A stretch of DNA of 21,198 nucleotides. Origin: Chitinivibrionia bacterium (GTDB lineage: Bacteria; Fibrobacterota; Chitinivibrionia; Chitinivibrionales; Chitinivibrionaceae). The position numbers and the translations under genes are program-made. Positions 1 to 21,198 of the stretch are shown here, piece after piece. Below the pieces are notes generated by a model that worked only from the letters and a program-made list of their open reading frames with translations, was not told the DNA's origin and searched no databases. The DNA is taken from NCBI GenBank assembly GCA_009787445.1, contig WRFX01000025.1, positions 1 to 21,198 of the forward strand, given 5' to 3'. Each line of letters starts with the position of its first letter. Within the stretch, counting starts at the first letter, position 1.

Positions 1-53
1 CTTGAGCGCGTGCAAAAAACAGTCGCAAAATAAATAATTCGTTTTGACAATTT

Positions 54-75
54 GACAAATAGTATTTTTACGGCG
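54..75 (+). promoter_or_regulatory. Recurrent promoter-like motif, instance 1 (gacAAATAGTATTTTTACggcg), upstream of the 105 gene
   Basis: It matches the recurring consensus GGCAAATAgTATTTTTACCG about 30 nt upstream of the start codon. TTGACA hexamers occur at 44-49 and 52-57. Confidence 0.45.
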
Positions 76-104
76 AAAAAATATAAAATTTGGAGAAAAA
101 AACT

Positions 105-671
105 ATGAAAATAGATAAAATAATAGCGATTTTAATATTTGCATGGTTTGCCGTTTGCGCACAAATTCCATTTGGAGGATTTTCCAATTTTAAAGCGTTT
201 CGCGATAATATTCCCGACGTAACAGACACAAGTTTTCGTTTGTCCAAAATTGAAAAATCCGTAGATAAAAACGATTTGGATTTTCGTTTGGAATATAGAG
301 ACGAGCGCGGGAAAATGAAACTTACTCGCAAAGAAATAGCGATATTTGCCGACGGGAAAAATTATTATATCGCCGACGGGACAATAGGTTTCGGCTCGCC
401 GCGTTTTCGCAAATTAACCGATTGTAAAAATTTTTCATATTTTCGCCGCGTGAGTTCTGCGCCGTCGGGAACTGGCGGACATTCCAAAGATAATTTGAAC
501 GAAACTTGGGTAATTTTAGACCATACCAACGGGGCGATTTCGGAATTGACCGACAAAGTGTTAAAACAAATTTTATTGAGAAACGAACCGCTTTTATACA
601 ACGAATATGCCGACAAACACAAAAAAAACGGCAGTCCTATGGATTATATTAAAAGGATTTGTAAAGATTAG
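105..671 (+). CDS. Hypothetical secreted protein (N-terminal signal peptide), 188 aa
   Basis: An ATG at 105 follows a GGAG RBS at 92-95. This is preferred over the TTG at 90 used by the ORF track. The N-terminus MKIDKIIAILIFAWFAVCAQ is a hydrophobic signal-peptide-like segment. No recognisable catalytic motif was found. Confidence 0.55.
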   Translation: MKIDKIIAILIFAWFAVCAQIPFGGFSNFKAFRDNIPDVTDTSFRLSKIEKSVDKNDLDFRLEYRDERGKMKLTRKEIAIFADGKNYYIADGTIGFGSPRFRKLTDCKNFSYFRRVSSAPSGTGGHSKDNLNETWVILDHTNGAISELTDKVLKQILLRNEPLLYNEYADKHKKNGSPMDYIKRICKD

Positions 672-683
672 CGGTTTGGGTAA

Positions 684-750
684 TTTTTTTGAAATATTTA
701 CGTCGCAAATATTATATTAAACTTGTTAAAAACAACTTTTTTAGAACAAA
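684..750 (+). repeat. Intergenic repeat element, copy A (tttttttgaaatattt...gcaaatattatattaaacttgttaaaaacaacttttttagaacaaa)
   Basis: It is ~85% identical to copy B at 20788-20872. Both begin tttttttgaaatatt and contain (c)aatattatattaaa(c/a)t(t/c)gttaaaaacaa(c)tttttt. Both lie immediately 3' of a stop codon. Confidence 0.5.
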
Positions 751-910
751 TCGCTTTTAATACAAATAGAATGCAACGATTACTTAAATTTCTAAAAAGC
801 GGGCATACCATTGAAGAAGCCGAGAAGAAATTTACGTTCGCGTAAATGAAAAGGAAATTTTTTTTGAAAATCGAGGGTCGTGGTTTGAGTGGATTTTACT
901 TGTTATATTT

Positions 911-930
911 GCGCAAATAGTATATTTGCA
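911..930 (+). promoter_or_regulatory. Recurrent promoter-like motif, instance 2 (gcgCAAATAGTATATTTGCa), upstream of the 950 gene
   Basis: The same motif class lies ~20 nt upstream of the RBS. Confidence 0.4.
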
Positions 931-949
931 ATAACAAAAGGAGAAAAAA

Positions 950-2170
950 ATGTCGTGGACAACGGAACAAATAGAAAAATCGGTTTTTAATTTTGAAAAA
1001 TTTGATAAAAAAACGCAAAAAAAAATTATCGAATTTCTGCAAGAAAATATTTCTTTTGACGATTATTTGAAACAAACCGAAAAAAAGAAAAAAGCGATAG
1101 CGAATACGCAAAACGCAAAAAATATCCTTTTGGGAACGCAGCAAAAATATCCGCGGCATTCGGATTTTTCGCAAATCTCCCTAAATTTACAGGACATAAA
1201 AAATTACGCGATTTTAATAACGGCGGGCGGAGAAGGCGAGCGACTTCGTATTTCGCTCAAAGAAAAAGGATATTCCGACGACGACTTAAAGGACTTCACA
1301 AAAGCGACTTTTCCCATTCCAAATACCGATTACAAATTCGGCGCTTTGGAGGTAAATCTTAAAATGCTCGCCGAATTAAACCCCGAAATTCCCGTTATAG
1401 TAACTACGGGACCAGTCGGCTCGGATACCGAAAAAATAATTCCGCGAATTTTAAGAAAAAACGCGAATTTCGGCGTAAAAAATATAGAAATTATCGCTCA
1501 AAACGAACGACTGCACTTGACAAACGAAAATAAAATCGTGTTTGAAATAGACGAAGAAAACATAAAACCGATTACGAATCCCGACGAAACAGGAGGACCT
1601 ATCGCAAAATTAAAAGACGGCGACATTTTGGAAAATCTTGAAAAAAGCGGAATAAAAAAAATTATGATTTTGCAGGGAACCGCCGTTTATTCCGAAAAAA
1701 TTATCCCGATTATCGCGGCGGCGGGGCAAAACTACGACGGTTTGGGAATCGGAATTTTGCGTAACGAATTTATAGAAAGCGACCCGTACGGCACTTTCGT
1801 TTCGATAAACGATTATAATTTACGAATCATAGAAAAAGAAGTGCGAACGCCGCAAACTTACGCGATAAAGAATGAAAACGGGAAATTTCTTCCTTGCAAT
1901 ACAGGATTTTACGTTTTTGATGTTGAATTGTTAAAAAAAATCGAAATGCCCGATTACGCTACGCCGCCGAAAATTATTTTAGAAGGAATTGAAAAGTCGC
2001 CGAAAATCGGATACGCCGCGACAGATATTATCGCTTTTGCGAAAAAACCCGCGGTGCTTACGATTTCCGACGATGATTTTCGCGTGATAAAAAATGCCGA
2101 AGATATTGATGTTTTGTGGAAATTTTGCGGTTGTGGTGAAAATTCTTTGAAAAGAATTTTGTTTTCGTAA
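950..2170 (+). CDS. Nucleotide-sugar pyrophosphorylase-like protein (eukaryotic-type UDPGP/UAP family), 406 aa
   Basis: An AAGGAG RBS at 937-942 precedes the ATG at 950. The glycine-rich motif ILITAGGEGERL resembles the L(A/N)GG(Q/L)GT(R/S)(L/M)G NTP-binding loop of the UDP-sugar pyrophosphorylases UGP and UAP1. Downstream segments (NPEIPVIVTTGPVGSDTEKII and PDETGGPI...KKIMILQGTAVYS) follow the same domain order as that family. Confidence 0.5.
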   Translation: MSWTTEQIEKSVFNFEKFDKKTQKKIIEFLQENISFDDYLKQTEKKKKAIANTQNAKNILLGTQQKYPRHSDFSQISLNLQDIKNYAILITAGGEGERLRISLKEKGYSDDDLKDFTKATFPIPNTDYKFGALEVNLKMLAELNPEIPVIVTTGPVGSDTEKIIPRILRKNANFGVKNIEIIAQNERLHLTNENKIVFEIDEENIKPITNPDETGGPIAKLKDGDILENLEKSGIKKIMILQGTAVYSEKIIPIIAAAGQNYDGLGIGILRNEFIESDPYGTFVSINDYNLRIIEKEVRTPQTYAIKNENGKFLPCNTGFYVFDVELLKKIEMPDYATPPKIILEGIEKSPKIGYAATDIIAFAKKPAVLTISDDDFRVIKNAEDIDVLWKFCGCGENSLKRILFS

Positions 2171-2417
2171 CTTTTTTCGTATTCTTTTCAAAACAAATAT
2201 TATATTGCTCCCGACTTCCGAAGAAATTGGCAGAGGCTGCGGACAGATAAGTTACGGCGGTTTGGTATTCAATATGCAAGACGGAACGATGGAAAAAAGA
2301 GCTGGCGACGACGTGAACAAGTAGATATATGCCGCGCTTGTCGGCGGTTTTGAGAAAATTTGTGTGTTTTTTCGGGGGCGTATTTTGCGGTACGTCCTTT
2401 TTTTTGTTTGGCGTATA

Positions 2418-2440
2418 TTCGGCATATAGTATTTTTTATG
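2418..2440 (+). promoter_or_regulatory. Recurrent promoter-like motif, instance 3 (TTCGGCAtATAGTATTTTTtat), upstream of the uORF and mod
   Basis: Over ~50 nt of motif, spacer and RBS it is nearly identical to the hisE and OMP instances. Confidence 0.45.
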
Positions 2441-2457
2441 GAAAAAGGGAGTAATTT

Positions 2458-2493
2458 ATGAAAACAAGTAAAAATAGAATGTTAAAGATATGA
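2458..2493 (+). CDS. 11-codon upstream ORF (MKTSKNRMLKI) translationally coupled to the methyltransferase gene
   Basis: A strong SD sequence AAGGGAG lies 7 nt upstream of the ATG at 2458. The stop TGA at 2491-2493 overlaps the mod ATG at 2490 (ATGA). The large gene has no SD of its own. The promoter motif at 2418-2440 lies directly upstream. Confidence 0.3.
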   Translation: MKTSKNRMLKI

Positions 2494-5400
2494 TGAAAAA
2501 CACAAGCGTAAACGAAAAATTGAATCGATTTGTCGAACTTTTGGAGGGCATATTTGAACTCGACAAAGCGGATTTGGACTTCGGCATTTACCGCGTTATG
2601 AATATTCGCAAAGACGAGATAAAAAATTTTCTCTCCGACAACTTGCCGAGAAAAATACGGGAAACTCTTGCCCCGTTCGCCGCTAATACCGAAACGCTTA
2701 CCGCTCGCATTGCCGAGATTGAAAAACAAGCCGCCGACCTTGACATAGAAATAACCGCAAGCCCGAAATTATCCGGCGAATATTCCCGTCTCAAATCGCA
2801 ACTTGCGGCTGGTGTGGATTTATCCGCCCTTGAAACGGACGTATATTCCGCTCTGTACAGTTTTTTCAACCGCTACTACGACGAAGGCGATTTTCTTTCC
2901 AAACGCCGCTACAAAGAGGGCGTATACGCAATACCTTACGAAGGCGAAGAGGTAAAACTTCACTGGGCAAACGCCGACCAGTATTATATAAAAACCGCCG
3001 AAAATTTCCGCGATTATTCATTTATCGTCGATAATAAAAAAGTACATTTTATACTCGTTGAAGCGACAACCGAAAAAAATAACAACAAAGAATCAAACGG
3101 CAACGGGCGTACTTTTATGCTATATACGGAAACCGCCGACAGCCCCGACGTTAAAACGATAGAAGGAATAGACGGCGAACTTATCATACGTTTTGTATAT
3201 AACATTCCCGAAGATAAAAAAAGAAATTACGCCGAAGAAAACCTTGCCGCCATAAAGGAGAATATTCATAAAAACTTTCCCGACTTTCAACGTTTACTCG
3301 CGGCAGTTTCCGAAAAAGATAACCGCTCGTTGCTCCAAAAACACTTGACCGCATACGTAGCAAAAAATACGTTTGATTACTTCATTCATAAAGACCTGAA
3401 CGGCTTTTTGACTCGCGAACTTGATTTTTTCATAAAAAGCGAAGTTATTTGTCTCGACGACATCGACACAACCGATGAAAAACGCGTCGAAAGTTACCTT
3501 GCAAAAGTGCGGGCTATAAAGCGCGTCGGAAAAATTATAATTGAATTTTTGTCGCAGATTGAGGAATTTCAGAAAAAACTGTATCTCAAGAAAAAATTCG
3601 TCGTGGAAACAAACTGGTGCTTAACGCTTGACCGCGTAGATGAAAGTTTTTATTCCGAAATAATTGAAAATACAGCGCAGATTGCCGAGTGGCGGGATAT
3701 GTATGCCATTGACGAAATACAAGAAAATTTATCCGCGGCAGTGTATTGCGACCCGCTGACAATTGAATTTCTGCGGCAAAACTCAAACCTTGTACTTGAC
3801 ACACGGCACTTCTCCGCAGATTTTAAAGACCGTCTTGTAGCAAGTATTGATAATTTGGACGAACAGACGGGGGGCTTGCTGATTCACAGCGAAAATTTTC
3901 AGGCGTTGGGATTGTTGCAGGAGAGGTATCGTGGGCAGATTAAGTGCGTCTATATTGACCCGCCGTATAATACCGATGCAAACAGCATTTTATATAAGAA
4001 CGGGTATAAGGATAGCTCTTGGATTAGCTTAATTCAAGATAGACTCCTATTAACAAATATTCTTATGCGTGAAGATTGCCCGATTATTGTAGCTATTGAT
4101 AGTGCAGAACAAGCAGAATTAAAACTTCTATTATCACAGATATATGTAAATTGTGATATTGATTGTGTTGCTATTGTTCATAATCCTAGAGGGATAATAG
4201 GCACAAACTTTTCTTATACCCACGAATATGCTATATTTGTATCGCCAAAAGGGAAAAAGATTGTAGGCAATAAAAAAATAGAACTGGCTGATATTGATTG
4301 GTCTCCCTTGCGAAATTGGGGCGGCGAATCATTAAGAACCGATGCAAAAAATTGTTTTTACCCTATAATAGTTGAAAATGATACCATAATTGGTTTTGGG
4401 GACATATGCGATGATGATTATCATCCAAATCAAACTGAAAAAATCGGAAATCAATTTTTTGTGTACCCTATCGACCAAAATGGTGTTGAACGCAAGTGGC
4501 GTTATGCGAGGCAAACTATTGACACAATTTTCAATTTAATTAAGGCAAAAAAAACAAAAAACGGTTATGATATAGAATTAGGCAAAGATTTTAGCTTGTA
4601 TAAATCCAGTTGGACGGAATCAAAATACGATGCGAGTGTAAATGGAACTCAGCTGATACAATCCATAATTGGCGACAATCCTTTTACATTTCCTAAATCT
4701 TTGTATACTGTTATAGATTGTATTTCTTCTACGACCACTAGTAATTCTATCATCCTCGACTACTTCGCCGGTAGCGGCACCACCGGTCACGCGGTAATAA
4801 ACCTGAACCGCCAAGACAACGGCAACCGCAAATACATCCTCGTGGAAATGGGCGAATACTTCAGCACGGTAATGCTCCCGCGAATGAAAAAAGTCATCTA
4901 TTCCACCGATTGGAAAAACGGCAAGCCGCAAAACCGCAATACCGGCGTAAGCCACATTATGAAGTATTTTACGCTGGAAAGTTACGAGGACGCGCTTTCC
5001 AATATAACGCTTGACGACGATAAACACGAATTGTCGTTAAAATTCGGCGACGAGTATATGGTGCGGTATATGTTTGATTATGAAGCGAAAAACAGTATGC
5101 TCAACCTTGACTTGTTCGCTATGCCTTTCGATTACAAACTGAAAATCAACGAGAACAACGAAACAAAAGAAAAAACCGCCGATTTGTGCGAGACATTTAA
5201 TTATCTTGTCGGATTATCGGTAATAAAACAATCGACGAAAGAATATTTTTCAGCCGACGACGACCCTGACGGCGAGTACGAAAACGCCGTTAGATTGGAA
5301 CCGAATAAAGACGGTAAATTCGTTTTCAAACGGATTGAAGGGAAACTGCCGGATGGCAGACGCGCGCTCGTTATTTGGCGCGTTATTACAGACGATTTAC

Positions 5401-5591
5401 TTAAAAGCAACGCCGCGCTTGACGCGTATTTTTCAAAAAGCAAAAACAATTTTACATACCGCGAATTTGACTTAATATTTGTCAACGGCGACAATAATCT
5501 CGAAAACCTGCGCCGCGACGACGAGAATTGGAAAGTACGGCGCATAGAACCCGTATTCAAAACAAAGATGTTTGAGGCGGCGCAATTTTGA
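2490..5591 (+). CDS. mod: Type III Mod-like beta-class N6-adenine (or N4-cytosine) DNA methyltransferase with ~450-aa N-terminal extension, 1033 aa
   Basis: Motif IV is present as IKCVYIDPPYNT (D490-Y493) and is preceded by LLIHSENFQALGLL. Motif I (SAM-binding) is present as ILDYFAGSGTT (aa ~757). The order IV-TRD-I defines the beta class. A ~260-aa variable region between the motifs is the target-recognition domain (TRD). The stop overlaps the start of the downstream helicase gene. Confidence 0.85.
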   Translation: MMKNTSVNEKLNRFVELLEGIFELDKADLDFGIYRVMNIRKDEIKNFLSDNLPRKIRETLAPFAANTETLTARIAEIEKQAADLDIEITASPKLSGEYSRLKSQLAAGVDLSALETDVYSALYSFFNRYYDEGDFLSKRRYKEGVYAIPYEGEEVKLHWANADQYYIKTAENFRDYSFIVDNKKVHFILVEATTEKNNNKESNGNGRTFMLYTETADSPDVKTIEGIDGELIIRFVYNIPEDKKRNYAEENLAAIKENIHKNFPDFQRLLAAVSEKDNRSLLQKHLTAYVAKNTFDYFIHKDLNGFLTRELDFFIKSEVICLDDIDTTDEKRVESYLAKVRAIKRVGKIIIEFLSQIEEFQKKLYLKKKFVVETNWCLTLDRVDESFYSEIIENTAQIAEWRDMYAIDEIQENLSAAVYCDPLTIEFLRQNSNLVLDTRHFSADFKDRLVASIDNLDEQTGGLLIHSENFQALGLLQERYRGQIKCVYIDPPYNTDANSILYKNGYKDSSWISLIQDRLLLTNILMREDCPIIVAIDSAEQAELKLLLSQIYVNCDIDCVAIVHNPRGIIGTNFSYTHEYAIFVSPKGKKIVGNKKIELADIDWSPLRNWGGESLRTDAKNCFYPIIVENDTIIGFGDICDDDYHPNQTEKIGNQFFVYPIDQNGVERKWRYARQTIDTIFNLIKAKKTKNGYDIELGKDFSLYKSSWTESKYDASVNGTQLIQSIIGDNPFTFPKSLYTVIDCISSTTTSNSIILDYFAGSGTTGHAVINLNRQDNGNRKYILVEMGEYFSTVMLPRMKKVIYSTDWKNGKPQNRNTGVSHIMKYFTLESYEDALSNITLDDDKHELSLKFGDEYMVRYMFDYEAKNSMLNLDLFAMPFDYKLKINENNETKEKTADLCETFNYLVGLSVIKQSTKEYFSADDDPDGEYENAVRLEPNKDGKFVFKRIEGKLPDGRRALVIWRVITDDLLKSNAALDAYFSKSKNNFTYREFDLIFVNGDNNLENLRRDDENWKVRRIEPVFKTKMFEAAQF

Positions 5592-8500
5592 CAAACAAAA
5601 ACGCGGCTTTTTCTAATTTTCAATGGAGCGAACAACTTGTATTGTTTCGTTATTTTCTTTATCTGTTCGGCAAAAATACGCTTGCCGGACTTGCGGGAAA
5701 TATGAACAATTCGGAATATGAAGGCGTTAATGAAAATCAGAATACGTTTTTTTATGACGAATTAGACGGCGTTTTGTCGCGATACGGCGCGAACGCAAAG
5801 GTAAGCCGCGACGCGCTTCGCGAATACGACGAGAATATTTGCCGCTACGTTAAACAAATTGGCGAGAATCGCGGCGGCATTAAACTGAAATATTTTCAGT
5901 ATATCGCGTGTTTATTTACCGAAATATATCTTGACCGTTATTTTACGGACAAAACCGGATTTGCGGAAGAATTAAACGAATTTTCGAAAAAAGTAAAAAA
6001 AGAAAGTTCCGGCTCGATAGACATTGAACAATTCACGCCCGCAAATATGAATAAACTGGCTTTTATGTGCGCCACGGGCAGCGGCAAAACGCTTATTATG
6101 CATATAAATATTTTGCAATTTTCATATTATCTTAAAAAGGCGAAAATGTTTAATCCGCGTATAAATATTAACAAGATTATCGTTCTTGCGCCGAACGAAG
6201 GAATGTCCCAACAACATTTGGCGGAACTTTATTTGTCGCGCATATCGGCGGAGATGTTCGTAAAAAGCGGTTTCGGCAATAGCGCCGATGTGGTCATCGT
6301 AGATATGAACAAACTAAAAGAGGAAGGTAAGGTAAAAACCGTTTCCGTCGACAGTTTTGAACAGAACAATCTCGTGCTTGTGGACGAGGCGCATCGCGGG
6401 CTTGCCGGCGACGTGTGGTACGATTACCGCTCGCGTCTTTCGGCGGAAGGCGGCTTTGCGTTTGAATATTCCGCCACGCTTAAACAGGCGATGAAAACGC
6501 TGAACGTTAAAAAAGACAAAACGCTTCTCGACGAGTATTTCCGTTCGATTATCATTGACTATTCGTATAAATTCTTTTACGAAGACGGTTACGGCAAAGA
6601 ATACCGAATTTATAATCTGCAAGACAGTATAGACGATGAACAGCGGCAATTATATCTTACGGGATGTTTGTTGTCGTTTTATCAACAACTGAAATTATTT
6701 GCGCAAAAAGTCAAGGAGTATGCGCCGTTTAGTTTGGAAAAGCCGCTGCTTGTTTTTGTCGGCAATCGCGTAACTGCAAAAACGTCCGCCGCCGAGATGA
6801 CCGACGTCGAGGAAGTTTTGGACTTTATCGATAAATTCGCGCATAACAGGGAACGAACGATAGGTCGGATAAACGCCGTTTTAAACGAAGACACGGGACT
6901 TACGGACAGCCGCGGACGCGAACTGTTTTCGCAAAATTTCAACGCCTTATTTTCGCTGTTCGGCGCCGCGCCAAAAGCGGAGGACGTTTATAAAGATATT
7001 TTGCGCGTCGTGTTCAACAGCGATACGGTATCCGACGAATTGCGTTTGCATCTCTTAAACTTGCGTCAAGTGCAAGGCGAAATAGCGTTGCGTATAGGAA
7101 AAGACGGCAAGTATTTCGGCGTGATAAGTATCGGGGATACTTCGGGACTTATTAAAAACTGCGAGGCAAAGGGTATTTTTGCCGAAACGGAGGAATTTGT
7201 CAATGAATCGCTGTTTGGAAATATTAACGAAAAAGTATCTAATATTAACGTTCTTATCGGTTCGCGCAAATTTAGCGAAGGATGGAACTCGTGGCGCGTT
7301 TCGACTATGGGACTTATTAACTTCGCGAAGAGCGAAGGGTCTCAGGCAATACAACTTTTCGGTCGCGGCGTGCGGTTGCGCGGATACGGCGGCTGCCTGA
7401 AACGAAGCGGCAAATTAGACGACCGTTCTATTGTTGCGCCGAAAAACATAGAATTGCTCGAAACTTTGACAATATTCGGTATCAAGGCGAAGTATATGGA
7501 AGATTTCAAAAGACATCTTGAAATAGAAGGTATGCCCGTCAACGAGAAACCTCGCGAATACGCGCTACCGGTTATAAGCCGATACGGTGAAATTAAAGAT
7601 AAAAAACTCCGCGTAATTAAGGTTAAAGACGGCGCGAATTTTAAGAAACAGGCGGCGCGGCTAATGCTAGCGGCGCCGGACGAAGGGTTTTTACGTTATT
7701 TGAACGGAAACAAAGCGATTATTGACTGCCGTTCAAAAGTGCAAACGCTGGAATCCGCGTCGAATGAAAGAATACAATTAGCGCCAAGCGAATATACTAT
7801 TGACGAAAAGTATATTCCGTTTCTTGATTACGAGCGAATTTTTGACGAATTACAAACTTATAAAAACGCTAAACTTTATTATAATATTTCTTTGTCTAAA
7901 GACAAAATAAAGGCAATTTTGCTGACGGACGGATGGTACGGGCTTATTATCCCCCCAAGCCATATAAATATCGACAGCATAGAAAAACTTTCTTTAAATA
8001 CCGATTTTGCAATAATGGTATTAAAAATTTATATCGACAAATTTTACAAATACGAAAAAGACCGATGGGAAACCCCGCGGCTCGAATATCAGGAATTGGA
8101 CGAAAACGACAATAATTTTGTCGACGAATACAAATTCTCCTGTTACGGTAATGACGGCGCCGACTCCGTTGCAGATACTGTGGAGCAGTTTGTCAAGGAC
8201 TTGAACGTGCTACTAAAACAGCATAACGGTATTCCGGCATACGAGAATAGTATATTGAACGGCGCGCTTGTCGCTTTTGACTTTCGGCAACATTTGTACA
8301 CGCCGCTTATATCCAAAGCAGGCGACTTAAAATTGACCGTATCTCCCGTAAGTTTGAACGACGACGAGAAAAAATTTGTCGACAAACTGAAATACTATGT
8401 CGACGATAACGTCGATATGTTCGACGGCAAAACATTATATCTGCTCCGCAATAAGAGCAAAATAGGTATGGGCTTTTTTGAAGCGGGCAATTTTTATCCC

Positions 8501-8827
8501 GACTATGTACTTTGGATAGATACGCCAAAAATACAATATGTTTCCTTCATTGACCCGAAAGGACTGCGCCATATACAATGGGACGACCCAAAAATCGAAT
8601 TTTATGCCGCAATAAAAAATCTTGAAACCAGATTGCAGCCGTCAAGCGCCGATAAACAAATTGTGTTGAACTCGTTTATAATGTCCGCTACACGTTGCGA
8701 AGACCTGCGTCAATGGTGGGGCAAGGATATGGCGCAACGCCGCGCCAAGAATGTATTCTGCCTCGACGAGAGCGATTGCATTGAGGGAATGTTCGAGTTA
8801 ATTAAAGATAATTTTAAGAAAACGTAA
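5588..8827 (+). CDS. res: Type III Res-like SF2 DEAH-box helicase with C-terminal PD-(D/E)xK endonuclease motif, 1079 aa (alternative ATG start at 5702)
   Basis: The Walker A motif is CATGSGKTL (aa ~162-168). Motif II is LVLVDEAHRG (DEAH at 266-269). Motif III is YSATL. Motif VI is QLFGRGVRLRG (~aa 589). The C-terminal sequence FYPDYVLWID...VSFIDPKG gives a PD-(x16)-DxK nuclease signature (aa ~971-991). The TTG at 5588 follows GAGG at 10-nt spacing and overlaps the mod stop (tTGA). The first in-frame ATG is at 5702. Confidence 0.85.
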   Translation: MTNKNAAFSNFQWSEQLVLFRYFLYLFGKNTLAGLAGNMNNSEYEGVNENQNTFFYDELDGVLSRYGANAKVSRDALREYDENICRYVKQIGENRGGIKLKYFQYIACLFTEIYLDRYFTDKTGFAEELNEFSKKVKKESSGSIDIEQFTPANMNKLAFMCATGSGKTLIMHINILQFSYYLKKAKMFNPRININKIIVLAPNEGMSQQHLAELYLSRISAEMFVKSGFGNSADVVIVDMNKLKEEGKVKTVSVDSFEQNNLVLVDEAHRGLAGDVWYDYRSRLSAEGGFAFEYSATLKQAMKTLNVKKDKTLLDEYFRSIIIDYSYKFFYEDGYGKEYRIYNLQDSIDDEQRQLYLTGCLLSFYQQLKLFAQKVKEYAPFSLEKPLLVFVGNRVTAKTSAAEMTDVEEVLDFIDKFAHNRERTIGRINAVLNEDTGLTDSRGRELFSQNFNALFSLFGAAPKAEDVYKDILRVVFNSDTVSDELRLHLLNLRQVQGEIALRIGKDGKYFGVISIGDTSGLIKNCEAKGIFAETEEFVNESLFGNINEKVSNINVLIGSRKFSEGWNSWRVSTMGLINFAKSEGSQAIQLFGRGVRLRGYGGCLKRSGKLDDRSIVAPKNIELLETLTIFGIKAKYMEDFKRHLEIEGMPVNEKPREYALPVISRYGEIKDKKLRVIKVKDGANFKKQAARLMLAAPDEGFLRYLNGNKAIIDCRSKVQTLESASNERIQLAPSEYTIDEKYIPFLDYERIFDELQTYKNAKLYYNISLSKDKIKAILLTDGWYGLIIPPSHINIDSIEKLSLNTDFAIMVLKIYIDKFYKYEKDRWETPRLEYQELDENDNNFVDEYKFSCYGNDGADSVADTVEQFVKDLNVLLKQHNGIPAYENSILNGALVAFDFRQHLYTPLISKAGDLKLTVSPVSLNDDEKKFVDKLKYYVDDNVDMFDGKTLYLLRNKSKIGMGFFEAGNFYPDYVLWIDTPKIQYVSFIDPKGLRHIQWDDPKIEFYAAIKNLETRLQPSSADKQIVLNSFIMSATRCEDLRQWWGKDMAQRRAKNVFCLDESDCIEGMFELIKDNFKKT

Positions 8828-8861
8828 AAAAATTAGAGGCGGACAAAATTAAAATATAAGG

Positions 8862-8885
8862 AGAGGTTTATACTCTTTTTATCTA
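8862..8885 (+). terminator. Weak intrinsic-terminator-like hairpin downstream of res
   Basis: A 4-5-bp stem (aGAGg...CTCTt) closes a 7-nt loop and is followed by a TTTT run. The stem is weak and AT-rich. Confidence 0.2.
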
Positions 8886-8929
8886 AAAAAAACAACAAAA
8901 AATTAAAAGTTAAAATACTGAAAATTACA

Positions 8930-8953
8930 TTCGGCAAATAGTATTTTTACCGC
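8930..8953 (+). promoter_or_regulatory. Recurrent promoter-like motif, instance 4 (TTCGGCAAATAGTATTTTTACCGC), upstream of hisE
   Basis: This is the best match to the consensus, 19 nt upstream of the hisE ATG. Confidence 0.5.
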
Positions 8954-8971
8954 AAAAATAAGGAGTAATTT

Positions 8972-9235
8972 ATGAAAACGTTTGAAAGTTTATTTAGCGA
9001 GTTGAAAACTAAAATTGAAAACAAAGACCCGAATTCGTACACGGTTAAGGAATACGAAAAAGGCGTGCATTTTATCGGAAAAAAAATAATCGAAGAAGCG
9101 GGCGAGGTATGGATTGCGAGCGAATACGAAGGCAACGAAAAAACCGCCGAAGAAATGTCGCAGTTGATTTATCATATTCAAGTAATGATGCTTGCAAAAG
9201 GCATTACGATAGACGATATTTACGGATATTTATAG
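8972..9235 (+). CDS. hisE: Phosphoribosyl-ATP pyrophosphatase (monofunctional HisE), 87 aa
   Basis: An AAGGAG RBS sits at 8959-8964. The sequence SYTVKEY...[14 protein letters not shown]...[19 protein letters not shown] carries the conserved PRA-PH (MazG-like) motifs, including the (L/I)YH motif. Confidence 0.8.
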
Positions 9236-9245
9236 GAGAAAAAAA

Positions 9246-10094
9246 ATGCTTAAAATTGCAATTCCCAACAAAGGCGCTTTGAACGAAACCGCGCTTGAAA
9301 TAATAAAAAGAGCGGGATATAAATGCCAGATATACGGCAAAGAACTGGTAGTGCGCGACAGCGAACACGACATAGATTTTTATTTTTTGCGCCCGCGCGA
9401 TATTGCGGTTTACATAGGCGACGGAATTATAGATTTGGGAATTACGGGGCGCGATTTGTCTGTCGATAGCAGAGCGAAATACGAGGAAATTTTGCCGCTT
9501 GATTTCGGAAATTCCAGATTTTTTTATGCGGTTCCAAAAGACAGCGCGCTTACGCCCGAAAAACTTAACGGGAAGCGAATCGCTACGGCGTATCCCGCCA
9601 TCGTCGAGCGGGATTTGAAAAAACGCGGATTCGACGCGGAGATAATAAAACTCGACGGCGCGGTGGAAATTTCTATACAGTTGGGAGTCGCGGACGCTAT
9701 CGCCGACGTCGTGGAGAGCGGAAGAACGCTTGTGGAGGCGGGACTTAAAACAATCGGCGAGCCGATTATGGAATCGCAGGCGCTTATTATCGCGAAAGAT
9801 AAAAGCAAACTGAACGATAAAACGGCGAAAATTTTTGTAGAACGTCTCGAAAGCGTGATTATTGCAAAACAGTATTTGATGGTCGAATACGACATTTCAA
9901 AGGAAAATATAGAAAAGGCGGCAAAACTTACGCCGGGAATAGAATCGCCTACTGTTTCGCCGTTAAGCGTAGAAGGATGGTTTGCGGTAAAAGCGATGGT
10001 AAAAGCAAAAGGAGTGAATAAACTTTTGGACGATTTGCACAACGTCGGCGCGAAAGGAATTATCGTCAGCGAAATTAAAATTTGCAGATTGTGA
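9246..10094 (+). CDS. hisG: ATP phosphoribosyltransferase, long form, 282 aa
   Basis: An AGGAG RBS sits at 9233-9237. The N-terminus is MLKIAIPNKGALNETALEII. The segment LRPRDIAVYIGDGIIDLGITGRDL matches the HisG signature region. A C-terminal regulatory domain is present. Confidence 0.9.
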   Translation: MLKIAIPNKGALNETALEIIKRAGYKCQIYGKELVVRDSEHDIDFYFLRPRDIAVYIGDGIIDLGITGRDLSVDSRAKYEEILPLDFGNSRFFYAVPKDSALTPEKLNGKRIATAYPAIVERDLKKRGFDAEIIKLDGAVEISIQLGVADAIADVVESGRTLVEAGLKTIGEPIMESQALIIAKDKSKLNDKTAKIFVERLESVIIAKQYLMVEYDISKENIEKAAKLTPGIESPTVSPLSVEGWFAVKAMVKAKGVNKLLDDLHNVGAKGIIVSEIKICRL

Positions 10095-10133
10095 ACGCGA
10101 ACGGAGATTTTTCCCGTCCGCGTCATTTTCCTT
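10095..10133. terminator. Hairpin terminator between convergent hisG and flotillin genes
   Basis: A 10-bp stem with one mismatch (10095-10104 acgcgaacgg pairing with 10114-10123 ccgtccgcgt) closes a 9-nt loop. On the + strand it is followed by a T-rich run (cattttcc). Confidence 0.4.
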
Positions 10134-10140
10134 AAAATTA

Positions 10141-11574
10141 TCATTTCGGCGGTTGTTTTTTGTCGCTTTTTAATTTTTCAAGTAGTCCGTCGACAAGAAC
10201 GCTACCTGTTTCCGATTGCTTTAATCCTTCAATAAACCCGACAAGTCCCGAACCGCCTTTACTTGAAACAATATCTTTTACACTGCTCATACCCGATTGA
10301 ACGTCGCCCGAATTTGCGAGTATTTTCACGTCCGCCGTCGTCAACGCCTTTGCGTATTCGATGCCTATGTCTTTATTGACTTTCAAAGTTTCAATTTGAA
10401 CCAAATAATTTTGATATCCTTCGTTTTCGCCGATTGATTTCGCCAATTCGGTTTGCGCGGTAACGGACGCCAACTGTTTCAATTTTTCTGCCTCCGCTTC
10501 TGCCGCGCCCACGTTTTTAATTGCTTCCGCGTTGCCTTTCCCCGTCAATTTAATACCTTCCGCCTCTTTTTCTTTTTCGATTAAAGCCGCTTCCGCCAAC
10601 TGCTGTTTTTCGTATTTTTTAGCGTCCGCTTCAATTTGTATGTTCCTTTGCTTCGCTTCCGCGTCGACAATCAACGCTTCCTTTTCAATTTCCGCTTTAC
10701 GAACCTGATTTACTCGAATTACTTCCATTTTTTTCGATTCGGTTTCTTTCATCTGCTCTTGGACTTTCTGTTCAGACAACTGTTGCGCCACGCCGATTTC
10801 TTTGTTCGCCTCCGCTTGAGCCACGCCGATTTTTTGGTCGGATTGAGCGTTCGCTTCGCCCGTCTCGCGATTTGCCACCGCCTGTTTTACGGCAACTTCT
10901 TTTTGTGCTTCGATTTCGGCTTCTTGCGCGAGTTTCATATTTTTTGCGACTTCAACCCGCGATTCCATTTCGATGTTCGATTTCTTTTTAGCCATTATAT
11001 TGGCGATTACGTTAGAGTCGAGCGTATCGCGAATATCCATAAGTTCGATAGGTTTTACCGCCGCCACTCCCCAATTTTCCAAATCGTCCTGAACGTCTTT
11101 TGTGAACTGCGAGCCGTATACGCTTCTTTCCTGCATAATGAGTTCCAATTCGGATTTTGCCAAAATTGACCGAACCGAGCCCTGCACAATTCCGAGCAAT
11201 TGGTCTTTAAGTTCCTTAAACGACTCGACTTTTTGAGCCGCGACGTTCGTATCCGATATTCTGAAAAACGCTTTAACGTCTATCAAAAACGGAACTCTGT
11301 TGTTGTCGTAAGCCGAATAATTTATCAAATCCAAATCGAAGTTGCTTACGGGCAATACGCGGACGTCAATTCCAAAAAACGGCATCCATTTTGGAAAATG
11401 ATAATACACGTTTCCCGCTTTTTGCCCTGCTCCGTAAGAAACAGTTTTTTTTGTTCTTTGAACGATATGAACCACATTTGTAGGCACTATTCTGCGAAGC
11501 GTCAAAATCCATACGAAAATTGCCAATGCTATCAAAACAACGATAAAAATTGAAAATCCAATCAATCCTTCCAT
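10141..11574 (-). CDS. Flotillin / SPFH (band 7) family membrane protein, 477 aa
   Basis: An AAGGAG RBS lies 8 nt upstream on the - strand. There is an N-terminal TM helix (IGFSIFIVVLIALAIFVWIL) and an SPFH-domain core. An E/A/K/Q-rich coiled-coil region is followed by a C-terminal tail typical of FloT/YqiK-type flotillins. Confidence 0.8.
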   Translation of the reverse strand: MEGLIGFSIFIVVLIALAIFVWILTLRRIVPTNVVHIVQRTKKTVSYGAGQKAGNVYYHFPKWMPFFGIDVRVLPVSNFDLDLINYSAYDNNRVPFLIDVKAFFRISDTNVAAQKVESFKELKDQLLGIVQGSVRSILAKSELELIMQERSVYGSQFTKDVQDDLENWGVAAVKPIELMDIRDTLDSNVIANIMAKKKSNIEMESRVEVAKNMKLAQEAEIEAQKEVAVKQAVANRETGEANAQSDQKIGVAQAEANKEIGVAQQLSEQKVQEQMKETESKKMEVIRVNQVRKAEIEKEALIVDAEAKQRNIQIEADAKKYEKQQLAEAALIEKEKEAEGIKLTGKGNAEAIKNVGAAEAEAEKLKQLASVTAQTELAKSIGENEGYQNYLVQIETLKVNKDIGIEYAKALTTADVKILANSGDVQSGMSSVKDIVSSKGGSGLVGFIEGLKQSETGSVLVDGLLEKLKSDKKQPPK

Positions 11575-11607
11575 ATATAAATTCTCCTTAAATATCTAAC
11601 AATTTAA

Positions 11608-11633
11608 CCGCACTAAAATAATATTTGCCCGAC
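11608..11633 (-). promoter_or_regulatory. Recurrent promoter-like motif, instance on the - strand (gtcGGGCAAATATTATTTTAgtgcgg), upstream of flotillin
   Basis: The reverse complement of 11608-11633 matches the consensus ~35 nt upstream of the flotillin ATG. Confidence 0.4.
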
Positions 11634-11662
11634 TTGTTTTGAACAAAATTATTCTAATAATA

Positions 11663-13306
11663 TTAAAACAATCCGCTAATTACACCTTTGTCGTCCACGT
11701 CTATCATTTCCGCCGCGGGATTTTTGGGAAGTCCCGGCATTGTCATTATATCGCCCGCTATCGCTACGACGAATCCCGCGCCCGCCGATAGCCGAATTTG
11801 GCGAACGTTTATTTTAAAACCCGTCGGCGCGCAAATCTTTTTTGCGTTGTCCGTAAAAGAATACTGCGTTTTCGCGATACATACGGGAAGCGAGCCGTAG
11901 CCGAGTTTTTCGATATTCTTTATCTGCCTCGTCGCTTCAGCCGAAAACGTTACTCCGTCCGCGCCGTATATGTTGCGCACTATCGTTTCAATTTTTTCGG
12001 TTACGGGCAAATTCGTATCGTATAAATAGCGGAAATTATTTGGACTGTTAACCGCGCCGAGTATTTTTTCCGCAAGTTCAACTCCGCCTTCGCCGCCGCG
12101 TTCATACACGTCCGAGATAGCGGCGGTCGCCCCGAAACTTTCGGCGGCAACGCAAACGTAATTTAAGTCCTCTTGCGTATCGGACGGAAAACGGTTGATA
12201 GCCGCCACGCACGGAAGTCCGTAGCGTTTCGTCATATTTTCGATATGTCTTTTGAGGTTTGCGACGCCTTCTTTAAGCGAGCCGTCGTCTCCTCCGTGAT
12301 GTTTGAGCGCCCTTACAGTCGCGACGACAACCGCGACAGACGGCTGCAATCCGAACCTGCGGCATTTGACGTCGATAAATTTCTCCGCGCCCAAATCCGC
12401 TCCGAACCCCGCTTCCGTTACGACATAGTCGGCAAGATTTACGGCGGCAAGCGTTGCGGCGGCGCTATTGCATCCGTGCGCGATATTTGCGAACGGTCCG
12501 CCGTGGACGAACGCGGGAGTGTGTTCGAGCGTCTGCACGAGGTTGGGTTTAAGCGCGTCTTTAAGCAAAGTCGTCATCGCTCCGTGCGCGCGCAAATCTC
12601 CCGCGGTAACGGGCGCGCCGCCATACGTATAACCGATAATTATTTTCGACAGGTTTTCTTTCAGCGCGGTTATATTTTCGGAAAGGCAGAACACCGCCAT
12701 AACTTCCGACGCGGCGGTGATATCGAATCCGTCTTCGCGCGGCGTACCGTTTGATTTTCCGTTGAGACCGCCGATATAAAAACGCAGTTGTCTGTCGTTC
12801 AAATCGACCGCCCGCCGCCAAGTTACGCGGCGCGGGTCGATATTCAGCGCGTTTCCTTGCCAGATATGGTTGTCTATCATTGCGGCAAGCAAATTGTTCG
12901 CCGAAGTTATCGCGTGCAAGTCGCCGGTAAAATGCAGGTTTATGTCTTCCATCGGCACTATCTGCGCGTAACCGCCTCCCGCCGCGCCGCCTTTTATCCC
13001 GAACACCGGTCCAAGCGACGGCTCGCGCAGGCAAATTATAACATTCTTTTTAAGCCGCGCCAGCGCATCCCCTATGCCTACGGTCGTGGTGGTTTTGCCT
13101 TCGCCCGCGGGCGTGGGAGTTATCGCCGTTACGAGAATTATTTTCGCGCGCCGTTTGGCGTTTGTCAGCGCGGCGGCATTGAGGTTTAATTTCGCCTTGT
13201 ATTTGCCGTAAAGTTCTATGTCGTTTTCGGCAAGCCCGATTTTTTGCGCTATTGAAGCGATATGTTCCAATTTCGCCTCGCGGTCTATTTCAATGTCGGT
13301 TTTCAT
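11663..13306 (-). CDS. fhs: Formate--tetrahydrofolate ligase (FTHFS), 547 aa
   Basis: The protein begins [12 protein letters not shown]. The motif [19 protein letters not shown] matches the conserved FTHFS nucleotide-binding signature. The start at 13306 is preferred over the upstream ATG at 13375 because a GGGGA RBS lies 6 nt upstream and the length is typical. Confidence 0.9.
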
Positions 13307-13337
13307 AATATATCCCCGTTTTAATATGATAAAAGTT

Positions 13338-13361
13338 ATCGGTAAAATAATATTTGGCGAA
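13338..13361 (-). promoter_or_regulatory. Recurrent promoter-like motif, instance on the - strand (TTCGCCAAATATTATTTTACCGat), upstream of fhs
   Basis: The reverse complement of 13338-13361 matches the consensus ~32 nt upstream of the fhs ATG at 13306. Confidence 0.45.
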
Positions 13362-13460
13362 GTAATTTTTGGCAAAAAGTAAAGCCCATATCGTTTTCGG
13401 CAATAAAATATTTATAATTTTCGATAAATTTCGTAACTCGCTGTTTTTCAAAAAATTATT

Positions 13461-13721
13461 TTATGGAACAATAACCCCAAACGCCGATTTATAAATCTCC
13501 GCTTTTTTTTCTAACGCGAGCGGATAAGCCCTCGACGAAGATGGCATTCTGTATAAACGCAATTCTCTATTTTCAAAAATAAACGAAGTATAAGAACCGA
13601 TTGCGGGCGAAAGTATTTGAATGTTTTTTTCGGCGAATTGTTTGATTATCGTTTCCAACGCTTTTTGCCCTGTTGCGACAATATTTCGGAAACGGGAAAG
13701 TTCTTGAATTATTTTTTTCAT
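13461..13721 (-). pseudogene. C-terminal fragment of a Mug/TDG-family (UDG superfamily) DNA glycosylase
   Basis: The 86-aa ORF ends ...LYRMPSSSRAYPLALEKKAEIYKSAF. This matches the conserved C-terminal motif of the Mug/TDG family (E. coli Mug LPNPSGLS; human TDG MPSSSAR). The N-terminal half carrying the catalytic G(I/V)NPG motif is absent. An in-frame stop lies 4 codons upstream of the ATG. Confidence 0.4.
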
Positions 13722-13961
13722 ATCGACTTTTAATTAAGCGGATATTTTTCGTTTTCTTTTGCCTGATTTGCGGCAAAAAAAATAACCGAATTTGACATAA
13801 TTAAGTGCAATAAAGTATATTTAAGTAAAATAAAGCGCAATAAGGAGATAAATATGTTAAAAATCGGCGACATACTTGAAAAAATCAAGTTTTTTCATAA
13901 AAAACTCCTTTTGTTTAGGTTTAAATTTTTGAAATATTTGATAAAACGCGTACTATTTTTA

Positions 13962-13984
13962 ATCGGCAGTTAGTATTTTTATCC
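13962..13984 (+). promoter_or_regulatory. Recurrent promoter-like motif, instance upstream of the OMP-lptFG operon (aTCGGCAgtTAGTATTTTTAtcc)
   Basis: The same motif is followed by aaaaaaTAAGGAttaaaactATG, which mirrors the hisE arrangement. Confidence 0.45.
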
Positions 13985-14005
13985 TAAAAAATAAGGATTA
14001 AAACT

Positions 14006-15952
14006 ATGATATATAGAAAAAAACGCAAAAAAATTTATTATTCGTACAAAAAACTCATAATAATTTTAATTTTTATTTTCTGCGAAATTTCTTTTTGCGA
14101 AGAAAATATTGATTCCTTAAAACTTGCGCAAATTAAGGATTCGTTATACAACATATTTAAAAAACAGGAAGCGTACCATAACGAACGATTTTTTGACAAT
14201 AAAACGCTTTTTTCGCCGACAAAAATTTTACGGCAGCATTTTTTTGGAAACGATTATTTCACTTATAGCGACGTTCTTTCCGGCAATCAAAATTTCGCGT
14301 CTTTGCGATATTCGCCCGATTTTCCGCTGAACCGCGCGCTTTTTCGCGGATATACGATTCCTATCGAATCAGGACTTTTAAGCCGACTTTATTCTCCCGT
14401 TTTGCCGTTTTATTATTACGATTTGTTAGAAATAAAAGAATTTGAAATTCGTCCAAACGGCGACATTTCTCCCGTGATTTTTGACGGAAAAACCGTAACT
14501 CCCGATGTATTTTTCGCTTGGCAGGGCGGACTTTTTAACGGAAATACGCTGAAATTCAGAATGATGCGAAATTTATCGGATAAATTGTCTATGCTTGCGT
14601 TTATTTCGTATTCGGACCTGAAAAGAATGCAATTTTATCACGGCGGCGGAATGGCGCAAACATACAAAACGTATCACAAAGATACGACAAAAATATCGAT
14701 AAACGGCTACAATCCTTATTCTATGACGAACAAAAGCGGAATTTCGTTGGATTACAAAAACAATATTTCGACGTCTTTGCGATATTCGTATTCCGATATA
14801 GGGCAGGATTTGGCGTATCGCACGGATTCCGTCGTCGTTACGCCCGACTCGGTTTTGAATATCGCTTGGAACGAATCGCGAAATTATTTGCATCAAATAG
14901 ACGGCGCGTTTGAAATTCCTTTCGGCGATAAAATTTTATTTAGAAATCTCGGCAAAATCGAAACCGTAAAACAAAACGAAGTTCCGATTTCCCGCACGGC
15001 GCGCGGACGACCCGTTACGGAAAGAAGTTCGCGGGAAAACACGCTTCAATCGGCGGGTTCGCAGTTGTATTTCGCGCCGAAAGATTTTGATTCCATTTCG
15101 CTGCAATTTTCGGTAAATCGCTACATTTCCGATAGCGCAGGAATTACGCACACCGTCGCGCACAATACGAAATTTCTTGCGGAAAACAAGTTTGTTTCGC
15201 CAAATTCGGACAATATTTCCATAACGACAAACGGCGGAATAGAATTTGTAAGAGCAAACGGGAAAAAGATAAAAAATTATCCGTTAGGATTATTGGAAAT
15301 CGACTGGAAAATAAACAATTTTCAAACGCAAATTTGGGGAAAATCGGGTTTTTCTCCGTTAGTTTATTCTAAACCTTACGAAAATTACGACGAAATTGCG
15401 GACGGTTTTAAGGCGTTCGGCGCAAATTTGCGTTATCAGTTTCCCGCCGCGTCCATAAATTTCGGATATTCCGCTATTGACGCGGCAAATATCAGTAAAT
15501 ATTGGCATAATTCAGAGCCGTATTATTGTCCGAAAAACGTTTTTTCCATCGGCGCAAATTTGGGCGAAATTGGCAATTTTTCGTTGTTTTCAAATTGGCT
15601 TTTAAGCGACGAAAAGCCGTACGTAAAATCGTATTCTGGCTTGCGATTTCACTTCAATACAAATTCGCAAGTCCGTCAATTTTATACGGACGTTTTTTAT
15701 AATTATTGGAGCAAAAGAACAAAATATACGGGCGCGTTTTTGTCCGACGCTCAATACTCGTATTTTGGCGATTATCCGCATTGGGGACGTTCGATTCACG
15801 ATGTTTCGTTTAAGTTGACCGCCGAAATTCATACTTTTCGCATATTTTGGAAAATAGATAATTTTCTTAATCGTACAAATTCGTATATTCCCGGATATAT
15901 TATGCCCGGTCTTATTTTTCGCTGGGGATTTTCTTGGAATGTTTTGGGGTGA
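14006..15952 (+). CDS. Putative outer-membrane protein with signal peptide, 648 aa (possibly Lpt/OMP-assembly related)
   Basis: An AAGGA RBS is present. A basic N-terminus is followed by a hydrophobic segment (LIIILIFIFCEISFC). The protein is aromatic- and Gly-rich with beta-strand-like composition and an aromatic-rich C-terminus (IFRWGFSWNVLG). Its stop lies 3 nt before the lptFG start, suggesting co-transcription. Confidence 0.55.
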   Translation: MIYRKKRKKIYYSYKKLIIILIFIFCEISFCEENIDSLKLAQIKDSLYNIFKKQEAYHNERFFDNKTLFSPTKILRQHFFGNDYFTYSDVLSGNQNFASLRYSPDFPLNRALFRGYTIPIESGLLSRLYSPVLPFYYYDLLEIKEFEIRPNGDISPVIFDGKTVTPDVFFAWQGGLFNGNTLKFRMMRNLSDKLSMLAFISYSDLKRMQFYHGGGMAQTYKTYHKDTTKISINGYNPYSMTNKSGISLDYKNNISTSLRYSYSDIGQDLAYRTDSVVVTPDSVLNIAWNESRNYLHQIDGAFEIPFGDKILFRNLGKIETVKQNEVPISRTARGRPVTERSSRENTLQSAGSQLYFAPKDFDSISLQFSVNRYISDSAGITHTVAHNTKFLAENKFVSPNSDNISITTNGGIEFVRANGKKIKNYPLGLLEIDWKINNFQTQIWGKSGFSPLVYSKPYENYDEIADGFKAFGANLRYQFPAASINFGYSAIDAANISKYWHNSEPYYCPKNVFSIGANLGEIGNFSLFSNWLLSDEKPYVKSYSGLRFHFNTNSQVRQFYTDVFYNYWSKRTKYTGAFLSDAQYSYFGDYPHWGRSIHDVSFKLTAEIHTFRIFWKIDNFLNRTNSYIPGYIMPGLIFRWGFSWNVLG

Positions 15953-15955
15953 TAA

Positions 15956-18532
15956 ATGATATTTTACAGATACATAGTAAAAGAATTTATGCGTCCGTTT
16001 TTATACTCGGTCGCGGTGATTTTTATAGTTTTTTTTATGCAACTCGTCGCGCAAATTTTACCGAGAGTATTATATAGAGGCGTTTCGTTTGAGATAGTTG
16101 CGGAATTGTTGGTCGTGAATATGGCAGCTATAATTTCTTTGGCTTTGCCTATGGCTCTTTTAATTTCGTCGCTTATGGTTTTTGGAAAATTATCGTCCGA
16201 CAACGAATATACCGCAATGAAATCGGTGGGAATGAGTTTGTTCGATATGTTGCCGCCGATAGTCAGTTTAAGCGCGATAATCGCCGTACTTTTAATGATT
16301 TTCAACAGCAATATTTTGCCCAACGTAAATCATCACGCGGCGCAACTTATGTCGGATATTATGCGAAAAAAACCCGCCGCGCTTATCGAGCCGGGAGTTC
16401 TAATAAAGGATTTTCAGGGTTATGCGATAAAAGTGGATTCGGTAACGACGGGAACGGGAAATTTATACGGAATTACTATTTTTACGACGCAAAACGACCA
16501 AATTCCTATGGTAAGCGTAGCGGACAGCGGAACGCTTTATCTGACAAAAGACGAAAAATATTTGGAATTGACGCTTTTTTCGGGGCAGACGATTAGCGAA
16601 AACATAAGCGGCGAAAGCGGCGGAAGCGAGGCGAATTTTTTTAAGATAAATTTTGAAAAACAGACGATTTTTGTAGAAAATATAGACAGCGAATTTACCC
16701 GAAGCGATTTGCACAATCGCGGAAATCGCGAAATGGCAAACAAAGAACTTTTAGATGAAATTTCCAATTATAACGAAACGATTTCAAACGAAATAATTTC
16801 GTTTAACGACCGACTTTTAGAAATTACCGAAAGAATAGACGACGCTGCGTCCGATACGTCGGCGATTCTTTATATGGACGATTTTTCTCAATGGTATTCG
16901 GCGGTAATCGCCCGTTTGGGAAGTAGAAACGTTAGCGAAATAAAAAGCGAAATAAATTTCACAAAAGCCAGATTGCAAAGAATCGACGAGTATAAAATCG
17001 AACTCAATAAATACAAAATGGAGATTTATAAAAAATATTCGCTTGCAGTCGGCGCGGTGATTTTCGTTATTTTGGGCGTTCCTTTGGGAATAATCGCGCG
17101 CAACGGAAGCGCCGCAATCAGCGTGAGTTACAGTTTGATATTTTTCATTTTTCACTGGACGTTTTTGATAGGCGGCGAATATTTGGTAAATCAGGGAAAA
17201 CTTATTCCCAGCGTCGCTATGTGGGGAGGAAACGCGATTTTTGCGCTCGTCGCCGTGTGGCTTTTAAGAAAGGTGTCGGGCTACGAAAGCAAGTTTAATA
17301 TATTGTCCGTTTTCGGCGCGTTTGCGGACGTAGTTAAAAAGTTCTTCAAAATAACGAAATTAAATCTTGTTTTCGGTTTTGTAAAAACGCTTTTAGGATT
17401 ATTTGCGGATTTGCCGAGAATTGTCCTGAAACTGTTTTTATCGACTATTCCCGCGTATATTATCGGACGATTTTTCTCGTATTTTTTCGTAACGACAATC
17501 GGACTTTGCGTTATTACGGCGGTTATCGATTTTGTAGGAAACATTCATACGTTTACGGGGGCGAAAACTCCCGAATTAGTTAATTATTACTTATATTTTG
17601 TCGCGTCGTTTCTGTCTATGCTTTTGCCTATCTCTATGCTTTTGTCGGTTATGCTTTCGGTGGGTTCCTTCGCGAAAACAAACGAATTGACGGCTATAAA
17701 ATCGGGCGGAATAAGCATCGCAAAAATGACTTCTCCGCTTATACTTATAGGATTTATTATCGCCGTCGGGAATTTTTTCTTCAACGAGACGTTTTTGGGC
17801 AACGCGAACGAAAAATTGGAATTATACAGAAACACGTTTTCCGCTCGGCAGCAAGGACGACCCATTCCGACGGAAGTCGTAGAATTTCGCCGAAATTTTT
17901 ATTATTTTTCCGATGAAAATACCGCCTATTATTTCAGAAAAATCAACACTTCGCCCGCAAACGGCGAAACGGTCGTGCGTTATTCTTTTGAAAATAACAG
18001 AGTAAAAAGTATTGCGACGTCCGATTTTTTGGAATATTCTACCGAAAAAAAACAGTGGATTATGCCCAACGGACAGGAAAAAATTCTGCAACGGGACGGC
18101 GAGGTTTTAGCGAATATTTTGACGCAAAATATACTTTTAGACCTTAATCAGCCGCCAAGCGATATGGTAAAAACTATACGAAGAATAGAAATGATGAGTT
18201 GGACGGAATTGCAAAAAAGAATGGAAAATGCAAAACAACGCGGAGAAAAAACGCAAAAGTATTTGGCAGATAGTAATTTTAAGTTTTCCTTGCCGCTTAT
18301 GAACGTAATTGTCGTGCTTGTCGGCATCGCGGTAACAGCCCGCTCGACCAAACGCGGAGGCGCCGTGCATTTTGGAGCGGGACTTGGATTTGTGTTTATT
18401 TATTGGGGAATCGCGCAATTTTTGATTGTGCTTGGAAGAAACGAATCGGTAGACCCGATAGTCGCGGCGTGGAGCGCGACGGCGCTTTTTACGATTTTAG
18501 GATTTTTTCTTTATACGAGGGCTTCGAGATGA
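15956..18532 (+). CDS. Fused LptF-LptG-like LPS export permease (two tandem YjgP/YjgQ-family modules), 858 aa
   Basis: The first module begins MIFYRYIVKEFMRPFLYSVAVIF..., the typical LptF/G N-terminus. The second module begins ~aa 470 (LPRIVLKLFLSTIPAYIIGRFFSYFFVTTIGLCVITAVID). Each module has TM segments followed by a periplasmic beta-jellyroll-like stretch. Confidence 0.75.
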   Translation: MIFYRYIVKEFMRPFLYSVAVIFIVFFMQLVAQILPRVLYRGVSFEIVAELLVVNMAAIISLALPMALLISSLMVFGKLSSDNEYTAMKSVGMSLFDMLPPIVSLSAIIAVLLMIFNSNILPNVNHHAAQLMSDIMRKKPAALIEPGVLIKDFQGYAIKVDSVTTGTGNLYGITIFTTQNDQIPMVSVADSGTLYLTKDEKYLELTLFSGQTISENISGESGGSEANFFKINFEKQTIFVENIDSEFTRSDLHNRGNREMANKELLDEISNYNETISNEIISFNDRLLEITERIDDAASDTSAILYMDDFSQWYSAVIARLGSRNVSEIKSEINFTKARLQRIDEYKIELNKYKMEIYKKYSLAVGAVIFVILGVPLGIIARNGSAAISVSYSLIFFIFHWTFLIGGEYLVNQGKLIPSVAMWGGNAIFALVAVWLLRKVSGYESKFNILSVFGAFADVVKKFFKITKLNLVFGFVKTLLGLFADLPRIVLKLFLSTIPAYIIGRFFSYFFVTTIGLCVITAVIDFVGNIHTFTGAKTPELVNYYLYFVASFLSMLLPISMLLSVMLSVGSFAKTNELTAIKSGGISIAKMTSPLILIGFIIAVGNFFFNETFLGNANEKLELYRNTFSARQQGRPIPTEVVEFRRNFYYFSDENTAYYFRKINTSPANGETVVRYSFENNRVKSIATSDFLEYSTEKKQWIMPNGQEKILQRDGEVLANILTQNILLDLNQPPSDMVKTIRRIEMMSWTELQKRMENAKQRGEKTQKYLADSNFKFSLPLMNVIVVLVGIAVTARSTKRGGAVHFGAGLGFVFIYWGIAQFLIVLGRNESVDPIVAAWSATALFTILGFFLYTRASR

Positions 18533-18930
18533 AAACGGATAATTGGAGATTTAAGATTGACATTGAAAAGAAAAACGCCGTAATTATCGGCGACAGTTAC
18601 GAATTGACCGATATTTTGGAGATATTTCTTTACAAAAAGTTCAATGTAATAACCGCGATAGACGAATTTGACGGTATGAAAAAAATTGAATATTTTGCGC
18701 CCGTTTGCGTTTTTGTTAAAAGCGCAAGCAACGTAACGCCGATTTTGGCTTTTGTACCAAAATTAAACGCGAGACATCCGCAAAATATTCCCGTTATCGT
18801 CTATTCGAAAGAGGAATATTCTACGATAGACGAATTTAATTTAAAAGCCGCCGGCGTGAAAGAAATAATAAAATTTCCTATCGCGTATAAGGATTTCACG
18901 ACGGTAACACAACCGTATATAAGGAGTTAA
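18529..18930 (+). CDS. Receiver (REC)-like single-domain protein lacking the phospho-acceptor Asp (pseudo-receiver), 134 aa
   Basis: The ATG at 18529 overlaps the lptFG stop (ATGA). This start is preferred over the track start at 18403, which lies inside lptFG. The REC-like pattern is AVIIGDSYELTDIL...PVCVFVKSAS...IPVIVYSKEE...EIIKFPI. The K-P motif is present, but the position that should hold the phospho-acceptor Asp reads FVKS. Confidence 0.55.
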   Translation: MKTDNWRFKIDIEKKNAVIIGDSYELTDILEIFLYKKFNVITAIDEFDGMKKIEYFAPVCVFVKSASNVTPILAFVPKLNARHPQNIPVIVYSKEEYSTIDEFNLKAAGVKEIIKFPIAYKDFTTVTQPYIRS

Positions 18931-18934
18931 AAAT

Positions 18935-20785
18935 ATGGAAAAAAAATACGTTAAAATTCTGCTTCCCGCGATTCTTGCGCCGCTTGCGATACTTTTTCAT
19001 TATCAAAAGTCGATGTTTGGCGACGTCGTTTTTTTGCTGATAATAGTTTTTTTCGTTTGCTGGATATATCGCGGTCAAAATTTGATAATTATTCCGCGCT
19101 CGTCTAACTTAAAAAGAAAAACTACAAAAATAAAAACGATAAAAATTCCAACTATAAAATCTTCGCAGCCCGAACCGTCCATCGCCAAAGAAGCGGCGGA
19201 AGAAATTGTGAAAAATTTGCAGCAAAAAAATTATATGATTTTGACCGACAAAGAAAAAGGCGCGCATTGGGACAAAATAATAACCGATATGGATTTGGAA
19301 ATAAAAAGAATTATTTCTATCGCGTCGATAGGCGCGTCAAATCCGACTAATATTTTAGTTTTTCTTCCCGAAAACGAAGATTATAGATTGCGCGCGGTAA
19401 TTTCCGAAAATAATTGCGTAAAAAACAACGTTTTAATAGAAAAAGGCGTAGGTTTTATAGGCGCGACAATAAAAAATTTGGGAACCGAAAGCATTTTGCT
19501 GAACAATATTGACCAATCGCGCGAAATTTCTTATATGAAAGAACAGGGGCTAATTCGCTCGATGATAATCGCTCCCGTAATCGCCGTAAGAAGCGCGGGA
19601 TTTTTAATTGCCGACAAAACCGTTCAAAACGGCTTTACTTTCGAGGATTCCAAAAAACTTGAAGAAACGGGAAAAGTTATAGGAAATATGCTTTATCACG
19701 CATATTTGAGCGAGCAACAAAAAATAAAAATGGAAGAATCGGACGCACTGCGTTTTATCGTTTCCGATTTCGTAAAAAGCGCAAATTCAGGCGAAATTTT
19801 AGACAAAATGCTAAAAACCGTCGAACTGTTTTTGAAGCCCGACAGAGTAACGATAAGCGTTTGCGAAAACGAAAATTCGGCGAAAATTTATCGCGCAAGC
19901 GGACACGAAAGCGAACAATTTATAAATATGCAATTTAATCCGAGTAATCGTGAAACTATCGTAGGACTTTTGTATCAAGACCATTGGGAAACCGTTCACG
20001 AATTTTCGCAAAAACGCTATCAGTTCAGATACGACGAAAACGAAAAAAGCGCGGGCAACAAATTCAAATCGTATTACGGAATACCGATTTCGGTAAACAC
20101 AAGCAAGGGTTTGATTTTTCTTGAATCGTTTCAGCAGGACGGATTTTCGCAAAACGAAATAAATCGCGTTTCCGAAATTTTGCAAACCGTTTGCATAATT
20201 CTCTACAAAACGCAAAATTTAGAAAAACAGGAAGAGTTGGCAATTCGCGACGGATTAACGGGACTTTACAACAAACGTCAATTCCAAGTTCTTTTGAAAA
20301 CCACATTTACGCGCTCGAAACGTTTAATAAATTCCCGCTCGTCTTCGGGAAGAGTAGAGCAGGAAATATCGCCTTTGGCGCTTGTGATGTGCGATATAGA
20401 CCATTTCAAAAAATTAAACGACACGCACGGGCATCAATTCGGCGACGAAGTTTTGAAAAAAGTGTCGAAAACGCTTGACACAAGCATAAGAACGGACGTA
20501 GATTACGCGGCAAGATACGGCGGCGAAGAATTTGCGATAATATTGTTTGGCATAGAGCCGTCGGCGGCTTACGAAACCATAGACCGCATTAGAAAAACGG
20601 TGGCGAGTATCGAATTTAAAAGTCCCAAAGGCGAAAAAGTTCGCACGTCTATGAGTTTTGGAATTGCGATGTACAACAAAGACGCCGAGCGCGAAGACGA
20701 ACTTATTTCCAAAGCCGACGAAGCGCTTTATCGTTCCAAACACGGCGGACGAAATATGGTGAGTATGTATAGCAGCGAATATTGA
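18935..20785 (+). CDS. Membrane-anchored diguanylate cyclase (GGDEF domain; GGEEF active site), 616 aa
   Basis: An AAGGAG RBS is present. Two N-terminal TM helices precede a central sensor region (probably GAF-like). The GGDEF domain runs RDGLTGLYNKRQF...CDIDHFKKLNDTHGHQFGDEVL...RYGGEEFAIIL. Confidence 0.85.
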   Translation: MEKKYVKILLPAILAPLAILFHYQKSMFGDVVFLLIIVFFVCWIYRGQNLIIIPRSSNLKRKTTKIKTIKIPTIKSSQPEPSIAKEAAEEIVKNLQQKNYMILTDKEKGAHWDKIITDMDLEIKRIISIASIGASNPTNILVFLPENEDYRLRAVISENNCVKNNVLIEKGVGFIGATIKNLGTESILLNNIDQSREISYMKEQGLIRSMIIAPVIAVRSAGFLIADKTVQNGFTFEDSKKLEETGKVIGNMLYHAYLSEQQKIKMEESDALRFIVSDFVKSANSGEILDKMLKTVELFLKPDRVTISVCENENSAKIYRASGHESEQFINMQFNPSNRETIVGLLYQDHWETVHEFSQKRYQFRYDENEKSAGNKFKSYYGIPISVNTSKGLIFLESFQQDGFSQNEINRVSEILQTVCIILYKTQNLEKQEELAIRDGLTGLYNKRQFQVLLKTTFTRSKRLINSRSSSGRVEQEISPLALVMCDIDHFKKLNDTHGHQFGDEVLKKVSKTLDTSIRTDVDYAARYGGEEFAIILFGIEPSAAYETIDRIRKTVASIEFKSPKGEKVRTSMSFGIAMYNKDAEREDELISKADEALYRSKHGGRNMVSMYSSEY

Positions 20786-20787
20786 TT

Positions 20788-20872
20788 TTTTTTGAAATAT
20801 TATGAAAAATCATTTTCATCGTTTAAAACAATATTATATTAAAATCGTTAAAAACAATTTTTTGAGAAAATA
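20788..20872 (+). repeat. Intergenic repeat element, copy B
   Basis: It is the partner of copy A and has an internal ~27-nt insertion (atgaaaaatcattttcatcgtttaaaa). It directly precedes the Rpn-like gene start. Confidence 0.5.
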
Positions 20873-20875
20873 AAA

Positions 20876-21198
20876 ATGAAAAACGACAACGCACAAGCCA
20901 AGCCGAAACGCAAGAAAACTGCAACATATCACGATGCGGCGTTTGCGGCATTTAACTATCTTTTGCGCAAATACGTAAAAAACGGCGACGTTACACTTGA
21001 AAGCGAGCATCAACTTTCCAAACGTCCGCCGAAAATAGATATAATTGTATTGAAGAAAAACAGAAACGTGGAAATAGAAACGAGTTGGGGAAAAATTTTT
21101 CGGGAATATAACATTATAGAATACAAAAGCCCCGTTGATTCACTGCTTTCCATATCTGTTTTCAATAAGGTTATTCACGGCTATGTAGGATTTTACGC
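20876..21198 (+). CDS. Rpn/YhgA-like PD-(D/E)xK putative transposase/recombination-promoting nuclease (5' partial; runs off the window end)
   Basis: The N-terminus is MKNDNAQAKPKRKKTATYHDAAFAAF. An HDxxFK-like motif sits at aa ~18-24. The segment IDIIVLKK...IIEYKS matches the D...E-x-K core of the Rpn (transposase_31/PDDEXK) family. This ORF is absent from the ORF track because no stop codon falls within the window. Confidence 0.45.
   Translation, partial: MKNDNAQAKPKRKKTATYHDAAFAAFNYLLRKYVKNGDVTLESEHQLSKRPPKIDIIVLKKNRNVEIETSWGKIFREYNIIEYKSPVDSLLSISVFNKVIHGYVGFY

What the first reader, a model, noticed from the sequence alone, without database searches (positions are those of the whole stretch)
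2458..8827. Compact two-gene defence-like module: extended beta-class MTase plus DEAH helicase-nuclease, translationally coupled
The MTase carries the Type III Mod hallmarks (DPPY motif IV before FxGxG motif I). The downstream protein carries the Type III Res hallmarks (GSGKT, DEAH, SAT and QxxGRGxR motifs, plus a C-terminal PD...DxK motif). The two genes overlap (tTGA). The MTase is about 1.6 times the usual Mod length, because ~450 extra N-terminal residues are fused in frame. The helicase has a 160-aa leader before its Walker A motif. No brx, pgl or drm companion genes are present, so this is not BREX or DISARM. The module sits between a UDPGP-like gene and hisE. It could be a divergent Type III R-M system or an undescribed Mod-fusion defence variant.
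Basis: partly seen in the sequence, partly recalled or inferred. Interest (0 to 1): 0.72.

Follow-up and report, generated by a model that had tools for sequence, protein, structure and literature searches.

The report
Eco86II-like long Type III restriction-modification pair
This is an intact two-gene Type III restriction-modification system of an already described "long Mod / long Res" family (E. coli Eco86II is a studied relative), so it is ordinary, although the large conserved N-terminal domain of its methyltransferase has no known function.

Summary
A 1033-aa beta-class methyltransferase (2490-5591; DPPY before FAGSG) is followed by a 1079-aa DEAH helicase with a C-terminal PD...DxK motif (5588-8827), and the two genes overlap by 4 nt (tTGA). 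Only the start is off: the ATG at 2458 opens an out-of-frame 11-codon uORF.

The module is not an undescribed fusion. Both proteins align end to end (36% identity each) with the Mod and Res of E. coli F9792. E. coli NCTC86 carries the same mod gene (99.9% identical). Its locus fits the published description of Eco86II, a Type III system that makes m4C at GAGCC and cuts about 25 bp away (PMC8259958). PADLOC's MTase_III and REase_III models, which the F9792 proteins match over their whole length, also match the window's proteins.

The long architecture is widespread: 2443 clusters at 50% identity and at least 585 species genomes. Long Mod and this Res lineage pair in both directions (58/58 and 56/57 loci). 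A DrmD-like SNF2 gene lies upstream in 55/70 genome loci but is absent from the window, which holds the minimal two-gene form.

What remains open is the N-terminal ~450 aa of Mod. It is better conserved than the catalytic core, yet has no Pfam match and no solved structural relative. The methylated base (m4C or m6A) cannot be predicted.

The parts
2374..2409 (+). Terminator-like hairpin plus T-run that closes the upstream unit; marks the 5' boundary of the mod-res operon
   Evidence: 11-pair stem at 2374-2399 followed by TTTTTTGTTT. Only about 80 nt remain before the mod start.
2458..2493 (+). 11-codon uORF (MKTSKNRMLKI*) preceded by the Shine-Dalgarno sequence AAGGGAG (2445-2451). Its TGA overlaps the Mod ATG (ATGA), so it may act as a coupling leader. 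Its significance is unproven.
Evidence: Homologues instead have a Shine-Dalgarno sequence directly before the Mod ATG.
2490..5591 (+). mod: 1033-aa beta-class DNA methyltransferase, the Type III Mod of the Eco86II-like long family
   Evidence: Pfam N6_N4_Mtase at aa 484-791. PADLOC MTase_III PDLC03646, E 7e-202. 36% identity end to end with the E. coli F9792 Mod. PDB sequence hits to Mbo45V, the H. pylori Mod and EcoP15I Mod.
2490..3854 (+). Mod N-terminal domain (aa 1-~455), specific to this family and of unknown function
3957..3968 (+). Methyltransferase catalytic motif IV, DPPY (aa 490-493)
   Evidence: nearly invariant in the family.
4137..4724 (+). Hypervariable region (aa ~550-745) between motifs IV and I; presumed target-recognition domain
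   Evidence: Column conservation falls to 0.2-0.4 here. In E. coli alleles this middle part is swapped while the flanks stay about 97% identical.
4764..4778 (+). AdoMet-binding motif I, FAGSG (aa 759-763)
4977..5588 (+). Mod C-terminal extension (aa ~830-1033), conserved in the family and with no known family match
   Evidence: Conserved blocks LESYED, ETFN and NGD. It aligns with the F9792 Mod to the last residues.
5588..8827 (+). res: 1079-aa SF2 DEAH helicase with a C-terminal PD-(D/E)xK nuclease. TTG start overlaps the mod stop (tTGA).
5588..6037 (+). Res N-terminal leader (aa 1-150), a helical module specific to this family
   Evidence: Conserved from residue ~17; the KYFQY..LFTEIYLD block is shared with the Eco86II-type Res. 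AF2 models it as helices with pLDDT about 80-90.
6077..7375 (+). Helicase motifs: GSGKT (6077-6091), DEAH (6383-6394), SAT (6470-6478), QLFGRGVR (7352-7375)
   Evidence: K167, D266, E267, H269, R593 and R596 are invariant in 63/63 Res proteins of 34-78% identity.
8495..8563 (+). Nuclease motif YPDY...(16 aa)...IDPKG (PD 971-972; D989-P-K991)
   Evidence: P971 and D972 are invariant in 63/63; D989 is D in 61 and E in 2; K991 is K in 58 and H in 5.

Best explanation
The module is a stand-alone, apparently functional Type III restriction-modification system of the Eco86II/BspHIV-type 'long Mod / long Res' family. It sits in the chromosome of a Chitinivibrionia (Fibrobacterota) MAG.

Shown by sequence:
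- Mod is a beta-class amino-methyltransferase with a hypervariable target-recognition region between motifs IV and I.
- Res is an SF2 DExH ATPase with a conserved C-terminal PD-(D/E)xK nuclease.
- The genes are co-oriented and overlap, so Res translation is tied to Mod.
- All catalytic motifs are intact.

Inferred from the homologue Eco86II and from Type III enzymology in general (my own knowledge of that literature):
- A Mod dimer binds a short asymmetric site and methylates one strand, giving m4C or m6A.
- On unmodified foreign DNA, the Mod2Res complex uses ATP to switch into a sliding state.
- It cuts about 25 bp from a site when two inversely oriented sites communicate.

The family-specific N-terminal domain of Mod and the Res leader most likely form part of the Mod-Res assembly or a DNA-clamping interface. 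This is inference at low confidence.

The DrmD-like SNF2 ATPase that accompanies most relatives is absent here, so the window holds the minimal two-gene form.
For: - Motifs and ORFs.
- Family matches: Pfam N6_N4_Mtase and ResIII; PADLOC MTase_III PDLC03646 (E 7e-202) and REase_III PDLC03654 (E 5e-180).
- The same two models are matched over their whole length by the E. coli F9792 proteins (2207 and 2322 bits).
- End-to-end BLASTP alignments with the F9792 Mod and Res: 36% identity each, E = 0.
- NCTC86 carries the same mod gene at 99.9% identity, within an SNF2-mod-res locus. This fits the published Eco86II description: GAGCC, m4C, cleavage about 25 bp 3' of the site, and an extra helicase-like gene 5' of mod (PMC8259958).
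- Strict pairing: Res lies downstream of the long Mod in 58/58 genome loci, and a long Mod lies upstream of Res in 56/57 metagenome loci.
- Catalytic residues of Res are invariant across 63 relatives.
- The Mod core matches solved Type III Mods at the sequence level.
Against: - The Res lineage has no detectable sequence relationship to the canonical EcoP15I Res. The PDB profile search finds nothing at E up to 10.
- Identity to the only studied relative is just 36%.
- Eco86II cleavage was shown only partially, in a crude fraction.
- No methylome or restriction data exist for this organism.
- About 650 residues of Mod and the Res leader have no assigned role, so the mechanism could differ from classical Type III enzymes.
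- Equating the NCTC86 locus with Eco86II rests on the paper's statement that the strain has a single Type III system; no accession was given in the text I read.
Confidence: 0.85

Rival explanations
1. A mechanistically distinct defence system that only looks like Type III. In this reading, the conserved N-terminal Mod domain and the Res leader add an activity of their own (sensing, gating of the nuclease, or recruiting a DrmD-like remodeller), so the family would be a DISARM-like or new class rather than a classical R-M system.
For: - The N-terminal domain is the best-conserved part of Mod, with 40 invariant columns, many of them charged.
- It has no Pfam match and no PDB structural relative.
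- Most relatives carry an SNF2 gene whose best PADLOC match is DrmD (E 2e-198; 55/70 loci).
- Res is unrelated in sequence to canonical Res proteins.
Against: - Eco86II behaves as a Type III enzyme. Mod alone methylates a specific asymmetric site, the enzyme cuts about 25 bp from the site, and the SNF2 protein was not needed and was not detected in the active fraction (PMC8259958).
- No DrmA, DrmB or DrmC, nor any other defence gene, is present in the window.
- The N-terminal domain is equally conserved in loci with and without SNF2 (alignment A1; loci).
Confidence: 0.1
2. A methyltransferase acting mainly as an epigenetic regulator (a phasevarion-type Mod), or a decaying system whose restriction arm is inactive.
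For: Type III mod genes are often phase-variable regulators (PMC5909438, abstract). The unusual uORF in front of mod could modulate expression.
Against: - No simple-sequence repeat tracts occur in or before mod.
- Both ORFs are full length.
- Every helicase and nuclease catalytic residue conserved in the family is intact.
- The identical locus is found in a second, independent assembly.
Confidence: 0.04

Closest known systems
Eco86II (E. coli NCTC86; isoschizomer EcoF9792I), Type III R-M 'group 3' of Murray et al. 2021, PLoS One (PMC8259958)
   Same: Same domain order over the full length of both subunits: Mod of ~1040 aa with the N-terminal domain, DPPY, a variable middle, FxGxG and a C-terminal extension; Res of ~1126 aa with the leader, GSGKT, DExH, SAT, QxxGRGxR and PD...DPK. 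Identity is 36% in each subunit. Both match the same PADLOC models. mod and res are tightly linked.
   Different: The window lacks the SNF2-like ATPase gene 5' of mod. The target-recognition region is unrelated, so the specificity must differ. The methylated base is unknown here (m4C in Eco86II). The host is a Fibrobacterota MAG, not an enterobacterium.
BspHIV (Acinetobacter sp. H), m4C Type III with an extra helicase gene (PMC8259958)
   Same: The paper places it in the same three-gene group as Eco86II. The mod clone size in its Table 3 (5.9 kb) is the same as for Eco86II; if the vector is ~2.7 kb (my assumption, not stated in the text I read), that implies a mod gene of ~3.2 kb.
   Different: It has the SNF2-like gene.
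EcoP15I / EcoP1I, the classical Type III R-M (PDB 4zcf)
   Same: Beta-class Mod core (E 4e-21 to 4zcf_A), mod-res operon, and a Res built from an SF2 ATPase plus a C-terminal PD-(D/E)xK nuclease.
DISARM class 1 (DrmD SNF2 helicase next to an adenine methylase)
   Same: Relatives of this module, though not the window itself, carry an SNF2 gene that scores best as PADLOC DrmD, directly 5' of the methyltransferase.
   Different: No DrmA, DrmB (DUF1998) or DrmC. Among the 25 best PADLOC families listed for Mod none is a DISARM methylase; all are R-M MTase models plus one weak PD-Lambda-5_B hit.

Membership tests
Type III restriction-modification | Adjacent, co-oriented mod then res genes | tested here: met
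   4-nt overlap. The arrangement is conserved in 58/58 and 56/57 related loci.
Type III restriction-modification | Mod is a beta-class N6A/N4C methyltransferase (motif IV DPPY before motif I FxGxG, variable region between them) | tested here: met
Type III restriction-modification | Res combines SF2 helicase motifs with a C-terminal PD-(D/E)xK nuclease | tested here: met
Type III restriction-modification | Res is homologous to canonical Res proteins (EcoP15I / EcoP1I) | tested here: not met
Type III restriction-modification | Short asymmetric site methylated on one strand; ATP-dependent cleavage ~25 bp away that needs two inversely oriented sites | not testable with these tools
   Shown in part for the homologue Eco86II: GAGCC, m4C, cuts about 25 bp 3' of the site (PMC8259958).
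Eco86II/BspHIV-type long Type III subgroup (Murray 2021, group 3) | End-to-end homology of both subunits to Eco86II | tested here: met
   (36% identity, full length).
Eco86II/BspHIV-type long Type III subgroup (Murray 2021, group 3) | Additional SF2/SNF2-like ATPase gene immediately 5' of mod | tested here: not met
   tblastn with two SNF2 partners finds nothing in the window. The upstream ORF is unrelated. The feature is variable in the family: 55/70 genome loci, and 18/37 loci in the closer clade.
Eco86II/BspHIV-type long Type III subgroup (Murray 2021, group 3) | m4C rather than m6A product | not testable with these tools
   Both kinds of enzyme carry DPPY, and no sequence determinant is known (PMC8259958).
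DISARM | DrmA helicase, DrmB (DUF1998) and DrmC/DrmD/DrmE companion genes | tested here: not met
   PADLOC scans of all window ORFs and Pfam scans find none.
BREX | PglX (gamma-class methyltransferase), PglZ, BrxC and BrxL companion genes | tested here: not met
   In addition, the methyltransferase is beta-class.

The most novel reading that the evidence does not exclude
The N-terminal ~450-aa Mod domain has no Pfam match and no solved structural relative, is better conserved than the catalytic core, and occurs in at least 585 species. Together with the Res leader, it may be a family-specific coupling device that changes how Mod controls Res (for example by gating the ATPase or nuclease, or by clamping DNA). 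That would make the long Mod/Res family a mechanistically separate Type III subclass. The SNF2-less window would then be its minimal self-sufficient form.
Probability: 0.25. Interest if true: 0.5.

Novelty: new member of a known kind. Interest (0 to 1): 0.25.

Why it matters
For annotation, this locus should be filed as a Type III R-M system of the Eco86II-like family, not as a new defence system. Anyone planning a methylome search should look for an asymmetric, single-strand motif that may be m4C rather than m6A.

The wider point is modest but real. A very common Type III lineage (at least 585 species genomes and 2443 protein clusters at 50% identity) carries about 650 residues of Mod and a 150-residue Res leader whose roles nobody has examined. 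It often recruits a DrmD-like SNF2 ATPase of unknown role. The two-gene form seen here is a natural minimal construct for finding out what the extra domains do without the SNF2 partner.

Tried and rejected
1. N-terminal 450 aa as a frameshift artefact or separate ORF. Rejected: the fusion is in frame in the 120 best full-length homologues, in the 150 best listed relatives of the domain (of 2443 clusters) and in more than 130 fetched loci.

5. Phase variation. No repeat tracts were found.

6. The uORF as a tandem duplicate of the mod 5' end. The local alignment is no better than shuffled sequence (126/500 shuffles score as high).

7. The upstream 406-aa ORF or other neighbours as system components. 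No defence-family hits, and the ORF lies upstream of a terminator-like hairpin that precedes mod.

8. Literature on the N-terminal domain. The only paper in the library that mentions Eco86II never discusses it. The 2025 EcoSal review gave nothing relevant.
Full report
**Observation**

The window has two long co-oriented ORFs: 2490-5591 (1033 aa, ATG) and 5588-8827 (1079 aa, TTG).

The first carries DPPY (aa 490-493) upstream of FAGSG (aa 759-763). The second carries GSGKT (164-168), DEAH (266-269), SAT (295-297), QLFGRGVR (589-596) and YPDY...IDPKG (970-992). The TTG at 5588 overlaps the Mod stop TGA at 5589-5591.

Homologous Res proteins have N-termini of the same length and are conserved from residue ~17, upstream of the alternative ATG at 5702. 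The TTG start is therefore sound.

It opens an 11-codon uORF whose TGA overlaps the real Mod ATG at 2490.

**Family assignment**

- Pfam sees only N6_N4_Mtase (aa 484-791) in Mod and ResIII/DEAD (aa 147-300) in Res. NCBIfam gives nothing above its cut-offs.
- PADLOC has near-full-length models. MTase_III PDLC03646 matches Mod residues 10-911 (E 7e-202), and REase_III PDLC03654 matches Res (E 5e-180).
- The Mod core matches solved Type III Mods: Mbo45V 7dsu, H. pylori 6k0w and EcoP15I 4zcf_A.
- Res has no PDB sequence relative, even when searched as a 65-sequence profile at E up to 10.

**Distribution**

- Full-length homologues are abundant. The 120 best Mod hits are 926-1111 aa (nearly all above 1020) and 55-71% identical; those that carry a name are called adenine-specific or site-specific DNA-methyltransferase, apart from two MAG entries that NCBI labels 'hypothetical protein'.
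- The 120 best Res hits are 61-79% identical over 93-100% of the query.
- An exhaustive HMMER search with Mod residues 1-450 found 2443 cluster representatives at 50% identity (902 at E of 1e-30 or better). In the 150 best listed, the domain starts within the first ~20 residues in nearly all, and most are ~1000-1100 aa; the shorter entries may be fragments.
- A scan of one genome per species found at least 585 species with a relative, spread across many bacterial phyla. Plasmid hits include haloarchaea.

The N-terminal extension is thus a fixed family feature, not a frameshift artefact.

**Link to a characterised system**

A tblastn search of plasmids led to an E. coli/Klebsiella plasmid locus with HTH, SNF2, a 1046-aa methyltransferase and a 1120-aa helicase. 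A distant DNA search of E. coli genomes then led to strain F9792. There a frameshifted SNF2 gene, a 1040-aa Mod and a 1126-aa Res lie together.

The window's Mod and Res align with these proteins from first to last residue at 36% identity each. The alignment covers the N-terminal domain, the C-terminal extension, the Res leader and the nuclease motif. The F9792 proteins match the two PADLOC models over their whole length (2207 and 2322 bits).

The same mod gene is 99.9% identical in E. coli NCTC86, again within an SNF2-mod-res locus.

Murray et al. 2021 (PMC8259958) report the following:
- Eco86II from NCTC86 is a Type III system that makes m4C at GAGCC.
- Mod alone is sufficient for methylation.
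- A partially purified fraction cuts about 25 bp 3' of the site.
- The system has an extra helicase-like ATPase gene 5' of mod. This protein was not needed and was not detected in the active fraction.
- EcoF9792I is listed as an isoschizomer.

I equate the NCTC86 locus with Eco86II because the paper says the strain has a single Type III system and the gene order matches. This step is an inference. The paper does not mention the N-terminal domain, and it is the only paper in the library that names Eco86II.

**Gene neighbourhoods**

Starting from the Mod N-terminal domain, in 80 species genomes:
- A Res homologue lies downstream on the same strand in 58/58 loci with enough sequence. It is directly adjacent in 29. 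In the other 29 it is separated by 0.9-6 kb.
- The intervening DNA holds unrelated, defence-like genes: AAA_21 + DUF4276, a PHP + SMC-like ATPase, YhcG/DUF1016 and a DUF262-like protein (the last by my reading of the sequence, not scanned).
- An SNF2 gene lies upstream in 55/70 loci. Its best PADLOC match is DrmD (E 2e-198), although no DrmA, DrmB or DrmC accompanies it in the loci whose called genes were listed; the other loci were not screened for these.

Starting from Res, in 80 metagenome contigs (43-77% identity):
- A long Mod lies upstream in 56/57 loci.
- SNF2 is present in 18/37 loci with room for it.

The window has no SNF2 and no other ORF matching a defence family. A terminator-like hairpin (2374-2409) precedes the operon, and hisE/hisG follow it. 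An independent ENA assembly has the identical locus and context. The contig belongs to a Chitinivibrionia (Fibrobacterota) MAG.

**The uncharacterised parts**

Across 213 aligned sequences (the window's Mod plus 212 long Mods), the N-terminal domain is better conserved than the methyltransferase core. The region between motifs IV and I (aa ~550-745) is hypervariable, as expected for a target-recognition domain.

In a 110-sequence alignment reaching down to 38% identity, 40 N-domain columns are invariant. They include D30, R35, R128, E153, E154, N161, D163, Q164, K168, R207, D296, H300, E310, K316, E318, Q356, E358, K367 and K369. The alignment includes members from loci with SNF2 and without it, so the domain's role does not depend on SNF2.

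An AF2 model of residues 1-462 has mean pLDDT 80.3 and pTM 0.56. It shows a helical bundle (aa 1-132), a small beta-sheet module (164-238) and long helices (247-459). The most conserved stretch (134-161, GDFLSKRRYKEGVYAIPYEGEEVKLHWAN) is modelled as disordered. That pattern suggests a segment that folds only against a partner.

Across 63 Res proteins of 34-78% identity:
- K167, D266, E267, H269, R593, R596, P971 and D972 are invariant.
- D989 is D in 61 and E in 2.
- K991 is K in 58 and H in 5.

**Mechanism**

Shown: an intact beta-class methyltransferase with a variable specificity region, coupled to an intact SF2 ATPase-nuclease, homologous over their full lengths to a system with demonstrated site-specific methylation and site-proximal cleavage.

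Inferred: a Mod dimer recognises an asymmetric site and methylates one strand. On unmodified DNA, Res uses ATP to start one-dimensional communication between inversely oriented sites and cuts about 25 bp from one of them.

The modified base cannot be predicted. The studied relatives make m4C, but identity is only 36%, and m4C and m6A enzymes share the DPPY motif.

I think the role of the N-terminal domain and the Res leader is most likely Mod-Res assembly or DNA clamping. That is a guess at low confidence.

No simple-sequence repeats suggest phase variation.

**Verdict**

This is a new, uncharacterised member of a known kind: an Eco86II-like long Type III R-M system in its minimal two-gene form. 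The residual interest lies in the unstudied, highly conserved N-terminal Mod domain.

Noticed in passing
window 2445-2493: An 11-codon uORF (MKTSKNRMLKI*) lies behind a strong Shine-Dalgarno sequence (AAGGGAG), and its TGA overlaps the Mod ATG (ATGA). The Mod ATG has no Shine-Dalgarno sequence of its own, whereas homologues have one directly upstream. This may be a coupling leader or may be chance in AT-rich DNA. A suspected duplication of the mod 5' end was not significant.
   Followed up: partly
L012, L013, L021, L029, L040, L046, L048, L052, L055, L060, L064-L067, L069, L070, L073-L075, L077, L078, L081-L085 (between mod and res): In 29 of 58 species genomes, the slot between mod and res holds 0.9-6 kb of unrelated defence-like genes on the same strand: AAA_21/AAA_15 ATPase + DUF4276, a ~900-aa PHP + SMC-like ATPase, a YhcG/DUF1016 nuclease and a DUF262-like protein. 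The operon appears to act as a docking site for other defence cassettes.
   Followed up: partly
L005:5144-7987, L007:5977-8940, L170:1589-4480 and 55/70 genome loci: The SNF2 ATPase gene that usually sits 5' of the long mod scores best as PADLOC DrmD (PDLC02619, E 2e-198), although no other DISARM gene is nearby in the annotated loci inspected. Defence-annotation pipelines may therefore mislabel such loci as partial DISARM.
   Followed up: partly
L004:3954-14904 (Candidatus Accumulibacter MAG): Two long mod genes (1021 and 1045 aa) are separated by an AAA_14/DUF4143 ATPase gene and followed by a single res. This could be a two-specificity arrangement, like the three-mod, one-res locus reported for Mycoplasma bovis.
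   Followed up: no
P0440 (1149 aa), P0474 (1173 aa): Some long Mods carry an added DUF559 (Vsr-like endonuclease) domain, according to precomputed Pfam hits.
   Followed up: no
E. coli genomes: 167 of 5426 complete E. coli genomes carry an Eco86II-type mod. Only 34 match over the full length. The rest match the N- and C-terminal parts at about 97% identity while the central third is replaced, which indicates allelic swapping of the target-recognition region.
   Followed up: partly
window 15956-18532 and 14006-15952: An 858-aa ORF matches LptF_LptG with two stretches, which looks like a fused LptF-LptG permease. The preceding 648-aa ORF has no hit in Pfam, NCBIfam or PADLOC.
   Followed up: no
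window 12001-13000: GC content rises to about 0.55 inside the formate-tetrahydrofolate ligase gene, against 0.34-0.45 in the rest of the window.
   Followed up: no

Follow-up and report, generated by a model that had tools for sequence, protein, structure and literature searches.

The locus carries a two-gene Type III restriction-modification cassette

The window, by which we mean the whole 21,198-nt stretch of DNA that was analysed, contains adjoining mod and res genes on the forward strand. The mod reading frame (2490..5591, +) holds 1033 open codons, with in-frame stops close 5' of its start, and its product is identical to MCL1946253.1, a "site-specific DNA-methyltransferase" from a Chitinivibrionia MAG. 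By its ORF and its Pfam and PADLOC matches, this product is a 1033-aa "long" Type III Mod composed of an N-domain, an MTase/TRD cassette and a C-domain. The TTG start of res (5588..8827, +) overlaps the mod stop (TTTGA), and the 1079-aa Res is an SF2 helicase-nuclease matched by Pfam ResIII/DEAD and by PADLOC REase_III (PDLC03654, E 5e-180), with conserved helicase motifs I, II and VI and the C-terminal nuclease motif PDYVLW...FIDPKG. The locus thus has the adjoining gene for an SF2 helicase-like ATPase and PD-(D/E)xK nuclease that defines a Type III system.

A terminator-like hairpin and T-run (2374..2409, +) lies between an upstream sugar-nucleotidyltransferase-like gene and the R-M cassette. 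An 11-codon mini-ORF (2458..2493, +; MKTSKNRMLKI and a stop) sits 3' of the sole good Shine-Dalgarno (AAAGGGAG), and its TGA overlaps the ATGATG of mod; judged from sequence, it may, with some uncertainty, serve as a coupling leader. Relatives have a Shine-Dalgarno directly before mod instead of this arrangement. Neither mod nor res contains a simple-sequence repeat of the phase-variation type, just two weak arrays of 8-9 bp in 2-4 copies.

Within Mod, Pfam N6_N4_Mtase (PF01555) spans aa 484-791 (E 2.5e-20), and the motif order, with motif IV DPPY (aa 490-493) followed by the TRD and then motif I DYFAGSGTT (aa 757-765), is that of a beta-class N6_N4 MTase; the protein also agrees with the fold of solved Type III Mods. 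The preliminary description had placed the start of the MTase region at aa ~455, and the positions of GGLLIHSENFQAL (aa 461-473) and DPPY agree with this. We delimit an exchangeable MTase/TRD cassette at aa 458-818 (3861..4943, +), with a hypervariable TRD at aa ~601-735 and motif I in the form DxFxGSGTT. The ~450-aa N-terminal extension previously described is real, with the MTase core beginning near aa 460, and it is translated without a better internal start, homologues from many phyla aligning from aa ~7 at 42-74% identity and sharing the same start. It is not a peculiarity of this genome, being a common Mod-associated region covered by PADLOC MTase_III PDLC03646.

Mod also has a ~215-aa C-terminal extension that had gone unmentioned. 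This C-domain (aa 819-1033; 4944..5588, +) has no Pfam match, co-varies with Res and the N-domain, and reaches beyond aa 844, where sequence alignment to a solved Mod ends.

Long Type III systems sharing the N-terminal module form a widespread clade

Residues 10-911 of Mod match positions 3-956 of the 1057-position profile PDLC03646 (E 7e-202); taken by itself, the N-terminus aligns to positions 3-467 (E 2e-98). The protein is therefore a full-length member of this "long Mod" family, including its N-terminal ~460 positions, and an E. coli/Klebsiella plasmid homologue matches the same profile end to end. The family comprises 2460 clusters at 50% identity and is present in at least 554 species genomes from many phyla, with Mods of ~1000-1100 aa and, where complete, Res proteins of ~1050-1250 aa. 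Among 80 related loci, every one that extends far enough has a Mod with all three parts (N-domain, MTase, C-domain), followed downstream by the gene for a cognate long Res. Together, these findings demonstrate that the N-terminal module marks a widespread clade of "long" Type III R-M systems. As to a phage origin, a search of INPHARED phages returned no match, and IMG/VR contained only 31 loci.

A gene for a DrmD-like SNF2 helicase lies immediately upstream on the same strand in 61 of the 81 long-Mod loci where this could be determined, at a distance of ≤100 bp in 41, and the SNF2 proteins of relatives match PADLOC DrmD PDLC02619 with E 1e-196 to 1e-207. No SNF2 homologue was found in the window, which holds the two-gene, SNF2-less form.

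In one gut lineage (P0065; 76 sequences, 5 contigs read) a 1-nt deletion splits Mod ~2 residues before the MTase region, leaving ORFs joined by a TGATGA stop/start overlap, with the MTase ORF and the downstream Res gene intact. This arrangement is compatible with the N-module acting as a separate subunit; the lineage might also be a pseudogene. Other stand-alone N-domain proteins (~430-480 aa) were set aside as mostly frameshift- or truncation-like, the split being reproducible in P0065 only, and an N-domain::Abi_C fusion (P0119), present on one contig with a truncated Res, was taken as a rearranged locus.

The N-domain is highly conserved and matches no described family

The preliminary description had portrayed the N-terminal module as mixed alpha/beta with no assignable motif, and sequence and fold searches likewise gave it no identity. 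Pfam, NCBIfam and PDB sequences returned no match to aa 1-457 (nt 2490-3860), including no Pfam family at E ≤ 0.1, PHROGs gave no meaningful match, and a PDB fold search found nothing for residues 1-457 even though the AF2 model used is a confident one. A profile built from 39 N-domain members led to no assignment either; no family was matched by more than two of the 39 homologues at E ≤ 1, and not one of these diverse members matched a catalytic profile (Walker, nuclease, MTase or other) at that threshold. By hhalign, the N-domain showed no relationship to Res (whole, N-terminus or nuclease domain), to the C-domain or to SNF2. The module is common, as the PADLOC Type III model and thousands of proteins attest, but we found no domain to which it corresponds, named or described, among Pfam and NCBIfam families, PDB entries or the literature that could be searched. 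Our literature search found no account of the N-domain or of the SNF2-Mod-Res arrangement, an absence that does not prove them undescribed.

Alignment and AF2 modelling divide the N-domain into subdomains. N1 (aa 1-129; 2490..2876, +) is predicted to form a helical hairpin or stalk with a mean identity of 45%, its base being conserved (DLDFGIYR, FFxRYYxxGDF) and its tip (aa ~60-110) variable, with the tip deleted in one homologue (L005). N2 (aa 130-170; 2877..2999, +; GDFxSxRRYKxGVYAIPYEGEEVKLHWANADQYYIKT) is rich in Tyr/Trp and Glu and is the most conserved stretch in the entire Mod, with 80% mean pairwise identity across 70 Mods and a low AF2 confidence (pLDDT ~49-55). N3-N4 (aa 171-292; 3000..3365, +) appears as an antiparallel beta subdomain bearing an invariant E195/N198/K200 loop (TEQNNNK), followed by variable helices. 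N5-N6 (aa 293-457; 3366..3860, +) contains the conserved core NTFDYFIHKDLxGFLxRELDFYIKxEV ... FLxQxExFQKKLWLKKKFVV ... LxxDT, and its aa 293-380 reach 68% mean pairwise identity in the same 70 Mods. On this measure the MTase lobes score 0.38 and 0.52 and the TRD 0.20, so that both stretches, aa 130-170 and aa 293-380, exceed the catalytic lobes in conservation.

Across the N-domain, conservation is at least 93% at 48 polar or aromatic positions. These comprise 10 Tyr (invariant), 3 Trp and Asp/Glu/Lys/His clusters, among others, the clusters including E153-E154-x-K156, D163-Q164-Y165-Y166-x-K168 and D296-Y-F-I-H300-K301. The full-length Mod was modelled with a pTM of 0.85. Residues 370-480 become very confident only in this full-length context, and this rise in pLDDT to 93-98 (76 at aa ~411-420) suggests that aa ~370-457 packs against the MTase domain.

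The N- and C-domains share the history of Res while the MTase cassette is exchanged

We computed distance-matrix correlations (Mantel) over 48 loci and observed that N-domain distances closely follow those of Res (r=0.88, Mantel p=0.0005), with similarly high values for C-domain versus Res (r 0.86) and N-domain versus C-domain (r 0.83). SNF2 distances correlate with those of the N-domain, C-domain and Res at r 0.69, 0.77 and 0.84, respectively. The MTase/TRD cassette, in contrast, gave r 0.10 with Res (p=0.07). A sliding window placed this difference along the protein, r with Res being 0.43-0.77 over aa 1-450, ~0 over aa 451-825 and 0.53-0.75 over aa 826-1033. Saturation does not account for the drop in the cassette, since N1 windows of low identity (32-38%) keep r ~0.6-0.7.

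Individual pairs of loci make the exchange directly visible. In one pair (L010/L013) the N-domain, C-domain and Res are each 89% identical and the cassette 29%; in another (L062/L063) the corresponding identities are 92, 87 and 95%, with 37% for the cassette. Breakpoints fall at aa ~470-490 and ~750-815. Collectively, these data demonstrate that the N- and C-domains have evolved in common with Res (and with SNF2 in loci that carry it), whereas the MTase/TRD cassette has followed a course of its own, being replaced as a whole between systems that are otherwise ~90% identical.

A candidate frame between the MTase cassette and the motor-nuclease

Among the functions that the preliminary description had offered, a regulatory or coupling module fits best because it is Res, rather than the MTase core, with which the N-domain co-evolves; a reader, a sensor or a second catalytic domain are less probable options. 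For the same reason the N-domain most likely connects Res and MTase. We tentatively favor, at somewhat short of an even chance, a reading in which the N- and C-domains form a constant frame or adaptor that couples the exchangeable MTase cassette to the motor-nuclease. In such an arrangement the methyltransferase-specificity cassette would plug into the motor-nuclease through the frame, which would hold Res, plus SNF2 when present, probably through the invariant patches at aa 130-170 and aa 293-380, and would relay the state of Mod, bound at an unmethylated site, to the ATPase/nuclease. The frame would have no part in sequence recognition and would not itself be the nuclease. The partner of so invariant a surface must be invariant too, and is therefore not the recognition sequence. 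The N-domain is net acidic (median charge -13, pI 5.3), as is more in line with a module for protein-protein contact than with general DNA binding. Co-inheritance with Res could, however, also reflect recombination confined to the cassette without any contact between the N-domain and Res.

A possible though rather unlikely alternative is that the N-domain is a new-fold ligand-binding or catalytic module, such as a base-modification reader, a nucleotide/SAM sensor or a new hydrolase, giving the clade an activity without equivalent in canonical Type III enzymes. Its extreme polar and aromatic conservation exceeds that of the MTase catalytic lobes, and the level seen at aa 130-170 (E153, E154, K156, D163, Q164, K168 and the Tyr residues) would be equally in keeping with a catalytic or ligand-binding site. 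Model confidence is also poor for the two most conserved loops in isolation, as would be the case for a site organised by its ligand, yet low pLDDT may merely mirror missing covariation in near-invariant columns. None of the 39 diverse members matches a catalytic profile at E ≤ 1, the domain has no fold match, and Res already supplies the ATPase and nuclease. Considerably less plausible is the PD-(D/E)xK-type nuclease hinted at earlier on the basis of a D-x9-E...K arrangement: D181 lies in an indel-rich variable segment, position 191 is E/D/A/K and position 196 K/Q/R/H, leaving E195 alone invariant, and no nuclease profile or fold was matched. Another conserved arrangement, E115 ... D134 ... 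E154-V-K156, would offer such a site different residues, but it lacks fold support and falls where the AF2 model is of low confidence.

Type III Mods work as dimers, as in the Mod2Res1 complex of EcoP15I (PMC4490356), and the N-domain might instead serve Mod itself, as a dimerisation module or a non-specific DNA clamp placing two Mod protomers, with co-inheritance with Res being incidental. Predicted elements typical of oligomerisation, namely a long helical hairpin (aa 41-129) and a long helix (aa 330-366), point in this direction, as do the local basic patch KKLWLKKKF and a pI of 8-9 for N4-N5. We nevertheless consider this improbable: a module dedicated to the MTase should travel with the cassette, yet the N-domain stays with Res upon replacement, the domain is acidic overall, and the hairpin tip is variable and dispensable, as in L005. 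The frequency and proximity of the upstream DrmD-like SNF2 gene, together with the SNF2 versus N-domain correlation, raise the further idea that the N-domain is a docking site solely for that helicase, which we strongly disfavor. The window and 20 other loci are without SNF2 and their N-domains are as conserved as those of SNF2-bearing loci (0.77 versus 0.81 for aa 130-170; 0.67 versus 0.70 for aa 293-380), an equality that speaks against docking of SNF2 as the only role, and SNF2 shows correlations no weaker with the C-domain and Res.

If the N- and C-domains do act as a frame or adaptor, specificity can change without re-evolving the Mod-Res interface, the long-Mod frame would be a natural chassis for specificity engineering, and aa 130-170 and aa 293-380 would be the surfaces to target for uncoupling methylation from restriction.

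Comparison with known restriction and defence systems

The hallmarks of Type III enzymes are hemimethylation of an asymmetric site, ATP-dependent cleavage involving two inversely oriented unmethylated sites, and a Mod2Res1-2 composition. To our knowledge, nearly all understanding of these enzymes comes from EcoP1I/EcoP15I-type systems, in which Mod is ~640 aa. The long-Mod clade is at least as widespread, and close to two thirds of its Mod consists of sequence that is uncharacterised and more strongly constrained than the catalytic core. Solved canonical Mods (EcoP15I 4ZCF, Mbo45V 7DSU and the Helicobacter Mod 6K0W) account for only ~390 of the 1033 residues, with no counterpart of the ~455-aa N-domain or the ~215-aa C-domain, and a Pfam scan of the window Mod gave N6_N4_Mtase, a sub-threshold Cons_hypoth95 and no further family. 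The window Mod and Res belong to the PADLOC sequence families PDLC03646 and PDLC03654, which are unannotated detection HMMs that neither delimit nor explain the N-domain. We found no characterised member, named domain or structure of the long clade in the libraries and literature searched.

A constant frame whose specificity segment is exchanged by recombination is a general principle (PMC1557822, PMC5909438), and the long Mods share this layout, with a swapped central segment, with TRD shuffling in Haemophilus/Neisseria modA and TRD exchange in Type I HsdS. They differ from both in that the swap usually takes most of the catalytic N-lobe plus the TRD, extending to motif I in some pairs, and in that the constant frame consists of two non-catalytic domains tracking Res.

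Unlike canonical Type III systems, most relatives of the window system have a third gene, SNF2. Pairs of an SNF2 helicase and a large MTase are known from DISARM class 1 (DrmD-DrmMI), BREX type 3 (BrxHII-PglXI) and ARMADA (ArmA-ArmB), and these relatives resemble them in carrying a DrmD-like SNF2 directly upstream of a large multidomain MTase. Here, however, both the MTase and the effector are Type III subunits, a Mod (PF01555) and a Res, respectively, and the window is without SNF2. DISARM class 1 consists of a DrmA (helicase), DrmB (DUF1998) and DrmC (PLD) core plus DrmD and DrmMI; the long-Mod loci have the DrmD-like SNF2 only, and in relatives only. The DrmMI model is absent among the 24 PADLOC families that match the Mod of the plasmid homologue, and PADLOC and Pfam scans of the flanking ORFs checked revealed no DISARM or BREX core proteins. 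A bolder reading, to which we give a low probability, is that the N-domain, with the C-domain, is a functional module of new fold, acting as a sensor, as an enzyme or as the hub around which a three-motor-component machine is organised. SNF2, long Mod and long Res would then form a distinct defence class linking Type III R-M to the SNF2+MTase modules of DISARM, BREX and ARMADA, with the window as its minimal two-gene form. The frequency of the DrmD-like SNF2 partner suggests that Type III R-M and the SNF2+MTase pairs of these newer defence systems are mechanistically linked.

Mod carries an unassigned N-terminal domain

The mod ORF (2490-5591, plus strand) comprises 1033 open codons with in-frame stops directly upstream. 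Its methyltransferase part starts where the preliminary description, made from sequence alone, had placed it, with GGLLIHSENFQAL at aa 461-473 followed by motif IV (DPPY, aa 490-493) and motif I (DYFAGSGTT, aa 757-765), and a Pfam scan assigned N6_N4_Mtase to aa 484-791. The same description had proposed an N-terminal domain of about 450 aa that it could not assign, and this was borne out: aa 1-457 (nt 2490-3860; hereafter the N-domain) gave zero Pfam or NCBIfam matches and nothing meaningful in PHROGs or PDB sequences. Alignments to homologues of many phyla begin at about residue 7 with 42-74% identity and an equivalent start position, and on this comparative evidence the N-domain is certainly translated. 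An identical protein from a Chitinivibrionia MAG is on deposit as a 'site-specific DNA-methyltransferase' (MCL1946253.1).

AF2 modelled the N-terminus alone at pLDDT 86.9 and full-length Mod at pLDDT 87.3 (pTM 0.85). We distinguished six N-domain segments, given here with mean pairwise identity among 70 full-length Mods: N1 (aa 1-129; 0.45), a long helical hairpin whose variable tip is deleted in the related locus L005; N2 (aa 130-170; 0.80), reading GDFxSxRRYKxGVYAIPYEGEEVKLHWANADQYYIKT; N3 (aa 171-240; 0.45), a beta subdomain with an invariant TEQNNNK loop; N4 (aa 241-292; 0.37), made of variable helices; N5 (aa 293-380; 0.68), containing NTFDYFIHKDLGGFLRRELDFYIKNEV ... FQKKLWLKKKFVV; and N6 (aa 381-457; 0.49). 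Only in the full-length model did N6 become very confident (pLDDT mostly 93-98), suggesting that it packs on the MTase. The remainder comprises the MTase N-lobe with motif IV (aa 458-600; 0.38), the hypervariable TRD (aa 601-735; 0.20), the MTase C-lobe with motif I (aa 736-818; 0.52) and a second conserved extension, the C-domain (aa 819-1033; 0.48), which the preliminary description overlooked. By these identities, with N2 and N5 set against the two MTase lobes, the most constrained part of Mod is non-catalytic. Low pLDDT was confined to N2 and the TEQNNNK loop, perhaps simply because covariation is absent from invariant columns. With a median charge of -13 and a pI of 5.3, the N-domain is acidic overall, and 48 of its polar or aromatic positions, ten of them Tyr, are at least 93% conserved.

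Fold searches gave the same picture. Searching the PDB with the N-domain model in Foldseek returned no match with E<=0.001, a 39-sequence N-domain profile matched no PDB sequence, and no Pfam family was matched at E<=1 by more than two of the 39 members. The Pfam scan likewise found nothing in aa 819-1033, where the best PDB sequence alignment stops at aa 844. Therefore, about 640 of the 1033 Mod residues are without structural precedent in the PDB, and the N-domain is unassigned both by sequence and by fold.

The extension is a family trait

A local fusion was ruled out as the origin of the extension, which the PADLOC model, phmmer and the related loci show to be common to the whole family. 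The PADLOC model MTase_III PDLC03646 (1057 positions) matched aa 10-911 of the window Mod (E 7e-202) and its N-terminus alone (E 2e-98), and the downstream ORF (5588-8827, 1079 aa) matched REase_III PDLC03654 (E 5e-180). In an exhaustive phmmer search, 2460 representatives of 50%-identity clusters matched aa 1-457 (917 with E<=1e-30), the full-length matches being mostly 980-1170 aa. Scanning one genome per species yielded at least 554 confirmed loci, spanning, among the matches listed, Bacillota, Bacteroidota, Pseudomonadota, Planctomycetota, Nitrospirota, Spirochaetota, Actinomycetota and further phyla; 29 plasmids carry the domain, among them IncF plasmids of Klebsiella and E. coli. We fetched 80 loci, and all those reaching far enough shared the Mod architecture and encoded a long cognate Res downstream of it. 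Collectively, these findings demonstrate that the N-terminal extension is a real, translated part of Mod and that it is both widespread and ultra-conserved.

Among the matches P0001-P0120, close homologues from gut metagenomes were nearly all truncated to 450-800 aa, and the six inspected end beyond the N-domain, within the N-lobe of the MTase or within the TRD. Such truncation would be expected if assemblies break where strains differ in the MTase/TRD cassette on a shared N-domain.

A constant frame surrounds an exchangeable cassette

We compared pairwise-distance matrices across 48 loci with full-length Mod and full-length Res. Distances of the N-domain correlated with those of Res (r 0.88, Mantel p=0.0005), as did those of the C-domain (r 0.86), and the two domains correlated with each other (r 0.83); across 37 loci, the upstream SNF2 helicase correlated with Res, C-domain and N-domain at r 0.84, 0.77 and 0.69. 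In contrast, the MTase+TRD cassette (aa 458-818) correlated with neither Res (r 0.10, p=0.07) nor the N-domain (r 0.18) to any such degree. In 50-aa sliding windows, correlation with Res was 0.43-0.77 over aa 1-450, about 0 over aa 451-825 and again 0.53-0.75 for the rest of Mod (aa 826 onwards). Saturation was ruled out as the cause of the drop because N1 windows at only 32-38% identity keep r at about 0.6-0.7.

Individual pairs of loci revealed the exchange directly. L010 and L013 are 89% identical in N-domain, C-domain and Res but 29% in the cassette; L062 and L063 share 92%, 87% and 95%, respectively, against 37%; and L053 and L064 share 95% in both domains against 45%. The 5' breakpoint, at aa ~470-490, is just within the junction of N-domain and MTase, and the other is at aa ~750-815. 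The cassette, corresponding to Mod aa ~470-815 (nt ~3900-4935), has been exchanged wholesale among systems whose N-domain, C-domain and Res are ~90% identical. In most pairs the swapped unit comprises most of the catalytic N-lobe plus the TRD; some pairs have exchanged motif I as well. These data demonstrate that the N-domain is inherited along with Res, SNF2 and the C-domain and not with the MTase/TRD cassette. Together, the correlations and swap pairs describe Mod of this clade, at the level of sequence, as a constant frame, made up of the N- and C-domains and sharing its history with Res and SNF2, around a methyltransferase and specificity cassette replaced by recombination.

Organization and rearrangement of the loci

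In the window, mod and res are flanked on both sides by housekeeping regions. Upstream, a terminator-like hairpin stands between a sugar-nucleotidyltransferase-like gene and mod; downstream lie hisE and hisG. The TTG start of res overlaps the TGA stop of mod (TTTGA, 5588-5591), with GAGG ~10 nt upstream, suggesting translational coupling of res to mod. An 11-codon mini-ORF (2458-2493), preceded by the only good Shine-Dalgarno sequence (AAAGGGAG), has a TGA overlapping the mod start ATGATG; it could serve as a leader for translational coupling or be what remains of a lost upstream gene. SNF2-less relatives differ in having the Shine-Dalgarno sequence directly before mod. Farther downstream, 11500-13500 has a GC content of 0.48-0.55 (~0.40 elsewhere) and contains a minus-strand 570-aa ORF (11663-13375).

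Among related loci (L001-L086), 61 of the 81 that could be judged have a gene for an SNF2-family helicase (e.g. L001 5163-7994, L086 5977-8937) immediately before mod on the same strand, within 100 bp in 41 of them, forming a three-gene SNF2-Mod-Res operon; 20 loci and the window have no SNF2 gene. The helicase (~950-1000 aa; Pfam SNF2-rel_dom and Helicase_C) best matches DrmD PDLC02619 in PADLOC (E 1e-196 to 1e-207). A small HTH gene precedes some loci (HTH_26 in L086 and L085), and a 117-aa ORF stands in front in L081-84 and L087, its sole match being a weak one to HTH_31, seen in L087. Gaps of 0.8-4.6 kb separate mod and res in 31 of 80 loci (e.g. L003 11340-13191, L053 10942-14309, L041 11094-13715, L015 10253-12139), all but one with ORFs; those scanned encode an AAA_21/AAA_15 ATPase with DUF4276, two GmrSD-type proteins, an SMC-like ATPase of ~870-945 aa and an SLFN/AlbA_2 plus HATPase_c_4 protein. 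Insertions of this kind also separate SNF2 from mod.

One human-gut lineage, that of protein P0065, was seen in 76 sequences and read on 5 contigs. Loss of a single nucleotide (ACTAATGG to ACTATGG) here terminates the N-domain ORF at residue 461; translation can resume at a TGATGA overlap, which opens an MTase ORF of 594 aa, and Res follows intact. The split lies about two residues ahead of the MTase region (L081 8370-8395; also L083 and L084); L082 has the same 461-aa ORF with the MTase ORF beginning ~150 nt downstream, and P0081 is an intact relative. The split agrees with, but does not prove, a role of the N-domain as a subunit of its own. The remaining short N-domain-only proteins resemble frameshifts or truncations. 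On one contig (L087 2215-4047), an Abi_C domain replaces the MTase on the N-domain, followed by a truncated 490-aa Res; the locus is probably rearranged, but if the fusion is real, it would present the N-domain joined to a different effector. One Terriglobia locus (L069 7872-12233) encodes a 1454-aa ORF joining the N-domain, most of the MTase and the C-terminal half of Res, and appears to be a deletion fusion from which the C-domain of Mod is missing, as is Res aa ~1-557, the N-terminal half.

Possible roles of the N-domain

The preliminary description had seen a hint of a nuclease core in FIVD...LVEATTEK, which did not survive alignment: D181 falls in an indel-rich segment, E191 and K196 vary, and E195 is the arrangement's sole invariant residue. 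Another conserved arrangement, E115/D134/E154-x-K156, could mark a PD-(D/E)xK nuclease; since it has neither fold nor profile support, we regard this role as very improbable. Comparison of the N-domain by hhalign with the Res nuclease domain, whole Res, SNF2 and the C-domain gave probabilities below 4%, and Res carries its own conserved PDYVLW...FIDPKG motif and helicase motifs. That the N-domain serves only to dock SNF2 is equally hard to credit: the most conserved patches are as constrained in loci without SNF2 as in those with it (0.77 vs 0.81 for aa 130-170; 0.67 vs 0.70 for aa 293-380), and the N-domain is therefore not merely an SNF2 dock.

A ligand-binding or catalytic module of new fold is conceivable though unlikely, and we give similarly low weight to a Mod-intrinsic dimerisation or DNA-clamp module. 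Our tentative proposal, held at somewhat less than even confidence, is that the N- and C-domains form an adaptor frame. This frame would dock the exchangeable methyltransferase cassette onto the motor-nuclease and couple site recognition to ATPase and nuclease action, with two invariant patches, aa 130-170 and aa 293-380, as the predicted interface.

The defining features of sequence and fold, together with gene context, make this a Type III R-M system, and PADLOC places it in sequence families already labelled Type III. In the literature searched, coverage of which was incomplete, we found no description of the N-domain or of the SNF2-Mod-Res arrangement. Compared with the Type III enzymes we found characterised by structure or biochemistry, only this Mod has two large non-catalytic domains, and a third gene, SNF2, is usual in the long-Mod clade, although absent from the window. 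The systems differ further in that the swapped unit here comprises most of the catalytic N-lobe plus the TRD, sometimes with motif I, while the frame tracks Res.

What the first reader, a model, noticed from the sequence alone, without database searches (positions are those of the whole stretch)
2458..2493. Leader mini-ORF with a consensus RBS overlapping the mod start (ATGA): translational coupling via a uORF
The large MTase ATG at 2490 has no SD. A perfect AAGGGAG-N7-ATG lies 32 nt upstream and opens an 11-codon ORF whose TGA overlaps the MTase ATG. This arrangement usually means that ribosomes terminating the leader re-initiate on the main gene. For R-M systems it is a plausible way to set or delay methyltransferase expression after establishment in a new host.
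Basis: seen in the sequence. Interest (0 to 1): 0.5.

Follow-up and report, generated by a model that had tools for sequence, protein, structure and literature searches.

The report
Duplicated hisE start drives inserted R-M
The small leader ORF in front of the methyltransferase gene is real, but it is a duplicated copy of the neighbouring hisE gene's promoter box, ribosome-binding site and first three codons, left at the edge of an inserted type III restriction-modification cassette; it is not a conserved regulatory leader, although it probably does feed ribosomes to the methyltransferase gene.

Summary
ATG 2458 opens an 11-codon ORF (MKTSKNRMLKI) whose TGA (2491-2493) overlaps the mod ATG (2490). 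It is preceded by AAGGGAG with a 6-nt spacer, not 7. mod has no SD of its own: duplex energy is -0.9 kcal/mol, against -6.0 to -9.2 for the other genes and -7.9 for the mini-ORF.

The mini-ORF is not a conserved device. None of 133 other homologous mod loci has this arrangement, and the closest homologues all carry a direct SD.

Its origin is a direct repeat flanking the type III mod-res cassette. Positions 2414-2465 repeat 8926-8979, which is the native promoter-like box, SD and first 8 nt of hisE (18 nt exact; both ORFs begin MKT). Six relatives have this hisE 5' region once, with no R-M beside it. This fits the known class "R-M insertion with long target duplication".

The likely consequence is inferred, not shown. 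The cassette would be transcribed from the duplicated hisE promoter copy and translated by termination-reinitiation at AUGA/UGAUG.

The ATGA overlap itself carries little weight. Given the fusion, one reading frame in three produces it. The idea of delaying the methyltransferase has no support.

This is a new member of a known kind, of modest interest.

The parts
2374..2409 (+). Terminator-like hairpin (11-bp stem) followed by a T-run, immediately upstream of the left repeat copy. It would insulate mod-res from upstream transcription.
   Evidence: terminator scan; fold -12.3 kcal/mol, z -2.2, 5 of 200 shuffles fold as well.
2414..2465 (+). Left copy of the duplicated hisE 5' region: promoter-like box, SD, ATG and 5 more nt. 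The right end is sharp at 2465. The left end is uncertain (2414-2442).
   Evidence: repeats D2 and D6; blastn 2414-2465 against 8926-8979, about 83% over 54 nt; the 18-nt exact GGAGTAATTTATGAAAAC occurs only at 2448 and 8962; this is the top-scoring pair among 78 pairs of SD-ATG sites.
2422..2438 (+). Promoter-like box GCATATAGTATTTTTTA, an instance of a box that recurs upstream of genes in this organism.
   Evidence: 8 matches against 0.26 expected, at 55, 913, 2422, 8934, 13966 and others; 14 of 18 instances in Chitinivibrionia loci lie 22-71 nt upstream of an ORF.
2445..2451 (+). SD-like AAGGGAG, 6 nt before ATG 2458.
   Evidence: duplex energy -7.9 kcal/mol.
2458..2493 (+). Chimeric 11-codon mini-ORF MKTSKNRMLKI*. 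Codons 1-3 (8 nt) are copied from hisE and the rest reads through the cassette's 5' flank. Its TGA overlaps the mod ATG.
2466..2489 (+). 24-nt cassette-side 5' flank of mod with no SD and no homologue found. All three reading frames stop within it or at the mod start.
2490..5591 (+). mod, a type III DNA methyltransferase of 1033 aa. An alternative start lies at 2493.
   Evidence: PF01555. PADLOC MTase_III, 7e-202. N-terminal agreement with homologues.
5588..8827 (+). res, a type III restriction subunit of 1079 aa. Its TTG start overlaps the mod TGA (TTGA), with GAGG 10 nt upstream.
   Evidence: ResIII. REase_III, 5e-180.: -7.7 kcal/mol..
8828..8925 (+). 3' flank of the cassette between res and the right repeat copy. 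No terminator-like site was found on the + strand.
8926..8979 (+). Right copy: the native hisE promoter-like box, SD (TAAGGAG) and first 8 nt of hisE. It is conserved upstream of hisE in relatives that lack the R-M.
8972..9235 (+). hisE (phosphoribosyl-ATP diphosphatase, 87 aa), intact. It is the source of the duplicated start.
   Evidence: NF001610, 137 bits against a cut-off of 104..

Best explanation
A two-gene type III restriction-modification cassette (mod-res, about 6.46 kb, 2466-8925) sits in the chromosome of a Chitinivibrionia (Fibrobacterota) bacterium, 8 nt inside the start of hisE. It is flanked by a direct duplication of the hisE 5' region. The right copy (8926-8979) still serves hisE. 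The left copy (2414-2465) places a copy of the hisE promoter-like box, SD and ATG-AAA-AC in front of mod.

Reading from that ATG into the cassette's 24-nt SD-less 5' flank creates the 11-codon chimeric mini-ORF, which ends in AUGA on the mod start. The mini-ORF is therefore a by-product of 'insertion with long target duplication' or a closely related rearrangement. It is not a conserved leader.

The following steps are inferred, not shown. mod-res is transcribed from the duplicated promoter copy, just downstream of a terminator-like hairpin. Ribosomes load at the captured SD, translate the mini-ORF, terminate at UGA 2491-2493 and re-initiate at AUG 2490 or 2493. This would give SD-less mod its translation. 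res follows by an ordinary TTGA overlap with its own SD.

My confidence in the duplication origin is about 0.85. My confidence that coupling is the main route of mod translation is about 0.5.
For: Duplication:
- Repeats D2 and D6 flank the cassette.
- The exact 18-nt GGAGTAATTTATGAAAAC occurs only at 2448 and 8962.
- This is the best-scoring pair among all SD-ATG sites in the window: score 62 against the next best 46, and an in-register exact run of 18 against at most 11 for any other pair.
- Both ORFs start MKT.

The native copy is the right one:
- Six relatives (L016 at 94% nt identity, then L017, L019, L180, L182, L183) carry this hisE 5' region once, with no R-M upstream. Their homology to the window begins at 8909-8936.

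Cassette identity:
- PADLOC MTase_III 7e-202 and REase_III 5e-180. Only these two genes lie between the repeats.

Dependence of mod on the captured signals:
- mod SD energy is -0.9, the mini-ORF -7.9, and real genes -6.0 to -9.2.
- 101 of 134 homologous loci, and all close homologues, have a direct SD.
- A terminator-like hairpin lies just upstream.
- The promoter-like box recurs upstream of genes.
- The leader is unstructured, so nothing masks the start.

Known precedents:
- R-M insertion with target duplication longer than 30 bp, for types I-IV (PMC2853133).
- ATGA/TGATG termination-reinitiation (PMC6728339).

The junctions are real: independent assemblies are identical across them.
Against: - No same-species empty site was found. 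Every contig with the identical hisE or upstream protein also carries the R-M.
- The left flank is not syntenic in any relative. Homology of the upstream UDPGP-like gene breaks at 2127-2145 and 2146-2413 is an orphan. A further rearrangement has happened, so a simple one-step target duplication is not proven.
- Part of the repeat (2414-2441) matches a promoter consensus shared by other genes. hisE against gene 14006 scores 46. The securely duplicated part is therefore only about 24 nt.
- Flank similarity beyond the repeat is not significant.
- Coupling is untested. In E. coli, removing the SD of the downstream gene cut re-initiation by 60-90% in three of five pairs and abolished it in a fourth (PMC6728339). 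SD-less re-initiation may therefore be inefficient.
- The A-rich unstructured leader could also allow direct SD-independent initiation.
- All strains seen are identical here, so selection on the mini-ORF cannot be measured.
Confidence: 0.55

Rival explanations
1. Same origin, a duplicated hisE start, but the mini-ORF has no function or is mildly inhibitory. mod would be translated by direct SD-independent initiation on its open A-rich leader, as in the related Bacteroidota, or only at a very low level.
For: - The leader has no structure (z +0.76).
- 33 of 134 homologous loci have no SD, mostly from Bacteroidota.
- SD-less re-initiation is often inefficient (PMC6728339).
- The ATGA overlap is expected in 1 of 3 frames by chance.
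Against: - Every other gene start examined in this window has an SD of -6.0 to -9.2 kcal/mol, so this organism appears to rely on SDs.
- Ribosomes loaded 32 nt upstream and terminating on the start codon would in any case dominate what happens at that AUG.
Confidence: 0.3
2. One reading: an evolved leader uORF belonging to the R-M system, which sets or delays methyltransferase expression on entry into a new host.
For: - The geometry is right: SD, 6 nt, ATG, 11 codons, ATGA.
- mod lacks an SD.
- A subset of homologous systems has a small upstream HTH gene overlapping mod by ATGA, so upstream coupling to mod does recur in the family.
Against: - It is absent from all 133 other loci, and the close homologues use a direct SD.
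- Its SD, spacer and first 8 nt are copied from hisE, so it did not travel with the cassette.
- There is no alternative RNA structure and no Rfam match.
- Delaying methylation would be harmful, because methylation must precede restriction (abstract of PMC2997769, listed).
Confidence: 0.04
3. No duplication occurred. The left element is an independent instance of this organism's stereotyped promoter/SD/start architecture that happens to resemble hisE.
For: - The promoter-like box and the AAAAA-AAGGAG leader are shared by several genes.
- hisE against gene 14006 scores 46 and hisE against orf105 scores 40.
Against: - The 18-nt exact run covers the non-consensus spacer TAATTT and ATGAAAAC. It occurs only at these two sites, and the longest in-register run in any other pair is 11 nt.
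- The partner is precisely the gene on the other side of the cassette.
- The same spacer is ancestral for hisE in L016 and L019.
- A promoter with an SD and an ATG that opens only 11 codons has no other reason to exist.
Confidence: 0.08
4. Sequencing or assembly error, or a programmed frameshift: the true mod protein starts at ATG 2458.
For: ATG 2458 has the only SD in the region.
Against: - Independent assemblies from different samples are identical here.
- The mod frame has stops at 2469 and 2475.
- Homologues start at the position of 2490/2493.
- I saw no slippery heptamer when reading the sequence.
Confidence: 0.02

Closest known systems
R-M gene insertion with long target duplication (Nobusato et al. 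2000, recalled from memory; Furuta, Abe & Kobayashi 2010, PMC2853133)
   Same: An R gene plus an M gene and no mobility gene form an insert under 20 kb. The insert is flanked by a direct repeat of tens of bp that occurs once in related genomes. That paper reports type III examples.
   Different: Here the duplicated target is the complete expression start of a host gene: promoter-like box, SD, ATG and 5 more nt. The insert, which lacks an SD, appears to be driven by the copy. The empty site is known only from other species, and the left flank has been rearranged further.
Translational coupling by termination-reinitiation at ATGA/TGATG overlaps (Huber et al. 2019, PMC6728339)
   Same: The stop of the upstream ORF overlaps the start of the downstream gene by 4 nt, and by 1 nt for the second ATG. 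The res gene in the same operon shows the ordinary form (TTGA with an SD).
   Different: The upstream ORF is an 11-codon chimera rather than a gene. The downstream gene has no SD, which in most tested E. coli pairs greatly lowers re-initiation.
Small HTH (controller-like) genes overlapping the methyltransferase start in homologous type III loci
   Same: In L020, L023, L110, L114, L116, L117 and L141 an upstream ORF ends in ATGA on the mod start.
   Different: Those are 74-96-aa proteins matching helix-turn-helix families (HTH_26 above Pfam's cut-off; HTH_17 above the cut-off in L141 and just below it in L020), and mod keeps its own strong SD. The window has no such gene, and the C-terminus of its mini-ORF does not resemble theirs.
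Regulatory leader peptides and attenuators (for example the trp and erm leaders; from general knowledge)
   Same: A short SD-led ORF lies in the 5' leader of an operon.
   Different: There is no conserved peptide, no regulatory codons, no alternative hairpins and no conservation.

Membership tests
R-M insertion with long target duplication (criteria of PMC2853133) | The inserted segment contains both R and M gene homologues. | tested here: met
   mod 2490-5591 and res 5588-8827. PADLOC MTase_III 7e-202 and REase_III 5e-180.
R-M insertion with long target duplication (criteria of PMC2853133) | The insert is shorter than 20 kb and has no other mobile-element genes. | tested here: met
   There are 6460 nt between the repeat copies (2466-8925). 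Of the plus-strand ORFs of at least 60 aa inside it, only mod and res have protein-family matches; the others lie inside mod or res.
R-M insertion with long target duplication (criteria of PMC2853133) | A flanking direct repeat (target duplication) longer than 30 bp. | tested here: inconclusive
   2414-2465 against 8926-8979 is about 83% identical over 52-54 nt. Only 2442-2465 (22 of 24, with 18 exact) is clearly beyond the shared promoter consensus.
R-M insertion with long target duplication (criteria of PMC2853133) | A related genome shows the empty site, with one copy of the target and both flanks collinear. | tested here: inconclusive
   Six relatives have a single hisE 5' region with no R-M, and the right flank is collinear. 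The left flank is not collinear in any of them. No R-M-free strain of the same species was found.
Translational coupling by termination-reinitiation | The stop codon of the upstream ORF overlaps or abuts the start codon of the downstream gene on one mRNA. | tested here: met
   ATGATG at 2490-2495, with TGA at 2491-2493. Co-transcription is inferred only.
Translational coupling by termination-reinitiation | Translation of the downstream gene depends on translation of the upstream ORF. | not testable with these tools
   This needs reporter fusions or ribosome profiling. Indirect support: mod has no SD (-0.9 kcal/mol).
Conserved regulatory leader ORF of an R-M system | The leader ORF and its RBS are conserved in homologous loci. 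| tested here: not met
   None of 133 other loci has an SD-less mod with an SD-led mini-ORF. The close homologues have a direct SD.
Conserved regulatory leader ORF of an R-M system | Alternative RNA structures or a known RNA family in the leader. | tested here: not met
   No Rfam match at E up to 1. The fold of 2440-2570 is no better than shuffles, z +0.76.
Type III restriction-modification system | Adjacent co-oriented mod (N6/N4 methyltransferase) and res (ResIII helicase-nuclease) genes. | tested here: met
   The two genes overlap by TTGA.

The most novel reading that the evidence does not exclude
The duplication is more than a scar. It could be a general way for promoter-less, SD-less R-M cassettes to become expressed on arrival. 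Under this reading, inserting just inside the start of a host gene and duplicating that gene's promoter, SD and ATG gives the cassette a ready-made host expression module. A short chimeric ORF then acts as the adapter that hands ribosomes to mod, while the host gene is left intact.
Probability: 0.15. Interest if true: 0.55.

Novelty: new member of a known kind. Interest (0 to 1): 0.3.

Why it matters
The case shows how a feature that looks like a regulatory uORF can arise in one step from a genome rearrangement. It is a caution against reading every SD-led mini-ORF as an evolved regulator.

If the coupling is real, it is a clean natural example of an inserted defence operon running entirely on a copied host promoter and ribosome-binding site. 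It comes from a phylum (Fibrobacterota, class Chitinivibrionia) in which R-M mobility, promoters and translation signals are, to my knowledge, little studied.

It also adds a likely type III example, from outside the groups listed in PMC2853133, to the 'long target duplication' class.

Tried and rejected
- Rfam scan of 1900-2800 at E up to 1 found nothing.
- The leader fold has no structure that could mask or unmask the mod start.
- The sigma-70 consensus scan found no promoter on the + strand near the leader. The organism uses a different box.
- Empty-site search:
  - Exact-protein look-ups of hisE and of the upstream 406-aa protein returned only contigs that also carry the R-M.
  - A genome-contig scan with the 406-aa protein found no relative.
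  - Homologues of the 406-aa protein (93%, 95% and 75% identity) have other genes downstream (PfkB or DivIVA), with homology breaking at 2127-2145.
- Tests of whether either copy's outer flank continues the native hisE upstream region gave alignment scores no better than shuffles. I do not claim left-flank continuity.
- I tested whether the 24-nt 5' flank is the remnant of an upstream HTH gene like those in some homologous loci. The C-termini (…EEGTTK, …GGVRQ) do not resemble …SKNRMLKI, so I rejected this.
- No nucleotide similarity was found between 2146-2489 or 8828-8925 and any of 161 mod loci.
- Base composition and GC3 of the cassette do not differ from the host genes, so they say nothing about foreign origin.
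- Assembly error or frameshift was rejected.
- The 7-codon ORF at 2438-2461 also ends in ATGA, on the mini-ORF's start. It has no SD (-1.7) and lies in the promoter box, so I treat it as chance.

Full report
**1. The observation**

- ATG 2458 opens 11 sense codons (MKTSKNRMLKI). They end at TGA 2491-2493, which overlaps the ATG of the large methyltransferase gene at 2490 (ATGA).
- A second ATG at 2493 also gives a TGATG overlap.
- AAGGGAG lies at 2445-2451, 6 nt before the ATG, not 7.
- The mod start is placed correctly. The N-terminus MMKNTSVNEKLNRF aligns with 119 homologues that begin a few residues before EKLNRF, and the mod frame has stops at 2469 and 2475.

mod really has no SD.
- Duplex energy with the anti-SD is -0.9 kcal/mol at both candidate ATGs.
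- The mini-ORF scores -7.9.
- The other gene starts of the window score -6.0 to -9.2. The annotated TTG of FTHFS is a mis-start; its real ATG follows GGGGA.
- The background mean is -2.2.

The arrangement is also uncommon against composition alone. In dinucleotide shuffles of the intergenic region, 59 of 5000 give an SD-ATG ORF ending in the ATGA overlap.

**2. Context**

The window is an entire 21,198-nt contig of a Chitinivibrionia (Fibrobacterota) MAG. The hisG product is 100% identical to an NCBI/JGI protein from a contig of exactly that length, and the closest relatives of the flanking genes are Chitinivibrionia or Chitinispirillales MAGs.

The genes 2490-5591 and 5588-8827 form a type III R-M pair.
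- mod matches Pfam N6_N4_Mtase and PADLOC MTase_III at 7e-202.
- res matches ResIII and PADLOC REase_III at 5e-180.
- res starts at a TTG that overlaps the mod stop (TTGA), with GAGG 10 nt upstream.

The neighbours are a UDP-sugar-pyrophosphorylase-like gene upstream (950-2170) and hisE (8972-9235) with hisG downstream.

**3. What the mini-ORF is**

A direct repeat brackets the R-M pair: 2414-2465 repeats 8926-8979 (families D2 and D6, about 83% over 54 nt).

The right copy is the native 5' end of hisE. It holds a promoter-like box (GCAAATAGTATTTTTAC), TAAGGAG, the spacer TAATTT, and ATGAAAAC. The left copy holds the same elements, and its ATG is the mini-ORF start.
- The 18-nt string GGAGTAATTTATGAAAAC occurs exactly at these two places and nowhere else in the window.
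- hisE begins MKTFESLF and the mini-ORF begins MKTSKN.
- Identity stops sharply after the 8th nucleotide of the ORF.

Six relatives carry this hisE 5' region once, with other genes upstream (an unidentified gene, flagellin, PNPase, a CinA-like gene) and no R-M. They are L016 (94% nt identity), L017, L019, L180, L182 and L183. Their homology to the window begins at 8909-8936. hisE is therefore the source, and the left copy is the derived duplicate.

**4. A caveat I checked**

The promoter-like part of the repeat is also a consensus.
- The box occurs at 55, 913, 2422, 8934 and 13966 on the + strand and upstream of FTHFS and the Band-7 gene on the - strand.
- 14 of 18 instances in Chitinivibrionia loci lie 22-71 nt upstream of an ORF.
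- hisE's 5' region therefore also resembles that of gene 14006 (score 46) and orf105 (score 40).

The mini-ORF/hisE pair is still the top pair (score 62). Its in-register exact run is 18 nt, against at most 11 for any other pair. That run covers the non-consensus spacer and the first codons, and the partner is exactly the gene on the far side of the cassette.

I therefore treat the duplication as well supported (about 0.85). Only about 24 nt (2442-2465) is secure. About 52 nt is likely.

**5. Fit to a known class**

Furuta et al. (PMC2853133) define R-M 'insertion with long target duplication' by four features:
- R and M genes both lie in the insert;
- the insert is shorter than 20 kb;
- the repeat is longer than 30 bp;
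- no other mobile element is involved.

They report the class for types I-IV. Here the insert is 6460 nt with only mod and res. The repeat length is met if the 52-nt estimate is accepted.

The empty site is only partly documented.
- All contigs with identical hisE or upstream protein also carry the R-M.
- In relatives the left side is not collinear. Homology of the upstream gene breaks at 2127-2145, and 2146-2413 matches nothing.
- Tests for continuity of either copy's outer flank with the native hisE upstream region were not significant.

At least one more rearrangement has therefore touched the left side.

**6. Is it a conserved R-M leader?**

No. I collected 80 loci from GTDB genomes and 80 from metagenomes, plus the 71%-identical paralogue from the same sample. 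I assigned the mod start by the conserved DLDFGIYR anchor in 134 loci, counting the window.
- 101 loci have a direct SD (-5 kcal/mol or stronger).
- The 33 without one are mostly Bacteroidota.
- No other locus combines an SD-less mod with an SD-led mini-ORF.
- All homologues of 53-71% identity have AAGGAG or GGAG 5-9 nt before the ATG.

A subset does have a real upstream gene ending in ATGA on mod. These are 74-96-aa helix-turn-helix proteins (HTH_26, HTH_17), and mod keeps its SD there. Their C-termini are unrelated to the mini-ORF.

**7. How it most likely works**

*Shown:*
- The left copy keeps an intact box, SD and ATG with the spacing seen at real genes.
- An 11-bp hairpin with a T-run (2374-2409; -12.3 kcal/mol, z -2.2) lies just upstream.
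- The 24-nt stretch between the copy and mod has no SD.
- The leader is unstructured.
- The stop and start overlap.

*Inferred:*
- Transcription of mod-res begins in the left copy.
- Ribosomes load at the captured SD, translate the chimeric ORF and re-initiate at AUG 2490 or 2493.

ATGA and TGATG overlaps give strict coupling in most tested pairs. Removing the downstream SD usually lowers re-initiation by 60-90% in E. coli (PMC6728339), so the output may be modest.

The ATGA overlap itself is weak evidence of design. The three frames through the 24-nt flank stop at 2469, 2483 or 2491, so any junction would have produced a short uORF, and one frame in three gives the overlap.

The main rival keeps the same origin but has mod initiate directly on its open A-rich leader (about 0.3).

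The idea of delaying the methyltransferase is not supported and runs against the requirement that methylation precede restriction (abstract of PMC2997769, listed).

**8. Verdict**

The finding is best described as a type III R-M cassette flanked by a duplicated hisE expression start. It is a new member of a known kind, with one neat twist: the duplicated target supplies the promoter, the SD and a start codon. Interest is modest.

Noticed in passing
window 55-71, 913-929, 2422-2438, 8934-8950, 13966-13982 (+); about 13356 and 11627 (-): A recurrent box, consensus about GCAAATA(G/T)TATTTTTAC, lies about 35-50 nt upstream of start codons. It is usually followed by an A-run and AAGGAG. It is probably this lineage's main promoter element, and from my own knowledge it resembles the Bacteroidetes -7 motif TAnnTTTG. 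There were 8 matches against 0.26 expected, and 14 of 18 instances in Chitinivibrionia loci precede ORFs.
   Followed up: partly
L020 1025-1250, L023, L110, L114, L116, L117, L141 (upstream of mod): In a subset of homologous type III loci a 74-96-aa gene with helix-turn-helix family matches (HTH_26 above Pfam's cut-off; HTH_17 above the cut-off in L141 and just below it in L020) ends in ATGA on the mod start. It may be a controller-like regulator translationally coupled to mod.
   Followed up: partly
L048, L055, L058, L060, L074, L079, L093 and about 15 more loci: In a further subset of mod loci, about 20 in all, a long upstream ORF (about 950 codons at full length in L048, L055, L058, L060, L074, L079 and L093) ends 2-11 nt before mod, a different gene order for the family. 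Its identity was not examined.
   Followed up: no
window 2127-2413: Synteny of the UDP-sugar-pyrophosphorylase-like gene breaks at 2127-2145. Relatives continue into PfkB or DivIVA, while here the last ~9-15 codons differ. The stretch 2146-2413 matches nothing fetched and ends in a terminator-like hairpin. This is a second rearrangement junction next to the R-M.
   Followed up: partly
window 9286-9608 (hisG): 19 of the 22 differences between the window and the near-identical contig L001 (11.6 kb compared) fall in a 323-nt stretch of hisG just downstream of the insertion. This looks like a recombination tract between strains.
   Followed up: no
window 2438-2461: A 7-codon ORF (ATGGAAAAAGGGAGTAATTTATGA) also ends in ATGA, on the start of the mini-ORF. 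It has no SD (-1.7 kcal/mol) and lies in the promoter box, so I treat it as chance.
   Followed up: yes
L019 8604-14089; L017/L012 (one 170-kb contig): Gene order around hisE-hisG is very fluid in this clade. L019 has hisE-hisG-UDPGP-PfkB-PriA in a row. L017/L012 has the UDPGP-PfkB-PriA block inverted about 14 kb away. The window has UDPGP upstream of hisE.
   Followed up: no
window 15956-18532: A single 858-aa ORF carries two LptF/LptG permease domains, apparently a fused LptF-LptG.
   Followed up: no
L002 60-180: The 71%-identical mod paralogue from the same sample is preceded by a repeated GGGTGCCCTCC motif (two copies) adjacent to GC-rich palindromic sequence (CGCCCCGTAGGGGCGGGG), and starts at GTG with GAGGAG upstream. 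The repeats were not examined.
   Followed up: no

What the first reader, a model, noticed from the sequence alone, without database searches (positions are those of the whole stretch)
3990..4750. Compositional mosaic inside mod: an AT-rich segment with different codon usage coincides with the target-recognition domain
A sampled 60-nt stretch at 4021-4080 has GC of about 33% and heavy use of TTA, ATA, AGA and TGT codons. A comparable stretch at 4801-4860 has GC of about 52% with CGC, CCG and GCG codons, like the rest of mod and res. The AT-rich block lies exactly between motif IV (3957) and motif I (4758), where the TRD of beta-class Mod proteins sits. In Type III mod genes, TRD cassettes are known to be exchanged horizontally between alleles, which changes specificity. 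The sharp composition boundary suggests a recently acquired or swapped specificity domain.
Basis: seen in the sequence. Interest (0 to 1): 0.6.

Follow-up and report, generated by a model that had tools for sequence, protein, structure and literature searches.

The report
AT-rich swappable specificity cassette in mod
The AT-rich stretch inside this DNA-methyltransferase gene is real and is the part that sets target specificity and is swapped between genes. The same AT shift occurs in almost every relative, so it marks this kind of segment and does not show a recent swap here.

Summary
In mod (2490-5591) GC3 falls from 0.47 to 0.25 and rises again to 0.56. Maximum-likelihood change points lie at nt 4029 and 4748 (LLR 27.7; the largest of 200 permutations was 10.4). 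The shift is at synonymous sites (amino-acid-stratified odds ratio 0.245, p = 4e-15).

The block is the segment between motif IV and motif I of a long-form (1033 aa) Type III Mod. It is the only poorly conserved part of the protein (12-46% identity against 55-90% in the flanks). Its edges match the breakpoints seen in 111 family pairs that have at least 90% identical flanks but unrelated central blocks. Its nearest relatives (51-60% identity, up to 70% over fragments) all sit in canonical 560-710 aa Type III Mods, not in its own family. Cassette exchange is therefore well supported.

"Recent" is not supported. No close donor or allele was found. The same GC3 dip occurs in 68 of 73 family members from many phyla (median -0.21) and in 59 of 63 canonical Mods. 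It is absent from Res and from poorly conserved Mod segments, and it persists where cassette and backbone seem to have co-diverged.

Lower GC in Type III recognition domains and en-bloc TRD movement are already published. This is an ordinary new instance, with a possibly under-appreciated general pattern behind it.

The parts
2490..5591 (+). mod: long-form Type III DNA methyltransferase, 1033 aa, beta-class motif order (IV ... TRD ... I)
   Evidence: ORF list. Pfam N6_N4_Mtase, 73.8 bits, aa 484-791. PADLOC MTase_III PDLC03646, E = 7e-202, aa 10-911. Solved Type III Mods Mbo45V 7dsu, 6k0w and EcoP15I Mod 4zcf match.
2490..3929 (+). N-terminal extension of about 480 aa, absent from canonical Type III Mods. 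Part of the conserved, host-like 'flank'.
   Evidence: No Pfam domain. 61-79% identical to family members from many phyla. GC3 0.47.
3957..3968 (+). Motif IV, DPPY (catalytic). The left recombination zone of the family lies around and just after it.
   Evidence: Translation and sequence. Family left breakpoints at aa 461-519.
4029..4748 (+). AT-rich central cassette, codons 514-753. It encodes the conserved catalytic motifs after motif IV plus the target-recognition domain, and is the exchangeable unit.
   Evidence: GC3 0.24 inside against 0.50 outside, LLR 27.7. Stratified odds ratio 0.245. 12-46% identity to the family, whose flanks are 55-90% identical. Nearest relatives are in canonical Mods. 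The family-wide relative GC3 trough covers the same columns.
4764..4784 (+). Motif I, FAGSGTT (AdoMet binding). The right recombination zone lies immediately upstream of it.
   Evidence: Sequence. Family right breakpoints at aa 750-759 in 85 of 111 pairs.
5588..8827 (+). res: Type III restriction subunit, 1079 aa. Its TTG start overlaps the mod stop codon. Used as a linked composition control.
   Evidence: Pfam ResIII/DEAD. PADLOC REase_III PDLC03654, E = 5e-180. Junction sequence. GC3 0.48, and the family relative-GC3 profile is flat.

Best explanation
The AT-rich block (nt 4029-4748) is the exchangeable central cassette of a long-form Type III mod gene. It spans everything between motif IV and motif I: the remaining catalytic motifs plus the target-recognition domain that sets which DNA sequence is methylated and therefore protected from Res.

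Its ancestry differs from that of the rest of the gene. The backbone belongs to a ~1030-aa Mod family, while the cassette lineage is otherwise found in canonical ~600-aa Type III Mods. I infer that it was joined to this backbone by homologous recombination in the DNA that encodes the conserved motif IV and motif I regions. This is the mechanism proposed for Type III TRD movement in Helicobacter and Neisseria/Haemophilus.

The low GC3 is a signature shared by such cassettes throughout Type III mod genes. It shows that the cassette evolves under a different history or regime from its flanks. It does not show that the swap in this locus was recent.

- **Shown here:** the composition break, the coincidence with the family's breakpoints, the incongruent ancestry, and the family-wide dip.
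- **Inferred:** the recombination mechanism, the direction and date of the transfer, and the effect on specificity.
For: - **Composition break.** GC3 is 0.47, 0.25 and 0.56 across the three segments. Change points are at nt 4029 and 4748 (LLR 27.7; permutation maximum 10.4). The amino-acid-stratified odds ratio is 0.245 (p = 3.6e-15).
- **Variable only in the block.** Identity to 119 family members is 12-46% in aa 514-753, against 61-79% in the N-terminal part and 55-90% in the C-terminal part.
- **Exchange within the family.** Flank and TRD identities are uncorrelated (rho = -0.09, 7260 pairs). Some pairs have flanks 94-97% identical with TRDs at 18-33%. Others have flanks at 59-68% with TRDs at 73-79%.
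- **Matching breakpoints.** In 111 pairs with swapped cassettes the breakpoints lie at aa 461-519 and 750-759. The window's GC3 steps are at 514 and 753.
- **Foreign ancestry of the cassette.**
  - The best matches are 54-70% identical fragments of canonical Mods. The long family reaches at most 46%.
  - In an exhaustive HMMER search every match ranked above the first long-family protein (rank 20, 48% identity) is at most 708 aa, and about half are 550-710 aa.
  - In the metagenome scan all 53 complete ORFs carrying a related cassette are under 800 aa.
  - Sliding identity shows canonical Mods are closer over aa 561-720. The long family is closer before aa 480 and after aa 761.
- **The cassette is the outlier, not the flanks.**
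  - Across 61 loci, Mod flank GC3 minus Res GC3 averages -0.001, while TRD minus Res averages -0.20.
  - In the window, the flanks resemble the neighbouring housekeeping genes.
- **Published precedent.** The DRD of modA12 has significantly lower GC than its 5' and 3' regions and is transferred en bloc (PMC3311624). TRDs move between non-orthologous Type III mod genes by recombination at sequences encoding conserved motifs (PMC3467074).
Against: - No conspecific allele or near-identical donor was found. The best full-length cassette match is about 60% identical. The swap into this backbone is therefore inferred from incongruence, not observed.
- The margin between canonical and long-family cassettes is moderate: about 55-60% against 46-48%.
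- A pure 'foreign origin plus incomplete amelioration' model does not explain three things:
  - The shift is always towards AT: 68 of 73 loci, with a regression intercept near 0 rather than regression to a pool mean.
  - It is concentrated at synonymous sites, while GC2 is higher in the cassette.
  - It is as large in 25 loci where cassette and backbone identities are congruent (median -0.23 against -0.205 elsewhere).
Confidence: 0.7

Rival explanations
1. A recent swap. The cassette entered this gene so recently, from an AT-rich donor, that its synonymous sites have not yet drifted to the host's composition.
For: - The block's edges are sharp and visible within a few codons.
- Cassette turnover in the family is fast relative to backbone divergence. 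All 111 pairs with flanks at least 90% identical and TRD under 40% come from the best 120 hits.
- The block's GC3 (0.24) lies far below every gene in the window, which range from 0.38 to 0.57.
Against: - No donor above about 60% full-length identity turned up in four searches:
  - 5.8 billion clustered proteins
  - 1.84 billion representatives
  - 241 million metagenome records
  - viral contigs
- The same dip occurs in 93-94% of two independent sets of Type III mod genes.
- The dip persists in loci with congruent cassette and backbone divergence.
- A signal carried by nearly every member cannot single out this locus as recent.
Confidence: 0.2
2. An in-situ cassette-specific regime. The cassette need not have been imported into this lineage. 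Synonymous sites between motif IV and motif I sit at a lower GC equilibrium than the flanks. One possible cause is that divergent cassettes lack homologous partners and so escape GC-biased gene conversion, or whatever force keeps host GC3 above the AT-biased mutational equilibrium. Another is that cassettes spend most of their history in AT-rich mobile DNA.
For: - The shift is directional and proportional: TRD GC3 = 0.68 x flank GC3 - 0.02 (r = 0.75), with no dip in AT-rich hosts.
- It is a block effect, not a per-site constraint effect. Poorly conserved columns outside the block have relative GC3 of +0.035, while highly conserved columns inside it have -0.124.
- Res is flat, between -0.04 and +0.085, despite segments with conservation of only 0.39-0.43.
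- At four-fold degenerate codon families the difference is -0.24, and 95% of loci have a stratified odds ratio below 1.
- The dip is undiminished in congruent pairs whose flanks have shifted GC3 by 0.15-0.57.
Against: - The mechanism is speculative and was not tested here.
- Similar cassette and flank identity does not prove co-inheritance.
- Only 14 congruent pairs were available.
- It does not explain why this cassette's nearest relatives sit in a different Mod architecture.
- It is compatible with exchange rather than exclusive of it.
Confidence: 0.25
3. Functional AT-richness. The rare, AT-ending codons are selected, for example to slow translation for folding of the recognition domain, or to host an internal regulatory element.
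For: The feature is conserved across phyla, which is what a selected feature would look like.
Against: - There is no excess of promoter-like sites in the block: one weak minus-strand match.
- No repeats, inverted repeats or simple-sequence tracts bound the block or lie within it.
- The trough is a flat plateau over about 250 codons with no local feature.
- In AT-rich hosts the block does not differ from the flanks, so no constant sequence property is preserved.
Confidence: 0.04
4. Chance, or an artefact of amino-acid composition (considered and rejected).
For: GC fluctuates elsewhere in the gene. For example, GC is 0.37 over 3001-3450. The block is also Ile-rich.
Against: - The permutation maximum LLR is 10.4 against an observed 27.7.
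- The test stratified by amino acid gives p = 3.6e-15.
- 16 of the 18 amino acids tabulated in that test show lower GC3 in the block.
Confidence: 0.01

Closest known systems
modA DNA-recognition-domain (DRD) alleles of Neisseria and Haemophilus influenzae (Gawthorne et al. 2012, PMC3311624)
   Same: - A Type III mod gene with conserved 5' and 3' parts and a highly variable central recognition domain.
- The DRD is transferred en bloc.
- The DRD of modA12 has significantly lower GC than its flanks, which the authors read as horizontal acquisition.
   Different: - modA is a canonical-length, phase-variable gene with simple-sequence repeats, studied within species where near-identical alleles exist.
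- Here the Mod is 1033 aa with a ~480-aa N-terminal extension.
- It has no repeat tract.
- No conspecific alleles are available.
TRD movement between non-orthologous Type III mod genes in Helicobacter pylori (Furuta & Kobayashi 2012, PMC3467074)
   Same: - TRDs move between different mod homology groups by recombination at DNA encoding conserved methyltransferase motifs.
- TRD and non-TRD trees are incongruent.
- TRD homologues occur in distant bacteria.
- This matches the window's cassette being closest to cassettes in a different Mod architecture and the breakpoints next to motifs IV and I.
   Different: - In H. pylori the movement is seen among paralogous loci within one species at high DNA identity.
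- Here the evidence comes from protein-level incongruence across phyla at about 50-60% identity. The event itself is old or its donor is unsampled.
Structurally characterised Type III Mods: Mbo45V (7dsu), a H. pylori Mod (6k0w), EcoP15I Mod (4zcf)
   Same: Same beta-class methyltransferase fold at sequence level. aa 450-844 align with Mbo45V (E = 9e-29), including the post-motif-IV region and motif I.
   Different: - Those proteins are 567-644 aa, and none has the N-terminal ~450 aa of this protein.
- The central recognition region aligns only weakly.
Type I hsdS target-recognition-domain shuffling (recalled from general knowledge, not tested here)
   Same: Modular specificity domains flanked by conserved regions are reassorted by recombination to give new specificities.
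   Different: - A separate specificity subunit with two TRDs.
- Often driven by inverted repeats and a site-specific recombinase.
- No such repeats were found here, and no recombinase gene was noted.

Membership tests
Type III restriction-modification system (Mod subunit, beta-class N6-adenine methyltransferase) | Motif order: catalytic motif IV (DPPY), then the recognition domain, then AdoMet motif I (FxGxG) | tested here: met
   DPPY at aa 490-493 and FAGSGTT at aa 759-765.
Type III restriction-modification system (Mod subunit, beta-class N6-adenine methyltransferase) | Significant match to curated methyltransferase and Type III Mod profiles | tested here: met
   Pfam N6_N4_Mtase scores 73.8 bits against a cut-off of 26.7. 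PADLOC MTase_III PDLC03646 has E = 7e-202. PDB Type III Mods match at E = 9e-29 to 4e-21.
Type III restriction-modification system (Mod subunit, beta-class N6-adenine methyltransferase) | An adjacent, co-oriented res gene encoding a helicase-type ATPase restriction subunit | tested here: met
   res at 5588-8827 overlaps the mod stop codon. It matches Pfam ResIII/DEAD and PADLOC REase_III at E = 5e-180. The nuclease motif of Res was not examined.
Type III restriction-modification system (Mod subunit, beta-class N6-adenine methyltransferase) | Biochemistry: m6A hemimethylation of a short asymmetric site, and ATP-dependent cleavage that needs Res-Mod complexes | not testable with these tools
   Needs methylome sequencing and enzyme assays.
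Exchangeable Type III TRD/DRD cassette (domain movement) | Variation confined to the central region, between conserved flanks | tested here: met
   12-46% identity in the centre against 55-90% in the flanks. Conservation profile.
Exchangeable Type III TRD/DRD cassette (domain movement) | Incongruence between TRD relationships and non-TRD relationships | tested here: met
   rho = -0.09 over 7260 pairs, with extreme pairs in both directions. The cassette is closest to canonical Mods while the backbone is closest to the long family.
Exchangeable Type III TRD/DRD cassette (domain movement) | Breakpoints at DNA encoding conserved methyltransferase motifs | tested here: met
   Breakpoints at aa 461-519 (around and after motif IV) and aa 750-759 (just before motif I) in 111 pairs, measured at protein level. 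The pairs are not independent.
Exchangeable Type III TRD/DRD cassette (domain movement) | Alleles in closely related genomes that share near-identical flanks at DNA level but carry different cassettes at this locus | not testable with these tools
   The only other copy found is the identical contig. The nearest backbone is 71% identical.
Exchangeable Type III TRD/DRD cassette (domain movement) | Cassette GC lower than the flanks (reported for modA12) | tested here: met
   Also family-wide.
Phase-variable mod (phasevarion) | A simple-sequence repeat tract in or before the mod reading frame | tested here: not met
   No such tract. Only weak 2-4-copy arrays with scores of 30-39, none in the 5' part of mod.
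Invertible or shufflon-type specificity switching | Inverted repeats flanking the variable segment, silent cassettes, and a linked site-specific recombinase | tested here: not met
   Only short, imperfect repeats of chance grade, and none bracket 4029-4748. The neighbouring ORFs had no hit in Pfam, NCBIfam or PADLOC.

The most novel reading that the evidence does not exclude
The AT shift at synonymous sites may be a universal, persistent property of the motif IV to motif I cassette of Type III mod genes, not a transient scar of import.

- It occurs in 93-94% of two independent sets of genes.
- It scales with host GC3 (slope about 0.65-0.68).
- It is absent from Res and from poorly conserved Mod segments.
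- It is present even in highly conserved columns of the cassette.
- It is undiminished where cassette and backbone seem to have co-diverged.

This would mean that specificity cassettes evolve under their own regime. They might reside mostly in AT-rich mobile DNA. Alternatively, lacking homologous partners, they might escape the GC-raising force (biased gene conversion or selection) that acts on ordinary genes. If so, low GC in a recognition domain should no longer be read as evidence of recent horizontal transfer.
Probability: 0.35. Interest if true: 0.55.

Novelty: new member of a known kind. Interest (0 to 1): 0.3.

Why it matters
For this locus the cassette defines which sequence the system methylates and restricts, so it sets the host's methylome and its barrier to phage and foreign DNA. 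Mosaic Type III mod genes with AT-rich recognition domains are already documented, so the locus adds an example in a little-studied long-form Mod family rather than a new principle.

The wider point is methodological. A compositional break inside a mod gene is routinely read as recent horizontal acquisition. In the 136 relatives examined here the break is the rule, it is directional, and it persists. It therefore cannot date an event. It may instead offer a natural test of what maintains GC content in bacterial genes.

Tried and rejected
- **Chance or amino-acid composition.** Rejected by permutation and by the stratified codon test.
- **Weak protein constraint.** The idea was that poorly conserved segments drift AT-rich. 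It was rejected for three reasons:
  - Poorly conserved columns outside the block are not AT-shifted.
  - Highly conserved columns inside the block are AT-shifted.
  - The Res control is flat.
- **Flanks unusually GC-rich rather than the block AT-rich.** Rejected. Flank GC3 equals Res GC3 (difference -0.001, n = 61) and resembles the neighbouring genes.
- **Switching machinery.** I looked for repeats, inverted repeats, silent cassettes and simple-sequence tracts and found nothing convincing.
- **Internal promoter or terminator in the block.** No enrichment.
- **Search for a recent donor or allele.**
  - The exact-protein lookup returned only the same contig.
  - The cassette-only searches returned at most about 60% full-length identity, or 67-70% over fragments.
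  - Viral contigs gave one hit at 47%.
- **The '~400-aa stand-alone methyltransferases'.** These are truncated or frameshifted fragments of canonical Type III mod genes, not a separate family. One search also failed to list the identical protein P0001, so its ranking was not trusted until searches agreed.
- **Upstream ORFs 90-671 and 950-2170 as parts of the system.** They are not found next to mod in any related locus and have no defence-family hit.
Full report
**1. The observation**

The window encodes a mod-res pair. mod is 2490-5591 (+), 1033 aa. res is 5588-8827 (+), 1079 aa, and its TTG start overlaps the mod stop codon. Mod carries Pfam N6_N4_Mtase over aa 484-791.

| Segment | GC | GC3 |
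|---|---|---|
| 2490-3989 | 0.42 | 0.466 |
| 3990-4750 | 0.33 | 0.253 |
| 4751-5591 | 0.45 | 0.564 |

An unsupervised maximum-likelihood segmentation of the GC3 series places the block at codons 514-753, which is nt 4029-4748. The LLR is 27.7, against a mean of 5.1 and a maximum of 10.4 in 200 permutations.

The difference lies in synonymous codon choice, not amino-acid content. The Mantel-Haenszel odds ratio for GC-ending codons, stratified by amino acid, is 0.245 against the mod flanks (p = 3.6e-15). Against the other genes of the window it is 0.30.

- The left edge is about 40 nt downstream of 3990.
- The block is not the TRD alone. It also encodes the conserved catalytic motifs that follow motif IV (aa ~508-585, which align well with Mbo45V). 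The window's GC3 is lowest there, at 0.13-0.20.

**2. What the gene is**

PADLOC assigns Mod to MTase_III model PDLC03646 (E = 7e-202, aa 10-911) and Res to REase_III PDLC03654 (E = 5e-180). Solved Type III Mods match aa 450-844: Mbo45V 7dsu, 6k0w and EcoP15I Mod 4zcf. This is a Type III system of a long-form subfamily whose Mod has an extra ~450-480 N-terminal residues with no Pfam domain.

The subfamily is large. More than 8000 proteins were scored, and they come from many phyla. The surrounding genes look like ordinary chromosomal genes with GC3 of 0.41-0.57: hisG, a Band_7/flotillin-like protein, formate-tetrahydrofolate ligase, an LptF-LptG fusion and a GGDEF protein.

**3. Is the block the variable, exchangeable part?**

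Yes. Five lines of evidence support this.
- Against 119 family members, identity to the window's Mod is 61-79% in aa 1-483 and 55-90% after aa 754. In aa 514-753 it is only 12-46%.
- Across 7260 pairs, flank identity and TRD identity are uncorrelated (rho = -0.09). Some pairs have flanks 94-97% identical with TRDs at 18-33%. Others have flanks at 59-68% with TRDs at 73-79%.
- In the 111 pairs with flanks at least 90% identical and TRDs under 40%, two-breakpoint segmentation puts the left breakpoint at aa 461-519, with modes in the 490s and 510s. The right breakpoint is at aa 750-759 in 85 of the 111 pairs. The window's GC3 steps at codons 514 and 753 fall on these zones. These pairs come from a few backbone clusters and are not independent.
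- No repeats bracket the block, and there is no simple-sequence tract.
- No recombinase gene was noted next to the system.

**4. Where the cassette comes from**

- A search with the block alone returned best hits of 54-67% identity. They looked like ~400-aa methyltransferases. Inspection showed them to be fragments of canonical Type III mod genes, cut by contig ends or frameshifts. Some carry the PF12564 N-terminal domain.
- With one method (BLASTP of aa 514-753 against all fetched proteins), these fragments reach 54-70% identity. The best long-family cassette reaches 46%.
- An exhaustive HMMER scan of 1.84 billion representatives agrees. Every match ranked above the first long-family protein (rank 20, 48% identity) is at most 708 aa, and about half are 550-710 aa, with 46-55% identity.
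- A metagenome scan seeded only on cassette peptides gave 80 loci at 49-60% identity. All 53 complete ORFs among them are under 800 aa.
- Sliding identity shows the crossover. Long-family relatives are closer before aa 480 and after aa 761, while canonical Mods are closer over aa 561-720.

The cassette lineage is therefore shared with a different Mod architecture. This is the pattern Furuta and Kobayashi described as TRD movement between non-orthologous Type III mod genes (PMC3467074). No near-identical donor exists in any collection searched. The only other copy of the gene is the same contig from another assembly.

**5. Does the composition break mean a recent swap?**

- **The dip is the rule.**
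  - I extracted the homologous gene from 73 species-level genomes spanning hosts with locus GC of 0.26-0.71. In 68 of them the cassette has lower GC3 than the flanks, with a median difference of -0.21. The window's value is -0.26.
  - The stratified odds ratio is below 1 in 95% of the loci (median 0.36).
  - At four-fold degenerate codon families the difference is -0.24.
  - GC2 is slightly higher in the cassette.
- **It is a block effect.**
  - Column by column, relative GC3 forms a flat trough of -0.10 to -0.16 over query aa ~497-767, with sharp shoulders. Elsewhere it is mostly +0.01 to +0.11, sliding through zero (-0.02 to 0.00) in the windows that adjoin the trough.
  - Per-site constraint does not explain the trough. 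Columns with conservation below 0.3 outside the block have +0.035. Columns with conservation above 0.9 inside it have -0.124.
- **The controls are clean.**
  - The linked res gene shows no comparable feature in 66 loci. Its profile stays between -0.04 and +0.085, including segments with conservation of only 0.39-0.43.
  - Flank GC3 equals Res GC3 (difference -0.001). The cassette lies 0.20 below Res.
- **Canonical Mods show it too.** Those carrying related cassettes show the dip in 59 of 63 cases, though it is weaker (median -0.08).
- **The shift is directional and proportional.** TRD GC3 = 0.68 x flank GC3 - 0.02 (r = 0.75). There is no dip in AT-rich hosts and no regression towards a common pool mean.
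- **It persists.** In 25 loci belonging to pairs whose cassette and flank identities are congruent (55-85% flank identity, cassette and flank within 0.07 of each other), the dip is as large as elsewhere (-0.23 against -0.205). This holds even though the flanks of some of these pairs differ in GC3 by 0.15-0.57.

A signal carried by nearly every member, including apparently long-resident cassettes, cannot date the event in this locus.

**6. Mechanism**

The best-supported reading (confidence about 0.7) is that nt 4029-4748 is the exchangeable motif IV to motif I cassette. It has a different ancestry from the backbone and was joined to it by homologous recombination in the motif-encoding DNA on either side. 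It determines the methylation and restriction specificity.

- **Shown here:** the break, its coincidence with the family's breakpoints, the incongruent ancestry, and the family-wide signature.
- **Inferred:** the recombination mechanism (by analogy with PMC3467074 and PMC3311624), the timing, and the effect on specificity.

Why cassettes are AT-shifted everywhere remains open. Fast turnover is real. However, import plus incomplete amelioration does not by itself explain the directionality, the restriction to synonymous sites or the persistence. A cassette-specific equilibrium is a live alternative. It could arise from residence in AT-rich mobile DNA, or from escape from GC-biased conversion or selection because divergent cassettes lack homologous partners. 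It is not exclusive of exchange. Functional AT-richness has no support.

**7. Comparison with what is known, and verdict**

Lower GC in the recognition domain of a Type III mod gene, read as horizontal acquisition, and en-bloc DRD replacement are published for modA (PMC3311624). Movement between non-orthologous Type III mods is published for H. pylori (PMC3467074).

The locus meets every sequence-level criterion tested for a Type III system and for an exchangeable cassette. It fails the criteria for phase variation and for invertible switching.

It is a new member of a known kind, and interest is low to moderate. The part worth a specialist's attention is the general, directional and persistent AT shift of Type III cassettes seen in the 136 relatives examined. 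I did not find this stated as a general rule in the two literature searches aimed at it.

Noticed in passing
window 2490-3929 (Mod aa 1-480): Mod has a ~450-480-aa N-terminal extension that canonical Type III Mods and the solved structures lack. It has no Pfam domain, yet it is 61-79% identical across family members from very different phyla (Holophagales, Defluviitaleaceae, Synergistaceae, Accumulibacter and others). That is unusually high conservation for part of an R-M gene. Its role is unknown.
   Followed up: partly
L082 4306-6260; L083 about 3900-6800: Many database 'proteins' that best match the cassette are pieces of canonical Type III mod genes, and in L083 of res as well, split by frameshifts. 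In L082 a 173-aa PF12564 N-terminal ORF is followed by a 419-aa ORF that begins just after DPPY. These could be assembly errors (the L082 record name suggests 3x coverage), pseudogenes or phase-variable genes.
   Followed up: partly
window 11663-13375 (-) and 13376-14005: The formate-tetrahydrofolate ligase gene is the GC-richest gene in the window (GC 0.52, GC3 0.57). It abuts a very AT-rich stretch around 13200-14250 (GC 0.22-0.35) that includes the intergenic region upstream of the gene. This is a second strong composition contrast, unrelated to mod.
   Followed up: no
window 15956-18532 (+): A single 858-aa ORF matches LptF in its N-terminal part (aa 2-277) and LptG in its C-terminal part (aa 499-855). 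This looks like a fusion of the two LPS-export permeases.
   Followed up: no
window 90-671 and 950-2170 (+): Two ORFs upstream of mod have no hit in Pfam, NCBIfam or PADLOC and are not found next to mod in any related locus. The 406-aa product contains a GGxGxRL-like nucleotidyltransferase motif (ITAGGEGERL). Both have lower GC3 (0.38-0.39) than the mod flanks.
   Followed up: partly
L001, L002, L073; L084-L087, L108, L110, L113, L160: The nearest backbone relatives and several of the nearest cassette relatives come from a recurring set of metagenome projects. For example, the Ga0099364 prefix appears both in a Defluviitaleaceae MAG title and in a cassette hit. Backbone and cassette relatives may therefore share a habitat, possibly termite gut. 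That last point is my inference from the sample names and was not verified.
   Followed up: no
L005, L006, L007, L014: A few family members run against the trend, with cassette GC3 equal to or higher than the flanks. L005 (Selenomonadales) shows +0.13. L006 and L007 (Lachnospiraceae) show +0.01 to +0.03. These would be useful test cases for any general explanation of the AT shift.
   Followed up: no

Follow-up and report, generated by a model that had tools for sequence, protein, structure and literature searches.

The extended -10 element of bacterial promoters is TGn, the "-16 region" of Gram-positive promoters is TRTG, and the promoters of Campylobacter and Helicobacter are independent of a -35 element. 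Extended -10 and -35-independent promoters are reportedly the subject of studies by Mitchell in 2003 and by Zhu in 2017. In mycobacterial minimal promoters G is frequent at -13, as it also is in the motif described below. Within the FCB superphylum, to which Bacteroidota and Chitinivibrionia both belong, PMC9723704, citing Bayley 2000, Vingadassalom 2005 and Chen 2007, gives the sigma-AB promoter of Bacteroidota as TTTG at -33 and TAnnTTTG at -7; the upstream spacing in Flavobacterium is TTG-N17-23, and the box of F. psychrophilum lies at -12 to -5. For Chlorobaculum tepidum, from a non-Bacteroidota phylum of the same superphylum, the RpoD motif is TTG...TA[ATC][ATC][AT]T (bioRxiv 10.1101/172254). 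Pseudo-symmetric promoters, in turn, have been proposed to cause divergent transcription (bioRxiv 10.1101/2020.01.31.928960; PMC12825309). Fibrobacterota do not figure in a 49-species survey of mapped promoters, and full-text literature searches returned no promoter description for this phylum.

Chitinivibrionia is an uncultured class of Fibrobacterota, the termite-gut "TG3" group. The window, by which is meant the whole 21,198-nt stretch of Chitinivibrionia DNA analysed here (a complete MAG contig, GC 40.6%), carries ahead of its genes a recurrent motif that, judged from its sequence and placement, is very probably the core promoter of the primary (housekeeping, sigma-70-family) sigma factor of this lineage. 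The sequence-only reading of the window had proposed a single dominant promoter class whose -10/-7 element, of the TAnTATwTT type, takes the place of canonical TTGACA-N17-TATAAT, and comparison with about 140 kb of relatives, together with the positions of the motif there, strongly supports that proposal.

Like the sigma-AB promoters, the motif has TA at -12/-11 and TT at -8/-7, and its -10-proximal box dominates over an upstream TTG of weak conservation and variable spacing. What it lacks is the TG at -6/-5 by which the sigma-AB class is defined: TG follows only 9 of 82 upstream hexamers (G occupies -5 in 6 of 33 aligned sites, and positions -6 to -1 are unconstrained). The Chitinivibrionia motif moreover has an invariant T-10, and the published Bacteroidota consensus contains nothing equivalent to its AwATAk block at -18 to -13. 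Chitinivibrionia genes also use strong Shine-Dalgarno sites, whereas Bacteroidota genes are without them according to PMC6847099. The Chlorobaculum tepidum motif shares the TA-w-w-w-T box without a terminal TG, but no AwATAk extension is reported there and the Chitinivibrionia hexamer, TATwTT, is more constrained. With extended -10 and -16-region promoters the motif has in common a conserved block that abuts the 5' side of the -10 hexamer and a -35 element that is weak or absent. It differs from them in having T-15/A-14 instead of T-15/G-14, A-14 being present in every one of the 33 selected sites and ahead of 70% of upstream hexamers taken without selection; TGn precedes only 3 of 82 hexamers, which places the motif outside the definition of an extended -10 promoter, and its block is longer (-19 to -13) and, together with the hexamer, quasi-palindromic. 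Although the element is nearly its own reverse complement, as are pseudo-symmetric bidirectional promoters, it gives no sign of antisense initiation, and when read in reverse, as TAmTATwTG, it loses about 7 bits. Literature searches for a published counterpart of the AwATAk extension found none.

Copies of the motif in the window

The genes of the window and the copies of the motif are collected in Table 1. At higher coordinates than the formate-tetrahydrofolate ligase (FTHFS) gene lie a 648-aa ORF of unknown function and, after it, LptFG, a 133-aa ORF and a gene for a GGDEF protein; a Pfam search of the neighbouring unknown ORFs gave no matches. LptF and LptG form a single fused 858-aa protein (15956-18532), a fusion common to all the Chitinivibrionia relatives and found also in more distant Chitinispirillales and Chitinivibrionales (34-47% identity).

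All nine copies listed in the sequence-only reading are present, each on the strand assigned to it, and a repeat finder recovers copies independently as families D3, D4, D5 and D20. The full 21-mer given in that reading matches only two sites in the window at three or fewer mismatches. For the degenerate core AWATAKTATWTT there are eight exact matches, against 0.17 expected when the whole window is shuffled with dinucleotides preserved (none of 100 shuffles reaches eight) and 0.09 expected from resampled AT-rich intergenic DNA (1,524 nt, GC 28%). All eight are intergenic and oriented toward the next gene. The enrichment of the motif is real and far beyond chance. Two further copies were found beyond those first listed, and a copy identical to the one ahead of the LptFG operon stands at the orthologous site in contig L081.

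Table 1. Motif copies, genes and associated sites (window coordinates unless a contig is named)
Feature	Position	Strand	Remarks
Putative hisE-hisG promoter copy	8930..8953	+	30 bits, top score in the window
S-rich box of hisE copy	8932-8935	+	
13-nt core of hisE copy, C-19..T-7	8935-8947	+	CAAATAGTATTTT
Hexamer of hisE copy	8942-8947	+	TATTTT
Predicted hisE 5' leader	8954..8971	+	putative +1 = A8954, 7 nt past hexamer
hisE Shine-Dalgarno site	8960-8965	+	AAGGAG, 6 nt before ATG 8972
Copy for ORF 105-671	51..70, core 56-68	+	25 bits
Copy for ORF 950-2170	909..928, core 914-926	+	TATATT variant
Copy for 11-codon uORF (2458-2493) and mod-res operon	2418..2437, core 2423-2435	+	
Copy for 648-aa ORF and LptFG operon	13962..13981, core 13967-13979	+	core CAGTTAGTATTTT
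Copy for Band-7/SPFH gene	11613..11632, core 11615-11627	-	
Copy for FTHFS gene	13342..13361, core 13344-13356	-	
Weaker copy	706..718	+	CAAATATTATATT; in 39-nt repeat 708-746 (family D14); 11 bits with 20-nt matrix
Weaker copy	20828..20840	+	ACAATATTATATT; in second 39-nt repeat; 35 nt before ORF 20876
Further copy	2194..2206	+	CAAATATTATATT; no convincing ORF before terminator 2374-2409
Further copy	13809..13821	+	AATAAAGTATATT; preceded by TTGACA-N18; short ORF starts 13854
39-nt direct repeat holding both weaker copies	708-746, 20830-20868		90% identical
Unknown ORFs	105-671, 950-2170	+	
mod-res restriction-modification pair	2490-8827		
hisE and hisG	8972-10094		
SPFH/Band-7 gene	10141-11574	-	
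Formate-tetrahydrofolate ligase gene (FTHFS)	11663-13306	-	
Sigma-28-like sites	L220 8113-8300, 9054-9292; L083 11964-12070	-	

Several further features of the window lie close to copies of the motif. A possible 24-codon ORF (771-845) follows the weaker copy at 706..718. The 13-mer TTTTTGAAATATT is present in three exact copies (686-698, 13926-13938 and 20789-20801), each about 20-40 nt upstream of a copy of the motif, and at one mismatch or fewer it has four matches against 0.84 expected. Between the copy at 2194-2206 and the strong terminator-like hairpin that follows it is an ORF-poor stretch of about 190 nt, and the unit 2194-2409 may be a candidate small RNA; an Rfam search of the ORF-less unit 2216-2410 gave no match, and its fold z-score is only -1.4. 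The mod gene is preceded by an 11-codon uORF, MKTSKNRMLKI*, with a Shine-Dalgarno site of its own, whose stop overlaps the mod start in ATGA (2490-2493), which suggests that mod is translationally coupled to the leader peptide. A motif-like 20-mer within LptFG, TTTGGCAGATAGTAATTTTA (18262-18281, +), was considered as an internal promoter and rejected: it encodes an invariant L-A-D-S-N-F-K, it is kept in all relatives (L081, L082, L083, L085 and L086), and its resemblance to the motif is best explained by coding constraint.

Anatomy of the element

The recurrent unit had been described as a module of about 45 nt, yet the constrained block amounts to about 13-20 nt and the remainder consists of generic leader features. 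Nor is the identity among the hisE, mod and OMP copies as high as the approximately 85% over 50 nt that was claimed: measured values are 81% (hisE and mod), 75% (hisE and OMP) and 65% (mod and OMP). Likeness beyond the core consists of an A-rich leader, an AAGGAG-like Shine-Dalgarno site and ATGAAA, and in a seven-way alignment of the window copies the invariant columns are confined to the core and the A-rich leader.

For a finer view of the element, 33 non-identical sites were aligned and numbered so that TATwTT occupies -12 to -7. The 13-nt conserved block, cAwATAkTATwTT, runs from C-19 to T-7 and comprises the TATwTT hexamer and a linked AwATAk extension; the constrained positions are C-19, A-18, w-17, A-16, T-15, A-14, K-13, T-12, A-11, T-10, W-9, T-8 and T-7, with conservation highest at T-12, A-11, T-10, T-8 and T-7. 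Hexamer frequencies in an unselected matrix obtained by expectation maximization (EM) are T 0.85, A 0.91, T 0.92, w, T 0.97 and T 0.91, and the near-invariance of T-12, A-11 and T-7 is that of the -10 element of a sigma-70-family (group 1) promoter. A weak G/S preference at -21/-20, corresponding to the "CGGC" of the sequence-only reading, is strong in this genome and weaker in relatives. When sites are chosen on TATWTT alone, AWATAK is attached to 24 of 82 upstream hexamers and to 3 of the 694 that lie inside genes (p = 3e-22); the element genuinely includes its left half.

Further upstream, no position beyond -21 exceeds 0.42 bits in the 33 sites. TTG occurs at -38 to -33 in 10 of them against a shuffled expectation of 4.0, with similar counts in neighbouring windows, and a scan for canonical TTGACA/TATAAT, with 65 matches against 44 expected, is not discriminating. 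A fixed -35 element is absent, and the sites do not show a TTGACA at 17 +/- 1 bp.

Downstream of the hexamer, A content rises from 27% to 59% after six unconstrained positions (39 sites, p = 6e-12), so that the A-rich stretch begins exactly 7 nt past the hexamer. In sigma-70-family (group 1) promoters the start site lies 6-8 nt past the hexamer, and this jump likely reflects transcription that begins at a purine at such a spacing and runs on into an A-rich leader. Start codons stand a median of 34 nt past the last base of the core (interquartile range 28.5-42, range 18-72), which would correspond to leaders of about 15-45 nt with AAGGAG-like sites. In the mechanism proposed here, TATwTT would serve as the -10 element through T-12, A-11 and T-7, and the contiguous c-A-w-A-T-A-k from -19 to -13 would be contacted much as an extended -10 is, so that no fixed -35 hexamer would be needed. 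Transcription would start about 7 nt after the hexamer, usually at A, and yield a short, A-rich leader with a Shine-Dalgarno site.

Only at hisE does the copy extend to a near-perfect palindrome of 21 nt, CGGCAAATAGTATTTTTACCG (8932-8952), which a terminator scan flags as a minus-strand hairpin; the outer arms of this palindrome (flanking ACCG) are not conserved in other copies.

The motif in related genomes

Related Chitinivibrionia contigs were collected through homologues of LptFG and HisG, a metagenome search with the LptFG alignment yielding 10 loci, and together comprise about 140 kb (L081, L082, L083, L085, L086, L089, L091, L092, L093, L094, L095 and L220). HisG of L220 is 84% identical to that of the window. 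The more distant Fibrobacterota contigs L087, L098, L099 and L221 were also compared. The primary sigma factor of the sigma-AB clade lacks region 1.1. An rpoD gene is absent from the window and from the fetched related loci.

Blind ZOOPS EM discovery, run from 175 random seeds on 66 upstream regions (window plus 11 related contigs), arrives at cAwATAkTATwTT and estimates its occupancy at 0.83. When 121 kb of relatives is scanned with a matrix built from the seven window copies only, 23 matches reach 14 bits or more. Sense-oriented positions up to 120 nt upstream of start codons make up 5.2% of strand-space and take 11 of these matches (binomial p = 5e-9). The same placement is seen for 7 of 12 matches in the independent contig L220 (p = 6e-6), where all five matches of at least 17 bits stand 19-31 nt before a start codon. 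Cores of at least 12 bits lie within 75 nt of the start in 39 of 73 upstream regions, as opposed to 3 of 182 control windows within coding sequence, and a strong copy is absent from about half of upstream regions. Orientation can also be judged free of annotation: in 14 cases the next 80 nt contain a Shine-Dalgarno site, start codon and ORF, and the mirror orientation gives only 2 such cases. Within co-directional intergenic regions of the relatives the ratio of sense to antisense matches ranges from 11:4 to 3:2 and is not significant on its own, partly because the core is quasi-palindromic and short genes are uncalled; this comparison is underpowered.

Conservation at an orthologous gene is seen at hisE, where L220 carries CATATAGTATTTT 20 nt before the ATG, with the geometry kept and both the flanks and the genes upstream different from those of the window. 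The genes downstream of the motif are functionally unrelated and include his genes, FTHFS, SPFH, Lpt, restriction-modification (R-M) genes, a TetR regulator, dxr, a radical-SAM enzyme and pfkB; such sense placement at the starts of operons of unrelated function is that of a sigma-70-family (group 1) promoter. Scans for tRNAs and Rfam families found one tRNA only, without a usable upstream region, and the motif is known here from protein-coding genes.

Beyond the relatives, viral contigs scanned for GCAAATAKTATTTTT gave single, chance-level matches per contig. In the distant Fibrobacterota contigs the likeness is limited to the hexamer portion (TAnTATATT, TTATTTT), and one ribosomal-protein gene among them has TTGACA-N18-TATATT; the full 13-mer seems, from these comparisons, to be specific to this termite-gut clade. 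Three consecutive transcription units of L220 (14248-14290, 15089-15126 and 16230-16270, minus strand) share a variant core, CAAAACGTATTTT, in which AC replaces TA at -15/-14 and which may constitute a promoter sub-class. In L091, a 531-nt "spacer" (4546-5078) holds three minus-strand copies with a tiny ORF after each, one of 8 codons, and these are probably unannotated short genes.

The flagellin genes of L220 and the fliD gene of L083 are without the motif and carry instead sequences of the type TAAA-N15-GCCGATAA, the sigma-28 (FliA) pattern, which the motif does not fit. This division between the flagellar genes and the rest fits a split between housekeeping and alternative sigma factors; the lineage encodes flagella and probably a FliA regulon.

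Competing readings and significance

The comparisons show directly that the motif is conserved in sequence, position and orientation, that it is general across unrelated genes and across genomes, and that sigma-28-type flagellar promoters are without it; which sigma factor uses it, where exactly transcripts begin and which part of sigma reads the AwATAk block are inferred. In a bolder reading, the motif of termite-gut Chitinivibrionia would be a -35-independent, quasi-palindromic 13-bp promoter in which AwATAk stands in for TGn, read by a primary sigma factor whose region 3.0/2.4 specificity has changed to something intermediate between canonical sigma-70 and Bacteroidota sigma-AB; the symmetry of the motif might also drive routine bidirectional initiation. 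As a whole, this bolder reading is doubtful.

It is highly improbable that the motif is instead an AU-rich element of the mRNA 5' leader, such as a ribosomal-protein-S1 or standby site that would enhance translation, with the promoter lying further upstream. Such an element would account for the constant placement of the motif ahead of a Shine-Dalgarno site and never more than 72 nt from a start codon, and it has in its favour that the sequence-only reading called the motif a promoter/leader module and that only protein-coding genes could be examined. A leader element would not account for a distance to the Shine-Dalgarno site of anything between about 8 and about 50 nt in combination with a position-specific sequence in which T-A-T..T-T is invariant as in -10 elements. 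Terminator-like hairpins directly 5' of the motif, at 2374-2409 in the window and after tRNA-Cys in L089, leave no room for a further upstream promoter, the sharp change of composition downstream fits a start site, and the sigma-28-driven flagellar genes have Shine-Dalgarno sites and no motif.

Similarly, a promoter belonging to the regulon of an alternative sigma factor, or a promoter cassette that has recently spread by mobility, is very unlikely. The motif is the top result of blind discovery across all upstream regions of 12 contigs and several genomes, whose LptFG proteins are 63-86% identical to that of the window, and the genes it precedes serve core metabolism and envelope biogenesis as well as accessory functions. 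Some copies are unusually alike over about 50 nt, hisE and mod in particular, and two weak copies reside in the nearly identical units of the 39-nt repeat, as a mobile cassette would predict; flanks beyond the 13-20 nt core, however, cannot be aligned.

Still less probable is an operator for an abundant dimeric protein, a global repressor or nucleoid protein, recognising the palindrome AAATA-n-TATTT. The core is a near-perfect inverted repeat, and at hisE the symmetry extends to CGGCAAATA/TATTTTTACCG, called as a hairpin, but neither the other copies nor the relatives keep the flanking CGG/CCG symmetry. Conservation is much stronger in the right half of the core than in the left, and the centre base is G/T in 31 of 33 gene-oriented sites and C/A in 2, a choice to which a symmetric site would be indifferent. 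The distance from the motif to the A-rich onset is fixed, and its presence at half or more of operon starts is too general for a regulator. Finally, as regards an alternative sigma factor, the motif is unlike the sigma-54, sigma-28 and ECF consensus sequences, and readings of it as a sigma-54 or a canonical sigma-70 promoter were rejected on sequence grounds, from the consensus sequences and the canonical scan.

What a primary-sigma promoter can reveal about the history of the gene behind it is limited, as illustrated by the R-M cassette. The sequence-only reading held that the motif dates this cassette as native to the genome; that step is not supported, for FTHFS, a gene of atypical composition, has a copy that is just as good. 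The composition of mod and res is ordinary (GC 0.41-0.43). FTHFS, with a GC of 53% and a GC3 of 59% against about 40% for its neighbours, has best matches in a reference genome search that are only 65% identical and come from MAGs of termite-gut Firmicutes (Defluviitaleaceae) and Treponema, which makes it a candidate horizontal acquisition now placed behind a host-type promoter. Thus, a host-type promoter shows expression by the host machinery only, and not the time of a gene's arrival.

The motif is a local variant of an ordinary type of signal and implies no new mechanism. Its value is that it furnishes a usable promoter model for an uncultured class without genetics or start-site maps, one by which the beginnings of operons, short genes and possible small RNAs can be located in these MAGs and which would guide the design of expression signals for Fibrobacterota. 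Together with Bacteroidota and Chlorobi, the putative housekeeping promoter of Chitinivibrionia would also provide a third data point on how the specificity of the primary sigma factor has diverged within the FCB superphylum.
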